DNA from: Saccostrea cucullata
Taxonomy: Eukaryota
Reading direction: 5' to 3'
Length of the DNA: 64,000 bases
Assembly: GCF_032062105.1 (NCBI RefSeq)
Contig: NW_026935861.1
Coordinates: 62,001 to 126,000 of the forward strand
Shown in pieces: positions 1 to 64,000 of the stretch (its first letter is position 1; every line of letters starts with the position of its first letter). The position numbers and the translations under genes were made by a program. The notes beneath the pieces are model-generated. The model saw only the letters and a program-made list of their open reading frames with translations, made no database searches and had not been told where the DNA came from.

Positions 1-68
1 TATCCGGATGCCAGATATCCGGATGCTTTTGACTAGAAACTAAAGCGTCCGGATAAATGAGGCTCCAC

Positions 69-247
69 TATAACTGTAACAAGAATCTATGTGGGGGTAA
101 GTAACAAATAACTGTAACAAGAATCTAGGTGGAGGTATCAAATAACTGTAACAGGAATCAATGTTAACAGGAATCTATGTGGGGTAAGTGACAAATAACT
201 GTAACAGGAATCTATGTGGAGGTTGGTATCAAATAACTGTAACAGAA
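69..247. repeat. Minisatellite, ~35-40 bp imperfect unit (AAATAACTGTAACAAGAATCTATGTGG...)
   Basis: About five imperfect copies of AACTGTAACA(A/G)GAATCT read directly. Confidence 0.8.
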
Positions 248-267
248 TCTTTCTGTGGTTAAGTATA

Positions 268-480
268 GAATGAAATATATGGAGATAACGAACAGTATTC
301 AATCTCAAAGTCCATTAAACAATACAAAAAAGGAGCAACCATGGACCTCTAAAACATCAGAAGTGGGATCAGGTGCCATGGAGGAGTGAGAATCCCCTGT
401 AGACCGGTCACACCTGCCGTGTGCTCCCTGTCCTGATTGGAAAATGATTTTTAAAAATCCGTCTACAATTCAGTGGAATA
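268..480 (-). mobile_element. Penelope-like element 3'-end fragment
   Basis: Reverse complement of the 14430-14625 module (GGGATCAGGTGCCATGGAGGAGTGAG...ACCGGTCACACC). Confidence 0.8.
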
Positions 481-1044
481 TGTGTATTGGTAAAAAGCCA
501 AAATTTGCAATGGTTTGATTGGCATAAAGATTTATCGAAATGTCAGAAGTCGTTCGTTTGCATTACAAGGACATGGATTTAGTGCAGTGTCTATGACCTT
601 GGTGGTTAAAGTACACTTCTACGATTCCTTAGCTTATCTATGTAATGTAATTCAAAATACATTGTTCTATTATGCAAGAATTATGTGAGACCAAAACCTA
701 CAGTAAAACCATTTCGGGTAAATAAACATTTTTTCAAACCGGAGTTCCTTTATGTGCTGAGTGTTTTGATAGTTGAAAAGGTAAGGAAAGAGGACGAAAA
801 AAATTACCAGTGTTAATGGAGTAGCCGAGGATTGGTAGGATCAAGTGTCTAGGATGAGTAAGCATCCCCGTCAAAAGCCAACGAATATTATTATTATTCT
901 TTCTTTATCTTGCAAAACTAATTATTAATTTAGATATTTACAAAATTAAGCTTCGGATCATGAAATAATCAAATTCATTGCGGATCCTGACAAACCATCA
1001 ATAAATCAATATGGTCATTATAAAATCATTTTAATATCTCATAG

Positions 1045-4000
1045 GGTCAGGAACCACCAATCCAACCGTGTCATCCTCTAGTCCCACTTACGTTCGTTTG
1101 ATCGGGGGATCCAATGCTTATGAGGGGAGAGTTGAAGTTTTCCATAATGGAATATTCGGTTCAATTTGCGATGACGGGTGGGGTGGAAGCGAAGCCCAGG
1201 TTATCTGTGGTATGCTGGGATATAGCAGGTACCTTATGACAAAGTTGATTAATTTCTGTAGTTAATTCCCAAGTTCCCAAAGAAAAACTATTACAATGCT
1301 CAATTTTGGCTAAAATTGCTCTTAGTCTGTAGAAAGGTGTTTTGATTTCTAGAAGCGGATCTGGTGGCGCACAAGGCACAGTATTCGGTGGAGCCCCACT
1401 GTATGCTAAGATATTCATGGACGAAGTGAATTGTACAGGGACAGAAGCAAGCATTGACCAGTGTCACTTCAATGGCTGGGGAGTGCACGACTGTGGGCAT
1501 GACGAAGACGCAGGAGTTATCTGCAACTCAGGTAAGACACAGGAGTTATGTGTAACTCAGGTAAGACACACAGAGTTATCTGTAACTCAGGTATCTGTCA
1601 CTCAGATATAAGTATATCAATTCCGACTTCTATGTGGGGACTTCACAATATGTCCTTTATACAGATTATTATGCTACGCTACCTCGTAAGAATTACAATA
1701 AATATGATTTTTTTTTCCCTTTTAATCCAATTGTGCTGAAGACCATTATATAACATTTTAAATCCGAAGATATTTCCCTGGTTTGTTTCGTTTTTAGCAA
1801 GTCAAGAGGATAACATCATCTTTCTTCTGGATACTGGTCTTGGTGGAGTGATTTTCAGAATGGATCTGAACACCCAGAGTTATGTGCCCATTCCTATGAA
1901 CAGTCTGTACACCCCCACAGCTTTTGATTATGACCCCACAGACGGAAGGATCTATTTTGTGGATTACAAACTTAGACAGCTGATGAGCGTACATTTCAGC
2001 GGAACTGATGTCAGAGAACTCAAACAATTAGATGCAAGTACGTACCTGATTCATAAAAAGTATAAGTTACAAATGAAACAGTTGTTTAAAAGAAAGATTA
2101 GAGTGGGATATGATATTGTTCTGAATTAATCATTTCAAAACTATTTTTATTACCTATACTCATTTTTATTTTTTGTAAAGTGCATAGATTTCTTAAAAAG
2201 CTGAGTTGAACAAGCATGGCATCATCTCGGGTAGATTTAAGAATTGTGTTTTTTGGTATCAGATGGTTTGAAGTTTGTAAACTTCAACTGAAATAATTTT
2301 ATTCCATAGTTATTGTCCTTTTCAGATGCTGATTTAGAGAAAATTCAGGTGGACCCAATCAACCGAAGGCTTTTCTACGCAGACACCGGTAATAATCTTA
2401 TTGGTACCATTAATTTAGACGGCACCGGATACAAGGTTATCGTGAACCAGGGTCTGGATGAACCACGTGACTTGGCTCTTGTTCCCGCCACACAGTAAGA
2501 TTGATGACTCTACATTTATTTCAATGTCTGCCAAATCTGTTTATTTTACTAAAGAGACATTAATGGTAAAGTGATTTCCTAGTTGTATAAAGACGATCAA
2601 ATCACTTTGGATAAAAATAATGAATTAATTTAAAACAATTGATTAGTTATATTACAAAATCAAGGAGCTCTGGAAATCATGGCCTGCACCCAGCTTGGCG
2701 GAAACGCGGGAAGAGAGAGATCGATGGGCTCCCGAGCCCGATCCCAATTACAAATTAAAAACACCCCCCAAATACACTACAATGGTAACCTAACAACGAA
2801 ACTTTATGATACCTCATTGTTTGACTTAATTTTTCAATCCTCAACTTCCCTTACATATTAAGCAATATATCTTTATCTCCTTCCTATGGGGTCTATTTTT
2901 CTGAGTTAATTAGATACGGAAGTACATGTTCTACGTATGAACAATTTTTAAATTAGATACATATAACCTGTAAAATGACCTCGTTAGCAAATAAAACCTA
3001 TCATTAAAAAATTCTGACCGACGTTTTTCATGCTAATTTATAGGTCATAATTTGCACACTGAATTGCCTACGGATTTCCCGTTTTTTCCCTAATCATGAC
3101 GAGGCACACGGCGAGAGTAAACATCGGCAGGGCATGCTCACTCCTTCAGAGCCTCTGATTCCACCTCAGTCTGTTTTTGGAGATCCGTGTTCACTCTGCT
3201 TCTGACTTTTTTTTTGTTTATATGGATTATGAGCTCAAATATTGTCCGTTATTTCCATTTTACACTTAAATAATTTAATTATGTCTGTATTTAGCCTCTG
3301 ATTGGTTAATATCCAAAAGGAACACAAATTATATTTGTAAAACCTGGTTTGGGATGTGGACATACCCCCTGACATGCAACCAGCTGTATTCTGTATTCAT
3401 GCAATTCTCTTCATGCAATCTTCTAATTTCTACTCCTCGAGATCCATGAAACATTCCACATTTAATAAATTCAAACCGAAAAATCTCATTGTGTTACCAC
3501 ATGTAAACATACATCATGGCTGCAATGTATAAATATCAGTTTCTAGATCCCCTCACTTCCCCTTGCTTTCGGCTACTAGAGTTGTATTATTGAGCAGCAA
3601 CATTCTACAACCACAGCTGTTTAATCATTTTATTATTACATTATAAGGAATGACTGTAATTCTTGGCAAATTATTCGAGTTTAACCTGGTTCTACGCTGT
3701 TTTTTTACGAATTGCAGATTGTAAAGCGTAAGCCGACTCATACCAAGTTATATTCGAGTACTAGAATCATTCCCGAAGTGAAACGGTCGATGTCATTAAC
3801 TTTTGCAAAACACATTCCAGATTTTTTTTTCGAGCTTGGCTGAATGATTAAAGAAATTACATGTAGGGAAGAAAAGCCAAGGTCTTCAAAATGTACAGTC
3901 TTGGAAGTGAAGAGCTGAAGTTACTGGCAATATTGGTACAATTTAGACGAGAAAACAACTTCAGAGGAGTCGGTTGTGAAGTCAATGTTATTTTAATATT

Positions 4001-7000
4001 ACCCTACTGAAATTGGGAATTCGCATACAAGAAAACAAGCTACTAATATCGTAATATTGCTAGCGTTCAAGAATTGCAGGGGGAATTCGATCAGAAATGC
4101 AAGTTTGAACATGTGCTTGCTTCTCTAAATTTCACTTCTATTATATTTAGAACAATATACTGGACAGACTGGGGGTCAAGTCCAAAGATCGAGAAAGCCA
4201 ACTATGATGGAGGAAGCAGACAAACTCTGGCATCCACCAATCTAAAATGGCCAAATGGTCTAGCATACGATTATGAAGGTAGATATCCATGTAAATGGTT
4301 TATTTTATTTAGTTTTATTAATCAGAGATGTGATGGCATCTATTTTAATCACTTTTATTTACAGAGAATAGGCTTTATTTCGTGGATGCCGGTACGCATA
4401 AAATCGAAGCTATGCAGCCGGACGGAAGTGCCCGCACCACCATTTTAACCGACACAACCGCCCACTTTTTCGCTTTGTCGCCTTACAAACAGTACCTTTA
4501 TTACACCGACTGGAATCAACAGTAAGTATATCTACTTATATATTGTCTTTTATATCTTAGCGAAGAAGTAGGCCTCGTGTTTATTAATTTTAAATTCGCT
4601 CTTCAGTACGGTGATGAGAGTAAATAAGGACGGTACTGGTAAGACCAATGTCGGACCTACCGGTTTCCGGCAGTTAGCGGACATTAGGGTCCACAAGTAT
4701 GGATACGGAATGCCAGGTAAAATTATTTTAAAGAGCTATATGCGGTATATTGCATATATTTGCCCCCACAAAAGTCATATTTTTAAAACTTCCTTAAATG
4801 TTCTGAATTCAATAAATTGTATGAGAAATATAAATTAACAGAAAATATTATAGTGTCAAAGCAGTGTATTCACAATTTTTGTTTTTATGACGTCACAAAC
4901 TAGTCCGATTTAATATCCTTTTTCAGAAAGAGGACAAAATGGACAAAATTTCAACAATTTTAGCTTTAAAATTTATAGAGCGCAAGTTTGTTCAGGAACA
5001 ATATTGACATATTTCATTGATATTATCATTCTACACATTACATCAAAATATTGATCCTGAACACACATGCGCTCGGTGACTTTTGCTCAAAATATCGACG
5101 GAATATGTACATTTATCTGTAAAATTCATAAAAAACTAAAATTTACGTCATGTTTGTGACGTCATTACGTACATATGGCGTCATTACTTATAAAAATATT
5201 CAGTGCTTTGAAGTCAGCATAAAAATACTCCCCTGTTTAAGAACTTAATAAAATATATCTCCATCAAAGTTTGATTTGGGGGGGGGGGGGCAAATATTTT
5301 TTATTACCGAATAAAGTTCTTTAGCATTTTTTCAGAAAAAAATGGTTAACATATATAAAAGCAGTTGTCAATCATGCAATGGTGGCTTATTTCTAGGTGT
5401 GGTTACTCCCTCACCTATTGTGGTAGACGAGAGCCATATTTTTGTTCGTCTCGTGGGTAAGGGGGAGCATTACGAAGGTCTAGTTGAGGTTTACATTAAT
5501 GGAGAATGGGGGACCATTTGTGACGACATGTGGGACGAAAGAGAGGCTAAGGTCGTCTGCGAAATGTTGGGATTTGGAAAGTATGCCCCGGTTTAACTAA
5601 TTAATTATGTGCGCTTTGATGAGCTACTATACTATATTTTTGAATGAATACTTGGAAATTTTACCAGGACCGGAGCGAAGGCCGTTTCTCGGGCGTACTA
5701 CGGGACAGACAGTTCTGTTATCATCTTCCTGGATGACGTGAATTGTACAGGTGAAGAGTCTCACATCGCTCAGTGCACGAAGATTGGAGACTGGGGGCTC
5801 CATAACTGCCGACATAATGAGGACGCGGGGGTCAACTGTACATTCAGTACGTCTTTACTGGTTAAGCTTTTGTATCCTTTTTGCTTGATATTCTAGTGAC
5901 ATTTTTGCATGATATTCTAATGACTTTTCTGCATGATATTCTAGAGACCATTGAGGCCAAATGGCTTCTTGTAAAAAACTTATCTTAATTAACAAGAGTA
6001 AAATTAAGCTCTACATCTTTAAATTTAATATGTTCTGAAACGATTGTATTTACTTCAATGGAACACAACTTCCGTATTATATCTTGTACTGAATAACTCT
6101 GTTATTCGGCGTTTTAGATGCAGCCACTATTCGTGACTTTGTGTTGGTGGCCGATTCCTATGTTCAGGAGATTTACAGAATGGACCTGGAGAGTGGTAGT
6201 TACTCCGCTATCCCCCAGTACTCTGTGAACACCCCTATAGCTATAGACTATAACCCCCTCACTCATACCGTCTTCTACACAGACGTAGCTCTTCACCGTA
6301 TCAAAAGCACCAGTTTAGACGGAACCAACGAAAAAATCCTGAAACAGCTCAACGCTGGTGGGTTATTTAACAAATATACTAATTTTTGTCCAGACACAAA
6401 ATTATAATTTTTAGTTCACAAATCAGAGTAAAATTCTTTTATTTTAAAGTCCTTATGAAACAACTTAACATTATTAAGGAATGTTGATAGTAATTGACTT
6501 GAAGACTTGAAGGTACTTGAAAAGGCATACCAGGCTTTAGATTTTGTTTGTGGACTGAAAAGAAATTTAGATCTGTTGAATTATAGTTACATAAATTGTA
6601 AAAAAAAAAAAAAAAAAAGAAACGATGTAAGTCCAAGTGCAACTTTGTTATAAAATCAGATCGTAATATACAGTAGTTATGAAATAAGAAACCTGATTGA
6701 AAATCAAATTTTGATATCTTTTCTTGCAGTTTCTGTACCAGATGGTCTAACTATTGACGTACAGAACCAATTGTTGTTCTATACTGACACCGGAAATGAC
6801 GTCATAGTGAAAATGAATTTGGATGGATCAAATGTGGTTAATGTTACCAATGCAAACTTGGATGAACCTCGAGCTGTGACTCTGGATGTTGCTAATCAGT
6901 GAGGAGTTTTTGTTTTATTGAGAATGGCATGTATGGGCTGCGTGACCCGAGGCAACCCTTCACTAGAGGGTGCACTATGCAAGCTTTTCTCTGTTTATAA

Positions 7001-8067
7001 CAAAGTTTATTGGTTACCTAGTACCTTCAACGCAAGGTTTTCTGCTCACAGTTGAAGATATATTTCGCCTCTTTCCAGCATTGATCAATTAACTACATGT
7101 ATCTTACATTCCCTTATTTTAAAAATATTCTAAAATCTACCTGTACATTTAATTCAATTATGTATCTTTTAAAGTCGTCTCCACAGATCAATCAAATTTT
7201 GCTCGTTATATCCGACAACAGATTCACAACAAGAAGGTTCACTGGTTACTTAGTACCTTCTTAGCTACTTATTTTGTATCTAGATTAAAATTACTATATC
7301 AAAAACAAAGGCTGCATGACGCAAACTTAACATCGTTTAATTTCAAGTTTAATTTTAACTAGAGTTGTATACTGGACGGATTGGGGAGCCCATCCGAAGA
7401 TTGAGAAGGCTAATTACGACGGCACTAACCGACAGACTCTGGTCGACAGCGGATTGAAATATCCTAACGGACTAGTTTATGACGGAACAAGTGAGTGTTT
7501 TCATCAAGAATGTGAAAAAAGAACGATCGTGTATTTTTTTCTGAGTTTTTCCCTATAAATTCTTGGCATTCATCAAGAATGTGAAAAAAGAACGAATGTG
7601 TACATATTTTTTCAGCCAACAAGTTATTTTTGTGTGATGCGGGCACAAATAAGATAGAGAAGATGGACACGAATGGCCAGAACCGACAACTCGTTTTCCA
7701 GGACGCTGGGGCACATTTCTTCGGAATCGACGTGGACTCTCAGTATATTTATGTCTCCGACTGGACTAAAGAGTGAGTGTGACACAAAACATTGTGAGAC
7801 AGAGGAAAGGTTATATTTTTGAAAATCAAATATGTCAAGTTGCAAGATTAACAGAAACATTGAATTGAGGAAATTTTAGGCATGTACTTTTTGCAGATCC
7901 ACCTTACATTGTACTGTTATAAGGCGGTATCTATGAAAACATGTTGTTGTTTTTTCTATTTCAGTGGGGTTGTGCGATTGTTAAAGGATGGAACAGGCGA
8001 GACCCCTGTCGGACCCCCATCCTTTGGTAAACTGAATGGTGTCGCACTCTATCATCAGGGAGGTTAA
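1045..8067 (+). CDS. 3' part of a multi-exon gene: tandem [SRCR - YWTD/LDLR class B beta-propeller] x2 protein (DMBT1/LRP-like mosaic); 5' end upstream or outside the window
   Basis: 14 GT-AG exons: 1045-1228, 1353-1531, 1798-2037, 2326-2494, 4151-4278, 4365-4521, 4607-4716, 5397-5580, 5668-5846, 6118-6357, 6730-6898, 7363-7490, 7616-7772, 7965-8067. SRCR motifs [26 protein letters not shown] and [15 protein letters not shown] blades [32 protein letters not shown]. Stop TAA at 8067 with AATAAA at ~8095. Confidence 0.9.
2780..3262 (+). mobile_element. Penelope-like element fragment (RT C-terminus plus 3' UTR), intronic
   Basis: [10 protein letters not shown] coding remnant identical to the translation at ~14085-14115, followed by the 3' module. 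Confidence 0.8.
4729..5323. mobile_element. MITE (~590 bp), same family as 47889-48473
   Basis: Imperfect terminal inverted repeats (TIRs) AAAGAGCTATATGCGGTA...TACCGAATAAAGTTCTTT; near-identical second copy at 47889-48473. Confidence 0.85.
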
Positions 8068-8647
8068 TCAAGCTTTCCAGCCCTTGTTCTGTTAAATAAA
8101 TGGATTTTTTTCCAAGAAATATAACTATTTTAAAACAAATGTGTATTGCTGTTTTTATTAAACATTAAAATTGAATTTACAATGTCAACATATTTTGCAT
8201 ATATAAAAGTCTATACATTCAGTTTCCAGTTGTTTATTTACAAACATATAAATTTTCAGTTCTTGTTATCGCAAAGATTATAAAATACAGAAAATGAGTA
8301 TTTTGTATTCCAAACAGCTGGCAGTTTTAGCGATCTTATAGTGAAAGTGTAAACATAAAATTCTTCAAAATTATTTTCCATGCAGAATAATTTTTTAAGA
8401 AATTAAAGTAGGCAAATATACCCCGGGTAATGTAAGAAAAACTTAATTTTGGCAAAAATAGTTGCAAGCGAAACTTGAACAAAAAATGTTGCTGCAATAA
8501 TTTAATTTTAATGCTAAAGTTAATAGATTCGGGAGGGGAATGTATTTGATACTTTTTCGAACAGCCGTGCTGTTTTCAATTCGTTAAAAGAGCCAGTTGT
8601 TTGGTAATTGTACGGGTATAATTATGCGGTGTTTCAAGGCATTGAGA

Positions 8648-10033
8648 TCACCAGCACCCCGATTGTAAGGTTTTATGATAAGGTAAATTCTGAGTATTTA
8701 ATCCTAAACTCTCGGCGTATTTAATGGCGGCGTTCTCCTCGTCAGGGGTGAGGGTGGGGTTTCGAGACAGGATGTGGATGCAGTAGTTCGTAATGAGGCC
8801 CAGAAAGGAGCTGCAGTCATACTCAATTGCTACATTATCTGTTAGGTAGATTATAGTGTAATCTGCCTGAAACAAAGAAAACAATGCATTTGAACTTTAA
8901 TGAATTCCCCATTTTTTTTCCAATTTCCATAATTCGAGAAAGAATACAATGAAGGTAAATTAACAAGATGTGTAAACTGAGAACAACTTTTGTCCAAAAC
9001 GGATATAAACAGATTTCTAATTAGATTGTATATTTTATGCTTTTTCTAAACGCTTTTGAAAATTTCGCGCTTTGATTTGAAAGCAACAAAAGTCGATAAA
9101 GCTTACTTTAGGTGCTCCAGGGAAGAAGCCTTCTTTCCAGTGACCCAGCGGACCCTCGTTTGTTAGTGATCCTACAACAATTGATAGATTCAAATAATTT
9201 TAGAGCGAATCAGACTAACGGAAACAAGAAGAGACATTTTAAAAAGTAAAAAAATGAAGCATTCCCTGATGTGCTGTCATTGAATATGAAAGGCTAAATC
9301 TTTAACATGTTAATAAAAGATGTAAACCTGTGGCGTTCATAAAATCTCCACTTGGCGCCAGTTTCCTGCAGCTGTTGATGGCCTTGGAGTCCCCGGATGT
9401 TGAGGAGGGATCTGGTTGGACGTCTATCGTCGTACACACGCAGTCTTTCTCGAAGAACCCTCCGCCAGCGGTCTGTGCTTTAGACACTTCGTACCATAGT
9501 CCGTTATATCTCTCATTCCGAAATCCAGAGGCCACAGGTGGGGACTTGCAGGAATTGGCACCTAATATAAACGCATTGCTAATCCCCAGTAGGAAAACCT
9601 TTAAAGTAAACAGTTAAATTTTCCTCCTTAAGAGAAATGGAACATGTGATGAATTTCTTTCATTTCAACTTTTAAAACATTTATTCATATTGTCGTGTTC
9701 ATTTAGAACTCTTTGGAAAGCAACTGACTGATTTTTTATACAATCATGTATTTGCATAAAAAATTATTAATTAAATTTGCTATGTCTTAATTGCAGTTTT
9801 TTTCTTTTTTGTAAAATGGTGATAAAATATCTCTGAAACAATGCATAAGAATAATCTTTTACCAATTACCAGCGTTTATGATTACGAAACTTTTTATCAT
9901 TAGCATTAATTTACCATAGCATAAAGATCCATCCTATCCAGAAACCAGTTTAAATTTCTTTTAACCGATTAATTGTAATAAATGGTATTTATATTAAAAA
10001 ATAATCTACCTGCAATAGAAATACCGCTTCCAT
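8648..10033 (-). CDS. Secreted lipocalin, apolipoprotein D-like (192 aa)
   Basis: Exons 10033-10010, 9598-9328, 9171-9107, 8866-8648 join in frame (579 nt). Signal peptide MEAVFLLQVFLLGISNA; C..PPVASGF...YNGLWYEV (lipocalin GxWY motif); ILSRNPTL motif; C-terminal Cys (QSGCW). Confidence 0.9.
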
Positions 10034-10068
10034 ATTTGTTCTGTGTATAGGAATAATTATTTGATGCC

Positions 10069-10078
10069 TATTTATATA
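10069..10078 (-). promoter_or_regulatory. Candidate TATA box of the lipocalin gene
   Basis: TATATAAATA on the minus strand ~35 nt upstream of the ATG. Confidence 0.5.
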
Positions 10079-10189
10079 CTGCGTACTTCTCACATGTACG
10101 ATCACGTTACTTAGGAGTTCGTTATCAGTGTTTCATAAGAAAATTTATGTGCAAAGGTCTTTGTTGTCTTAGAATTTAAAAAAAAATTT

Positions 10190-10770
10190 AGAATGAAATA
10201 CATGGAGAAAACGAACAGTACTTAAGCTCAAAACAATAAAACAATACAAAATGGGAACAGAGCAAACACGATCTCCGAAACATCAGAGGTGGGATCAGGT
10301 GCAATGGAGGAGTGAGCATCCCTTGCCGACCGGTCACGCCATGTGCTGCTTGTCATGATCGGGAAAAACAGAAAAATCCGTCGTCCATTCTGTGTGTAAA
10401 TAATGGACAAACAATTGGTATGAAAAACGTCAGCATTTGACACAATGATAAATTGTATTTGCTGACAAGGTCATGTGTCGACCACAGTACTTACCAAATG
10501 ATGACATAAAACGAGACGGCTGATAATCTTGTTGATTCAACTTGTTTGTCAATAATTTACCTCGTTTCAGAAATTATTCATACTTAGAACATTCTCTTGC
10601 GTATTGAATCAACTGAGAGGTATGACCCAGTTTGCAGGTGATGAAGGTATATTGCTGCATATGTAAAGGAGGTAACTGTTGTTAATTTACATCGTCGATA
10701 TATGTTGAAGTTTAGCTGAGGTAATTGCAAATTATGCAGCAATATACCTTCGTCACCTGCATATTGTAAA
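10190..10770 (-). mobile_element. Penelope-like element 3' fragment
   Basis: Reverse-complement match to ~14130-14625. Confidence 0.8.
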
Positions 10771-12548
10771 TTACGCAAATTTGAAATTGACTTTCAAAGT
10801 TTTCAGATTTCCATAACCTAAATTTAAGTGGAAATACTTTATCTCCCTCTAAAGAAGAGTTTGAGTATCACACGGACATTTGGGGGGGGGGGGGTCTGAA
10901 AATTTACAAATTCAAGATGTGTAAATTTTTAAGATTATTTGTAAACTATTTAATTTATAAAAATTTACACATTAATCTGTATATTTTACAAATTAATATG
11001 TATATTTTATAATTAATCTCAATTGGTGAAATCAATACTTGATTAAATCTATTCATTTCAACATTAAATCTGTAAATTTTACGCTGAAATATGTAAAATG
11101 TTCATTATCTATCTGTTAGTTTTACACTTTAATTTGTATAATTTACACTTTAACCAGTAAGATTTCCTTTTTTATTTTGAAAAAATTTACATTTTTGTTT
11201 TAAAATATACAATTATACATTTTATTTTCTAAATTTTACACAATTATTTGTGTAATTTGTAAAGAATAATTCCCGTGAATATTCTAAATTCCATTTGTTG
11301 AAAACATGATTATAACTATTTAAAAATTCCATTTATTGAATTGTGAATAATGCACTCATTGAATTTTTTTTTTTTTACAAGTGTCATTTTATCATTTTGT
11401 TGCATTGATAAAACTCTAATATACACGAATCCATTGTTCTGTACAACTGTGAAATATACTTCAGCCATGTAACAGGAAATCACTTTATATGAACGCACAC
11501 AATACACAGGTAATCAACAGAGAGAAGTGATTTGATATATAAAGCAGTACAATGTAGTCAATTTCAACAGAAAACTGCATAGTTACGGTGCTGCTTAATA
11601 TATAAAATGCATGTTTTTTTTTTAATTAAAATTTGAATAAACTATTATATAGGGTTTTTTATTTGTTTTAAAAATTAAATCAGTTATTAATACATTTTTA
11701 TTTACATCATATTGACAGTATACTCAAGTAAATTGAACAGCACTAATTAGGAATTCTGAAAAGAATCCAATGTTTGATTTTTTTGAAAGTGTTTAAAATT
11801 GCACATCAGTTGTATCTTAGAAGTGCAGCTTGACTAAATTAGTTGAAAATGCATTTAAAAGACAACTTGAAGTCAACTGCTTGTATTCCTAAAATTGTCA
11901 GATGTAAACATTTTTTAAAGCAAAGTCTAAAGTCTTGTGTTAAAGTTAAATTACATGTAATTTGAAACAGTTTATTTATCTAAATTCTTAAATATTTGTG
12001 ATGATTGGTCTTTAAAAAAGCTACATAAAGTACAAGAAATGCTGGAAAATGCACCATTTTAGAACTATTTAAAACAATTTTTTTTTGGGGGGGGGGGGAA
12101 GAAGCCCCCCCCCCCCCACTTCATTTTTTTAAACAAGGTCTAAAGTCTTGTGTTAAAGTTAAATCAAATTGAAACATTTTATTTTTCTGGATTCTTAAAA
12201 ATTTGTGATGATTGGTCTTTAAAAAAGCTACAAAAAGTACAAAAGAATGCTGGAAAATGCACCATTTAGAACCATTTAAAACAAAATTTTCTCGGGGGAG
12301 GCCCCCCGAACCCCCACCTATGGGAGTGGGACACCCCCTCCCATGCCCTCCCCCTTCGGCCCTTTGGGCCTCAAAACCCCCCCACATGAACTTCTGGATC
12401 CGCCACTGATTGTGAATAATGCATGTAATATTTTTTGGAAAAAGATGTCAAAGGTAACATAACAGCAACACTTTTTTTACAATCGTCACTTATATTGCAA
12501 TAAAGTATTATCACCTTTATATAAAGTTTGCCTCCAAAGTGATTTGAT

Positions 12549-12760
12549 ACTATATATCACTTTTATTTCGCGAGAACTTTATTTTCGCGTAATTACGCGA
12601 GACAGTGTGCTCGCGAAAATTTAATTCTCGCGTATAATAGTATTCCTTAAGATTATATAGAGCAATAACCGCAATTCGCGAAAATTTTGTCTCGATAATC
12701 AAGAGTCAATTACTATCTCGCGAAAATAAGGTGTCGCGAAAATTTAATGATCTACATTAT
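12549..12760. mobile_element. Short palindromic MITE rich in TCGCGA/CGCGAAAAT motifs
   Basis: Imperfect inverted ends (TACTATATATCAC... / ...TGATCTACATTA) and repeated TCGCG(A/T) words in AT-rich DNA. Confidence 0.5.
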
Positions 12761-13049
12761 ACTAAAGCATGTTCCACGAAAGAACAATTTCTTGAGGGAG
12801 GCAATTTATTAAGAATATAAATGCTTTCTTTTAAAGTTAAAATATTGCAGATTATATGGTTGAAACAATGACCTTGTAATCAAGTACAATTTACTAGTAT
12901 CTCTTAGCCGATTGTTGACTGTCATATTTCATAAATATTGTTAGGCCATTATTTCTTATCATAACCGGTTTGACCGGTGGAGAGGAAACCTTACTCCTTC
13001 ATGGAACCTCATCCTGTCTCTGATGTTTTCAGAGAGATCTTCTTGTTTG

Positions 13050-14625
13050 TTCAGAAGTGAAAAAAGAGTTAGATAGATTACATGATCAGTACGTAAAGCA
13101 GGTAACAACATTGTCTTCGTTTGTAAGGCCCATTATATAAATTGTATTTTAAAAGAAGTTGGATTAAATTCTACAAGTGGAAATCCTACTTGTACTCATA
13201 CTTCCCTTTCTAAGGAAGAAATTCTTCAAAATCATATGTCAGTTTTAAATATTTCTAATATTCCAGAGAGCCAAAATGAATCTGAACTACCCTATATATA
13301 TTGGATTCCGAAACTTCATAAAACTCCTTACAAACAGATACATTGCGGGTTCTAGTAAATGTTCAACCAAGCCTCTTTCGTTACTCCTCACTAAGATATT
13401 GACAGTAGTGAAGGAAAATCTTCAAGAGTACTGTGCAACAAAATATTCAAGAAGTGGTGTGAATCAGATGTGAATACTTAAAAATTCCAAAGAACTTTTG
13501 GACAATTTGAAATCACAAGATTTTACCAAAATCAACAGCTTAAAAACTTACAACTTTTCAACTTTATACACAACCATTCCGCATGATTAATTAAAGTCCA
13601 GGTTTTTCGATATAATTGACAGCTGCTTTTTCAATAAAAATGGAACTCGTAAATATACTTACCTCGTCATTGGTCATTTGCAAAATTATTTTGTTAAAAA
13701 ACATTCTGATTGCACACACAAGTACTCTGAAGTTGACATCAAAGAGATGCTTGAGTTTCTGATTGACAATATCTATGTGGTTTTTAGAGACCAGGTATTC
13801 CAACAATTTATTGGAATTTCCATGGGTACCAATTGCGCTCCGTTATTAGCAGGCGTATTTTTATATTCATATGAAGCAGAATTTGTGCAAAACCTTAAAA
13901 GAAGAAAACACTTGCTGTGGCCTTCAACTCGACATTTAGATATATCGACGACGTATTGTCAATTAACAATGGTAATTTCCATTCCTACGTCGATATAATA
14001 TATCCTGGTGAGCTTGAGATAAAAGATACCACAGAGTCTGACAGATCTGTTTCATACTTGGATATTTTACTTGAAAAAGACGTTAATGGTAATCTAACAA
14101 CCAAGCTATATGATTCGTGATGACTTTAACTTTTCTATCGTCAGCTTCCCTTACTTATGCAGCAACCTTCATCACCTGCATACGGAGTGTATATATCTCA
14201 GTTGATTCGATACGTAAGGGCATGCTCTACGTATAAACAATTTCTAAAACGAGGTAAATTATTGACAAGCAAGTTGATGAAATAAGAATAGCAGCAGCCT
14301 CGTTTAAAGTCATCATTTCTTAAGTTCTATGGTCGATACAATGACCTTGTCAGCAAATACAATTTATCGTTGAGTCAAATGCTGACTGACGTTTTCCATA
14401 CTAATTGTTAGTCCATTATTTATACACTGAAATGACGACGGATTTTTCCGTTATTTCCCGATCATGACAAGGAGCACACGGCGGGTGTGACCGGTCAGCA
14501 GGGAATGCTCACTCCTCCATGGCACCTGATCCCGACTCTGATGTTTTGGAGGTCCGTGTTTGCTCTGCTCCTAATTTCTATTGTTTTTATGTACTTTGAG
14601 ATTGAATACTGATTATCTCCATATT
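13050..14625 (+). mobile_element. Decayed, 5'-truncated Penelope-like retroelement: RT plus structured 3' UTR, no C-terminal endonuclease
   Basis: Translated fragments YWIPKLHK, RYIAGSSKCSTKPLS, FSTLYTTIPH, GISMGTNCAPLLA, FRYIDDVLSINN, SYLDI, YISQLIRY. Stops and frameshifts present. The reading frame ends ...DVFHTNC* at ~14411. An older 3'-end copy sits just upstream (12880-13050). Confidence 0.85.
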
Positions 14626-15027
14626 CTTCTTCTGCTCCAAATTTGTATTGTTTAAGTGGACTATTGAGCGTATTGCATCTATTTGCGTTCTGGTGCTACA
14701 TAGCTCTTGGGTTGCTCAATCGCCTTTTTGGTATGATATACAGACCGGGTATTCTTTTTATTAAAACAGAAAAAGTCGCAGACCTGTCTCAACTCAAGAC
14801 ATAAGAAAGCCAGATCTAAGAGTTTTTTTTTAAATGGTAGCTTAAAAATAGGATGTAAATACAACTCGATAATTACGCACATAAACATGTATCTATGACT
14901 TTACTTTAGATATTTCTCTAAAGAATCACTATTAATATTTCATTGTTTCGGTAACAACAAGCATAAGAGTTTTCAATGATCTATTTGAAAGCAGATTATG
15001 TTGTAAAATATTTATTAAATAAAGCAT

Positions 15028-18000
15028 TTATCCGACAAGCCCGCCAGGAGAGAGTGTAGAGGGAATAAGCACGTGAGAAATAATGTGGACCACTCCATCC
15101 TCGGCTTCGATATCAGCCTGCAAAACTGTGGCTACGTTGTTCAAAAGCGTATTGTTGTTGGCTGGAAATATGGGAAAAAAACCTTCGTAAACAAATTGTT
15201 CAAAAGCCGTAAAGCTTACCTGACTCGCCTGTCTTGAATGAATGTATACTTCACATATTTTGCACGTAAAACTTAATATAAAATAAGGGCCGAATATTTC
15301 ATTAATGTTTTTCTTTGCAAAGTTTAAAAAAAACATATCAAATACCAAAGCAAGGTCACATTTTAATTTTTTCAGCTGTTGACTTATAGTTCTCATCTTT
15401 AAAACTGTTTTATTAGGCGGATATCTCTATGTATATGATTGAAAATTTCTCAAAAGGGAATAATAAAAATAAATTTAAAAAAAGATAACAACATACAACT
15501 ATTTGAAATATGCATATCTTTAAAATTAAGTATTTCGACTTGAAGTTTTATTACAAAGCTGAACAGCAATTTTATTTCATAAATCTGCATGCGGTCTTTT
15601 TTGAATCCTTATTTCGCAAGTTTTTTGTTCATTACAATGACCTTGTCAGCAAATACAACCTATCATTCAGTCAAATGCCGACTGAATTTATCATAGTAAT
15701 TTTGGTATATTATTCACACTCTGAATTTCTGAACGTCTACTTGGTTTTGTTTTTCCCGATCATGATAGGGAGCAAACACGTCGTGTGACCGTTGGACAGA
15801 CGATACTCACTCCTCATGGCACGTGCACATGTTCCCATCTCTGGTTTTGAAGAGTTACGCGTTTCCTTTGCTACAGAAATGTATTGTTTGAATGGAAAAC
15901 TGTTCGTTATCTCCATATTCTTAATGTAAATGAATTTAGAGACTGGATGTTTTCTTCCTTTCATATAGGTGCATATATAATAAGCTTCAATTTTCTCATC
16001 TACAAATCTTCATTGCAAATCACGGATTTTGTGTACTTTTTATATTCATAAATCAGCATTGAAGTTCTATGAAGTAAAATATGAAATGGAAACAAGAAGG
16101 TGTAATTTGCAACCGTGGTTTGATTAACAAAAAATAACTTTAAGATAATAGTTGGTTTAGTTTTAATGTTTTAACATTCGTTTATGGTATCTCTTTCAAT
16201 TTATAATGACTTTTATAAAAGGTCAGCTGAAGAAAAATTCCGGTCTGAAATATTTTTATAAATATAAGAAAATGCAGCCTCTATGTATTGGTAGGGTAGG
16301 AAGAGGGTATTTGTACTAACCGTCTTGTGAGAGATTAATATAATGTCCCCTGTACATTGTGGATAGACGCCCGGGGCCGTGAATACTCTTGGCGTGCAGA
16401 GTTCCAGGATGAACGTGGTAGTCAACTAAGCCTGCAGATAAGGAAGATATCATATCATTCGATGAACAATTAGAAAATTTATTTCATTGAAACCCATGTC
16501 AACAGAGCATTGAACTTACGGCGAGCGTTTGAGTAACTGCTCTTAATCTGAGCCAGGAATCCTGGGTCCAGAGAAGCCAGGGCTTGATTACTGGGAACAA
16601 ACATTGTGTACCTATTACCTGAAAAAATATTTATATATATGTAATGAAAAAATGTAGCCGCAGAACTGCATCGTTATAATTTTATGATATAGGCTTTGAC
16701 AAAAGACATAACGCTAAAAATAGACAGCTAGAAAAAAATGGATCTTTATTATAAATAATCAAAATTTATCGTTTTAGAAATAATCTCTCTCTCTCTCTCT
16801 CACCAACAGTCCTGTTGAATACAGTGGTTAGTCTGGCTTCCTTGATGAAGTCCATGAATTGGTCAATGTTGTAGTCGGGGTTCAGGATGATATCGTCAAT
16901 GGTCCCCTCCGGCATGTTAAGAACTTCGTCAATCAGGTAAAGCACGCCATTGGATGCTTGTAACTCTGACACTATAACTTTTGCTTGGTTGAAATAAGTT
17001 CTCTGAGGAAGAAAAAAACACAAAGATTAAATTTTATTCGATAATAACACCAGTAAGCAGTTCTTTATTTTGTTAACGCTGGAAAACAAAGCACGAAAAG
17101 GCAGCAAAACAAAGCGACACGCATGTTGAGTTGTTTTGTTGCTGTCTCACAATCCTTTCAGTGTGGGCATACCTGGGCATTTGAACTTGATGCGACATAA
17201 ACACGAATTGAGTGTCCATTCAAACTTGGAATGACTTCGTGGTTCACAAGATCCCACTCGAAAATCTCCCCTTTCATCACGTGGTATTTCAGTACTTCCT
17301 GTAGTTGCGCATTGTCTGCCTTCAATGCCTGAAAATCAGCGGCTGGAACTCTGGCAAAGGCGGCATCAGAAGGCGCTAGCAGAGTGAACGGACCTGTGGC
17401 ATTGAAGGAAGTATATTAACATTTACGTTATATTTTCTCTGGATCCTGATTTTTTCCCCAAACAATATTGCTTCATCATGGTTTGAAACACTTGAAGGAA
17501 CAGGGATACATGTAAGTGGGGTGGCATTGGAGCGCTACGGTACCATGCATGTAAATATGTGGAATAACTATCCTTTTTTATAGTTTTAAGATGCTAATCA
17601 AACATTTAACTCCCTTGATTATTTATGCGTAAGTTGTTAATAATGCTATTTATCATACAAGCAAATTGCTTGATTATTGCATAAAACCAACAATCTAGAG
17701 ACAGTTATTCCTTTCATACACAAGCCATGTAGATATAATTAGCCTCTAAACCAGCTATAGCCGGTTTTTGAAGTTATCTGTATGAAATGTCATAGGTCAT
17801 CATGTTTCATATGGTAACGATAAAATATTTCAGATTCTCAACCCACTTTATATGAATAGTTTTTAAAGGTTTTTCTTGGTTTATCTATGCTGGACATGGA
17901 AGAAAAAAATATGCAAACCAAATACGTCAGACATATTAACAAAGACAGCTTTTAAAAGTCAAATATATGACACCGTTAGTTAACGAAAGCACGTGTAATA

Positions 18001-18935
18001 ACAGTATTCCTTGATACATACAATTAGATATTTACATGTTATGCTGGTGTCCAGTACGATACAGATTTGAAGAAGACTCAAAAATGCAATTCCTTAGGTT
18101 TTGAGAACAATGAAACTTTCTAAAAGCAGAATAATCGACTTTCATTTTCCAAGTAAACTAAGTGTATTAAATAGAAACTAATTCAAAAACACTCAAGTAA
18201 ATTGCACTATACAATAATAAAATATATTATTATCTTAAATATGAACTAGAGGTACTACTGGAAATTCGCTCATTAAATAATACCCACACCTCCATATTAT
18301 TATAATGGCAAAGTCCATGTTTTGGTCTTGGAAACCCTAAATAAGTGTCAGATGAAAAAGTAAATATGTACCAAAGCTTCTGTGAGAGTCTCATTAAATT
18401 TCATTCAGTGGTATAGGAGGAGTTGCGGATAAGAGATATCCCAAAACGTAACAGACAAACGGACGTACAGACAGCAAGACGGACGGACATTTGATCACTA
18501 TATACCCTGCCCCTTTTCAAGAGGTAGTATAATAATAAATTGTGTTGAGATGCTTTTGCATTGAAAATAATACAAAACTTTCTAAATGGTATTCGGAATA
18601 CTTTATCAGTGTGTATTTAAACTTAAGAATGTAAATAACGACGGCTTAAGATTTGCAAAAATATATTGCAATCAAGCTAAAATAATTTACTATTATGATA
18701 ACAATTTCAGACTTGTTTATCGCTGAAAATTAACACCCTTCTAATAATTCCAATTAAGAAAACCACTGACAGTAGTTTCAGTACCTTGGCTGGGGTCTTT
18801 AAGAATGTCCGCTAATCCAGCGCTAGTGAGGAGGGACACGAGTTTTGTAGCATTGTTAGCACTGGCGAGGTCCACCAGGTTGGGGTAGGCTGAGGAAACA
18901 GCCAGACACACGGATAACAAGATGAACAGCTTCAT
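15028..18935 (-). CDS. Secreted two-FAS1 (fasciclin) domain protein A, TGFBI/periostin-like (304 aa)
   Basis: Exons 18935-18785, 17393-17173, 17002-16804, 16618-16520, 16431-16321, 15161-15028 (915 nt, in frame). Signal peptide MKLFILLSVCLAVSSA; GPFTLLAPSDAAF, LKYHV, ASNGVLYLIDEVL, YTMFVPSN, DGVVHIISHVLIP. Confidence 0.9.
15580..15920 (+). mobile_element. Penelope-like element 3' fragment (intronic)
   Basis: RKFFVHYNDLVSKYNLSFSQM remnant followed by the 3' module. Confidence 0.75.
18244..18535 (-). mobile_element. Short HINE-type (non-autonomous Helentron) element
   Basis: AACTAGAGG end, GACG/GACA microsatellite and terminal GC hairpin, mirroring the layout of 29272-30053. Confidence 0.55.
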
Positions 18936-19614
18936 GGCCGGGAATTGTGGTAGTGTAAACGTCCTATCTGAAGTCCTGCCTTATCACGCACGATTCTGAT
19001 AACGTCACAGATCTTCCCAAATCTTCTATTATTTGACCTCTAGCAGAATTCTTAATTTACATAAGGTTCACATTATTCCATTTTTTCAACTTATGTACAT
19101 TCTATGTACATTCTTTGACTTCGTGTTAATATCAAAGATTTTTTTATATCAATCATCCCGAATTAAAATGTTTTGCACATTCTTATTCCTAAATTTAAAA
19201 TAATCTGCCCAGTTTTAATTGATAATGTACTTTTATTCTTCATTGGTAAAATATTAGTATAATTAACGGGCAATTCAAACAATTTCATGGTCTATCTTGG
19301 TTTTTTTTTTTTACTTTTAGAAATGATGCAAAGATATTCTTGAGAGTTTGACTAAACATGAAAACCAAAAGCCAATTTTACTTGACCAAGAATTTAATTA
19401 TGAAATGATAAAATACTTTAAAAGACTTCAAAATCAGTGATCTGAAATATGGGTAATTAAGAGAAGTGGAATTCTAGGAAGGAATGTATAAAAGTACAAG
19501 ACTCGTGTTTCGTGTCCATGCTTGTTATCAGCTCTACCACGTGACCTTAATCTCTCCGGTTCTCGTCTGGTTTTAACCAAAAGCTGTCACATTCTTTCTT
19601 AGCACATTTCTGGG

Positions 19615-22600
19615 ATGAGGTTCCTCTTTATTTTCCCCCTGTTGGGTCTGACCCTGGGACAGGATCCCACAGCCCTGGTTAACCTGGTGGATACCTTGAA
19701 GACCAGTTCACTGGAGTCTATACTGGTGGACCTTATAGATGCTGCGGGACTGACGGAGGCTCTTTCACAAGGAGGTTAGAAGGGTTGTTTTTTTACAATT
19801 AAGTTTATGGCTTAAAGAATCCTAGATTGATAAAGGATTCTATAAATCAGTAAGATAATTACATGAAATTTGAAAAAATCCTAGTAGTACCTAATTTAAG
19901 AATACTTTATTTTGTCCAAGTTTTTATATAGTCCATCATTATCAAAGGGACCAGATGAGCTATGCAGTATTTCCAGTAATTGTAACTTGCATGATGTGGA
20001 GGGAAATATCAGAATTTCTTTTAAAGAATTCAAGATTTATTTAACAGAGTATAATATTATTATTCTTTATTCAGGAAGATATACTTTTGTCCCTTTAGGT
20101 CCTTTCACTATATTTGCTCCTGACAACCACGCATTCAATTTACTTGGCAATGATACACTGAACAGTTTGAAAGCCGATCCTGCCAAACTGGCTGACATTT
20201 TGAAATACCACGTTGTTAGCGGCTTATACCATGTTAAGCCTGATCTGCTCGTAAACGAACTCATGCTGGACAGTCTAAAGGGAGATAAGCTCCGAGTCAA
20301 CTATTACTATGCTGCTCGTGTAAGTACTCAAACGAAGACTATATAATATTCATGTTTCATCATCCTGAAAAGCTGGCTGGCTTAACGTGGAGTGCTCTTT
20401 TTTCGATAAAGCGGTTGGTACACATTATTTCCATCCTGACCGCGTTCCTTGCTCAGACCACCTGTTTATATATTTTTGTTCTGATTGGTCATTGTAGCAC
20501 ACACTTACAGTCGAAGGAGCCCGTATTACTTACCCCGACAAGATGGCTTCCAATGGTATCATCCACCGAATCGAGAAGGTGCTGATGCCACCAGTTGGAA
20601 ACATCGTTGAGGTTTTGACTCAGGATGGATCTTTTAACACTCTTATTGCTGCTGCCAAGGCAGCTGGTCTCGTTGAGGCTCTAGGTGGTAAGTTTTATCC
20701 CTCTTTGTCTAAGAAATATATGAACAAATTGATCCCTTACAGTCTTTGCAATGATTTATTTTCGATAAGACCTTCTGCTCTGGAAATGTCATTAAAACCA
20801 AATCTGTTGTCAATTTGCTGAGCCCAAGACGCATGATCAAGTTTTGAACAGGATTTTACGACGTTTTTGGTAGATGCCAGTTTTCTTTGTGATAATATGA
20901 TATTTTCGAGTGCAATATCTTGTATGCAGTTCGTTAAACTGAATGTATTCCTGTCCAAATAAGGACAAAATAAATAAGTGCAACAATCATGGTCACATTG
21001 TCAGGACTGGTTCATTGTAGATAAAATGAGAGGTCGTGTTGAACCTGACTTTGAATCTTATGTTAAATTGAAATCAACTTAATTATGGGCGCTGTTTTGT
21101 TTTTTATTTAAAGTACCAAACGTTTAAAGCACACCAGGAAGAAATAGCTTGTTTTATCATATTAAATTTAAGGTCATATCTGCCGTTCCTCATCTTTTAT
21201 GAATAATAATTGTATTTTAGCAGTATTGGTCATTCATACCAGGTATATCTGTGTATATTAATTGTCCTGTAATGATAGATGTGTTATAAAAGCACTCCAG
21301 ATATCCTTTTTTTTTCTTTTTCCAAGATGGACCAATCACTCTAATGGCACCAACTGATGCAGCTTTCAACAGACTTGGCAACGACACAGTGAACAAACTG
21401 CTACAAAACCCTAAGCTTTTAGGAGGTATGTTAACTCTTTACAACTTACTGAACTGTTAGGCAACATACACTTAATGTTCACATCATAGAAATATGACGT
21501 TACCATTTCCCTGCAAGCACTTTATAGTGCGGTACAAGTTTCTCAGTCTAAAGTTTAGCATAAATAATGTTATTAAATAATATTTTGATAAGAAAATAAC
21601 TTTTCTTATTTTATGAGATTTTAGCAAGTAAAAGTTTGAAGGAAATTGGCATTAAATTGAAGATTAAATGAACTTTTAAAAGTGCGTGAAAATGTGTGAT
21701 TGCGAGGAAACGGTATATGTGTGATTTTGCGTTAGAAATAGGAAATGGTATATGCGTTAAAATGCGTGACTGCGGGGAAGGGGGTTAAACAGCTCTGCGT
21801 GAACTTGAGCTGTTGCAAAACTATGCATTAATTGATTGAAATTGTACAATAAATCAATAATCATGTCAGTAAATACGATCTATATATTAAAGTTAAAAAC
21901 TTTTATTATTGTCAGGTCATTATTTAGGCATTGGATTGTCTTATTATTAATTGTTAGATCATTATTTACACACTGAATTGTCTATAATTCTTTTTGTTAT
22001 TTTCCAATCATAATAGAGAGCATATAACAAGATTTGGCCGGTCGACGGGGGATACATACTCATCCATGGCACCTGATCCCAGCTTTTATATTTTTGAAAC
22101 CCGTGCTTCCTGCACCTGATTTGTATTGTTTGAATGGACATTTGATCTTGGGTGCTGTTTGTGTTTCCATATTTCATAAACACCAGTAGCATTTGTTCCT
22201 TTTTCTGCTATTGGTACCTTCAATGAAATATATGATTGATTGATTGATTGTATACTGTTTAACGTCCCTCTTCAGAATATTTCACTGAAATATATGAAGA
22301 TAACGAACAGTACTCAATATCAAAAGCTCATTAAACATTACAAAATAGGAGCAGAGCAAACACAGACTTCCAAAATATCAGACGTGAGATCAGGTGCCAT
22401 GGAGGAGTGACTTCCCCTGCCTACCGGTCACACCCACCGTTTGCTCCTTGTCATGATCGGAAAATACTGGAAAACATCCGCCGACAATTCACCGTGTAAA
22501 TAGAGGCATTGTGAGAAAATAGTCAGTATTTGCATGAAAAATGATTATGACAAAAGCGTAGAACTTAAGAAATGATGACTTTCACTGTTGATATTTGACA

Positions 22601-23847
22601 ATAATTTAGTTTTGAAAAATTGTATTTGCTGACAAGGTGCATGATGAAGGTATATTGCTGCATAAGTAAGGGAAGTTGACGATTGAAAAGTTAAAGACAT
22701 CACGTTTATCATGAGCATGGTTGATAGATTACCATTTACTTGTATTTTTCAAGTAAAATATCCAAATATGAAACAAATGTGTCGATGTCACATGGCATGG
22801 TAGGCAATGGCACTAATAAAGATTCCTCATTGCCAGATTTTCTTCTCAAGAACCATTCTGTAAGAAAAGCAATAACAAAAATATACTTTAGTTAATTGTA
22901 GTAAATCAAAGTTTTCAAAGTGATCACTGTAGTATCAACTTTATCACTGTAGTATATGAAAGTGTCAAAAATATTACTATGGTTACTATAGTAAACTATA
23001 CATAACTATAATATTTTTGTTAGGGTTAAGTGGGAGCATTCCGGAGTTATGTAGATTTAATTGTTCAAATCATAACCCCCGTGGTAGGGTGGGGCCACTT
23101 TAGATATTACAAGGGGGGTCTGGTGAAGAACAGAAGGGTCAGTAATCTAAGTGAGCATTGTGGCCCATGAGCCTCCTGTTCTTGAATTGTGCTCGGCTAC
23201 ATTTGAACATTAAGCTTATGTATTAAAAAGGGATAGTCATTGAAAAGAAGTTGAATTTTTGGGGATATGAAAAGCTCATGCAAACAATTATTTGTTCAGT
23301 AACAAGTTTACCTTTCGAAAAGCCAAACATTGAAGCATATCAGAAACAATTGGTTAACTAATGTTTAGCACGTCATCAAAGTATTGCAGTGATGTGGGAT
23401 GTTTGATTGTCATTTTCAAAGAAAGACGAATTTAACATAACATCCATCCAAAACTTTGTTTAGTAAAACATTAAGTTATGTTTTTTCTTACTCAACAGAT
23501 GTGTTGAAATACCACATTTTACATGGCACCCTCTACTCCAAGGGAATGCACTCTGGTAGCTTCCACACCCTGGAAGAGGCTGACAGACTCAGAATTTATC
23601 AATCATTCTTCGGTCTGTACCTTATTTTTATTTCAATTTAAAATCATACACAGCAATAGCTGCACCTTTTCTCCAAGATATGGACCTTATGATTAATCTT
23701 CTTTAAATCGTCTTTTTATCAGGTTCAGTGATAGTAGGCGGTCACCGTGTCACCAAACCCGACATGAGTGCAACCAATGGCGTCGTCCACAAGCTTGACT
23801 ATGTTCTCGTCCCTAGTTCACTCAGTACTCAAATAAAAAATCTGTAA
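19615..23847 (+). CDS. Secreted two-FAS1 domain protein B (302 aa)
   Basis: Exons 19615-19774, 20099-20319, 20498-20687, 21327-21425, 23499-23612, 23723-23847 (909 nt). Signal peptide MRFLFIFPLLGLTLG; GPFTIFAPDNHAF, LKYHVV, ASNGIIHRIEKVL, ATNGVVHKLDYVL; AATAAA at ~23862. Confidence 0.9.
21960..22790. mobile_element. Two Penelope-like 3' fragments in inverted orientation (+ 21960-22180; - 22285-22790)
   Basis: CCATGGCACCTGATCCC on + and GATCAGGTGCCATGGAGG on -; paralogous pair at 26160-27045. Confidence 0.75.
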
Positions 23848-23871
23848 TTTTTTTTTGTTTTAATAAAACTT

Positions 23872-24597
23872 ATGCCTAGGTCACATTTAAGACGATGGTC
23901 GGGCGACTAAATTTTTCTGGTCTTGTCGGCTGAAAGAACATGATCGGCCGACACAGTATCGGGCGACACGGAGCAGTCACATTATTTCCTAGGGACACCG
24001 ATGACTTGGATAAATAACACAAACAATCTTTTTCTTTAGAAATCAGCAATATTTTTTCATTGATCTATATTTAGATAGGTGACACGAGTAATGTTTGCAA
24101 GGCAAAGTGGCAGAATCTTATAAAATTGTGACTCAACGTTGAAAATGTGTGCAAAATTTTGCATGGAATTGCATAAAAACAACAAATGGCGCATATCTAA
24201 GCAGCAAAGAATATTTAAGATTTCTTTATATCTTATGGAATAATTATTTATGTTATTTCCGTTTAAAAAATATATATCAATCCATGCATCAAAATTTTGT
24301 TTGTGTTATGTATCCTTAATAGGTTAAATATTCACAAGTCGGCCAATTGTCGCCCGATCATCGAGCTCTGAGCTACAGTTTGATTTTAAACGTCGGCGGA
24401 AATAATGAACACCTTTATTGTCGAACGACGGACGACCGTCTTTATACACTGATGGTCGGACGATGATCGAAGGTTGGTCGACGGATAACTTCAATTGGAG
24501 AATCGGCCACCGACGCAGAAAAAAATATATCTTGGACCGATGGACACAAAATTGATCGGCCGCCAATAAAAGAGGTCAAAATCGGGCAAGACATATA
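23872..24597. mobile_element. MITE-like insertion directly after the FAS1-B poly(A) signal
   Basis: GC-richer ends with weak inverted similarity; absent from the paralogous position after AATAAAACTTA at ~27910. Confidence 0.6.
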
Positions 24598-25985
24598 TTT
24601 TTTTTAAATTTAATTTTTAACATATCTTATAAATTCAATCAAATAATCCATTTGCTCATCCAGGAGAAAGAAGCATAACGTAATTCACGAAGTCCAGGTT
24701 TTTTTAATGGTCTTTTCAAACAAACAGTTTTTAGTTATATTGTAGTCAGAGGGCATCTTCATAGAACAGCTTATTGCTGTCTTACAACCATCAGTTTGCC
24801 ATTACATTTTTTTTGTACAATAATTTGTCCGTTTATATTTTCTAGAATATCTTAGTAATTAAATTTCAAGGTAAGGACACCAGAATTTTAGTAATAATGA
24901 CAGGCTATTCTAAAAACAAAGAACAAAAATTCAAATGCAAAAGATATATCATGGTATTATGAATTTCTTGATAATAGGTGCTACTGGATAGCTTCGCCGA
25001 ATCTGGCAGAGCCCATTATAATTTCACACCCTATTCTAGCTACATTCTTTTGATATATTAAAAGTAATTCACTGAGACTGTTCAATATACTACAGCGTAT
25101 TTAAAAAGAAAATACTATAATTATATTGTCAACTTTCCTTACTTACTCGTATGAAGCAAGAGACCCTTATCGTCTGCATATGGCTTTATATCTATCAGTT
25201 GATTCGATACGCAAGAGCGTGCTCTAAGTACGATGATATTTTTTACATCATGCAAGCTATTAACCAACAAGTTCATAACACGAGAATATCAACAATTTTG
25301 TTCGACAGTGGATGCCTATTCTACCTCATCCCTTTAATATTTCTTAAGGGGGATGTACAGGCCACATTGGATCTAGTCTGGTGTAAAATAAGAAATACCA
25401 AGAATGCACTTAATACTCTACCAAACTAGCCTAAAGTTATTCAAAGTGCTAATGCACTCATTACCTAATGTTACAGACCAAAATTATTAAATAATTAAGT
25501 TTATTTTGTTTTAATTAGGAGGAAATTAATCATGTTAGAACTGCGCAGCTACAGCATTCAGGAGATGAAAAATGCATTGAAAATGATGTCAGTTCGTTTC
25601 ATTGATAATATGACTACAACTATTTGTTTCGCTTTTTTCTTGTCATTGTTCATAACTCTTGAAAATTTGATTTTTCATATGGGGGTCTTCCTGAGGCTAT
25701 GTGTTCATTACATCCGGCATACCTCTGTCACGCAGAGTTCAAATAACATATTAGAAGAAATGTGACCATAACAACATCAAGACAAGAATTACTAAGTAAT
25801 AATCCTTAGGTTATTTAACTTACTTGTTGCGTCGCACCGTCTGATAATGAAAAAGCGCAATTTTAACCCCATTCGCAAATCGGAAAAAACAACTGTTCTG
25901 TTTATAGCTCGAGTTTCCTCGCTCATATCATTCCACTGAGCACGTTGTTTGCATGTGCATATATCTGCTCTGGATAGATGCGTTT

Positions 25986-27884
25986 CTACAAAACCCTCAG
26001 CTTTTAGGAGGTATGTTAAACAGTTCTATATGAACTTGAACTGTTGCAAAACCATGCATTTATTAATTTAAAAGTTTAAAATGAAACAACAATCTTGACA
26101 GAGAATACAATCAATGATTAAGTTAAAGCTGATGGACGTTTTATATTGATTGCTAAGTCATTATTTGCACACTGAACTGTCCATATTGCTTTTGTTATTT
26201 CCAGATCGTGATAAGGAGCACATAGCTGGTTTGGCCAGTTGGTAGAGGAAACACATTCCTCCGTGGCACCTGATCCCACCTCTGATGTTTTGGAGGACAG
26301 TGTTTGCTCTGCTCTTGATTTCTATTGTTTGAATGGACCTTTGAGCTTGGGCGTTGTTCGTTGTTCCATATTTCATAAACTACAGGCCGTTTTCTGTCTC
26401 TCTTTCTTCCTAAACCCCTGTTATGTTTAACAGTTCCTTCCATAAAGAGAGGGTTCCTACATTTTCTCATTTTCATCCTTTCTCAAACATGGTGATAATT
26501 CATTTTTTTTCCAATACAAAAATGAAATTGACCGCGACTGATCTTACAGAAATATAAGTAGCAACTGTTCCTATGTCTGCTCTTGGTGCCTTCAATGAAA
26601 AATATGGAGATAACCAACAGTATTCAAGAAAATTCCATTAAACATTACAAAATAGGAACAGAGCAACCAATCATCCATGGACCTTCAAAACATCAAAGGT
26701 TTGATCAGGTGCCATGGAGAAGTGACATGGCCTGTCGACCGGTCACACCCGCTGTGTGCTCCTTGTCGTGAACTGTAAATAATGGAAAAAATCTATTGAT
26801 AATTCATTGTGTAAATAATGGCCAACCAAAAAGTATGAAAAACGTTAGTCAGCATTTGAAAAAAAAAGACTCTAAATGAAGCTGTTGAAATTCTTGTTTC
26901 ATCAAGTTATTTGTCAATAATTAATCTCGTTTTACACAAGTAGAGCATACTCTTGCGTATCGAATCAACTGAGAGATATAAACGCCGTACGCAGGTGATG
27001 AAGGTTTAAGCAATGGAAGTTGACGATTGAAAAGTTAAAGTCCACATACGATTTTCAGAAAAGGTAAAACTTATGTGGGAGCATTCCGAGGTTATGTAGA
27101 TTTTTTATTGGTCAAACTATGACCCCAGGTATACGGTTGGGCCACTTTAGGTATTACAGTGGGGGATCTGGTGAAGAACAGCATGGTCAGTTACCTAAGT
27201 GAGCGTTGTGTCCTCTCGTTCTTCAATTGTGATTGGCTACATTCGAACTTTAAGCTTATGTATGGAAAAGAGATAGTCTTAACAAGACGACGGATCAAAA
27301 GGCTATGTGAAAAGCTCATTTAAATAATGATTTGTTCGGTAACAAGTTTGTCTTTCGAAAAGCCCTTCCGTAAAGCATATCAGAAACAATTAGTAAGCTA
27401 AGGTTAAGCATGTCATCGAGGTTTTGCAGTGGTATGGGATGTTGATTTGTTACTTTCATAGAGACGGATTTAACTTAACATGCATCTGGAACTTTGTGTA
27501 ATACAACATTTAGTAATGTTTCCATCACTCCTCAGATGTGCTGAAATACCACATTTTACACGGCACCCTCTACTCCAAGGTAATGCACTCTGGTAGCTTC
27601 CACACGCTGGAAGAGGCTGACAGACTCAGGATTTATCAATCATTCTTCGGTCTGTACCTCATTTGTTCATTTCAATCTTAAATCACACACAGCAGTAGTG
27701 CACCTTTTTCTCCCACATATGGACCTTATAATTATCTTTTTTAATCGTCTTTTTATCAGGTTCAGTGATAGTAGGCGGTCACCGCGTCTCCAAACCCGAC
27801 ATGAGTGCAACCAATGGCGTCGTCCACAAGCTTGACTATGTTCTCGTCCCTAGTTCACTCAGTACTCAAATAAAAAATCTGTAA
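25986..27884 (+). pseudogene. Partial tandem duplicate of FAS1-B: 3' half of exon 4, intact exons 5' (27536-27649) and 6' (27760-27884); pseudogene or alternative 3' end
   Basis: Homology to 21401-25347 runs from 25986 to ~30328. Splice sites, frame, stop and AATAAA are retained. Confidence 0.8.
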
Positions 27885-28524
27885 TTTAATTTCTTTCATA
27901 ATAAAACTTACTTCTCTCTGTTTTTATTTAAAAATACATTGTATAATATTGCACTTTTAGGAAGTATCTAATAAATTCAAATCAATAATCAATTTGCTCA
28001 TCCAGGAAGAATGAGCATATCGTGATTTACGAAGTCCAGTTTAAGATAAGGGTCTTTTTCAAACAGACAGTATCAGTTATATCGTAGTCAAAAGGCATTT
28101 TCGTAGGACAGCTTATTGCCGTCTTACACCCATCAGTTTGTCATCACAATAATTTGTCCGTGTATATTAGTGGTTTTCTAGAATAATTATTAATTAAATT
28201 TCAAGGTAAGGAAACCAGAATTTGAGTAATGATGAACATTCAACTCTAAAAAAAATAAAGCAATAATTCAAATGAAAAAGATACTCAGTATATCGTGGTA
28301 TTATATAGTATGTTATGAATTTCTTGAGAATAGGTGCTACTAGGTGCTACTGGATAGCTTCACCGAATCTGGCAGAGCCCATTATAATTTCACATCCAGT
28401 TATAGCTACATTCTTTTCATATATTCAAAGTAATTCACTGAGACTGTTCTGTATCCAATATACTATAGTGTATCTAAAAATATACTAGATATATTGTCAA
28501 CTTTCCTTACTTACTCGTATGAAG

Positions 28525-29070
28525 GATATGGAGATAACGAACAGCATTCAACATCAAAGTCCACAAAACAATATAAAATAGGAGCAGAGCAAACACGGAC
28601 CTCAGAAACATCAGAGGTGGGACCAGGAGCCATGGAGGATCGAGCATCCCCTGCCGACCGGCCCCACCCGTCGTGTGCTCCTTGTCATGATCGGGAAAAA
28701 ACGGAAAAATCCGTCGTCAATTCATTTTATAAATAATGGACTAACAATTAGTATGAAAAACGTCAGTCAGCATTTGACTCAATGATACTAGTACATTGTA
28801 TTTGCTGACAAGGTCATTGTTTCGACCATAGAACTTACAAAAATGATGACTTTAAACGAGACTGTTGATACTCTTGTTTCATCAACTTGCTTGTCAATAA
28901 TTTACCTCGTTTTAGAAATTGATCATACATAGAGCATGCTCTTGCGTATCGAATCAACTGAGATATATACACACCGTATGCAGGTGATGAAGGTATATTG
29001 CTGCATAAGTAAGTATAAGTAAGGGAGTCGAAAAGTTAAAGTCATCACTTTTATCGTATGAAGCTTGGTT
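28525..29070 (-). mobile_element. Penelope-like 3' fragment inserted into an older copy
   Basis: Flanked by GTATGAAG at 28517-28524 and 29071-29078; single copy at the empty paralogous site ~25149. Confidence 0.8.
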
Positions 29071-29271
29071 GTATGAAGCAAGGACCCCTTATCATCTGCA
29101 TATGGGTTTATATCTATCAGTTGATTCGATATATAAGTACGACGATATTTTTTTCACCATACAAGCTATTAACCAACAAGTTCATAACACGAGAATATCA
29201 ACAGTTTTGTTAGAAGTTATTATTTTGGTCGAATCAACGACCTTATCACCAAAAACAATCTTTGGGTAATT

Positions 29272-30053
29272 TTTAGCTCTACTGGTCAGAGACCAGAAGA
29301 GCTTATGCAATAGTAATGCGTCCGGCGTCCGTCCGTCTGTCCGTCTGTCTGTCTGTCCGTCTGTCCGTCTGTCTGTAAACAATTTTTCAAAATGCTACTC
29401 CTCCTACAGTTCTGGTCTAATTTCAATATAACTTGGCACACAAGTAGACTACACTAAGATACATAATTCTGTGTATCGGTTTTTGATTTCGATGAACGGT
29501 GTTGCCGTGGTTACTAAAAATAGAAATTTCTGTGAAATTCTTTCAAAATGCTACTCCTCCTACAGCTTTGGTCTGATTTCAGTATAACTTGGCACACAAG
29601 TAGAATACACTAAGATACATAATTCTGTGTATGGGTTTTTGATTTCGATGAACGGTGTTGCCGTGGTTACTAAAAATAGAAATTTCTGTGAAATTCTTTC
29701 AAAATGCTACTCCTCCTACAGTTTTGGTCTGATTTCAGTATAACTGGACACACAAGTAGAATACACTAAGATACATAATTCTGTGTATCGGTTTTTGATT
29801 TCGATGAACGGTGTTGCCGTGGTTACTAAAAATAGAAATTTCTGTGAAATTCTTTCAAAATGCTACTCCTCCTACAGTTTTGGTCTGATTTCAGTATAAC
29901 TTGGCACACAAGTAGACTATACTAAGAACATAAAGAGACTTTATCAACGATCATTATTCTATTTATTTCAAATCCAAGCTGCTTAAGTACTTTTCTCTTC
30001 CTTTGCTATAAGTTCAAACCAGTAGAGCTTCAGTCTCGACAGAGACTTCTGGT
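29272..30053 (+). mobile_element. HINE-type non-autonomous Helentron with an internal 156-bp tandem array
   Basis: Subterminal inverted repeat AGCTCTACTGG (29275) / CCAGTAGAGCT (30019); (GTCC/GTCT)n microsatellite; repeat marker AATGCTACTC at 29391, 29547, 29703, 29859; 3' hairpin AGTCTC-GACA-GAGACT; T-run flanks. Confidence 0.85.
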
Positions 30054-30807
30054 TTTTTTACGTTTTTCAAACTCATTTCTAGGCTTTGTTATATACCGAA
30101 ATTTCTACGGATTTTGGCGGTTACCTGATTATGACAGGGTATGCTTTCTCTTCCAAGGCACCTGCTACCATCTCTGTTTTTGAGGTCCATATTTGCTTTG
30201 CTCCCGATTTTTGTTCTTGAAATGGACTTTCAGCTTGAATACTGTTCGATATGACAAGGAGCACACGGCGGATGTGTCTGGTCGACAGTGGATGACTATT
30301 CGACCTCATCCCTTTAATATTTCTTAAGTTTAATACCCTCTTTACATTTTTGTATGTTAATTTTTATTAGATCGATCACTGTAAGTTACCTTCGCCTTTT
30401 ATGATACTTAATTCATTTCATATAATACTAACTTAATTGAATTGAGAACTAAACTGAGTGGAAAATTTAACGCTTGTTGTCACGTGACATTTACACGACT
30501 ACACTGTAACTTCTACCACATTGCTCATAAATAGCTAGAACCAGTCTATGTAAAGAGTGTATTACCTGAGATACTAGTACTGTCCCGAGGTTAAGTAAAG
30601 GTATTCACGAAAATGTGTATCGGCCTAAACAGAATCTCTGGCGTTTAAGGATTTTTTAAAACTGTTATTTGAGAATTAATTGCTCTTGTTTCGATTTTAA
30701 TGCCCAGAAATAAATACTTTATTTAATAGTACCAGCAAGTATTCTCTAGACGTACTTGTTCAGCAAAAAGAAGTCTGAGAATGCAAAATTAAAAAACACA
30801 GGAATAT

Positions 30808-33800
30808 TTATTTTGGCGGGGTAAGAACGTCATCAATCACGTGAAGGCAGCCATTTGCAAGAGGAATATCAGCATCGATGACCTGTGCAGTCTTCACATA
30901 AACACCTGAAACAGGACAATTATAATCAGTAACATAAATCTTAGATTTCACGAATAATACGGATCTAAGTTGTCGGTATATATGTATTGAAATATTTGAC
31001 TTTATTACTTATTTCTCCTTTTGTTGTCTCGGCTTGCGGTGGTGCTTATTTCCAAGTTTTGGCTTTTATTTCATAAATTCAATTATTTATTTATTCTTTT
31101 TTATGAAATTGTTACACATAAAAGATGTAAGTGGTTATCATGTGTACGACATTTCAGCAGGAAACACAGATTAGCTTTGTGCCACTTAATAATGTAACAA
31201 AATAAATTTGTCAAAATAAAATCGTTGATCGTTGGCTCCACTTTTTTCTTTCTAATTCAAAACAATGGTTTAATTAGAAAAAAAAGTGAAGCCAACGATT
31301 GGTAAAATACCTGATCCGGGTAAACTAATTGTAAGGTTTGTTCCAGCGAGAGTGGGAAGGGTCATCCCGTCCGTCAGTCCGGCGGAGAACCACACCCCCG
31401 GAACCACGTGGTACATCAGGATCTCTGTGAAATAAACATAATTTAGTTACAGGTTCAAATACAAATATGGCTTTAACAATATTTTTATTAGGTAAACATA
31501 CTTTTGAAATATGCGTCATCAGCGGTGATACTGGGTAAATTGGCCAAAATCTGGGCAAATGCACTGTCCTTAGGAGCAAAAATAGTATAGGTACCCGCTG
31601 GAAAATAGATTGATTATGTATATATAATTCATCCTTAAAGCAAGAAGCGTTATATCTAATGTTTTATTTTTGTTTTGCTGTTTTGAATCAAATCTTCAGT
31701 AGCGACTAAGGAAACAATAACATCGAAGGTCATTGTTTGATAATGAATGTATGAACCTCCCGCAAAGAAGTAGCTAATGAGGGAGAAAAGCAGACATCTC
31801 AGGAAATCGAGAGGATGAAGAGACTTATTATTTATAATCTTCGTAGTTTAATCAGGTTATAAATTGATATTTACATTTGCAAATATCTTTCTTAGATGAA
31901 TCTGTTGAGGAGAAAATACGTTCAATTTTGTGTGAATTTCATTTGGGGGTCAGAGGTCATAGCGCGACCGGATCACAGAGCGTGGTGATATTTTGACCAA
32001 ACAACTTCTAGGTCATTGCGCGGCACTACATACCAATACGTTGGCCCGTTCATGTAATAAATACAATTTAACTTGAAATGTATTCGTTTCAAATGTAAAT
32101 ATAAGTAATAAACAACAATGTTAAAAAGTTCACTGGGAAATGAACTTTTAGTTGGTACATTATCAAATCTACCGAGAAGCCCTTCGGGCTTCACAGGATT
32201 TGATCACGTGACCAACTAAAAGTTCATTTCCTAGAGAACTTTTTAACATTGTTGTTTATTTCTTAATTAAATTTTTTTACTTCAGCATTTTGATTATGTC
32301 ATCATATAAATGTGGCAAAAAAACTTGTATCATAAGCTTACTATCCTGTCAGAAACTCAGACCCAGTAATTATTTATCTCTTGCCTAACAAGTTCAAATT
32401 GTCTTCTTTCAAAAGACAATCAGACACAGACATGACCCACTTTCTAATGGTTTCTCCAGTCCTTCCAAAACAAGTGCAGCGTATAGGTCGGAGAACTGAG
32501 TCTCGTGTGTACCGAGGTATTCAGAAATGGTGACGTCCGCGGGCATCAAAACACTGTTTATAGGATGAACTACTCCGTTCAGAACAATCTTGTCTCCACC
32601 ATCGATCTCCACGCCTTGGATGACAAATTTCTAAAAAATATAAACGTTAAAGATGCTTACCTTTATGGCAATTTATTTTAGAGTTTAAAAATAGAAATAT
32701 CTTCCAACTTTTAAGAGATTTCTCTCATTTTAAAGAAATATCTCTATGAGAAGGAAATATCTCTTAAACTTAGAGAGATATCTCTTATACGTAGAGAGAT
32801 GTCTCTTTATATAAGAGAGATATCTCTTCCATTTGAATAGATATCTCTTTTTCCTTTAAAGATATCTCTTTCGCGAAAAGAGATATCTCTGAACGTTAAA
32901 AAAGATATCTCTGAATGCTAAAGAGATATCTCTTTCACCTATAGAGATATCTCTTTTACTTTTGGAGATATCTTTCCAAGTATAAGAGATATCTCTTAAA
33001 GTAAAAGAGATATTTCTTAAAGTAAAAGAGATGTCTCCTTATTGCAAAGAGCTATCTCTCTTCATTATTTTTATTTAAATCCCATTTGAAATTACTTTTC
33101 TCCTTACCGGAAGTAAGCTTTTAATTCACGGAAGTACATTAAAGTATTTTAAAATTTCGACATATACATGATATTCTACATTATAGCTTTACTAAACATG
33201 AAAAGTACTTCAGTGTTTCCTAGATTTCAAATTAGTAATTGTTTATTATATCATAAGCTGAGGAAATTCGGTCCATTGCATTTAAGATTTTATGCTTACT
33301 TTCGTTTTACTGAATATTAAACTTTTAGCATTTTTATCAACGAAGTTGCCATTATTATTTGTTGTTTCAAACAAGGGATTTATAGCATTTTTGTCTAAAT
33401 GGTACATATATTCGGGATATTGCATGCTCAGTCTTTTTTTATAACAGCAAAATTAGTACAGAGATTTTACTACCTGTTTCGCTTTCGTTTTAAAGAGGAG
33501 AATTGATTATTTTATTTTAAGGATGACTGGAAAAGACATATCTCTTTCATTAAAAGAGATATCTCCTTAGCTTAAAAAGATATCTCTTTTTGAAAATCTA
33601 AAGAGATATCTCTCTAACTAAGATAGATATCTCTTTTAACCTTTTTAAGAGATCTCTCTCTCTCGCTTAAAGAGATAGCTTTCTCGCTGAAAGAGATATC
33701 TCTCAAGCTGATAAAGATATCTCTCTTAGTAAAAGAAATATCTATATTACAAAAAGAGATATCTATTTTGTTTAAAGAGATATCTCTTTCGGATATAAGG

Positions 33801-35365
33801 ATACCTCTATTAGTCAAAGTTAAAGCAATATGAGCTGCATTTTTGAGAATTTTATTTTGCTGGTAAAATGTGTTATTATGATTAATTTGTATGTAATTTA
33901 AACCTTTCTGATCAATAAGACCGAAATAAATTTTAAAAATGTCTCAGAAGAAATGTTTCTGTACGATCGAATATACAGTATTATATAAGGTATCATTATT
34001 GTACAGGACGACAATAATGCAATTTTGCTTCAATCGAAGCTTATAAAAAGGTCTTCCATCGCAAATATGAACAACAGAGGTTCATAAATGCTCTATTTTT
34101 CGGTCATTGAAATAGTTAATTACAAATTTGCAAAAAAAAATTTCGATGTATAACATGCAGCTCATATTGCTTTAAAGATATATCTCTCTATGCTAGAGAG
34201 ATATCTCTTACTGAAAGATTTTTTTTAAAATTTCATGAATAGTAAAAGGTCTTGCCATATATCTTGGTTATAGTGAACTTTCAGATAAATTCATGTTAAA
34301 TTTTTGTTGTGATGTTGAAGGAGGCCATGTATTTTAACCAAGCTTAACATATTTTTCCGAAGAACGAATTTATTTTAATATGTTTTTTGGTTAGGAATAT
34401 GAGAATCCTTTGCACTCGGGTAAGATAAAAGGGAAGACTAAGCAAAGCCTAAACATACTCTAAAATTAATAATTAATTATTCTTTATTTATAATCGAACA
34501 TTTTCAAGAATAAGGCATATAGCAATTATATCTAAAATATGACCATATGTAAAATAATTTTTGACCTCTAAATGATCATACCAGTTGCACTTATATAGAC
34601 TAGACTTCCAGCATAGCTCTTGTAAAGATGAAAGTAAAATACTGTCAAAACAATACATGGACATTGAAGTCAGATCATTTCATCCTAGAATTTGCAAGAA
34701 GCATTGTTTTCTTAACATTTTAACATTTATACAACAAAAAGTGAATAAGTAGTCTGTACAGGAATATCAAAACATGTCATTAGACTTGATTATTGTGATT
34801 ATCATTAATTTGAAGCTATGAAACATCTTTAAAACTCCCAACCTGATTATCGTACCGATGAGCGGTCAGATTTTTTCCAGACAGTGTTGTGAACACTTTT
34901 CCGTCCTGTAGCATGGGTGATATAACAATTCCACTAGTCACGTGGAATTTAAGTGTGTCTGCCAGAGCCTGGGGGTCTCCACTCAGTCGGTCCAGTACAC
35001 TCTGGGGGAGCTTAGCAAAGGCGGCATCGGTGGGGGCAAATATGGTCAGCGGGGTCGCTTAAGCAATATAGGGTGATTGTTTTAGGTCTATATCAGAGAT
35101 GTTGAACATAGTACACGAACTTTAAACTGTTCTTTAACTTATTACAGGTAAATTCAAAATTTGATACAAACCAATTGCTCTAGATTTGAATATTGTACAG
35201 AAACAAACCTGATGTAGCTAAGGTTCCAGCCAAACCCGATTGCTTTAACAATTTAACTAGTGTCGTAAAGTTTCCTTGGTTTTGCAAGTAGGTGAAAACA
35301 TTTTCCAATTGTCCATGAACAAAAAGACTTTGGAGGGAGAAGACTGTGACTAATAGGGCTAACAT
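30808..35365 (-). CDS. Secreted two-FAS1 domain protein C (289 aa)
   Basis: Exons 35365-35209, 35057-34843, 32630-32441, 31597-31502, 31424-31311, 30905-30808 (870 nt). Signal peptide MLALLVTVFSLQSLFVHG; PLTIFAPTDAAF, LKFHV, NGVVHPINSVL, YTIFAPKDSAF, LMYHVV, NGCLHVIDDVL. Confidence 0.9.
32106..32261. repeat. Fold-back hairpin MITE (~50-bp arms)
   Basis: AATAAACAACAATGTTAAAAAGTTC...AGTTGGT pairs with ACCAACT...GAACTTTTTAACATTGTTGTTTATT. Confidence 0.8.
32664..34259. mobile_element. Non-autonomous DNA transposon with subterminal arrays of the palindrome AGAGATATCTCT
   Basis: Ends TATGGCAA...TTGCCATA; arrays at ~32710-33060, 33530-33810 and 34176-34210. Confidence 0.7.
33824..34171. mobile_element. 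Nested TTAA-specific MITE (Kolobok-like termini)
   Basis: 17-bp perfect TIR AGCAATATGAGCTGCAT, with TTAA on both sides (33820-33823, 34172-34175). Confidence 0.85.
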
Positions 35366-36413
35366 GTTGACGATCAAGTGCACTCCCAGTTTGTAGGGTT
35401 GAGCCTGATAACAGAACTGTATACAATAATCTCCCGCGGAGGTCACGATCTTATTCCACATTACGTATGTAACAGACGACTTCATGAATTTCATATTGTT
35501 CTGCTCTCTTAACCTTACTTTAATGTCACGTTATTATGAAATAATAATAGCTCGAGAAGTTTTTTTTCTAAAATCAGCTTTGTACATGATAACATTTGCT
35601 ATTTTACAAATCCTGATATAAACTTTAAAAGTACAGTTAAGGCGCACTTTTTAAAAAACTCAAATTAATTCAAATTAACGTCACATTGTTACATTGCAAA
35701 AGTGTGTAACGAGGTAACAAAATATATTTTAGAAAAGATTGTTTGGGTTACTTTTAATTTATTTCACTAAATTAAACATAATTCGCTCATAATAATTGGT
35801 AGGACTTTGATATGCTCATGGCTGACATAACTTGTTATTTACAATATCACTAGGTTAAAAAGCATTCTAATTCTACACACTAGAACTCTGAAGTTCTTTG
35901 AAGTTCCTCCTTGACAATATATGTTATGTTTATTACTAGGTTTTCCAAAAACTTGGAATTCCGATGACCTTATGTTTCTTTCAGAGACGATCGTTTTTGT
36001 AACTTTTACACGAGAAAAACTGCTAAGGCCTTTAGTTTTAACATATCTTTATTAATTAAATATAACAACGTTTATGTGTAAAATTGAAATAACCTTTTTG
36101 AATTCGAAATAAAAGTCACAACACAGCCTGTCATATCTGTTCCATGCTTGATTGATACTCACTGAATATGTTAAATGTAAAAACTATACCATTATTAGCT
36201 ATTGCAGAGAAAAATAAATTAAACCGAGTTATTTTTTTGTTACAGTTGGAACATTTATTCAAATACATATATAAATTTTATGATTCGGTATTTTCAATTA
36301 TGCCAAAGTGATCTTTGTCAAGAATCTCTTGTGAAATAAAAGATTTAAGAAAACTTATAAAAAATACATAAAATGAAAATAATAAATACTTGTAGATATT
36401 CGATTTAAGGTTA

Positions 36414-38480
36414 TCAAAATATATCAAAAGTCACGTCTTTAGATTGGTTTGTAATTATATCACGAGCGGTCACCCTCAACTCTGTCTCCCCAAAAAAGAG
36501 TGTTACCTCAACCTCGGAGCGGGGAGATTCCGGAGTTTTTCTTGAAACAGGTGCCCTGAGTGTGCCCAGCAGTTCACATCCAGGGTCATCGACGAATTTT
36601 GGATCTTTCTCAGTCGAAATATAAACAGCACATTAAAGTATGGTATCGTCATCATGAAGAGGACGGAATATTGAGACTTAGAAAACCCGAGAGGGATCTG
36701 CTGTCCCTTCTGAACGAAGGGGAAAAAGACATCCTTACACCGATTCATTCCGCTGACCTCGAATTTCTTCGATTGTGGATGAATGGTCGGCTTAAATTCT
36801 GGCCATGTTTGAATGCCGTATGTAAACCTTGCCACTCTTCGAGAAATAGAATCTGGCACGTGACCGAAGTACACGGCTCGCTCCCTTGACAACGGCAAGC
36901 CCTGCTTCGGTCGGTACAATAACTTTTTTGTTTGGAAAATTGTCGATAATGGCCTTTTGAACAAGTTTACACTCGGAAAAAACCACCTACCATTAGAATA
37001 TTATGAACATCTCTCACATTTTCTTCTTCAAATAATTCGTCAACATGCTTTACTATGCTTTCAATAGTTTTTAGAAAAAATGTCTTTTTAAAAAAGTTGA
37101 GATCCCACTTTAATTTTCCCACAAAATATGTCACATTGTCTTTTTGAGGTGAAAGTTCTATAGCAGAAGGAAAGTCCTTAACATTTCTGCTTTCTTTGCA
37201 AAATTCAACAAAAGACAAGGGTATTCTTACATGGATTTTCCCCGTCATATCGGGATAACGCTACGTTTTGTTACTTCGAATGTTCGTAAAATATCTAAGT
37301 AATCCTCCAAACTTTGCTTTTTGTATTTTGACATTGTTCCGTCCCCGCTTATGTCTTCCAAAAAGCGAATGAAACGATCGTCGACGGATTTTCCTCCCCA
37401 TGGCCCCCACTTGCTGGACTTATTTCTTCTAAAGTGTGGTCCTCACATTTCTTATGTACAGTAATATCAGCAGTACCACCTAAAAAGGAAACCATTCAAT
37501 TCAACTTAATCTGGGTTCATAAAGTACGTTGTACCTAGAAACTGAATGTTCGTTATAAGATATTCAAGATTTTTACCCCCAAGATCTACCACCATATACT
37601 TTTGTTCAGAGTTCAGTACCCCCAGAGTGGCAGATAATTGTTCCTCGTCGTTTGTGAGATGTTGACAATAAATAGATGCTGCTTCGGGCTCCAGTGCAAT
37701 TATAAGTCTCTTTTCTATTCCTGCCTACATTCAACAGAAAACTCATTCAATTAATGGAATAGACAGTGTAGCAATAATTTTCTTATTAGAAAATATTATT
37801 TTTTCTCATAATTTAGGTGGGAAAAAGAAGGGGGACTTTTTGTTATATTGTATGTACCTTTGTAGTTGCATCTCGCATGAAGCGTTTGGCACGATCACCC
37901 CAATTGGCGGGTACCGTCAAAACATACTCTATGGCGTCTTCTTCCATTCCGGGGTCACTTTTCTTAATTTCTTTATATAAATGATCCTTCAGATAACGTA
38001 TACAATGAGTAAAAACTTTAATGGCCGGTAGTGATTTTCCTGATTCATCTTTGCAAAGAATATTATTATTTACTCCCTGAAAAAAATTATATAGACAATT
38101 GTTCGATTGATTTAATATAATTCAGCTATTACATGTATTTAGAAAAAGCAAAATGAAAGTACGTAGGAATACTATACCGGATCTTTGTGAAGAATCATCT
38201 TAAACCGTAGGAAGAAGTAATACTTGTCCTGCTGTTTCTTGGCTGTTAATTGAGAATATTGGTCTTCTGCATCGTAACCAAAGGCCACAAATTTCTGTCT
38301 GGAGTCCAGTAGTAGAGCAGTGGGGGCCTTGTGTGACACCAGTCCCGCACCCTGCCAAAGGTACGTGTACAGCTTCTTCCATTCTTGTGTGAGAGAAAAC
38401 GCGTATCCAGAGTACGTCGTCCCGAAATCTATGGCCGCCACAAATAGGCTTTGGCTTTTGCTTCGGGTGCTCACATCCAT
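36414..38480 (-). pseudogene. HSPA12: HSPA12-like pseudogene (copy A; paralogue of 49173-51229)
   Basis: VAAIDFGTTYSGYAFS motif and the same four-exon layout. Last-exon lesions relative to copy C: 1-nt deletion at ~37405, extra A at ~36980, 4-nt insertion at ~36880, further indels and a stop near 36503. Confidence 0.85.
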
Positions 38481-38537
38481 TTTAGTGTCATTCTCGATCT
38501 CTTCCTTTTTCCTACTTTCGTTTTTGCTACACTAAAT

Positions 38538-39222
38538 GTGTGCGTTCACAATTCTCCCATTGGTTGGTATTGGTGGTGTAATTTACCAATGGCAAAACAT
38601 TGGTACCAATGTTTACTATTGGTAACTTTTATTGGTTACCAATTCTGCAGGCCAACCACATCTATGGCAGATTGGTAACCCAGATTTTTTTGTTTATTAG
38701 AGTCACCCTTAAGATGGCTACCTGGACAGTTCCTGGTAGCACGAGTGAAGTTTTCTCACTAGTAATAACACTTCATATGAATTCTACTACAATTTAAGGG
38801 AAAATATTGTTATCTCTACATAGTATTGCAAATTTCAAACAAATGATCACTTGTTTTGGCAAAAGAATATCATCTGAAGACAAGTTTTCATATAAAGTTA
38901 TGTCCATAAAAGTAATTTTATTTTGATTAAGGAGTGCAATAAACAAAATTCTTTTTGAATTTATTGTATCTGGAAAATGGTGAAAACTCAACATTTGCCA
39001 TTGGTAACCATTGCTTACCATTGGTGACCATTAGTAACCAAGTGTTGCCATTATTCACTTTTGACAACCATTGGTACAGCCTTTGGTTGTTTTGTCATTG
39101 GTTTACCAATATGCTGTTCACAGTTTAATGGCAACCAATTGTACCATTCTTCAACATTGGTGCCAAAGACAAGCCAATGGAAAATGGATACTTGTACCAA
39201 TGGAAGAATTGTGAACGCACCC
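38538..39222. mobile_element. MITE with 3-bp TSD (AAT), PIF/Harbinger-like
   Basis: TIR G(T/G)GTGCGTTCACAATTCT; AAT at 38535-38537 and 39223-39225; ATTGG/CCAAT-rich subterminal repeats; absent at the paralogous site ~51290. Confidence 0.85.
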
Positions 39223-39675
39223 AATAGTGTGTTTATCAATAAGAATAGGTAAAATGTACCTAGACATTTAACTGGTTATGACCCAGAAAAAAATGTGGTA
39301 CGAAGCCAATATTCATATTAGCAATATCAGCCTTAAAGTGTACATATGTCAACATATAGTTCTTTGACTTTATAATAAGTACATTTTATAAATGAAAACT
39401 TGTATATGAATATGGCTAAGAGTGGATTTAATACTACAGTTTTAAAGAGATTCACTAAAAACAACAACCTTTTTCAAACCGAAAGTTGATTAATGATCGA
39501 TGAGTTATGGACCTTAAATCTCAAAAAGGAACGTATAATGTAAGTATGTGTTAACTTAATATTTATACAGTCATTTTTTCCTGGATGTATATTCAGGACT
39601 TCATCGATACTCTTTTTCATCTTTATGTTTTCAGAGTAATACATTTGGCAGAGTATTTTCAACCGATTAGCGTAC

Positions 39676-39831
39676 TACATTTTGTAACCGATCAGTGTAT
39701 TACATTTGGCTGTGTATTTTGTAACAGAGTAGAATATTACATTTGGCTGTTTATTTTGTAACAGAGTAGAGAATTACATTTGACTGTGTATTTTGTAACC
39801 GAGTAGAGTATTACATTTGACTGTGTATTTT
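39676..39831. repeat. ~37-bp minisatellite between the HSPA12 paralogues (also 53934-54074)
   Basis: TACATTTGGCTGTGTATTTTGTAACCGAGTAGAGTAT repeated about four times in both pairs. Confidence 0.85.
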
Positions 39832-40594
39832 AAAGGTACTTGGACACAGATTTGGAGGTAATTTTTTCTTTATAATATTACGACTTATATATTTTAATAG
39901 CACTTCACACAAAAATTAATTAAAAATCTTATTTCATTTAAAAGTTATTATAACTTTAAATTTTTTGGCGGGTGTGATTGACACATCCTTGCACTTTCAC
40001 AAATTTTAAGTTTACTCTTAATACTTAGGGAAAGTGGCAGCCTTGTTGTGTGTAGCATGATTATTTTTTTAGCTTTATTATGTTCTTACATTTACTTTTC
40101 TTAATCAGTAGATTTGTATGTTTTTATTATTTTACTTTCATTCGTAGACTAGATTGTTTATCAATGTCTTAACCCAGACTGCGAACAGGTCATGGGGAGC
40201 TGTTAATTAGGCTAGGAGGAGGCTTTATACAATAGTAGTGATTTATAGCATTTAGATCTGATAGCTTGACCTTAGTTTAGTTCAGGGGTGATTAAGAGGA
40301 GCAATGAGAGGAGTCATAAACTATATAAGCAGGGTATTTTTAGGATGATTAGATTTTATTGGGAGTAATTTGAAAGAGTATTTTAATAATGGGAATTTAA
40401 CTTGAGTTATTTTGGGATAATTATTCTAAGTGCCTTTCATTCAATTCTTTATAACATTGATTGGATTATATTTTACTTTCATTTGGATTTAATAAACAAA
40501 ATACTACTATTTTGTGTTTTATTACAAAGAGGAATTATTATCAGGAGCTACCAAAATATGAATGTGAAAAGGATTTACTCGTAAACGCTACAAA

Positions 40595-40612
40595 TGGTGG
40601 CAGCGTCGGGAT
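40595..40612 (+). other. Primer-binding site, most similar to a tRNA-Leu 3' end
   Basis: TGGTGGCAGCGTCGGGAT two nt after the LTR CA; resembles the complement of tRNA-Leu ...ATCCCACCGCTGCCACCA. Confidence 0.75.
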
Positions 40613-41027
40613 TCTTTGGATAATTTGTGAATTTTATTGTGAATCAAAATGGATCTAAACGGACCTTAATTCGCAAATGTGTTGGATTATTGTGATTCTG
40701 AAAATTTGATTTTCATTGGATTTATTTCATTCATATTACTGGATTATTACAAGTGACTTGTGTATCATACTTTTCATAGTTATGAATGTATACAGATTCA
40801 CAAATGTGTATGACTACGATGACAATGGAAACTTAGTGTATATTGGAAGGATTACAATTCATGATAAAAAGGAGTGTTAAAACTGTTATTGTATGTTTAA
40901 AGTGAGTGAGAACCGTTTTTCACTTGTCACGGAAAAAGGAGAAATCAGTGAATTCTTAAAGTGTCCGTTTTGTAACTGCAGGATTAAAGCATATACAAAG
41001 CAGCGTACCATTGAAATGTAAAACATT

Positions 41028-42284
41028 TTGAAAATGGATGAAACTTCGCATTCTTTAATTGATATGGAAATGACAGACTGTGGCAAATCTCCAAACAAGC
41101 AAACTCCTGAATTATTTTCAAGCCCAGCTAGAAGTCCTAAATTACGAAGTACAAACATACGTCGTCGTTTGGAAGATTCATTTGAGAATAGTGAAAATTT
41201 CGCTCCAGAATTTCCACACATGGAACAGCCAATGAATAGTTATGAACTTCAGGAGGAAAAGTATTTTAAACAAGGATCCAGAAATTTAGTTTCATTATTT
41301 TGGATATCCGTGTGTATTATTGGATGTGTTGTTGTGTTTGCTTTGTATCGCTATTTTCCGGGATTGTTGTGTTTGACAAAGGAATTCATCATGTCTGGAG
41401 GAGCATTTGTAGTATTTTCCTCAATCATTGGAATGATGGTGAAATTGGCAAAAAGTACTGAAAGCCCATCTAAAGGGATGGAAACTCAGAGAAATTATCC
41501 AGGGATAGCTAGAGTGAATGGTAAAGGGAGCCAGGATTCATCCTATCAAATTAATTTTAAAAGAACTTTCAAGGGAGATGGAAATGAAATTTGGTGTGAA
41601 TTCATTCGTTATTTTGAAAATATTGCAATTCTTAATAACTGGAGCTTGGATCGTATGAGGAGAGTGTTACTTACTGCTTTACGTGGTCAGGCTGAAACAT
41701 ACGCATATGGTTTACCAGATGACAAAAGAAATAGCTATGATGAGTTGAAACAAGCCATGGAGTATAGATTTGAACACAAGTCAATGAAGGAAAGTTGTGT
41801 TGCAGAGGCAAAACTACGAAGAAAGAAGGAAGGTGAATCGTATAGGGATTTTGCTCAATGTCTGGAGGATTTGTATCGAAGAGCACACCCTGAAAGCCGA
41901 GAGTATGTTCAAGAATGTAGTCTAAAGACTTTCCTTGATAATTGCAGTGAGGTGGAAAATTTTAGGCTTGCAGTTAGAAGAACCAGACCTAAGACATTAC
42001 AAGAAGCGGTAACGGCTGCAATGCAAGAGGAATGCATAAGGATTAGTGAACAGCAAAACAGAGATCCGAAAACCTTGACAAAGCCCAGAATTTATCAAGT
42101 TAGCCAGCCCAATGATGTGAGTAATGGATTTGACAATATGAGACAACATGTGAAGAAGGCTTGCTTCAAATGTAATTCCACACAACATGTTCTAAGGAAT
42201 TGTCCTATCAAAAACAAGGGGAAAATAAGCAGTGCAATAAGTGAACCCGTTAAACAGTTAAACAGCGGGAAACCGAGGCAGTAG
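41028..42284 (+). CDS. gag: Gag with two N-terminal hydrophobic segments, capsid region and CCHC knuckle; probably originally started at ATG 40782
   Basis: FKGDGNEIWCEFIRYFENIA..NNWS..LRGQA, K.RRKKEGESYRDF..LEDLYRRAHP, RPKTLQEAV, CFKCNSTQHVLRNC. Confidence 0.85.
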   Translation: MKMDETSHSLIDMEMTDCGKSPNKQTPELFSSPARSPKLRSTNIRRRLEDSFENSENFAPEFPHMEQPMNSYELQEEKYFKQGSRNLVSLFWISVCIIGCVVVFALYRYFPGLLCLTKEFIMSGGAFVVFSSIIGMMVKLAKSTESPSKGMETQRNYPGIARVNGKGSQDSSYQINFKRTFKGDGNEIWCEFIRYFENIAILNNWSLDRMRRVLLTALRGQAETYAYGLPDDKRNSYDELKQAMEYRFEHKSMKESCVAEAKLRRKKEGESYRDFAQCLEDLYRRAHPESREYVQECSLKTFLDNCSEVENFRLAVRRTRPKTLQEAVTAAMQEECIRISEQQNRDPKTLTKPRIYQVSQPNDVSNGFDNMRQHVKKACFKCNSTQHVLRNCPIKNKGKISSAISEPVKQLNSGKPRQ

Positions 42285-44915
42285 GCCGTGCGTTGGTCGC
42301 TGATATGAATATGCCTTGTACAGAAGAGATAACTCACAGTGATTTACGAGTAATTAATAACAGAGCTCATGAGGATGCGTGTAATACCGATTCTGTGGAT
42401 ATGAAGCTCAATGAAAGTGATTATTGTGATGTTTTTGAAAAGAATACATCTGACATTTTAATTCCAGGAAGGAATGGATTTTTGGTAAATGGTTTAATTC
42501 AGGAAACACCATTAACATGGAAGATTGACACTGGAGCGAGGAAAACTTTCATCACTGAAGAAACATTTTATAGCATTCCTTTGGATAATCGTCCTGTACG
42601 AGAGCAAGTGAAAAGTAAATTCTTATCAGCTGATGGACGTAAACTAAAACTTCTGGGTACTGCTAAAATGATTCTTACTTTGAAGGATGTTGATATTGAA
42701 TTTCGTGTTTTTGTTGGAGGAGTCACACATGATTTATTGGGAGAAGATTTTATTGTGAAGTTCAAGTGTAACTGGAACTATCAACGATGTGCTTTGAGTT
42801 TTACATATGATCAAGAAAAGGATTTGAATGAAGTTTGTCCAACGAGAAAAATTTATAATCAGGATTCTTTGACCATACCAGGGAGACATGAATTTGTTGT
42901 GAGATCTATGGTAATGAATGCTGATGGGACAATTGCAATACCAATGCCTTTGAAAACTTTCATTAGTTCGTATAAATTGGGAGTTGCCAGAACACTTCTT
43001 GATTCAAGCAATACAGAGTTTTACATTCGATTATATAACTCAGAGGACCATGCCATTACAGTACCGAAGCATACTGAAATAGCATTACTTGTACCTGTTA
43101 CATATGTGAGTCAACCAATTTGTGACAAAGGAAAAGTTATATCCACAAGTAGCAAGGGAGAGACTCAAGAATTACCAGAGTACCTGAAAGCAGTCTATGA
43201 AAATGGAATCATAAATTTAAATTCTCGAGCGTCTGAAAAGTTCAAGGAATTTCTCATGGAAAGGAGAAATGTGTTTGCTGACCCAAATGGAGTTTTACAT
43301 AGAACCAACATTGGTGAGCACAGGATAAATTTGAGTGACGGAACGCCGTTTAAGGAGGCGCCGCGGCGGGTTCCATTGTTTAAAAGGGAAATTTTAGATC
43401 AAGAAATAGGGAAACTACTTGATCAGGGAATTATTGAGAAATCCAGCAGTCCATGGTCGTCGCAACTTGTTCTTGTTCAGAAGAAGGATTAAAGTTGGCG
43501 AGATTGTGTGGATTATCGTCGTTTGAATGCGAAGACGATAAAGGACGCATATCCGATACCTAGGATAGATGATAACTTGGATGCATTGGCTGGATCTGTT
43601 TGGTTTTCGTCTTTGGATTTGAATATGTCTTATCACCAAGTGCCGATGTCAGATCAGGACAAGGAGAAAACAGCATTTGCTACACCAAGAGGGGGGTTAT
43701 ATCAGTACAATGTTATGCCTTTTGGATTATGTAATGCTCCAGCGACTTTTCAGAGAATAATTGAAAGAGTATGAAGTGGTCTACAGTGGAATGTAGCTGT
43801 ATTTTATTTAGATGACATCATTGTCTATGGAAAAAGCTTTGATGAGCATTTGGAGAATTTAAAGCAAGTATTGGATAGACTGGAAGATGCTAATTTGAGG
43901 TTGAAAGCAATGTTCATTTTTCGTGAAAGAGGTGTCATTTCTGGGATATGTTGTTTCTAAAAGTGGAATCAAGACAGACCCTGCTAAAACTGAAGCAATA
44001 GAAAATATTTCAACACCAAAGAATGTCACAGAATTAAGGAGTTTTCTAGGATTAGTATCTTACTATCGGAAGTATATTAGAGATTTTGCTTCTATTGCAA
44101 AGTGTTTGCATTCTTTGACTAGCAAAAATAGCAAATGGATATGGACAGAAGAGTGTGACCGAGCTTTTATTGAATTGAAGAAGAAATTACAAAATGCGCC
44201 AATATTAGGATATCCAGATGTCGATGGTGGAAGTTTTATATTAGACACGGATGCAAGTAATGAAGCCATTGGATGTGTTCTTTCTCAAATTCAGGATGGG
44301 AGAGAAAAAGTTATTGCATATGGAAGCAGAACACTGAGCTCAGCTGAGAAAAAATATTGCGTAACGCGAAAGGAAATGTTAGCTCTTATCTACTTTGTGA
44401 AATATTACAAATATTATCTACTAGGAAGAGAATTTATCTTAAGAACAGATCATGGATCTTTAACGTGGCTTCATAAATTCAAAGAGCCAGATGGACAAAT
44501 TTGCCGATGGTTGCAACAGTTAGGACCATATAACTTTACAATTATACATCGGGCTGGAAAACAACATGCAAATGCTGATGCACTCTCAAGATTACCAAAA
44601 GAGGAGTGTAATGAAAATGTGTGTAAACAGTGTAAACAAAAGCATTGTATCTATGATGGTGATTTAGTGACGCGTGTGAAAGATCTGCGTGAAAATTCAA
44701 AGGAGACTATCCAGGTGGCAAATGACATAATCTGTGACATTTTCCAGTTATATAATGTAACAAGTGAGGATGAAGAGAAAAGTGATTCTGAGCCTAAAAC
44801 AGTACCAACTACAAGGAGAAAGCGTAATCGTCCAAAGCGTGCTAAACAACGAGAAATACCAGATTTAGAACTTACATATGAAGAAATTCGTAATCAACAA
44901 GAAAATGACAAGAAT
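42257..44915 (+). pseudogene. pol: Pol (protease, RT, RNase H), disrupted
   Basis: WKIDTGA protease; SPWSS..VQKKD, DYRRLN, MPFGLCNAPATFQR, YLDDII RT; FILDTDAS..RKEMLA..RTDH..NADALSR RNase H. Stops at 43490 and 43772; frameshift at ~43910; no integrase. Confidence 0.9.
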
Positions 44916-45543
44916 TTTACTCGGAAACGCTACATGTGTATAAATGAAAAATATTAATACTATAATCCAGAAAAATCTGAGTAGACATGTTCGAATGCAA
45001 AACAAACACACAATATATTCTCAGTCCGTGCAGTTGTGGTGATTAGACTTTGACGATTGAACGCACCCGGTGAATCGTTAACAATCAACAATAACAAAGC
45101 CCCTGCCCTGTTTACAAAAACTGTGCACATAACACGAGTGTGATCGATTTGCACACAAGACTTAGTTCGGAATGACGGTACTTGTGAAGGAATTTTGCTT
45201 TGTAACATTTCTACTCTGAACAATTTTTTTTCTGGATTTAAGTTTTTATATTTTTTCAATGGGTGGCTCTGTAGCTCTCCGGTCTATCAATATTTTTTTT
45301 CGGAGAGCTACAGATCTGCAGCTAGGTAATACATTGTTGGATGCTATATTTTCAAAAAATTACAATTATTAAAGGATAACTGGAGAAATAGGAAAAGGAT
45401 ACAGTTCTTCTGAATATAGAGCAATATCCCCTAGCTGCAACAAAATAAAATAAATTCAATAAAAGGTTGTATTTCATGTACCTTTTGAAATTTATTAGCA
45501 GTTGAAAAATTTATCTACTTTACTATTTTCCAGTTTTTTTTAA

Positions 45544-47859
45544 ATGGATCAATCTATCAAGAGTAAAAGCAAGAAACTGTTTGTGTCAGCCATTGATTTC
45601 GGAACGACGTACTCCGGATATGCCTTTGCCATTTCCCAGAACTGGCGTAAACTCATGGCTTGTCATTGGCAGGGAGGTGGCCTCATCTCTCACAAGGCCC
45701 CGACTGCCCTACTCCACAAGAAGGCTGGGGGATCAGATCCAGTCTTCGAGGCCTTTGGTTATATAGCTGAGGATCGGTACGCCACGTTGACGGCAAAGAA
45801 GGAACATAAAGATTACCTTTACTTCCAGCGTTTTAAAATGATCCTACATAAAGATTTTCTATGTAATTGCTTTTATGTATACATTTTTCTCTCGTTTATT
45901 ATGCCCCCCTTCGAAGAAGGGAGGGCATATTGCTTTGCTGCTGTCTGTCGGTATGTTGGTCAGTCTGTCGGTCCACTTAGTTTCCGTTCATTTTCTTCAC
46001 AACCGTTGCACAGACTGAAATGAAATTTGGTATACAGATATATCAGATGAAACAAGTTCTGTTTTGGATACGATCGCACCATTTTTGACAGAGTTATGCC
46101 CCTTGGACTTAGAAAAATTCCATTATTTGCAGTTTCCGTTCATTTTCTTTGCAACTGTTGCACATACTGAAATGAAATTTGGTGTAAAGATATATCAGAT
46201 GAATATCTAAATCAAGTTTTGTTTTGGGTACGATCGCACAATTTTTGACAGAGTTATGCCCCTTGGACTGGAAAAATTCCTATTATTTGCAGTTTCCGTT
46301 CATTTTCTTCGCAACTGTTGCACATACTGAAATGAAATTTAGTGTACAGATTTATCAGATGAATATCTAGGTCAAGTTCTGTTTTGGGTACAATTGCGCC
46401 ATTTTTGCCCTTTTGGACTTGGAAAAATTCCAATTTGGGGGGAGGGGGGCATAAGTGTTTTACAAACATCTCTTGTTTGATATATTTAATGGCATTGATA
46501 TTACGATAATGTTGCAACATGACAGACAATCCTGTTCTCCACCTCCCTGCCTATGTGTAGTTTAATGTTATTTTCAGGAAGTCAACAAATCCATAGAATG
46601 TTCAGATATTACTGGTGAGAAGTTAGAGGCCACTCAAGTTTTCACACATTGTATAAGGAACCTAAAGAACCACTTAATAGATAAAATCAACGAAAAGTTC
46701 GCAGCTACCAGTGATAGAGACATTGAGTACGTGTTGACAGTACCAGCAATCTGGGGAGACAAAGTCAAGATGTTCATGAGGGAGGCTGCAGTCAAAGTGA
46801 ATTGATTTTTGGTACACCTTGTTCTGTATTGAATGTACTAAGTACTAGTATTTAGAAATAAAGGATGCATTGTTTTGTTTTTATTTTTGAAACTAAATGC
46901 AGTGTTTTACAATTAAAGTATTATACTTACAGGCTGGAATAGAGAAGGACCACCTGATTATGGCTCTAGAGCCCGAGGCAGCATCTATCTATTGTCAACA
47001 TTTACAGATAGAAAATCTGAGGGACCCTAACGCCAGTGTCCTGAGGACAGTCGGTACTGACACCACATACATGGTAGTTGATTTAGGAGGTGTGTAGAGA
47101 TGCATTCTTCACTGAAAGTTTCACAACGAAAATGATGATTTTTGATTGTCATCATGGCATAAGAATTCATACTTTATTTTGTTAGGTGGTACTGCAGATA
47201 TAACAGTTCACTAGAAATGCATTGACAATACATTGGAGGAAATCATGCCAGCCAGTGGGGGCCCTTGGGGTTAAAAGTCAGTAGACGACAAATTTATTGA
47301 TTTCCTGAGTTAGGAGGCAAAGAAGTTTTGAAACTGCTGAAGGAAAGAAATATGAAGGATTATGTAGACATTTTAAGAACATTCGAAAGGACAAAACGAG
47401 ATATAACGCTTGAAAAGAAAGGAAATATCTTTTTCCGTATACCACTTTCCTTCATTGACCCGTGCAAAAAAGAGAATAACCTAGATGGTTTTAGCCAAGT
47501 AATTAAGAAATCAGCCCACAAAGATAATGTGAGTTACGGTCCAGGTAAGCTAAAAATGGCTGCAGACTTTGTCAGGGGGTTCTTCAAGAAAACTTCTGAT
47601 GGAATCTTAAAACATATTGAGGATTTGTTTAATGAGGAAGCCGTCAGAGATGTCAACCACATTCTCATGGTGGGTGGATTTTTTGAATGTAAGCTAATTC
47701 AAAAGGCTATAAAAGATAATTTTCCAGAGAAAAATGTCATCATTCCAGAAGAGTCTGGGCTTGCTATTTTGTATGGTGCCGTTTACTTTGGACACATTCC
47801 AGATGCTATATCTAGGAGAGTTGCAAGGTTTACCTACGCAATTCAAACATGGCCTAAAA
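45544..47859 (+). pseudogene. HSPA12: HSPA12-like pseudogene (copy B; paralogue of 54372-56509), 3'-truncated
   Basis: Intron-1 donor GT>CT; HINE insertion in intron 1; stops at ~47212 and ~47272; small deletion at ~47305; homology to copy D ends after IQTWPK. Confidence 0.88.
45899..46476 (+). mobile_element. HINE-type element with ~160-bp tandem repeats
   Basis: TATGCCCCCC / GGGGGGCATA subterminal inverted repeat, GTCTGTCG microsatellite, GAGTTATGCCCCTTGGACT at 46091 and 46251, 3' hairpin; absent from copy D intron 1. Confidence 0.85.
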
Positions 47860-47888
47860 TAAAAACACCTACTATACATTTTCCCATT

Positions 47889-48473
47889 CAAAGAACTATA
47901 TGCGGTATATTGCATATACTTGCCCCCACAAAAGTTACATTTTGAAAACTTCATGAAATGTGCTGAATTCAATAAATTGTATGAGAAATATAAATTAACA
48001 GAACATATTATAGTTTCAAAGCAGTTTATTCACAATTTTTGTTTTTATGACGTCAAAACCTAGTCCAATTTTAGAATTTTTTTCAGAAAGAGGACAAAAT
48101 GGACAAAATTTCAACAATTTAAGCTTTTAAATATATAGAGCGCATGTTTGTTCAGGATTTATATTTACATATTTCATTGATATTATCATTCTAAACATTA
48201 TATCAAAATATTGATCCTGAACACACATGCGCTCGGTGACTTTTACTCAAAATATCGACGAAATATGTACATTTTTCTGTATAATTCATTAAAAACTGAA
48301 ATTTACGTCATGTTTGTGACGTCATTACGTACATATGACGTCATTACTTATGAAAATATTCAGTGCTTTGAAGTCAGCATATACTCCCCTGTTTAAGAAC
48401 TTAATTAAATATACCTCCATCAAAGTTTGATTTGGGGGGGCAAATATTGGTTATTACCGAATAAAGTTCTTTG
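47889..48473. mobile_element. MITE, same family as 4729-5323
   Basis: TIR CAAAGAACT(A/T)TAT(G/T)CGGTA; near-identical interior. Confidence 0.85.
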
Positions 48474-49172
48474 ATAAATTAACACATTTTAAAAATAATT
48501 AAAAATCATAGGTATCCAGGCTTTTGAAGAAATTCCACAATTTTTTATACATATAATGTACGTTAATTTCTGTTATTTACTTTGAACATTTGAAAATGCA
48601 AAGTGTCTAAAGGTTCTCCTGTCATTGCAAAGCTCCATAAATGACGTCTAATTTCATAATCATGTCAATAAACATTGGTATCTATGGTTAGGTTAAAATG
48701 AACATCAGTTTCTTGATATATGTAATTTTAAAATGCTTTTACGGGGTTAAACATTCGACTTTTTATTAGTCCTTTTTAAGAACTTCAAAGAACCTTGAAG
48801 CACATTAAGAGATATATAATGAAAATTGTTGCATGAAAAGATTTGATTTTCAAGATTCAGTTTGAGACTTTTTGAATTAAATTATGAAATAAAGAGTCGT
48901 CCTTCCTGAGGATCGGGGTCCCTTCACGTAAAACTATGCCATTATTCAATATTGCAGAGAAAAATGCATAAATCGAGTAATTTTATGCTACAGTTACAGT
49001 TGTAACATTTATTCAAATACTAGTATATAAGATTTACTATTCAGTATTTTCAACTCTGCCAAAGTGATCATTGTCAAGAATCTTTAGTGAAATAGAAGAC
49101 TTAGGAAAATTTATAGAAATAAAAGGATAATGAATAAATAATAAATACTTGTACATATCCCATTTGAGTTTA

Positions 49173-51229
49173 TCAAAATATATCAAAAGTCACGTCTTTA
49201 GATTGGTTTGTCATTATATCACGAGCGGTCACCCTCAACTCTGTCTCTCCAAAAAAGAGTGTCTCCTCAACCTCAGAGCGGGGAGATTCCGGGGTTTTTC
49301 TGGAAACAGGTACCTGAAGTGTGCCCAACAGTTCACACCCAGGGTCATCGACGAATTTTGGATCTTTCTCACTTGAAATATATACAGCACATTCAAGTCT
49401 GGTGTCGTCATCATGGAGAGGACGAAATATCTGAGACTTAGAAAACCCGAGAGGGATCTGCTGTCCCTTCTGAACGAAGGGAAAAAAGACATCCTTACAC
49501 CGATTCATTCCGCTGACCTCGAATTTCTTCGATTGTGGATGAATGGTCGGTTTAAATTCTGGCCATGTTTGAATGCCATATGTAAACCTTGCCACTCTTC
49601 GAGAAATAGCATCTGGCACGTGACCGAAGTACACGGCTCCCTTGACAACGGCAAGCCCTGCTTCGGTCGGTACAATAACTTTCTTGTTTGGAAAGTTGTC
49701 CATAATTGCCTTTTGAACAAGTTTACACTCGGAAAAACCACCAACCATTAAAATATTACGAACATCTCTCACATTTTCTTCTTCAAATAATTCGTCAACA
49801 TGCTTTACTATGCTTTCAATAGTTTTTTGGAAAAATGTCTTTTTAAAAAAGTTGACATCCCACTTCAATTTTCCCGTAACATATTTCACGTTGTCTTTGT
49901 GAGGTGAACGTTCTATAGCAGAAGGAAAGTCCTTAACTTTTCTGCTTTCTTTGCAGAATTCAACAAAAGACAGGGGTATTCTTACTTGGATCTTCCCCGT
50001 CTTTTCGGGCGAAACGCTACGTTTTGTTACTTCGAATGTTCGTAAAACATCTAAGTAATCCTCCAAACTTTGTTTTTTGTATTTTGACATTGTTCCGTCC
50101 CCGCTTATGTCTTCTAAGAAGCGAATGAAACGATCGTCGACTGATTTTCCTCCCCATGGCCCCCCACTTGCTGGACTTATTTCTTCTAAAGTGTGGTCCT
50201 CACATTTCTTATGTACAGTAATATCAGCAGTACCTCCTAAAAAGGAAACCATTCAATTCAACTAAATCTAGGTTCATAAAGTACGTTGTACTTAGAAACT
50301 GAATGTTCGCTATAACATATTCAAGATTTTTACCCCCTAGATCTGCCACCATATACTTTTGTCCAGAGTTCAGTACACCCAGAGTGGCAGATAATTGTTC
50401 CTCGTCGTTTGTGAGATGTTGGCAGTAAATAGATGCTGCTTCAGGCTCCAGTGCAATTATAAGTCTCTTTTCTATCCCTGCCTACATTCAACACAAAACT
50501 CAGTCAATTAATGGAATAGACAGTGTAACAATAATTTTTTTATTAGAAATTTTTTTTCTTTTAATTTAGGTGGGAAAAGAAGAGAGGTTATTGTTATATT
50601 GTATGTACCTTTGTAGCTGCTTCTCTCATGAAGCGTTTGGCACGATCACCCCAAATGGCAGGTACCGTCAGAACATACTCTATGGCGTCCTCTTCTGTTC
50701 CGGGGACACTTTTCTTAATTTCTTTATATAAATGATCCTTCAGATAACGTATACAATGATTAAACACCTTAATGGCTGGTAGTGATTTTCCTGATTCATC
50801 CTCGCAAAGAATATTCTTATTCACTCCCTGAAAAAAATTATAAAAACGATATGTTGTTTCTCTAAATATATCAGCTATTACATGTAGTTACAAAAAGCAA
50901 AATGAAAGTACGTAGGAATACTATACTGGATCTTTGTGAAGAATCATCTTAAACCGTAGGAAGAAGTAATACTGGTCCTGTTGTTTCTTGGCCGTTAATT
51001 GAGAATATTGGTCTTCTGCATCGTAACCAAAGGCCACAAAGTTCTGACTCGAGTCAAGTAGTAGAGCCGTGGGGGCCTTGTGGGACACCAGTCCCCCTCC
51101 CTGCCAATGGTACGTGTAAGGCTTCTTCCAGTCTTGTGTGAGAGAAAATGCGTAACCAGAGTACGTCGTCCCGAAATCTATGGCCGCCACAAACAGGCTT
51201 TGGCTTTTGCTTCGAATGCTCACATCCAT
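49173..51229 (-). CDS. HSPA12: Heat shock 70 kDa protein 12-like (copy C, intact, 577 aa)
   Basis: Exons 51229-50927, 50827-50609, 50481-50334, 50236-49173 (1734 nt). AAIDFGTTYSGYAFS, VLTVPAIW, ALEPEAASIYC, DLGGGTADITVH, ASGGPWGG, LMVGGFSEC, AVVKGAV.FG, RVARFTYG, FGETEL. Confidence 0.92.
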
Positions 51230-51335
51230 TTTAGTGTCATTCTCGATCTCTTCCCTTTTCTACTTTCGTTTTAACTGTATGCACTAAATTTGTTTATCAA
51301 TAAGAATAGGTAAAATATATATCTAGACCTTTAAC

Positions 51336-53552
51336 GGGTGTTGCTAAAACGCGGAACGGAAAACGGAACGGAACGGAAAACGGAATATATTATTTTGGAT
51401 TAAATCACTTAAAATACACAAATTTATCATAAACGATATATCTTGTACATATTCACCCCCCCCCCCCCACTATTAAATACAAGCTGATATTGTCATGCTC
51501 ATTCTCTTATTTACGAAAATCGCTAACATAGCAGTCACCTAGATTCGAATTTGAAAAGAGGGGAAGGGGGTAAACGAACTTGAAAAGTATTTCACAAGCA
51601 AGAACACAAAAAGAAGACAATTGTTTGATTCGGGAGGGGGATAAAACAAAAAGAAGACAATTTTTTGATTCGGGAGGGGGGATAAGTTCCAACTCCAACA
51701 TCTTTCATTACTTTTTTTTACACTAACTTACTACATTAATTACATTCACAAAAAGTGTGAGGATGTCAACTTGAACGAACATTTCCGTAGTGAAAAGGTT
51801 ATGACTGGGGGAGCAAATATTTGATATCTAGATGAACCATGGAAAGAGAAATAAATTGTAAAAAAAAAATTATTAATATTACCTTTAGGGCAAACCTTTA
51901 CGGCAAGCTCGATTAAACATATTTTGTAAACACTGGTTGCTAACATTTTATTAAGAATATAAAGTTTGTAATATAGAGAATAATACATACCCTTTTCTCG
52001 GTGTCTCGGGCTGATACAGGATGTGATATGGAAAAGGGTGTATGTTTTATTATATTTATTACATACTAGTAATAAAATACAGAACACATTAAGTTGAGAA
52101 AAAAATAAGTAAATAATCATGCACGGACTTCTTAAAATGTACACAGTCTATTGTCTCATACAGTTTCGGTTTGTTTCTGCATGTACTTCTATTTCAAATG
52201 TCCCCGATCTGTAATTTTAAAATAATCTATTATTTATCACTTAGATTATCATTACATTCAAAAAGTTTAAATTAAGAGAATTATGTAACCCCCAAAATAT
52301 GTGTATGATCACAAGTACTGTTTTTTAAGGTTTAATTTACTAGGGGTGTGGTATTGATCCGTATCAGCCCTGCAGGGCTGATAACCTATATCAGCCCCGC
52401 AAATCCATATCAGCCCTGTAGGGCTGATACGGATATTGTGACGTCAGCCATATCGCATATACAAAAACCCTGTATTTATTACTAAGTGTGTAATAAAACT
52501 GCATATTATTCATTTACACTATTGTTACTATTTAATGGAACTACAGTCTATTTCTAATTGTGTAATGTTAGACCTTATCAATCTCTAATTTCCCGCCATT
52601 ATTCCACATGCTTTGTGTGTGCGTATTAATATCATCGTACATTTAATAAATGTCAGCATCCAGTAAACACGTGTGTTTGGAGTGTCTCGTATATTTAAGG
52701 CCTACCCAAGCATTACAGATATGTTTAAATTCTGGATAGACCAAGTTGGAAAACTTTCATTTGGTAGATATAATGCAGAATCTTTGCAGTCAAAGAAGTT
52801 AAAGTTTGTTTGTTTGCGGTACATGTGTGTGTATGTTTGGGGGGGGGGGGGGTATATGAATGACCCCGAAAAAAATGAGTTTGCTTTCCCGCTCATCGGA
52901 AAGGTCTGGGAAGTTGTAATAGGTCTGCCCCCCTTTTTGTGTCCAAAATATACATAAGGTTTAATAAATCATTTTTTAATGTGGCTGTGGGCCCCTACAC
53001 AGACCCGAAACTGCCACTCCCCCATTCATGATTGGCGAATTCGACACTGCGTGCATAATCTGAATATCATAACTAGTTATTTTTGTCTTTACAGACATTG
53101 ACATTGGAAACAAATTGAAAGAGGGGGTGGGGGTAAGTAAAAATATTCGAACATACAACAAATTTGACAAGCAAAATTAAAGGGGGGATATGTCCTTTGC
53201 NNNNNNNNNNNNNNNNNNNNNNNNNNNNNNNNNNNNNNNNNNNNNNNNNNNNNNNNNNNNNNNNNNNNNNNNNNNNNNNNNNNNNNNNNNNNNNNNNNNN
53301 NNNNNNNNNNNNNNNNNNNNNNNNNNNNNNNNNNNNNNNNNNNNNNTACCATTTTTTCCGCGGAGGGTGTGTATGACTCAGAATATATAATAGTTTACAA
53401 TAAATTTTTATTAGAAATGCCTTTTACAACAAGAATATTGCTCTTTTATCTGATTTATATCGAATCTATGTTATTTGTTTGACAAAATTTTTCCGTTTTC
53501 CGTTCCGTTCCGCTTTCAGTTCCGTTTTCCGTTCAGGGTTTTAGCAACACCC
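51336..53552. mobile_element. Non-autonomous Mutator-like (MULE) insertion with 9-bp TSD; contains an assembly gap (N, 53201-53346)
   Basis: TIR GGGTGTTGCTAAAAC..GAACGGAAAACGGAAC; ACCTTTAAC at 51327-51335 and 53553-53561; single-copy empty site at ~39264. Confidence 0.88.
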
Positions 53553-54371
53553 ACCTTTAACTGGTTATGACCCAGAAAAAAATGTGGTACAAAGCCAATA
53601 TTCATATTAGCAATACCAGTCTTTAAGTGTACATATTTCAACATATTGTTCTTTGACTTTATGATAAGTACGTACATTTTATAAATGAAAGAAAACTTGT
53701 ATATGTTTATGGCTAAAAGTGGATTTAATACTACAGTTTCAAAGAGATTCACTGAAAACAACAAACTTTTTCAAACCGAAAGTTGATTAATGATCGATGA
53801 GTTATGGACTTTAAATCTCAATAAGGAACGTATAATGTAAGTATGTGTTGACTTAATATTTATACAGTCATTTTTTCCCGGATGCATATTCAGGACTCCA
53901 TCGATACTCTTTTTTATCTTTATGTTATTAGAGTAATACATTTGGCAGAATATTTTAACCGATTAGCGTACTATATTTCGCTGTGCATTTTGTAACCGAT
54001 AAGTGTATTACATTTGGCTGTGTATTTTGTAACCGAGTAGAGTATTACATTTGGCTGTGTATTTTGTAACCGATTAACTGCTTAGTCAGTAGAAATGTTC
54101 TCTTTTGTAAGTTGAATAATTGCTTTGAAGTACGGTAATTAATATATTGTTGGATGCTATACAGTGTATTTTTATTTAAACAATTACAATTATTAAAAGA
54201 TAACTGGAGAAATAGGAAAAGGATACAGTTCTTCTGAATACGGAGCAATATTCCTTAGCGGCAACAAAATAAAATAAATTCAATAAAAGGTTCTTTGTAT
54301 TTCTTGTACCTTTTAAAAATCAATAGCAGTTGAAAAATTTATCTACTTTAACTATTTTCCAGTTTTTTTAA

Positions 54372-56509
54372 ATGGATCAATCTATCAAGAGTAAAAGTAA
54401 GAAACTGTTTGTGGCAGCCATTGATTTCGGAACGACGTACTCCGGATATGCCTTCTCCATTTCCCAGAACTGGCGCAAACTCATGGCTTGTCATTGGCAG
54501 GGAGGTGGCCTCATCTCTCACAAGGCCCCGACTGCCCTACTTCTCAAGAAGGCTGGGGGATCAGACCCAGTCTTCGAGGCCTTTGGTTATACAGCTGAGG
54601 ATCGGTACGCCACGTTGACGGCAAAAAAGGAACATAAAGACTACCTTTACTTCCAGCGTTTTAAAATGATCCTACATAAAGACTTTGTATGTAATTGCTT
54701 ATATGTATATAACTTTCTCTCGTTTATTTAATATATTTAATGGCATTGATATTTCATTAAAGTTGCAACATGACAGACAATCCTGTTCTCTACCTCCCTG
54801 CCTATGTGTAGTTTAATGTTATTTTCAGGAAGTCAACAAATCCATAGAATGTTCGGATATTACAGGTGAGAAGTTAGAGGCCACTCAAGTTTTCATGCAT
54901 TGTATAAGGTATCTAAAGGACCACTTAATAGATAAAATCAACGAAAAGTTCGCGGGTACCAGTGATAGAGACATTGAGTACGTGTTGACAGTACCAGCAA
55001 TCTGGGGAGACAAAGCCAAGATGTTCATGAGGGAGGCTGCAGTAAAGGTGAATTGAATTTTGGTTAACCTTGCTATGCATTGAATGTACATGTATTTAGA
55101 AATCAGTAATTTTTTGTTTTTATTTTTATTAATATTTTGGAATTGAATGCAGCCTTTTACATTTAACTGACGCAGCTTTATTAAACTTACAGGCTGGAAT
55201 AGAGAAAGACCACCTCATTATGGCTCTAGAGCCCGAGGCAGCATCTATCTATTGTCAACATTTACAGATAGAAAATCTGAGGGACCCTAACGCCAGTGTC
55301 CTAGGGTCAGTCGACAATGGAACCACATACATGGTTGTTGATTTAGGAGGTGTGTATACACTGTAGATGCAGTCTTTACTGGAATCTTCACAAAGAAATG
55401 ATGATTCTTGATTGTTATAAAGGCATAAAAACTCATACTTTATTTTGTTAGGTGGTACTGCAGATATAACAGTTCACAAGAAATGCATTGACAATACATT
55501 GGAGGAAATCATGCCAGCCAGTGGGGGTCCTTGGGGTGGAAAGTCAGTAGACGACAAATTTATTGACTTCCTTTCAGAGTTAGGAGGCAAAAAAGTTCTG
55601 AAACTGTTGAAGGAAACTAATATGGAGGACTATGTAGACATTTTAAGAACCTTTGAAAGGACAAAACGAGCTATAACGCTTGAAAAGAAAGGAAATGTCT
55701 TTGTCCGTATACCACTTTCCTTCATTAACCTGTGCAAAAAAGAGAATAATCTAGATGATTTTAGCCAAGTAATTAAGAAATCGCCCCACAAAGAAAATGT
55801 GAATTACGGTCCAGGTAAGCTAAAAATGACCGCAGATTTTGTCAGGGGGTTCTTCAAGAAAACATCCGATGGCATCGTAAAACATATTGAGGATTTATTT
55901 AACGAGGAAGCCGTCAGAGATGTCAACCACATTCTCATGGTGGGTGGATTCTCTGAATGTAAGCTAATTCAAAAGGCTATAAAAGATAATTTTCCAGAGA
56001 AAAGAGTCATTATCCCAGAAGAGTCTGGGCTTGCTATTTTGTATGGTGCTGTTTACTTTGGACACATCCCAGATGCTATATCTAGAAGAGTAGCAAGGTT
56101 TACCTACGGGATTCAAACTTGGCCTAAATTTGATTCTAAGACACACAGAAAGGAAAAACAAGTTGATATTAAAGGAGAAAAGCGCTGCAAGGATGTTTTC
56201 TTCAGTTTCGTACGAAAAGGTGAACAAATATCCAACAGCTTTTCTAAATCGCAGATCTTTCGACCTCTTCACACAGAGGACGCCATACTTGAGTGCGGAA
56301 TTTTCGTTTCTACAGAAAAGAATCCGGAATATGTAGATGATGCCAGCTGCCGTCGCCTTGGTACGCTACGAGTTTCTCTCCCAAAAGTTTCGGATGCAAC
56401 TCAGCTAGAGATAGAGGAAACGTTCTACTTCGGCGAGACAGAGCTTCGTGTCGTTGCTCGTGACGTCATCAGCAATTTATCCCAGGACATTGTCGTCGAA
56501 CTATTATAA
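54372..56509 (+). CDS. HSPA12: Heat shock 70 kDa protein 12-like (copy D, intact, 582 aa)
   Basis: Exons 54372-54686, 54829-55047, 55193-55349, 55452-56509 (1749 nt); same HSPA12 motifs as copy C. Confidence 0.92.
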
Positions 56510-56814
56510 TAAGACAAATATGTTATATTTTAAGTAATTCATAGCTAGTTTTAGCAGTTTAAAGAAGAGGGTACTTAGTGATGAGGATCTCCGTCCCTCT
56601 GTTACGCTTTATATCCTCAACTCCTCTTATACCGACCTATCGATGAAATTTAATAAAACTTTTACAGAATCTTTGTTCCATACATAGTGTCATTGTGCAC
56701 CTCCTATTTTACTTTTTGATCGGGTTTCCTATAGCTAAACATAGACATGTCCATTTTTTCTATAATATTGAAGGAAATCCATCTTGTATAGCCCTGAAAA
56801 AAATTAAATGATAC

Positions 56815-57150
56815 TTTCATTTTAAGTCATCATTTCTTAAGTTCTGTGGTCGATACAATGACCTGGTTAGCAAATACAATTTATCATTGAGTCAAATGCT
56901 GACTGATGTTTTTCATACGAATTGTTAGTCCATTATTTTTACACTGAATTGACGACGGATTTTTCCCGTTATTTCACAATCATGAAAAGGAGCACACGGG
57001 TGTGACTGGTCAGCAGGGGATGCTCACTCTTCCATGGCACCTGATCCCACCTCTGATGTTTCGGAGGTCCGTGTTTGCTCTTCTCCTATTTTGTATTGTT
57101 TTATGGACTTTGATATTGAATACTGTTCGTTATCTCCATATCCTTCTTTC
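56815..57150 (+). mobile_element. Penelope-like 3' fragment
   Basis: Close match to ~14300-14625. Confidence 0.85.
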
Positions 57151-57329
57151 ATAGATTATTAATTACATAATCCCATTGTACACCTCAAATTTACTTTTTG
57201 CTCTTACACCTATTTAGGCTCTCCCAGAGCAAAACATTGATTTAGCCGTTACATCATATGGGAGAATATAATTTAGTGAGCTCAGTGCTCAAAGTACATC
57301 TAGTTTTTTAGTGTTTGTCTTCCAATCTT

Positions 57330-58135
57330 TTTTTTTTGGGGGGGGGGGTTGGTTCATTGTACCTTGATTTTATGTCTTTTCCAGTGCCGTTGTCCTTACT
57401 TAGGATACTGCAGAGGTAGGTCAAGTCCTTAGTTTCCTCTAATAACTCTCCATTTAATGTGAAAGGTTCTGCTGCTGCATTGATTTTCATTACCTTGGTC
57501 TTCTTGGCATTAATTTAAGCCCAGTTTGTTTGGCAGATGAGTTCAATTCATTAGTCTGTTCTTGTGGGTATATGATGTTTCCTGAAACTTCTGCAAGATT
57601 GTCAACGAAGTCAACTTCTAAGTGACTGGACATTGTCCATTTGATATATCTCTTTTTGTCACGTATAGTGTTTCTTTGGATCAAGTCAATGGCTATAAGG
57701 AAGAGAATTTGTTATATTATGCACTCTTGCCTTCCTCAAGATTTTATGCAGAGTGAATCTGAGACTCCATTTTCCAGAATGATACTTCATTCGAAGTTTG
57801 TGTAGAATGTTTTCATGGCTTTGCAGATCTTTACTGGTATTCTATATGATCCTTCCCTTTTCCAAAGTTTTTGTGTACACTCTCAAAAGCTTTCTGAAAA
57901 TTAACGAGGTTGATGTATAGTGGCATTTCTCATTCTGTACACTTTTCTGTAATGTTACGAATTGCAAAAATTTGGACTATGCGCCCTCTTTCTCTCCTAA
58001 AACCAACTTGTTCCTCTTGCAGTTTCTTTTCAATCACTTTATTCTAATCTATGCAGCAGTGTTTTACAGACCACCTTTCTGGGGACTGAGAGCAGTGTTA
58101 TGCCTCGCCATTTGTCACAAATTTGGAAATTTCCC
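57330..58135 (-). mobile_element. Decayed RTE-type LINE RT fragment
   Basis: Minus-strand remnants NWRGITLLSVP, EEQVGFR..QIFAIRNI, FQKAFESVH, KWTMSSHLEVDFVDNLA, GLKL, DLTYLCSI. Confidence 0.75.
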
Positions 58136-58499
58136 AGGGGTTGCATAGGGTTACATTTTTTTTATTAGATATTAAACTTTTCTTACCGTTATTGGGTGAG
58201 ATTTAGATTGAAAAATGATCATGTAAATTATTTCTATCGTTTTTCTATTTGCCCAAATCTTGTGAAACATCAGTGAACAAAATTGCTGATACTGACACTA
58301 AACAGCAACGAAAATGACTTTAAGTTCTGTTAAGGTAGGACTCTTGTCTGCAATCTGCCTAGACATCGTTGCAAACCACGACCAAAACATACGATCCTCT
58401 CCAAGTCTGGGAAATATTCAAGATTACGACACTTTTTGTGACCAGGCAGCCAAGGGTAGAAGAGAGCGGAATCCGAATGCCTTAAGACGATGCTGACTA

Positions 58500-58990
58500 G
58501 ATGAAACATATGGAGATAACGAATAGTATTCAAGATCAAAAGTCCATTATACAATTCAAAATAGGAGCAGGGCAAACACGAACATCCAAAACAATAGAGG
58601 TGGGGTCAGGTGCCATGGAGGAGTAAGCACCCCATGCCGACCGGTCACACCCGCCGTATGCTCCTTGTCATAATCGGGAAATGACGGGAAATCTGTTGTC
58701 ATTTCAGTGTATAAATAATGGACAAACAATTAGTATGTATTAGTCAGCATTTGACTCAATGATGAATTGTATTTGCTGAAAAGGTCATTGTATCGACCAT
58801 GGAAATGACTTTAAACAAAACAGCTGAAATTTTTGTTTCATAAACTTGTTTATCATTTACTTACATCGTTTTAGAAATTGTTTAAAAAACGTAGAGCATG
58901 CTCTTCCGTGTCGAATCAACTGAGATATATTAACTAAGTATACAAGTGATAAAAGTATATTGTTGCATAAGTAAGGGAAGTTGACAATTC
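58500..58990 (-). mobile_element. Penelope-like 3' fragment (another + copy at ~59535-59690)
   Basis: Reverse-complement match to the 3' module. Confidence 0.8.
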
Positions 58991-61335
58991 TTTTTCACGC
59001 GGGTTTAGGTACTACGTGTTGTATATTGTTGTTATCCTGGTCCGTCTGATCGTCTGTCCCACTATTTTCTTCCTAAAACTCCTCTTACATTTCATGAAGT
59101 TGCCAACTTTTGGTACGTGACTTGGGATGCCACGAACATCATGGAACAAATATAAAAAGATCTTTTAATTATTTTCATTTTCACCTTTGGCCCAGATGGG
59201 AGTAAATAACGGCATTTTTCTATAATAAGTCTGGATCCCTTTACTCCTAACATGTATTTTGCAGTGGCCAACTCATATTTTAGTGTATAATTTTGAGTGC
59301 CCTGTAGATGTGCAATAAAAACAACTTTGATGGTAAAATCGACTTTTTTCTACAGACACTTGGTCCCCCTTACAATTTATGCAATAGCCAGCTCATCTTT
59401 TGAAATATAATTAGTGGTGTCCTGAATATTTAAATTAGTCTTTACTAAAAGAATGGGTAACTTCAGGAGCACTAACGCTGAGAGACTTTTTCTTATTTAT
59501 AGGCCAATATTTATATATATACTGAGTATTTCTCGATAATGACAAGGAGCACACGACCGGTCAGCTGGGGATGCTCACTTCTCCATGGCACTTGAATCCC
59601 CCTCTAATGTTTTGGAGGTCCTGTTTACTCTGCCTATAACTTATATTGATCAATGGACTTTTGAGTTTGAATGCTGTTCTTTCTCCACTGTGACTCCACA
59701 CATTTCATTCATTAAGGTTTTGTATTTTAAATTTTCACTCCGGAGAGGCAAATGTTGGGACAAAAAACACTTCCAAGTTTTCTGAACTCCTTAATTTATC
59801 TTTTTTTCCGCCGTAGCCCGTTATTTGGAAAGTCATGTAGATGTGCAATAAGGTTTCAGAATTTTCATTATCTCAAGGGTGGCGATTGGAAGTTAGAAAA
59901 CGATATACAGATATCTGGTTCATTGAACTTCCCTTCACTGTAAAACAAATGTTGTTCATTCTAGGATGTGTTATCTTTATATTCTTCTTCCGTTAATAAA
60001 TCATATCTCCTCTATCCTTAGTTTTCACTTCCTCCGAATATATCTCTCCGTATCCTTTTTTTCCCTTCCCTTTTATTTTTTTCTCTCTCTCAAGCTAAAG
60101 GTGGCAGTTAAAATTAAACATATTTAAAATAGATTTTGAAGAGGTGATTCCTGGCAAAGAGTAACAAGGAAATCTCAAGGAAATCATATTTTTCAGTAAT
60201 TCATATATATTAGTACATGTTTTTGACCTCAGTTTGCAGTGAAAATTCAATTCAATCCCCATCCTAATTATATGTTATGGACCAGGTAATATAATCAAGA
60301 TCATGAGAAATACTTTCGAACACTTTAGTATAACCTATTAGTTTAAAGAAATCCAGCTAATTTTTTCGAGGGCTAATTGTATTCGGCGCGTCGGCGCGCT
60401 CGCGCAACAGATTTTGTATATAAAATTTATCGCTTATACAATATTTGTCAGCATCGGGCTCGATATTTCACTCGATATTCCTATACTAATCAAAGTACTT
60501 AAAGTACCGATAGGAGTTGATTTTGACGATTTTCAATAAAAATTTAATGTTTGATACTTTGTTCACAACTTTTTCAAATTATGTTCATTTATGCTTCATA
60601 AGAAAGATGTGAGAATTAAATGAAAAAAGATTCTACAGAGTCACAAAGGTAAGGTTGTTTTGATCACCATAACCTTAGAATGATATGCAAAAAAAAGTAA
60701 GACTTTTCCTCTGTTCTATTATTTTCAATAAATTTTAAAGTATTTTTCTGAGAGTATAAAAGGGCTATTAATAGCAAAACCATTTCTGTAACTAAAGTTA
60801 CTCCCCATCCTCTAATAAAGACAAGTTAATCTTTAATAGTACATGTATTATTTTTAAAAGTAACAAGGCATCTTGTTCAAACACTTATACCAATGTATGG
60901 TAGCTTATTGGCATGAAAATCAACAAGTCTTTAAAAGGAGGTTAAACTAATCATTACATACACTCTGTAAACAATATTAAGACTAGTTAAAAAGTAAAGG
61001 AAACAGTTAAGTGAAACTTCACATTCACAATACATGTACCTACATCTGACCCAGGGTAAAATAAATTAAGTTTCTTTGACAGCTAAGAGGATTTTTAAAA
61101 CGGATGTATGAATTCTTTTTTCATTGACGAAAAAGTACTGACATGAATGACAAATGTCGGAGATGAAAACTTTTAAAATATAAAAACTTTAAAATGTCGG
61201 AAATTATAGTTCAGAAAGTTCCGGAAATGAAATGCGGCCTACTAAATAATAATTACTCCGGGACAAGGTAAATGCATGGGGTGCGTATCATTACCGCTAC
61301 ATTTTCAAAATTTTCATTACCGCTACAGTCATTAC

Positions 61336-61745
61336 CGAGGACGGACCTTTTCTGATAACTGCGTTTTACGGTCCGCCCTGTCTATTTTTCTAGTTTTCAA
61401 GCTACAAAAATAAACCCTGTCCAAAAATTTCCCTTTATGACATGAATATATCTGAAATACAGAGGGCGGACCTTTTCTGATAACTGCGTTTTAAGGTCCG
61501 CCCTGTCTCTTTCTCTAGTTTTTTTAAGCTACGAAAATAAACCCTGTCCAAAAATTTCCCTTTTGTAACTAAAAATATCTGAAATACAGAGGGCGGACCT
61601 TTTCTGATAACTGCGTTTTAAGGTCCGCCCTGTCTCTTTCTCTAGTTTTTTAAGCTACGAAAATAAATCTGTCCAAAAATGTCCCTTTATAACATAAAAA
61701 TATCTGAAATACAGAGGGCAGACCTTAATTATATTATACTGCGTT
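61336..61745. repeat. ~125-bp tandem repeat; complete units carry a GC-rich hairpin
   Basis: AGGGCGGACCTT-TTCTGATAACTGCGTTTT-AAGGTCCGCCCT recurring near 61338, 61462, 61590 and partially 61714. Confidence 0.8.
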
Positions 61746-61853
61746 TAAAAACTTTTAAAGTCATATAAGGCTTTTTTTTATTTATAAGTTTAGACTAAAA
61801 ATATGAAAAAGATCTTTCTATTTGTTTTGGTACTTTATATAACACTGTAAAGA

Positions 61854-62390
61854 TAGGACTGCTGCATTTCATTTCCGGAAATCGGCACGGTATTTCCGCC
61901 TTTTCTTTATTTCATTTCCGACAATTCGTCTTTTCTTTTCCGACATTTATTTCTTTTCATTTCTGGAATTTTTGCAACGTACCTCTCCGGCAATTTAATG
62001 TTTACCAGGTACATGTATGTAGAAATGGAATTTTGAAAGAATTTATTATACACAACATTTTTAATATAAAAGTTCTGTATACATGTATATACATGTACAT
62101 CTGTACATGAAGCACTAAGTCTAGTTGACAGAGTTTATTGAACATGCAATTTTTTTTTTTATCGTATTTAATGTTCACTAAATTAAATGTCAAAGACTGC
62201 GCCGAACATTGATTTACTCAACAGTCTATGATTTATTCTTTAAAATTTTTCATTACCGGAAAGCACTTCCTGAAAAATGTAGGAGATGAACACTTTAGAA
62301 TGTCGGAAATGAAAGCTTAAAATGCCGGAAATAAAAAGTTTAAAATTTCAATAACAACAAAAGAAAAATTCGAAATGGAATGCAGACTGA
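61854..62390. mobile_element. MITE with TTTCCGACA/TGTCGGAAA subterminal repeats (another end at ~61140-61242)
   Basis: TGCATTTCATTTCCGG at the left end, AAATGGAATGCAG at the right; the repeats switch orientation across the element. Confidence 0.55.
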
Positions 62391-63225
62391 AACATTTAAT
62401 GAAAATCAAACAATTTAAATCAATCGCGTTTCATAGATATCCGAGATTTAAAACAATGGCCGATTCTTATCGACTAGGAATTTAAATTAATATCAGACAC
62501 AGTTTTAATTCAATTAGTTTGAATTTAACTAATAGAAACGTGGGGATATTTAAGTTCAATATCGGTGAAAATTTTAATTTGAACATAAAAACCAAATCTC
62601 ATGTAAATCTACGCTTAATCTTGTATTTTTAATTTTTAGCTCAGATACGCCATATTTAGCTTTATAAAGGTTATACATGTATGGTTATAATTATTATAAA
62701 CGTCGCAGTTTTGAAGTATACGCCTGAATATTTGGTTCCTTGGTATAATTTTTTTTAAATTAAGAAAATAAGATCTGTTGATATGTAAAGCTAACACATG
62801 ACCATTAGGTTCACCGATCATTCAATGACAGCGCCATCTGCCGCGGGCTCTACCTGTGGGTACCTGTCAGGTAAACAAATACGTCACACACCCATTGTTT
62901 TATTAGCTATACACACCGACAGATTTCACACCTTTAATCGTACTAATTTACAAAAAGCAAATTCTAAGAAAAAACAAACACTTGCAAAATAATTGTGGCA
63001 TGATTTTTAAAGAAATCATGACCCTTGACGGCACTGCTCAAAGCACACTATACGAGTAGATTCTTGTCTATCTAGAGATACATGTATGTTGTACAAAAAA
63101 TAAAACACAACAGGGTTAATCCTTCTTTAATCATATAGTATAAACAAACTACCCGGTAGCCTTAATTTCATATGTTAAAGTCAAAATTAAAACATTTTGC
63201 ACCACCCGGACCTTAAAACGCAGGG

Positions 63226-63260
<35 letters not shown>

Positions 63261-64000
63261 GAAAGGCGGACCAAATATGTTATCGTATTAGGTCCGGCCG
63301 GACCTTTAAACGAGGCGGACCAAATATTATGCGACACCGGCCTAATTGTTTACACACTATTTAAAATGGACTTTGAACTTGACTATTGTTCTGTAGAACT
63401 AAGAGAGAGAATTGAAAATTCAAAATATGAATATATATCCCATTTACAGCATGGTTTTAAATAAAAACCTTCATGCTTGCTTGCTCTGACCTCAAGTACT
63501 TGTTCCATTGGCGCCGCGCTCTAACTGGCGACGCAACATGCCCATTTCCCCAAATTGCGTGTCGCATGTTCCCATGCTCCGCTATTGAAATCGAAAGTAG
63601 ATTAGAAAACCATGGATATCATTTTGTCCATAGACTGAAAAGAATTTTGTGGTAGGTAAAATGTTTGGTGGATTCATTATGTATGAGTTTTTAAGCAAAC
63701 AATGTACATGTACATTATATATTTACATATTACCTAACTTACAAGACTGAAGTTATACGATGAGTTTTTTTAAAAACAAAATGAAACTAAAATATCCTGA
63801 TGATCTAAGTGTGTATTGTATTTGATCTTCTGTGGTTTTTTTTTTTAATATTTACCTTGTATCAGCCAAAAATGAGAGCTTAGTAAGCGGTATCTGCAAA
63901 GGAAGCATGTTTAGAAAAATAGATCAAAAATACATCATGATCGAAAAGATATAGAGGATAGGGTTCAATCTTGTTAATTATACGAAAAAAAAACATGTTA

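Follow-up and report, generated by a model that had tools for sequence, protein, structure and literature searches.

The Ty3/Gypsy retrotransposon at positions 40051–44934 (forward strand) of the window, the 64,000-nucleotide stretch of Saccostrea cucullata DNA analyzed here, is a decayed copy of an env-less clade in which Gag carries two hydrophobic helices N-terminal to the capsid. The two helices are real and clade-wide, and they are predicted to form a membrane hairpin. Ty3/Gypsy Gag is generally regarded as soluble, with env or, in recent work, small fusogens taken to account for membrane functions. From the sequences and the structural models, we consider it probable that the Gag of this env-less clade assembles its capsid at the cytosolic face of a host membrane via the predicted hairpin.

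The element belongs to Ty3/Gypsy by every feature tested. TG...CA LTRs, a tRNA primer-binding site (PBS), and a target-site duplication are all present, and the order of protease, reverse transcriptase, RNase H, then integrase (PR-RT-RH-IN) was found by Pfam in two related copies, the integrase of the window copy being deleted. Three of the four fetched genomic loci bearing the complementary 3′ end are tRNA-Leu genes. The window contains no N between 39000 and 46000, and a paralogous stretch at 53553–54728 without the element represents an empty site. The longer copies are composed of an LTR, the tRNA-Leu PBS, a small upstream ORF (sORF0), Gag, pol in the −1 frame, a C2H2 ORF3, and a second LTR, with LTRs of about 350–560 bp that are mostly 94–100% identical. 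Within Gag, a disordered tail is followed by a helix, a loop of 11–27 residues, another helix, a linker, the capsid, and the knuckle. The features of the window copy are listed in Table 1. Elsewhere in the window, paralogous genes that bear the IDFGTTYSGYAF motif are clustered in tandem at 36377–38531, 45467–50252, and 54140–55871; Pfam gave no named match for these paralogues, which are presumably HSPA12-like. Arrays of 21-bp units with internal inverted symmetry are located at 32730–34217.

Table 1. Features of the decayed element copy, in window coordinates.
Feature	Position	Strand	Basis or remark
Target-site duplication, 4 bp	left 40047..40050, right 44935-44938	+	sequence
5′ LTR (TG...CA)	40051..40592	+	match to both LTRs of related copies
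Primer-binding site, tRNA-Leu type	40595..40613	+	complementary 3′ end
sORF0, separate 79-codon ORF, predicted four-cysteine zinc beta-ribbon	40782..41021	+	private stop 40878, true stop 41019-41021
gag, 416 aa, open in the window copy, start 41034	41034..42284	+	
RRxLxxxF-type linear motif, conserved, in the disordered N-terminal tail of Gag	41160..41183	+	
Predicted membrane helix 1	41286..41342	+	KD 2.72; AlphaFold2, conservation
Predicted membrane helix 2, with a nearly invariant basic residue after it	41385..41441	+	KD 2.02
Capsid domain	41571..42062	+	AlphaFold2 block means 83-98; Foldseek
Single CCHC zinc knuckle	42162..42203	+	
Putative −1 frameshift heptamer in the gag/pol overlap; conserved GC-rich segment behind it	42257..42263	+	
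pol (PR, RT, RNase H)	42254..44912	+	stops 43490, 43772; frameshift near 43905; integrase deleted
3′ LTR remnant end, ~22 bases	44913..44934	+	integrase, ORF3, and most of the LTR deleted in the window copy

The helices were called from Kyte-Doolittle (KD) windows together with AlphaFold2 models. Both hydrophobic segments of the original prediction were located in Gag, as 19-residue hydrophobic runs flanked by conserved Trp, Tyr, Pro, and Lys. When the window Gag was shuffled 2000 times, not a single shuffle contained two 19-residue windows with a KD value of at least 2.0, and 21 contained one. In the AlphaFold2 model of Gag, the helices span residues 82–107 and 113–142 between disordered stretches, with the capsid following. 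The best Foldseek match of the capsid is the PNMA2 capsid (E 4.3e-4), then Arc; the match of Gag to the Pfam Ty3_capsid family lies below the cut-off. Identity at codon positions 1/2/3 over 12 lineages amounts to 0.45/0.62/0.35 in the hairpin compared with 0.39/0.42/0.30 in the next linker. We used only this codon-position pattern, because the pN/pS values were uncorrected and the synonymous sites saturated.

The mean net charge is +2.0 after helix 2, where K or R is found in 61 of 62 aligned sequences, but only +0.3 ahead of helix 1 and +0.6 for the loop, so the positive-inside rule backs the topology from one side only. A hairpin with both flanks in the cytosol, as originally proposed, fits these sequence features, except that the zinc-ribbon-like domain assigned to one flank is encoded by a separate upstream ORF (see below). 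The loop is short with a near-invariant Pro (55/62), and Cys, Ser, and Gly are conserved within the helices, all of which would also suit a monotopic hairpin, with both helices residing in one leaflet and bending or targeting membranes rather than spanning them. Such an arrangement, presumably akin to reticulon-, caveolin-, or lipid-droplet-type hairpins, appears improbable in view of the charged loop (Glu in 51/62), which lengthens to 22–27 residues in distant members, as expected if it crosses to the far side. Of 78 homologues, 48 have an RRxLxxxF-type motif in the disordered tail preceding the hairpin, where shuffles give an expectation of 0.4, and 68 have an S/T-P-basic site there; we assume that the two resemble cyclin-docking and CDK sites.

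A Gag profile identified 113 homologues among 5353 candidates; searched against 1.84 billion representatives, it produced 6206 matches at E ≤ 0.001, the best 150 of which were examined. We defined a hairpin by two hydrophobic windows 28–46 residues apart, in proteins whose capsid is preceded by 150 residues or more. Among the matches listed, 81 of 88 close homologues keep both hydrophobic segments, compared with three of 25 distant ones, and seven of the 25 have at least one helix. The closest named homologues among the matches listed are from Mytilus coruscus and Mizuhopecten yessoensis, and two named M. coruscus proteins bear both helices. For a capsid tree, 78 rows were chosen; in this tree, calculated from 146 columns and showing long branches, all 62 helix-labeled rows and one helix-less row fall on one branch (support 100/99); three of the 62 labels denote one strong window with a weaker second one recognized by eye. 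Judged by these sequence comparisons, helix-bearing Gag is a trait that a large clade has conserved, even though the window copy is dead.

The original prediction had also placed a Cys-rich domain at the N-terminus of Gag. ATG 40782 indeed shares the gag frame, which is interrupted by TAA at 40878 and 41019, and the quoted peptides, the capsid, the CCHC knuckle, and the 25-residue spacer between the Cys pairs are all present. Decay explains the stop at 40878, which is private to the window copy, but not the one at 41019, because an equal stop occurs in all five near-identical copies (L001–L005). The Gag N-terminus matched 63 of 92 candidates in a search of the oyster's own genome. Among 104 loci examined, 94 have the Cys ORF and 10 do not; a clean helix-bearing frame accompanies it in 63 of the 94, and the remaining 31, broken or truncated, were left unscored. 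None of the 63 scorable copies is fused: 30 have both parts in the same frame with a stop between them and 33 have them in different frames. The continuous ORF expected of intact relatives was not found; the upstream frame is not kept, and offsets of 0, +1, and +2 all occur. Stand-alone relatives of the Cys ORF numbered 45 among 695 database candidates in a search limited to 39–140 residues. Because of this limit, we inspected the proteins from the Gag searches for the Cys domain, which was found in none of 284 (control scores E 2e-32). The Cys domain is best read as a separate, conserved upstream ORF of 79 residues with its own stop, sORF0, and not as part of Gag.

One long protein joining the zinc ribbon to Gag by readthrough, frameshifting, or splicing could still be envisaged for the window's lineage, in which sORF0 and gag share one frame at a distance of 12 nt. 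We give it very little chance: the absence of fusion in all 63 copies and 284 proteins strongly disfavors it, the frame offset varies even among close relatives, no GT-AG splice-type joint was detected in 8 runs, and one unspliced contig runs through the LTR, sORF0, and gag. Coverage of the element by five contig sets is flat and may derive from DNA. Three oligo-dT runs, each read to about 45% (11–13 million reads), contributed 74, 59, and 75 reads on a 7.9-kb copy and zero reads over sORF0 or the helices. Most RNA reads on the element come from an unrelated 576-bp repeat inserted in the integrase region (L031:7094–7671), and we rejected this read pile as a sign of element expression.

The identity of sORF0 at codon positions 1/2/3 (0.66/0.70/0.42 across 12 lineages) shows a coding pattern, and its structural model is all-beta with four Cys and a mean pLDDT of 75. 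Every Pfam match was below the cut-off, and Foldseek returned none at E < 0.001. The best structural comparison in VIA reached a Z of 2.8, among many zinc fingers, and one of 34 members matched an unnamed PHROGs family. We assign no named family or fold, the TFIIS/RPB9-type zinc ribbon included, as Pfam, PHROGs, Foldseek, VIA, and, via a homologue, the ESM Atlas offered weak zinc-finger or unnamed phage look-alikes only. When capsids were split into a main and a second group by rank and frame length, sORF0 was present 5′ of 73 of the 75 main-group capsids and 0 of 32 second-group capsids. A context scan of other species gave three relatives and no loci in metagenomes and none in the viral scan. 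Five loci (L015, L021, L022, L061, and L062) have a second small ORF with three Cys pairs between the PBS and sORF0; it is related to sORF0 (pairwise E 7e-5) and occurs in at least two lineages. The leader and sORF0 of L006–L011 are about 90–95% identical to those of L001–L005, far above the identity of about 60% in Gag, which suggests recombination between the two lineages near the gag start.

In other lineages, Gag may additionally be translated from an upstream CUG. A hydrophobic in-frame extension of 18–30 codons precedes the Gag AUG in 29 of 63 scorable copies, starting with CTG in 28 and GTG in one, and all 29 have A at −3. At the level of lineage representatives, eight of 12 possess the extension (L015, L018, L027, L062, L063, L064, L066, and L067), directly 5′ of the gag ATG and with a conserved His, and all eight start with CTG. 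As background, CTG makes up 44 of 342 Leu codons (12.9%), and codon usage is mixed at three invariant Leu columns of the capsid. The extension, which is lacking in the window's lineage, has a coding pattern as well (0.54/0.69/0.42). It resembles the initiation of glyco-Gag and could give rise to a putative isoform; alternatively, the conserved CTG could be part of a conserved RNA signal.

At the gag/pol junction, a TTAAAY heptamer is found in 11 of 12 lineages with pol in the −1 frame; the stem has no unusual stability by folding energy alone (z = −1.3). The env position of longer copies is taken by ORF3, a protein of 190–300 residues with two C2H2 fingers, an acidic middle, and a conserved C-terminal segment, which passed the Pfam zf-C2H2 cut-off in four of five cases tested. 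ORF3 contains no hydrophobic window, and no env-like ORF was found in the longer copies examined, which bears out the original description of an env-less element with a conserved two-helix Gag. Errantiviruses are defined by an env with signal peptide, ectodomain, and membrane anchor, where we find a C2H2 protein; MDG1-type sORF2/FAST systems are defined by a short single-pass membrane ORF 5′ of gag, where we find the all-beta, four-Cys sORF0. The element is neither an errantivirus nor an MDG1-type sORF2 system. ORF3 of L033, L035, L040, L061, and L065 contains a conserved, sometimes repeated acidic YEDISSDEE-type motif, which presumably recalls CK2-phosphorylated co-repressor motifs.

In the second group of capsids, the hairpin is retained, the knuckle is lacking, and the Gag start closely follows the primer site; sORF0 was not detected when 22 loci were scanned directly. 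An apparent lack of ORF3 in the group (0/32) was dismissed, as the copies are internally deleted and ORF3 of L133 and L134 is too divergent for the query; a C2H2 ORF3 is present where the 3′ part survives, namely in these two loci. At L133:5663–9223, ORF3 and the end of pol are in one open frame, which may reflect a natural fusion or a lost stop. The capsid tree does not support a status of the second group as a sister clade. Sixteen of the 22 second-group loci are LTR-Gag-LTR units in which the LTRs enclose no pol, and in most of them the Gag frame is open and helix-bearing. These Gag-only units, without knuckle and pol, measure about 2.1–2.6 kb between LTRs of 91–100% identity, and L053–L058, L060, and L136–L143 constitute a young non-autonomous family.

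Taking the element as a whole, assembly at the ER membrane is the most likely reading. The hairpin would do the job of the retroviral matrix domain. Gag and frameshifted Gag-Pol would insert into the ER with both ends cytosolic. Because the anchor is N-terminal to the capsid, like matrix in retroviruses, the shell would curve the membrane around itself as it grows, the simplest site being the ER or the nuclear envelope. The element protease might then cut the variable linker and free the core, followed by reverse transcription and integration in the same cell. sORF0 would be an accessory zinc-ribbon protein produced from the same RNA, with Gag reached by reinitiation or leaky scanning, and ORF3, with two C2H2 fingers and an acidic region, is likely a transcriptional regulator of the LTR. 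The choice of membrane, the protease cleavage, and the functions of sORF0 and ORF3 are our inferences.

The anchor geometry, which would favor envelopment, also suits a Gag that buds from the plasma membrane or into vesicles, giving enveloped particles that would pass from cell to cell or animal to animal without env; the CUG isoform of other lineages would then aid release or entry, as glyco-Gag does. The CTG start in all eight lineages having the extension speaks for this export, as does the precedent of env-less spread by Drosophila MDG1 elements, according to the part of that report available (10.1101/2025.03.14.642691). We nevertheless consider export rather unlikely. No fusogen candidate was found: env is missing, and sORF0 is an all-beta Cys protein rather than a membrane peptide of the FAST type. 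Inspection of alignment A1 by eye showed no conserved late-domain motif, and the window's lineage has no CUG extension. Assembly at the ER membrane remains our preferred reading, the one-leaflet hairpin and the fused protein being less likely; ER assembly, export, and the one-leaflet hairpin partly overlap.

For a large clade, the sequences predict a main Gag that is itself an integral membrane protein, and retrovirus-like accessory genes lie at either end of the element. This would represent a new route for capsid envelopment, and it provides a way to approach the question of how elements without env might travel from cell to cell or host to host. Two uncharacterized families of small proteins and a naturally occurring example of conserved, putative CUG initiation come with it. 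More speculatively, and on balance doubtful, this could be an ancient “complex” env-less Ty3/Gypsy clade that came to enveloped particles in its own way, with an integral-membrane Gag wrapping the capsid in host membrane. Gag would be assisted by a CUG-started isoform akin to glyco-Gag, by an accessory protein with a zinc ribbon, and by a transactivator with C2H2 fingers; Gag-only satellites would ride along, and the particles would move between cells or animals. If true, the spread of retrotransposons among aquatic invertebrates would gain a concrete mechanism.

In the searchable full-text literature, with few subscription journals and outside Repbase and Dfam, including the available parts of PMC13524379, PMC10294476, and PMC8556966, we found no description of a Gypsy Gag with membrane helices or of sORF0 and a C2H2 ORF3, although supplements to mollusc and annelid surveys may name the clade. 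Mollusc Ty3/Gypsy elements (C-, AB-, and MolGy clades; PMC6238403) likewise have LTRs, a tRNA PBS, a gag comprising capsid and knuckle, and PR-RT-RH-IN, without env; the two-helix Gag, the upstream Cys ORF, and the C2H2 ORF3 distinguish the elements reported here. The clades in that survey are defined by RT/RNase H, and the words “transmembrane,” “zinc,” and “ORF” do not appear in the text portion at hand. Bdelloid LTR elements have likewise captured a non-env ORF3 at the env position; as far as the obtainable text goes, those ORF3s encode esterases, exonucleases, or membrane proteins, and “zinc” is not mentioned (PMC5408684). Drosophila MDG1/412 elements are also env-less, with one or two short ORFs between the PBS and gag. 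Their membrane helix resides in sORF2 and their sORF1 is a predicted helix-turn-helix protein, as given in the part seen of that source (10.1101/2025.03.14.642691), whereas the elements described here have Cys-rich beta sORFs and the helices in Gag. The Gag of zebrafish BHIKHARI, a young element family, is membrane-associated; its membrane binding is ascribed to a coiled-coil domain, and the term “transmembrane” is absent from the available excerpt (10.1101/2024.03.25.586437). A parallel in membrane insertion and initiation is the glyco-Gag of MLV, a membrane-inserted form of Gag, started at an in-frame upstream CUG that is matched in sequence by the extension of eight other lineages here. According to the sections available, glyco-Gag is an accessory isoform beside soluble Gag, glycosylated and exported to the surface (PMC3042739), whereas the present clade has the helices within the very Gag that starts at AUG, with a capsid predicted to be cytosolic.
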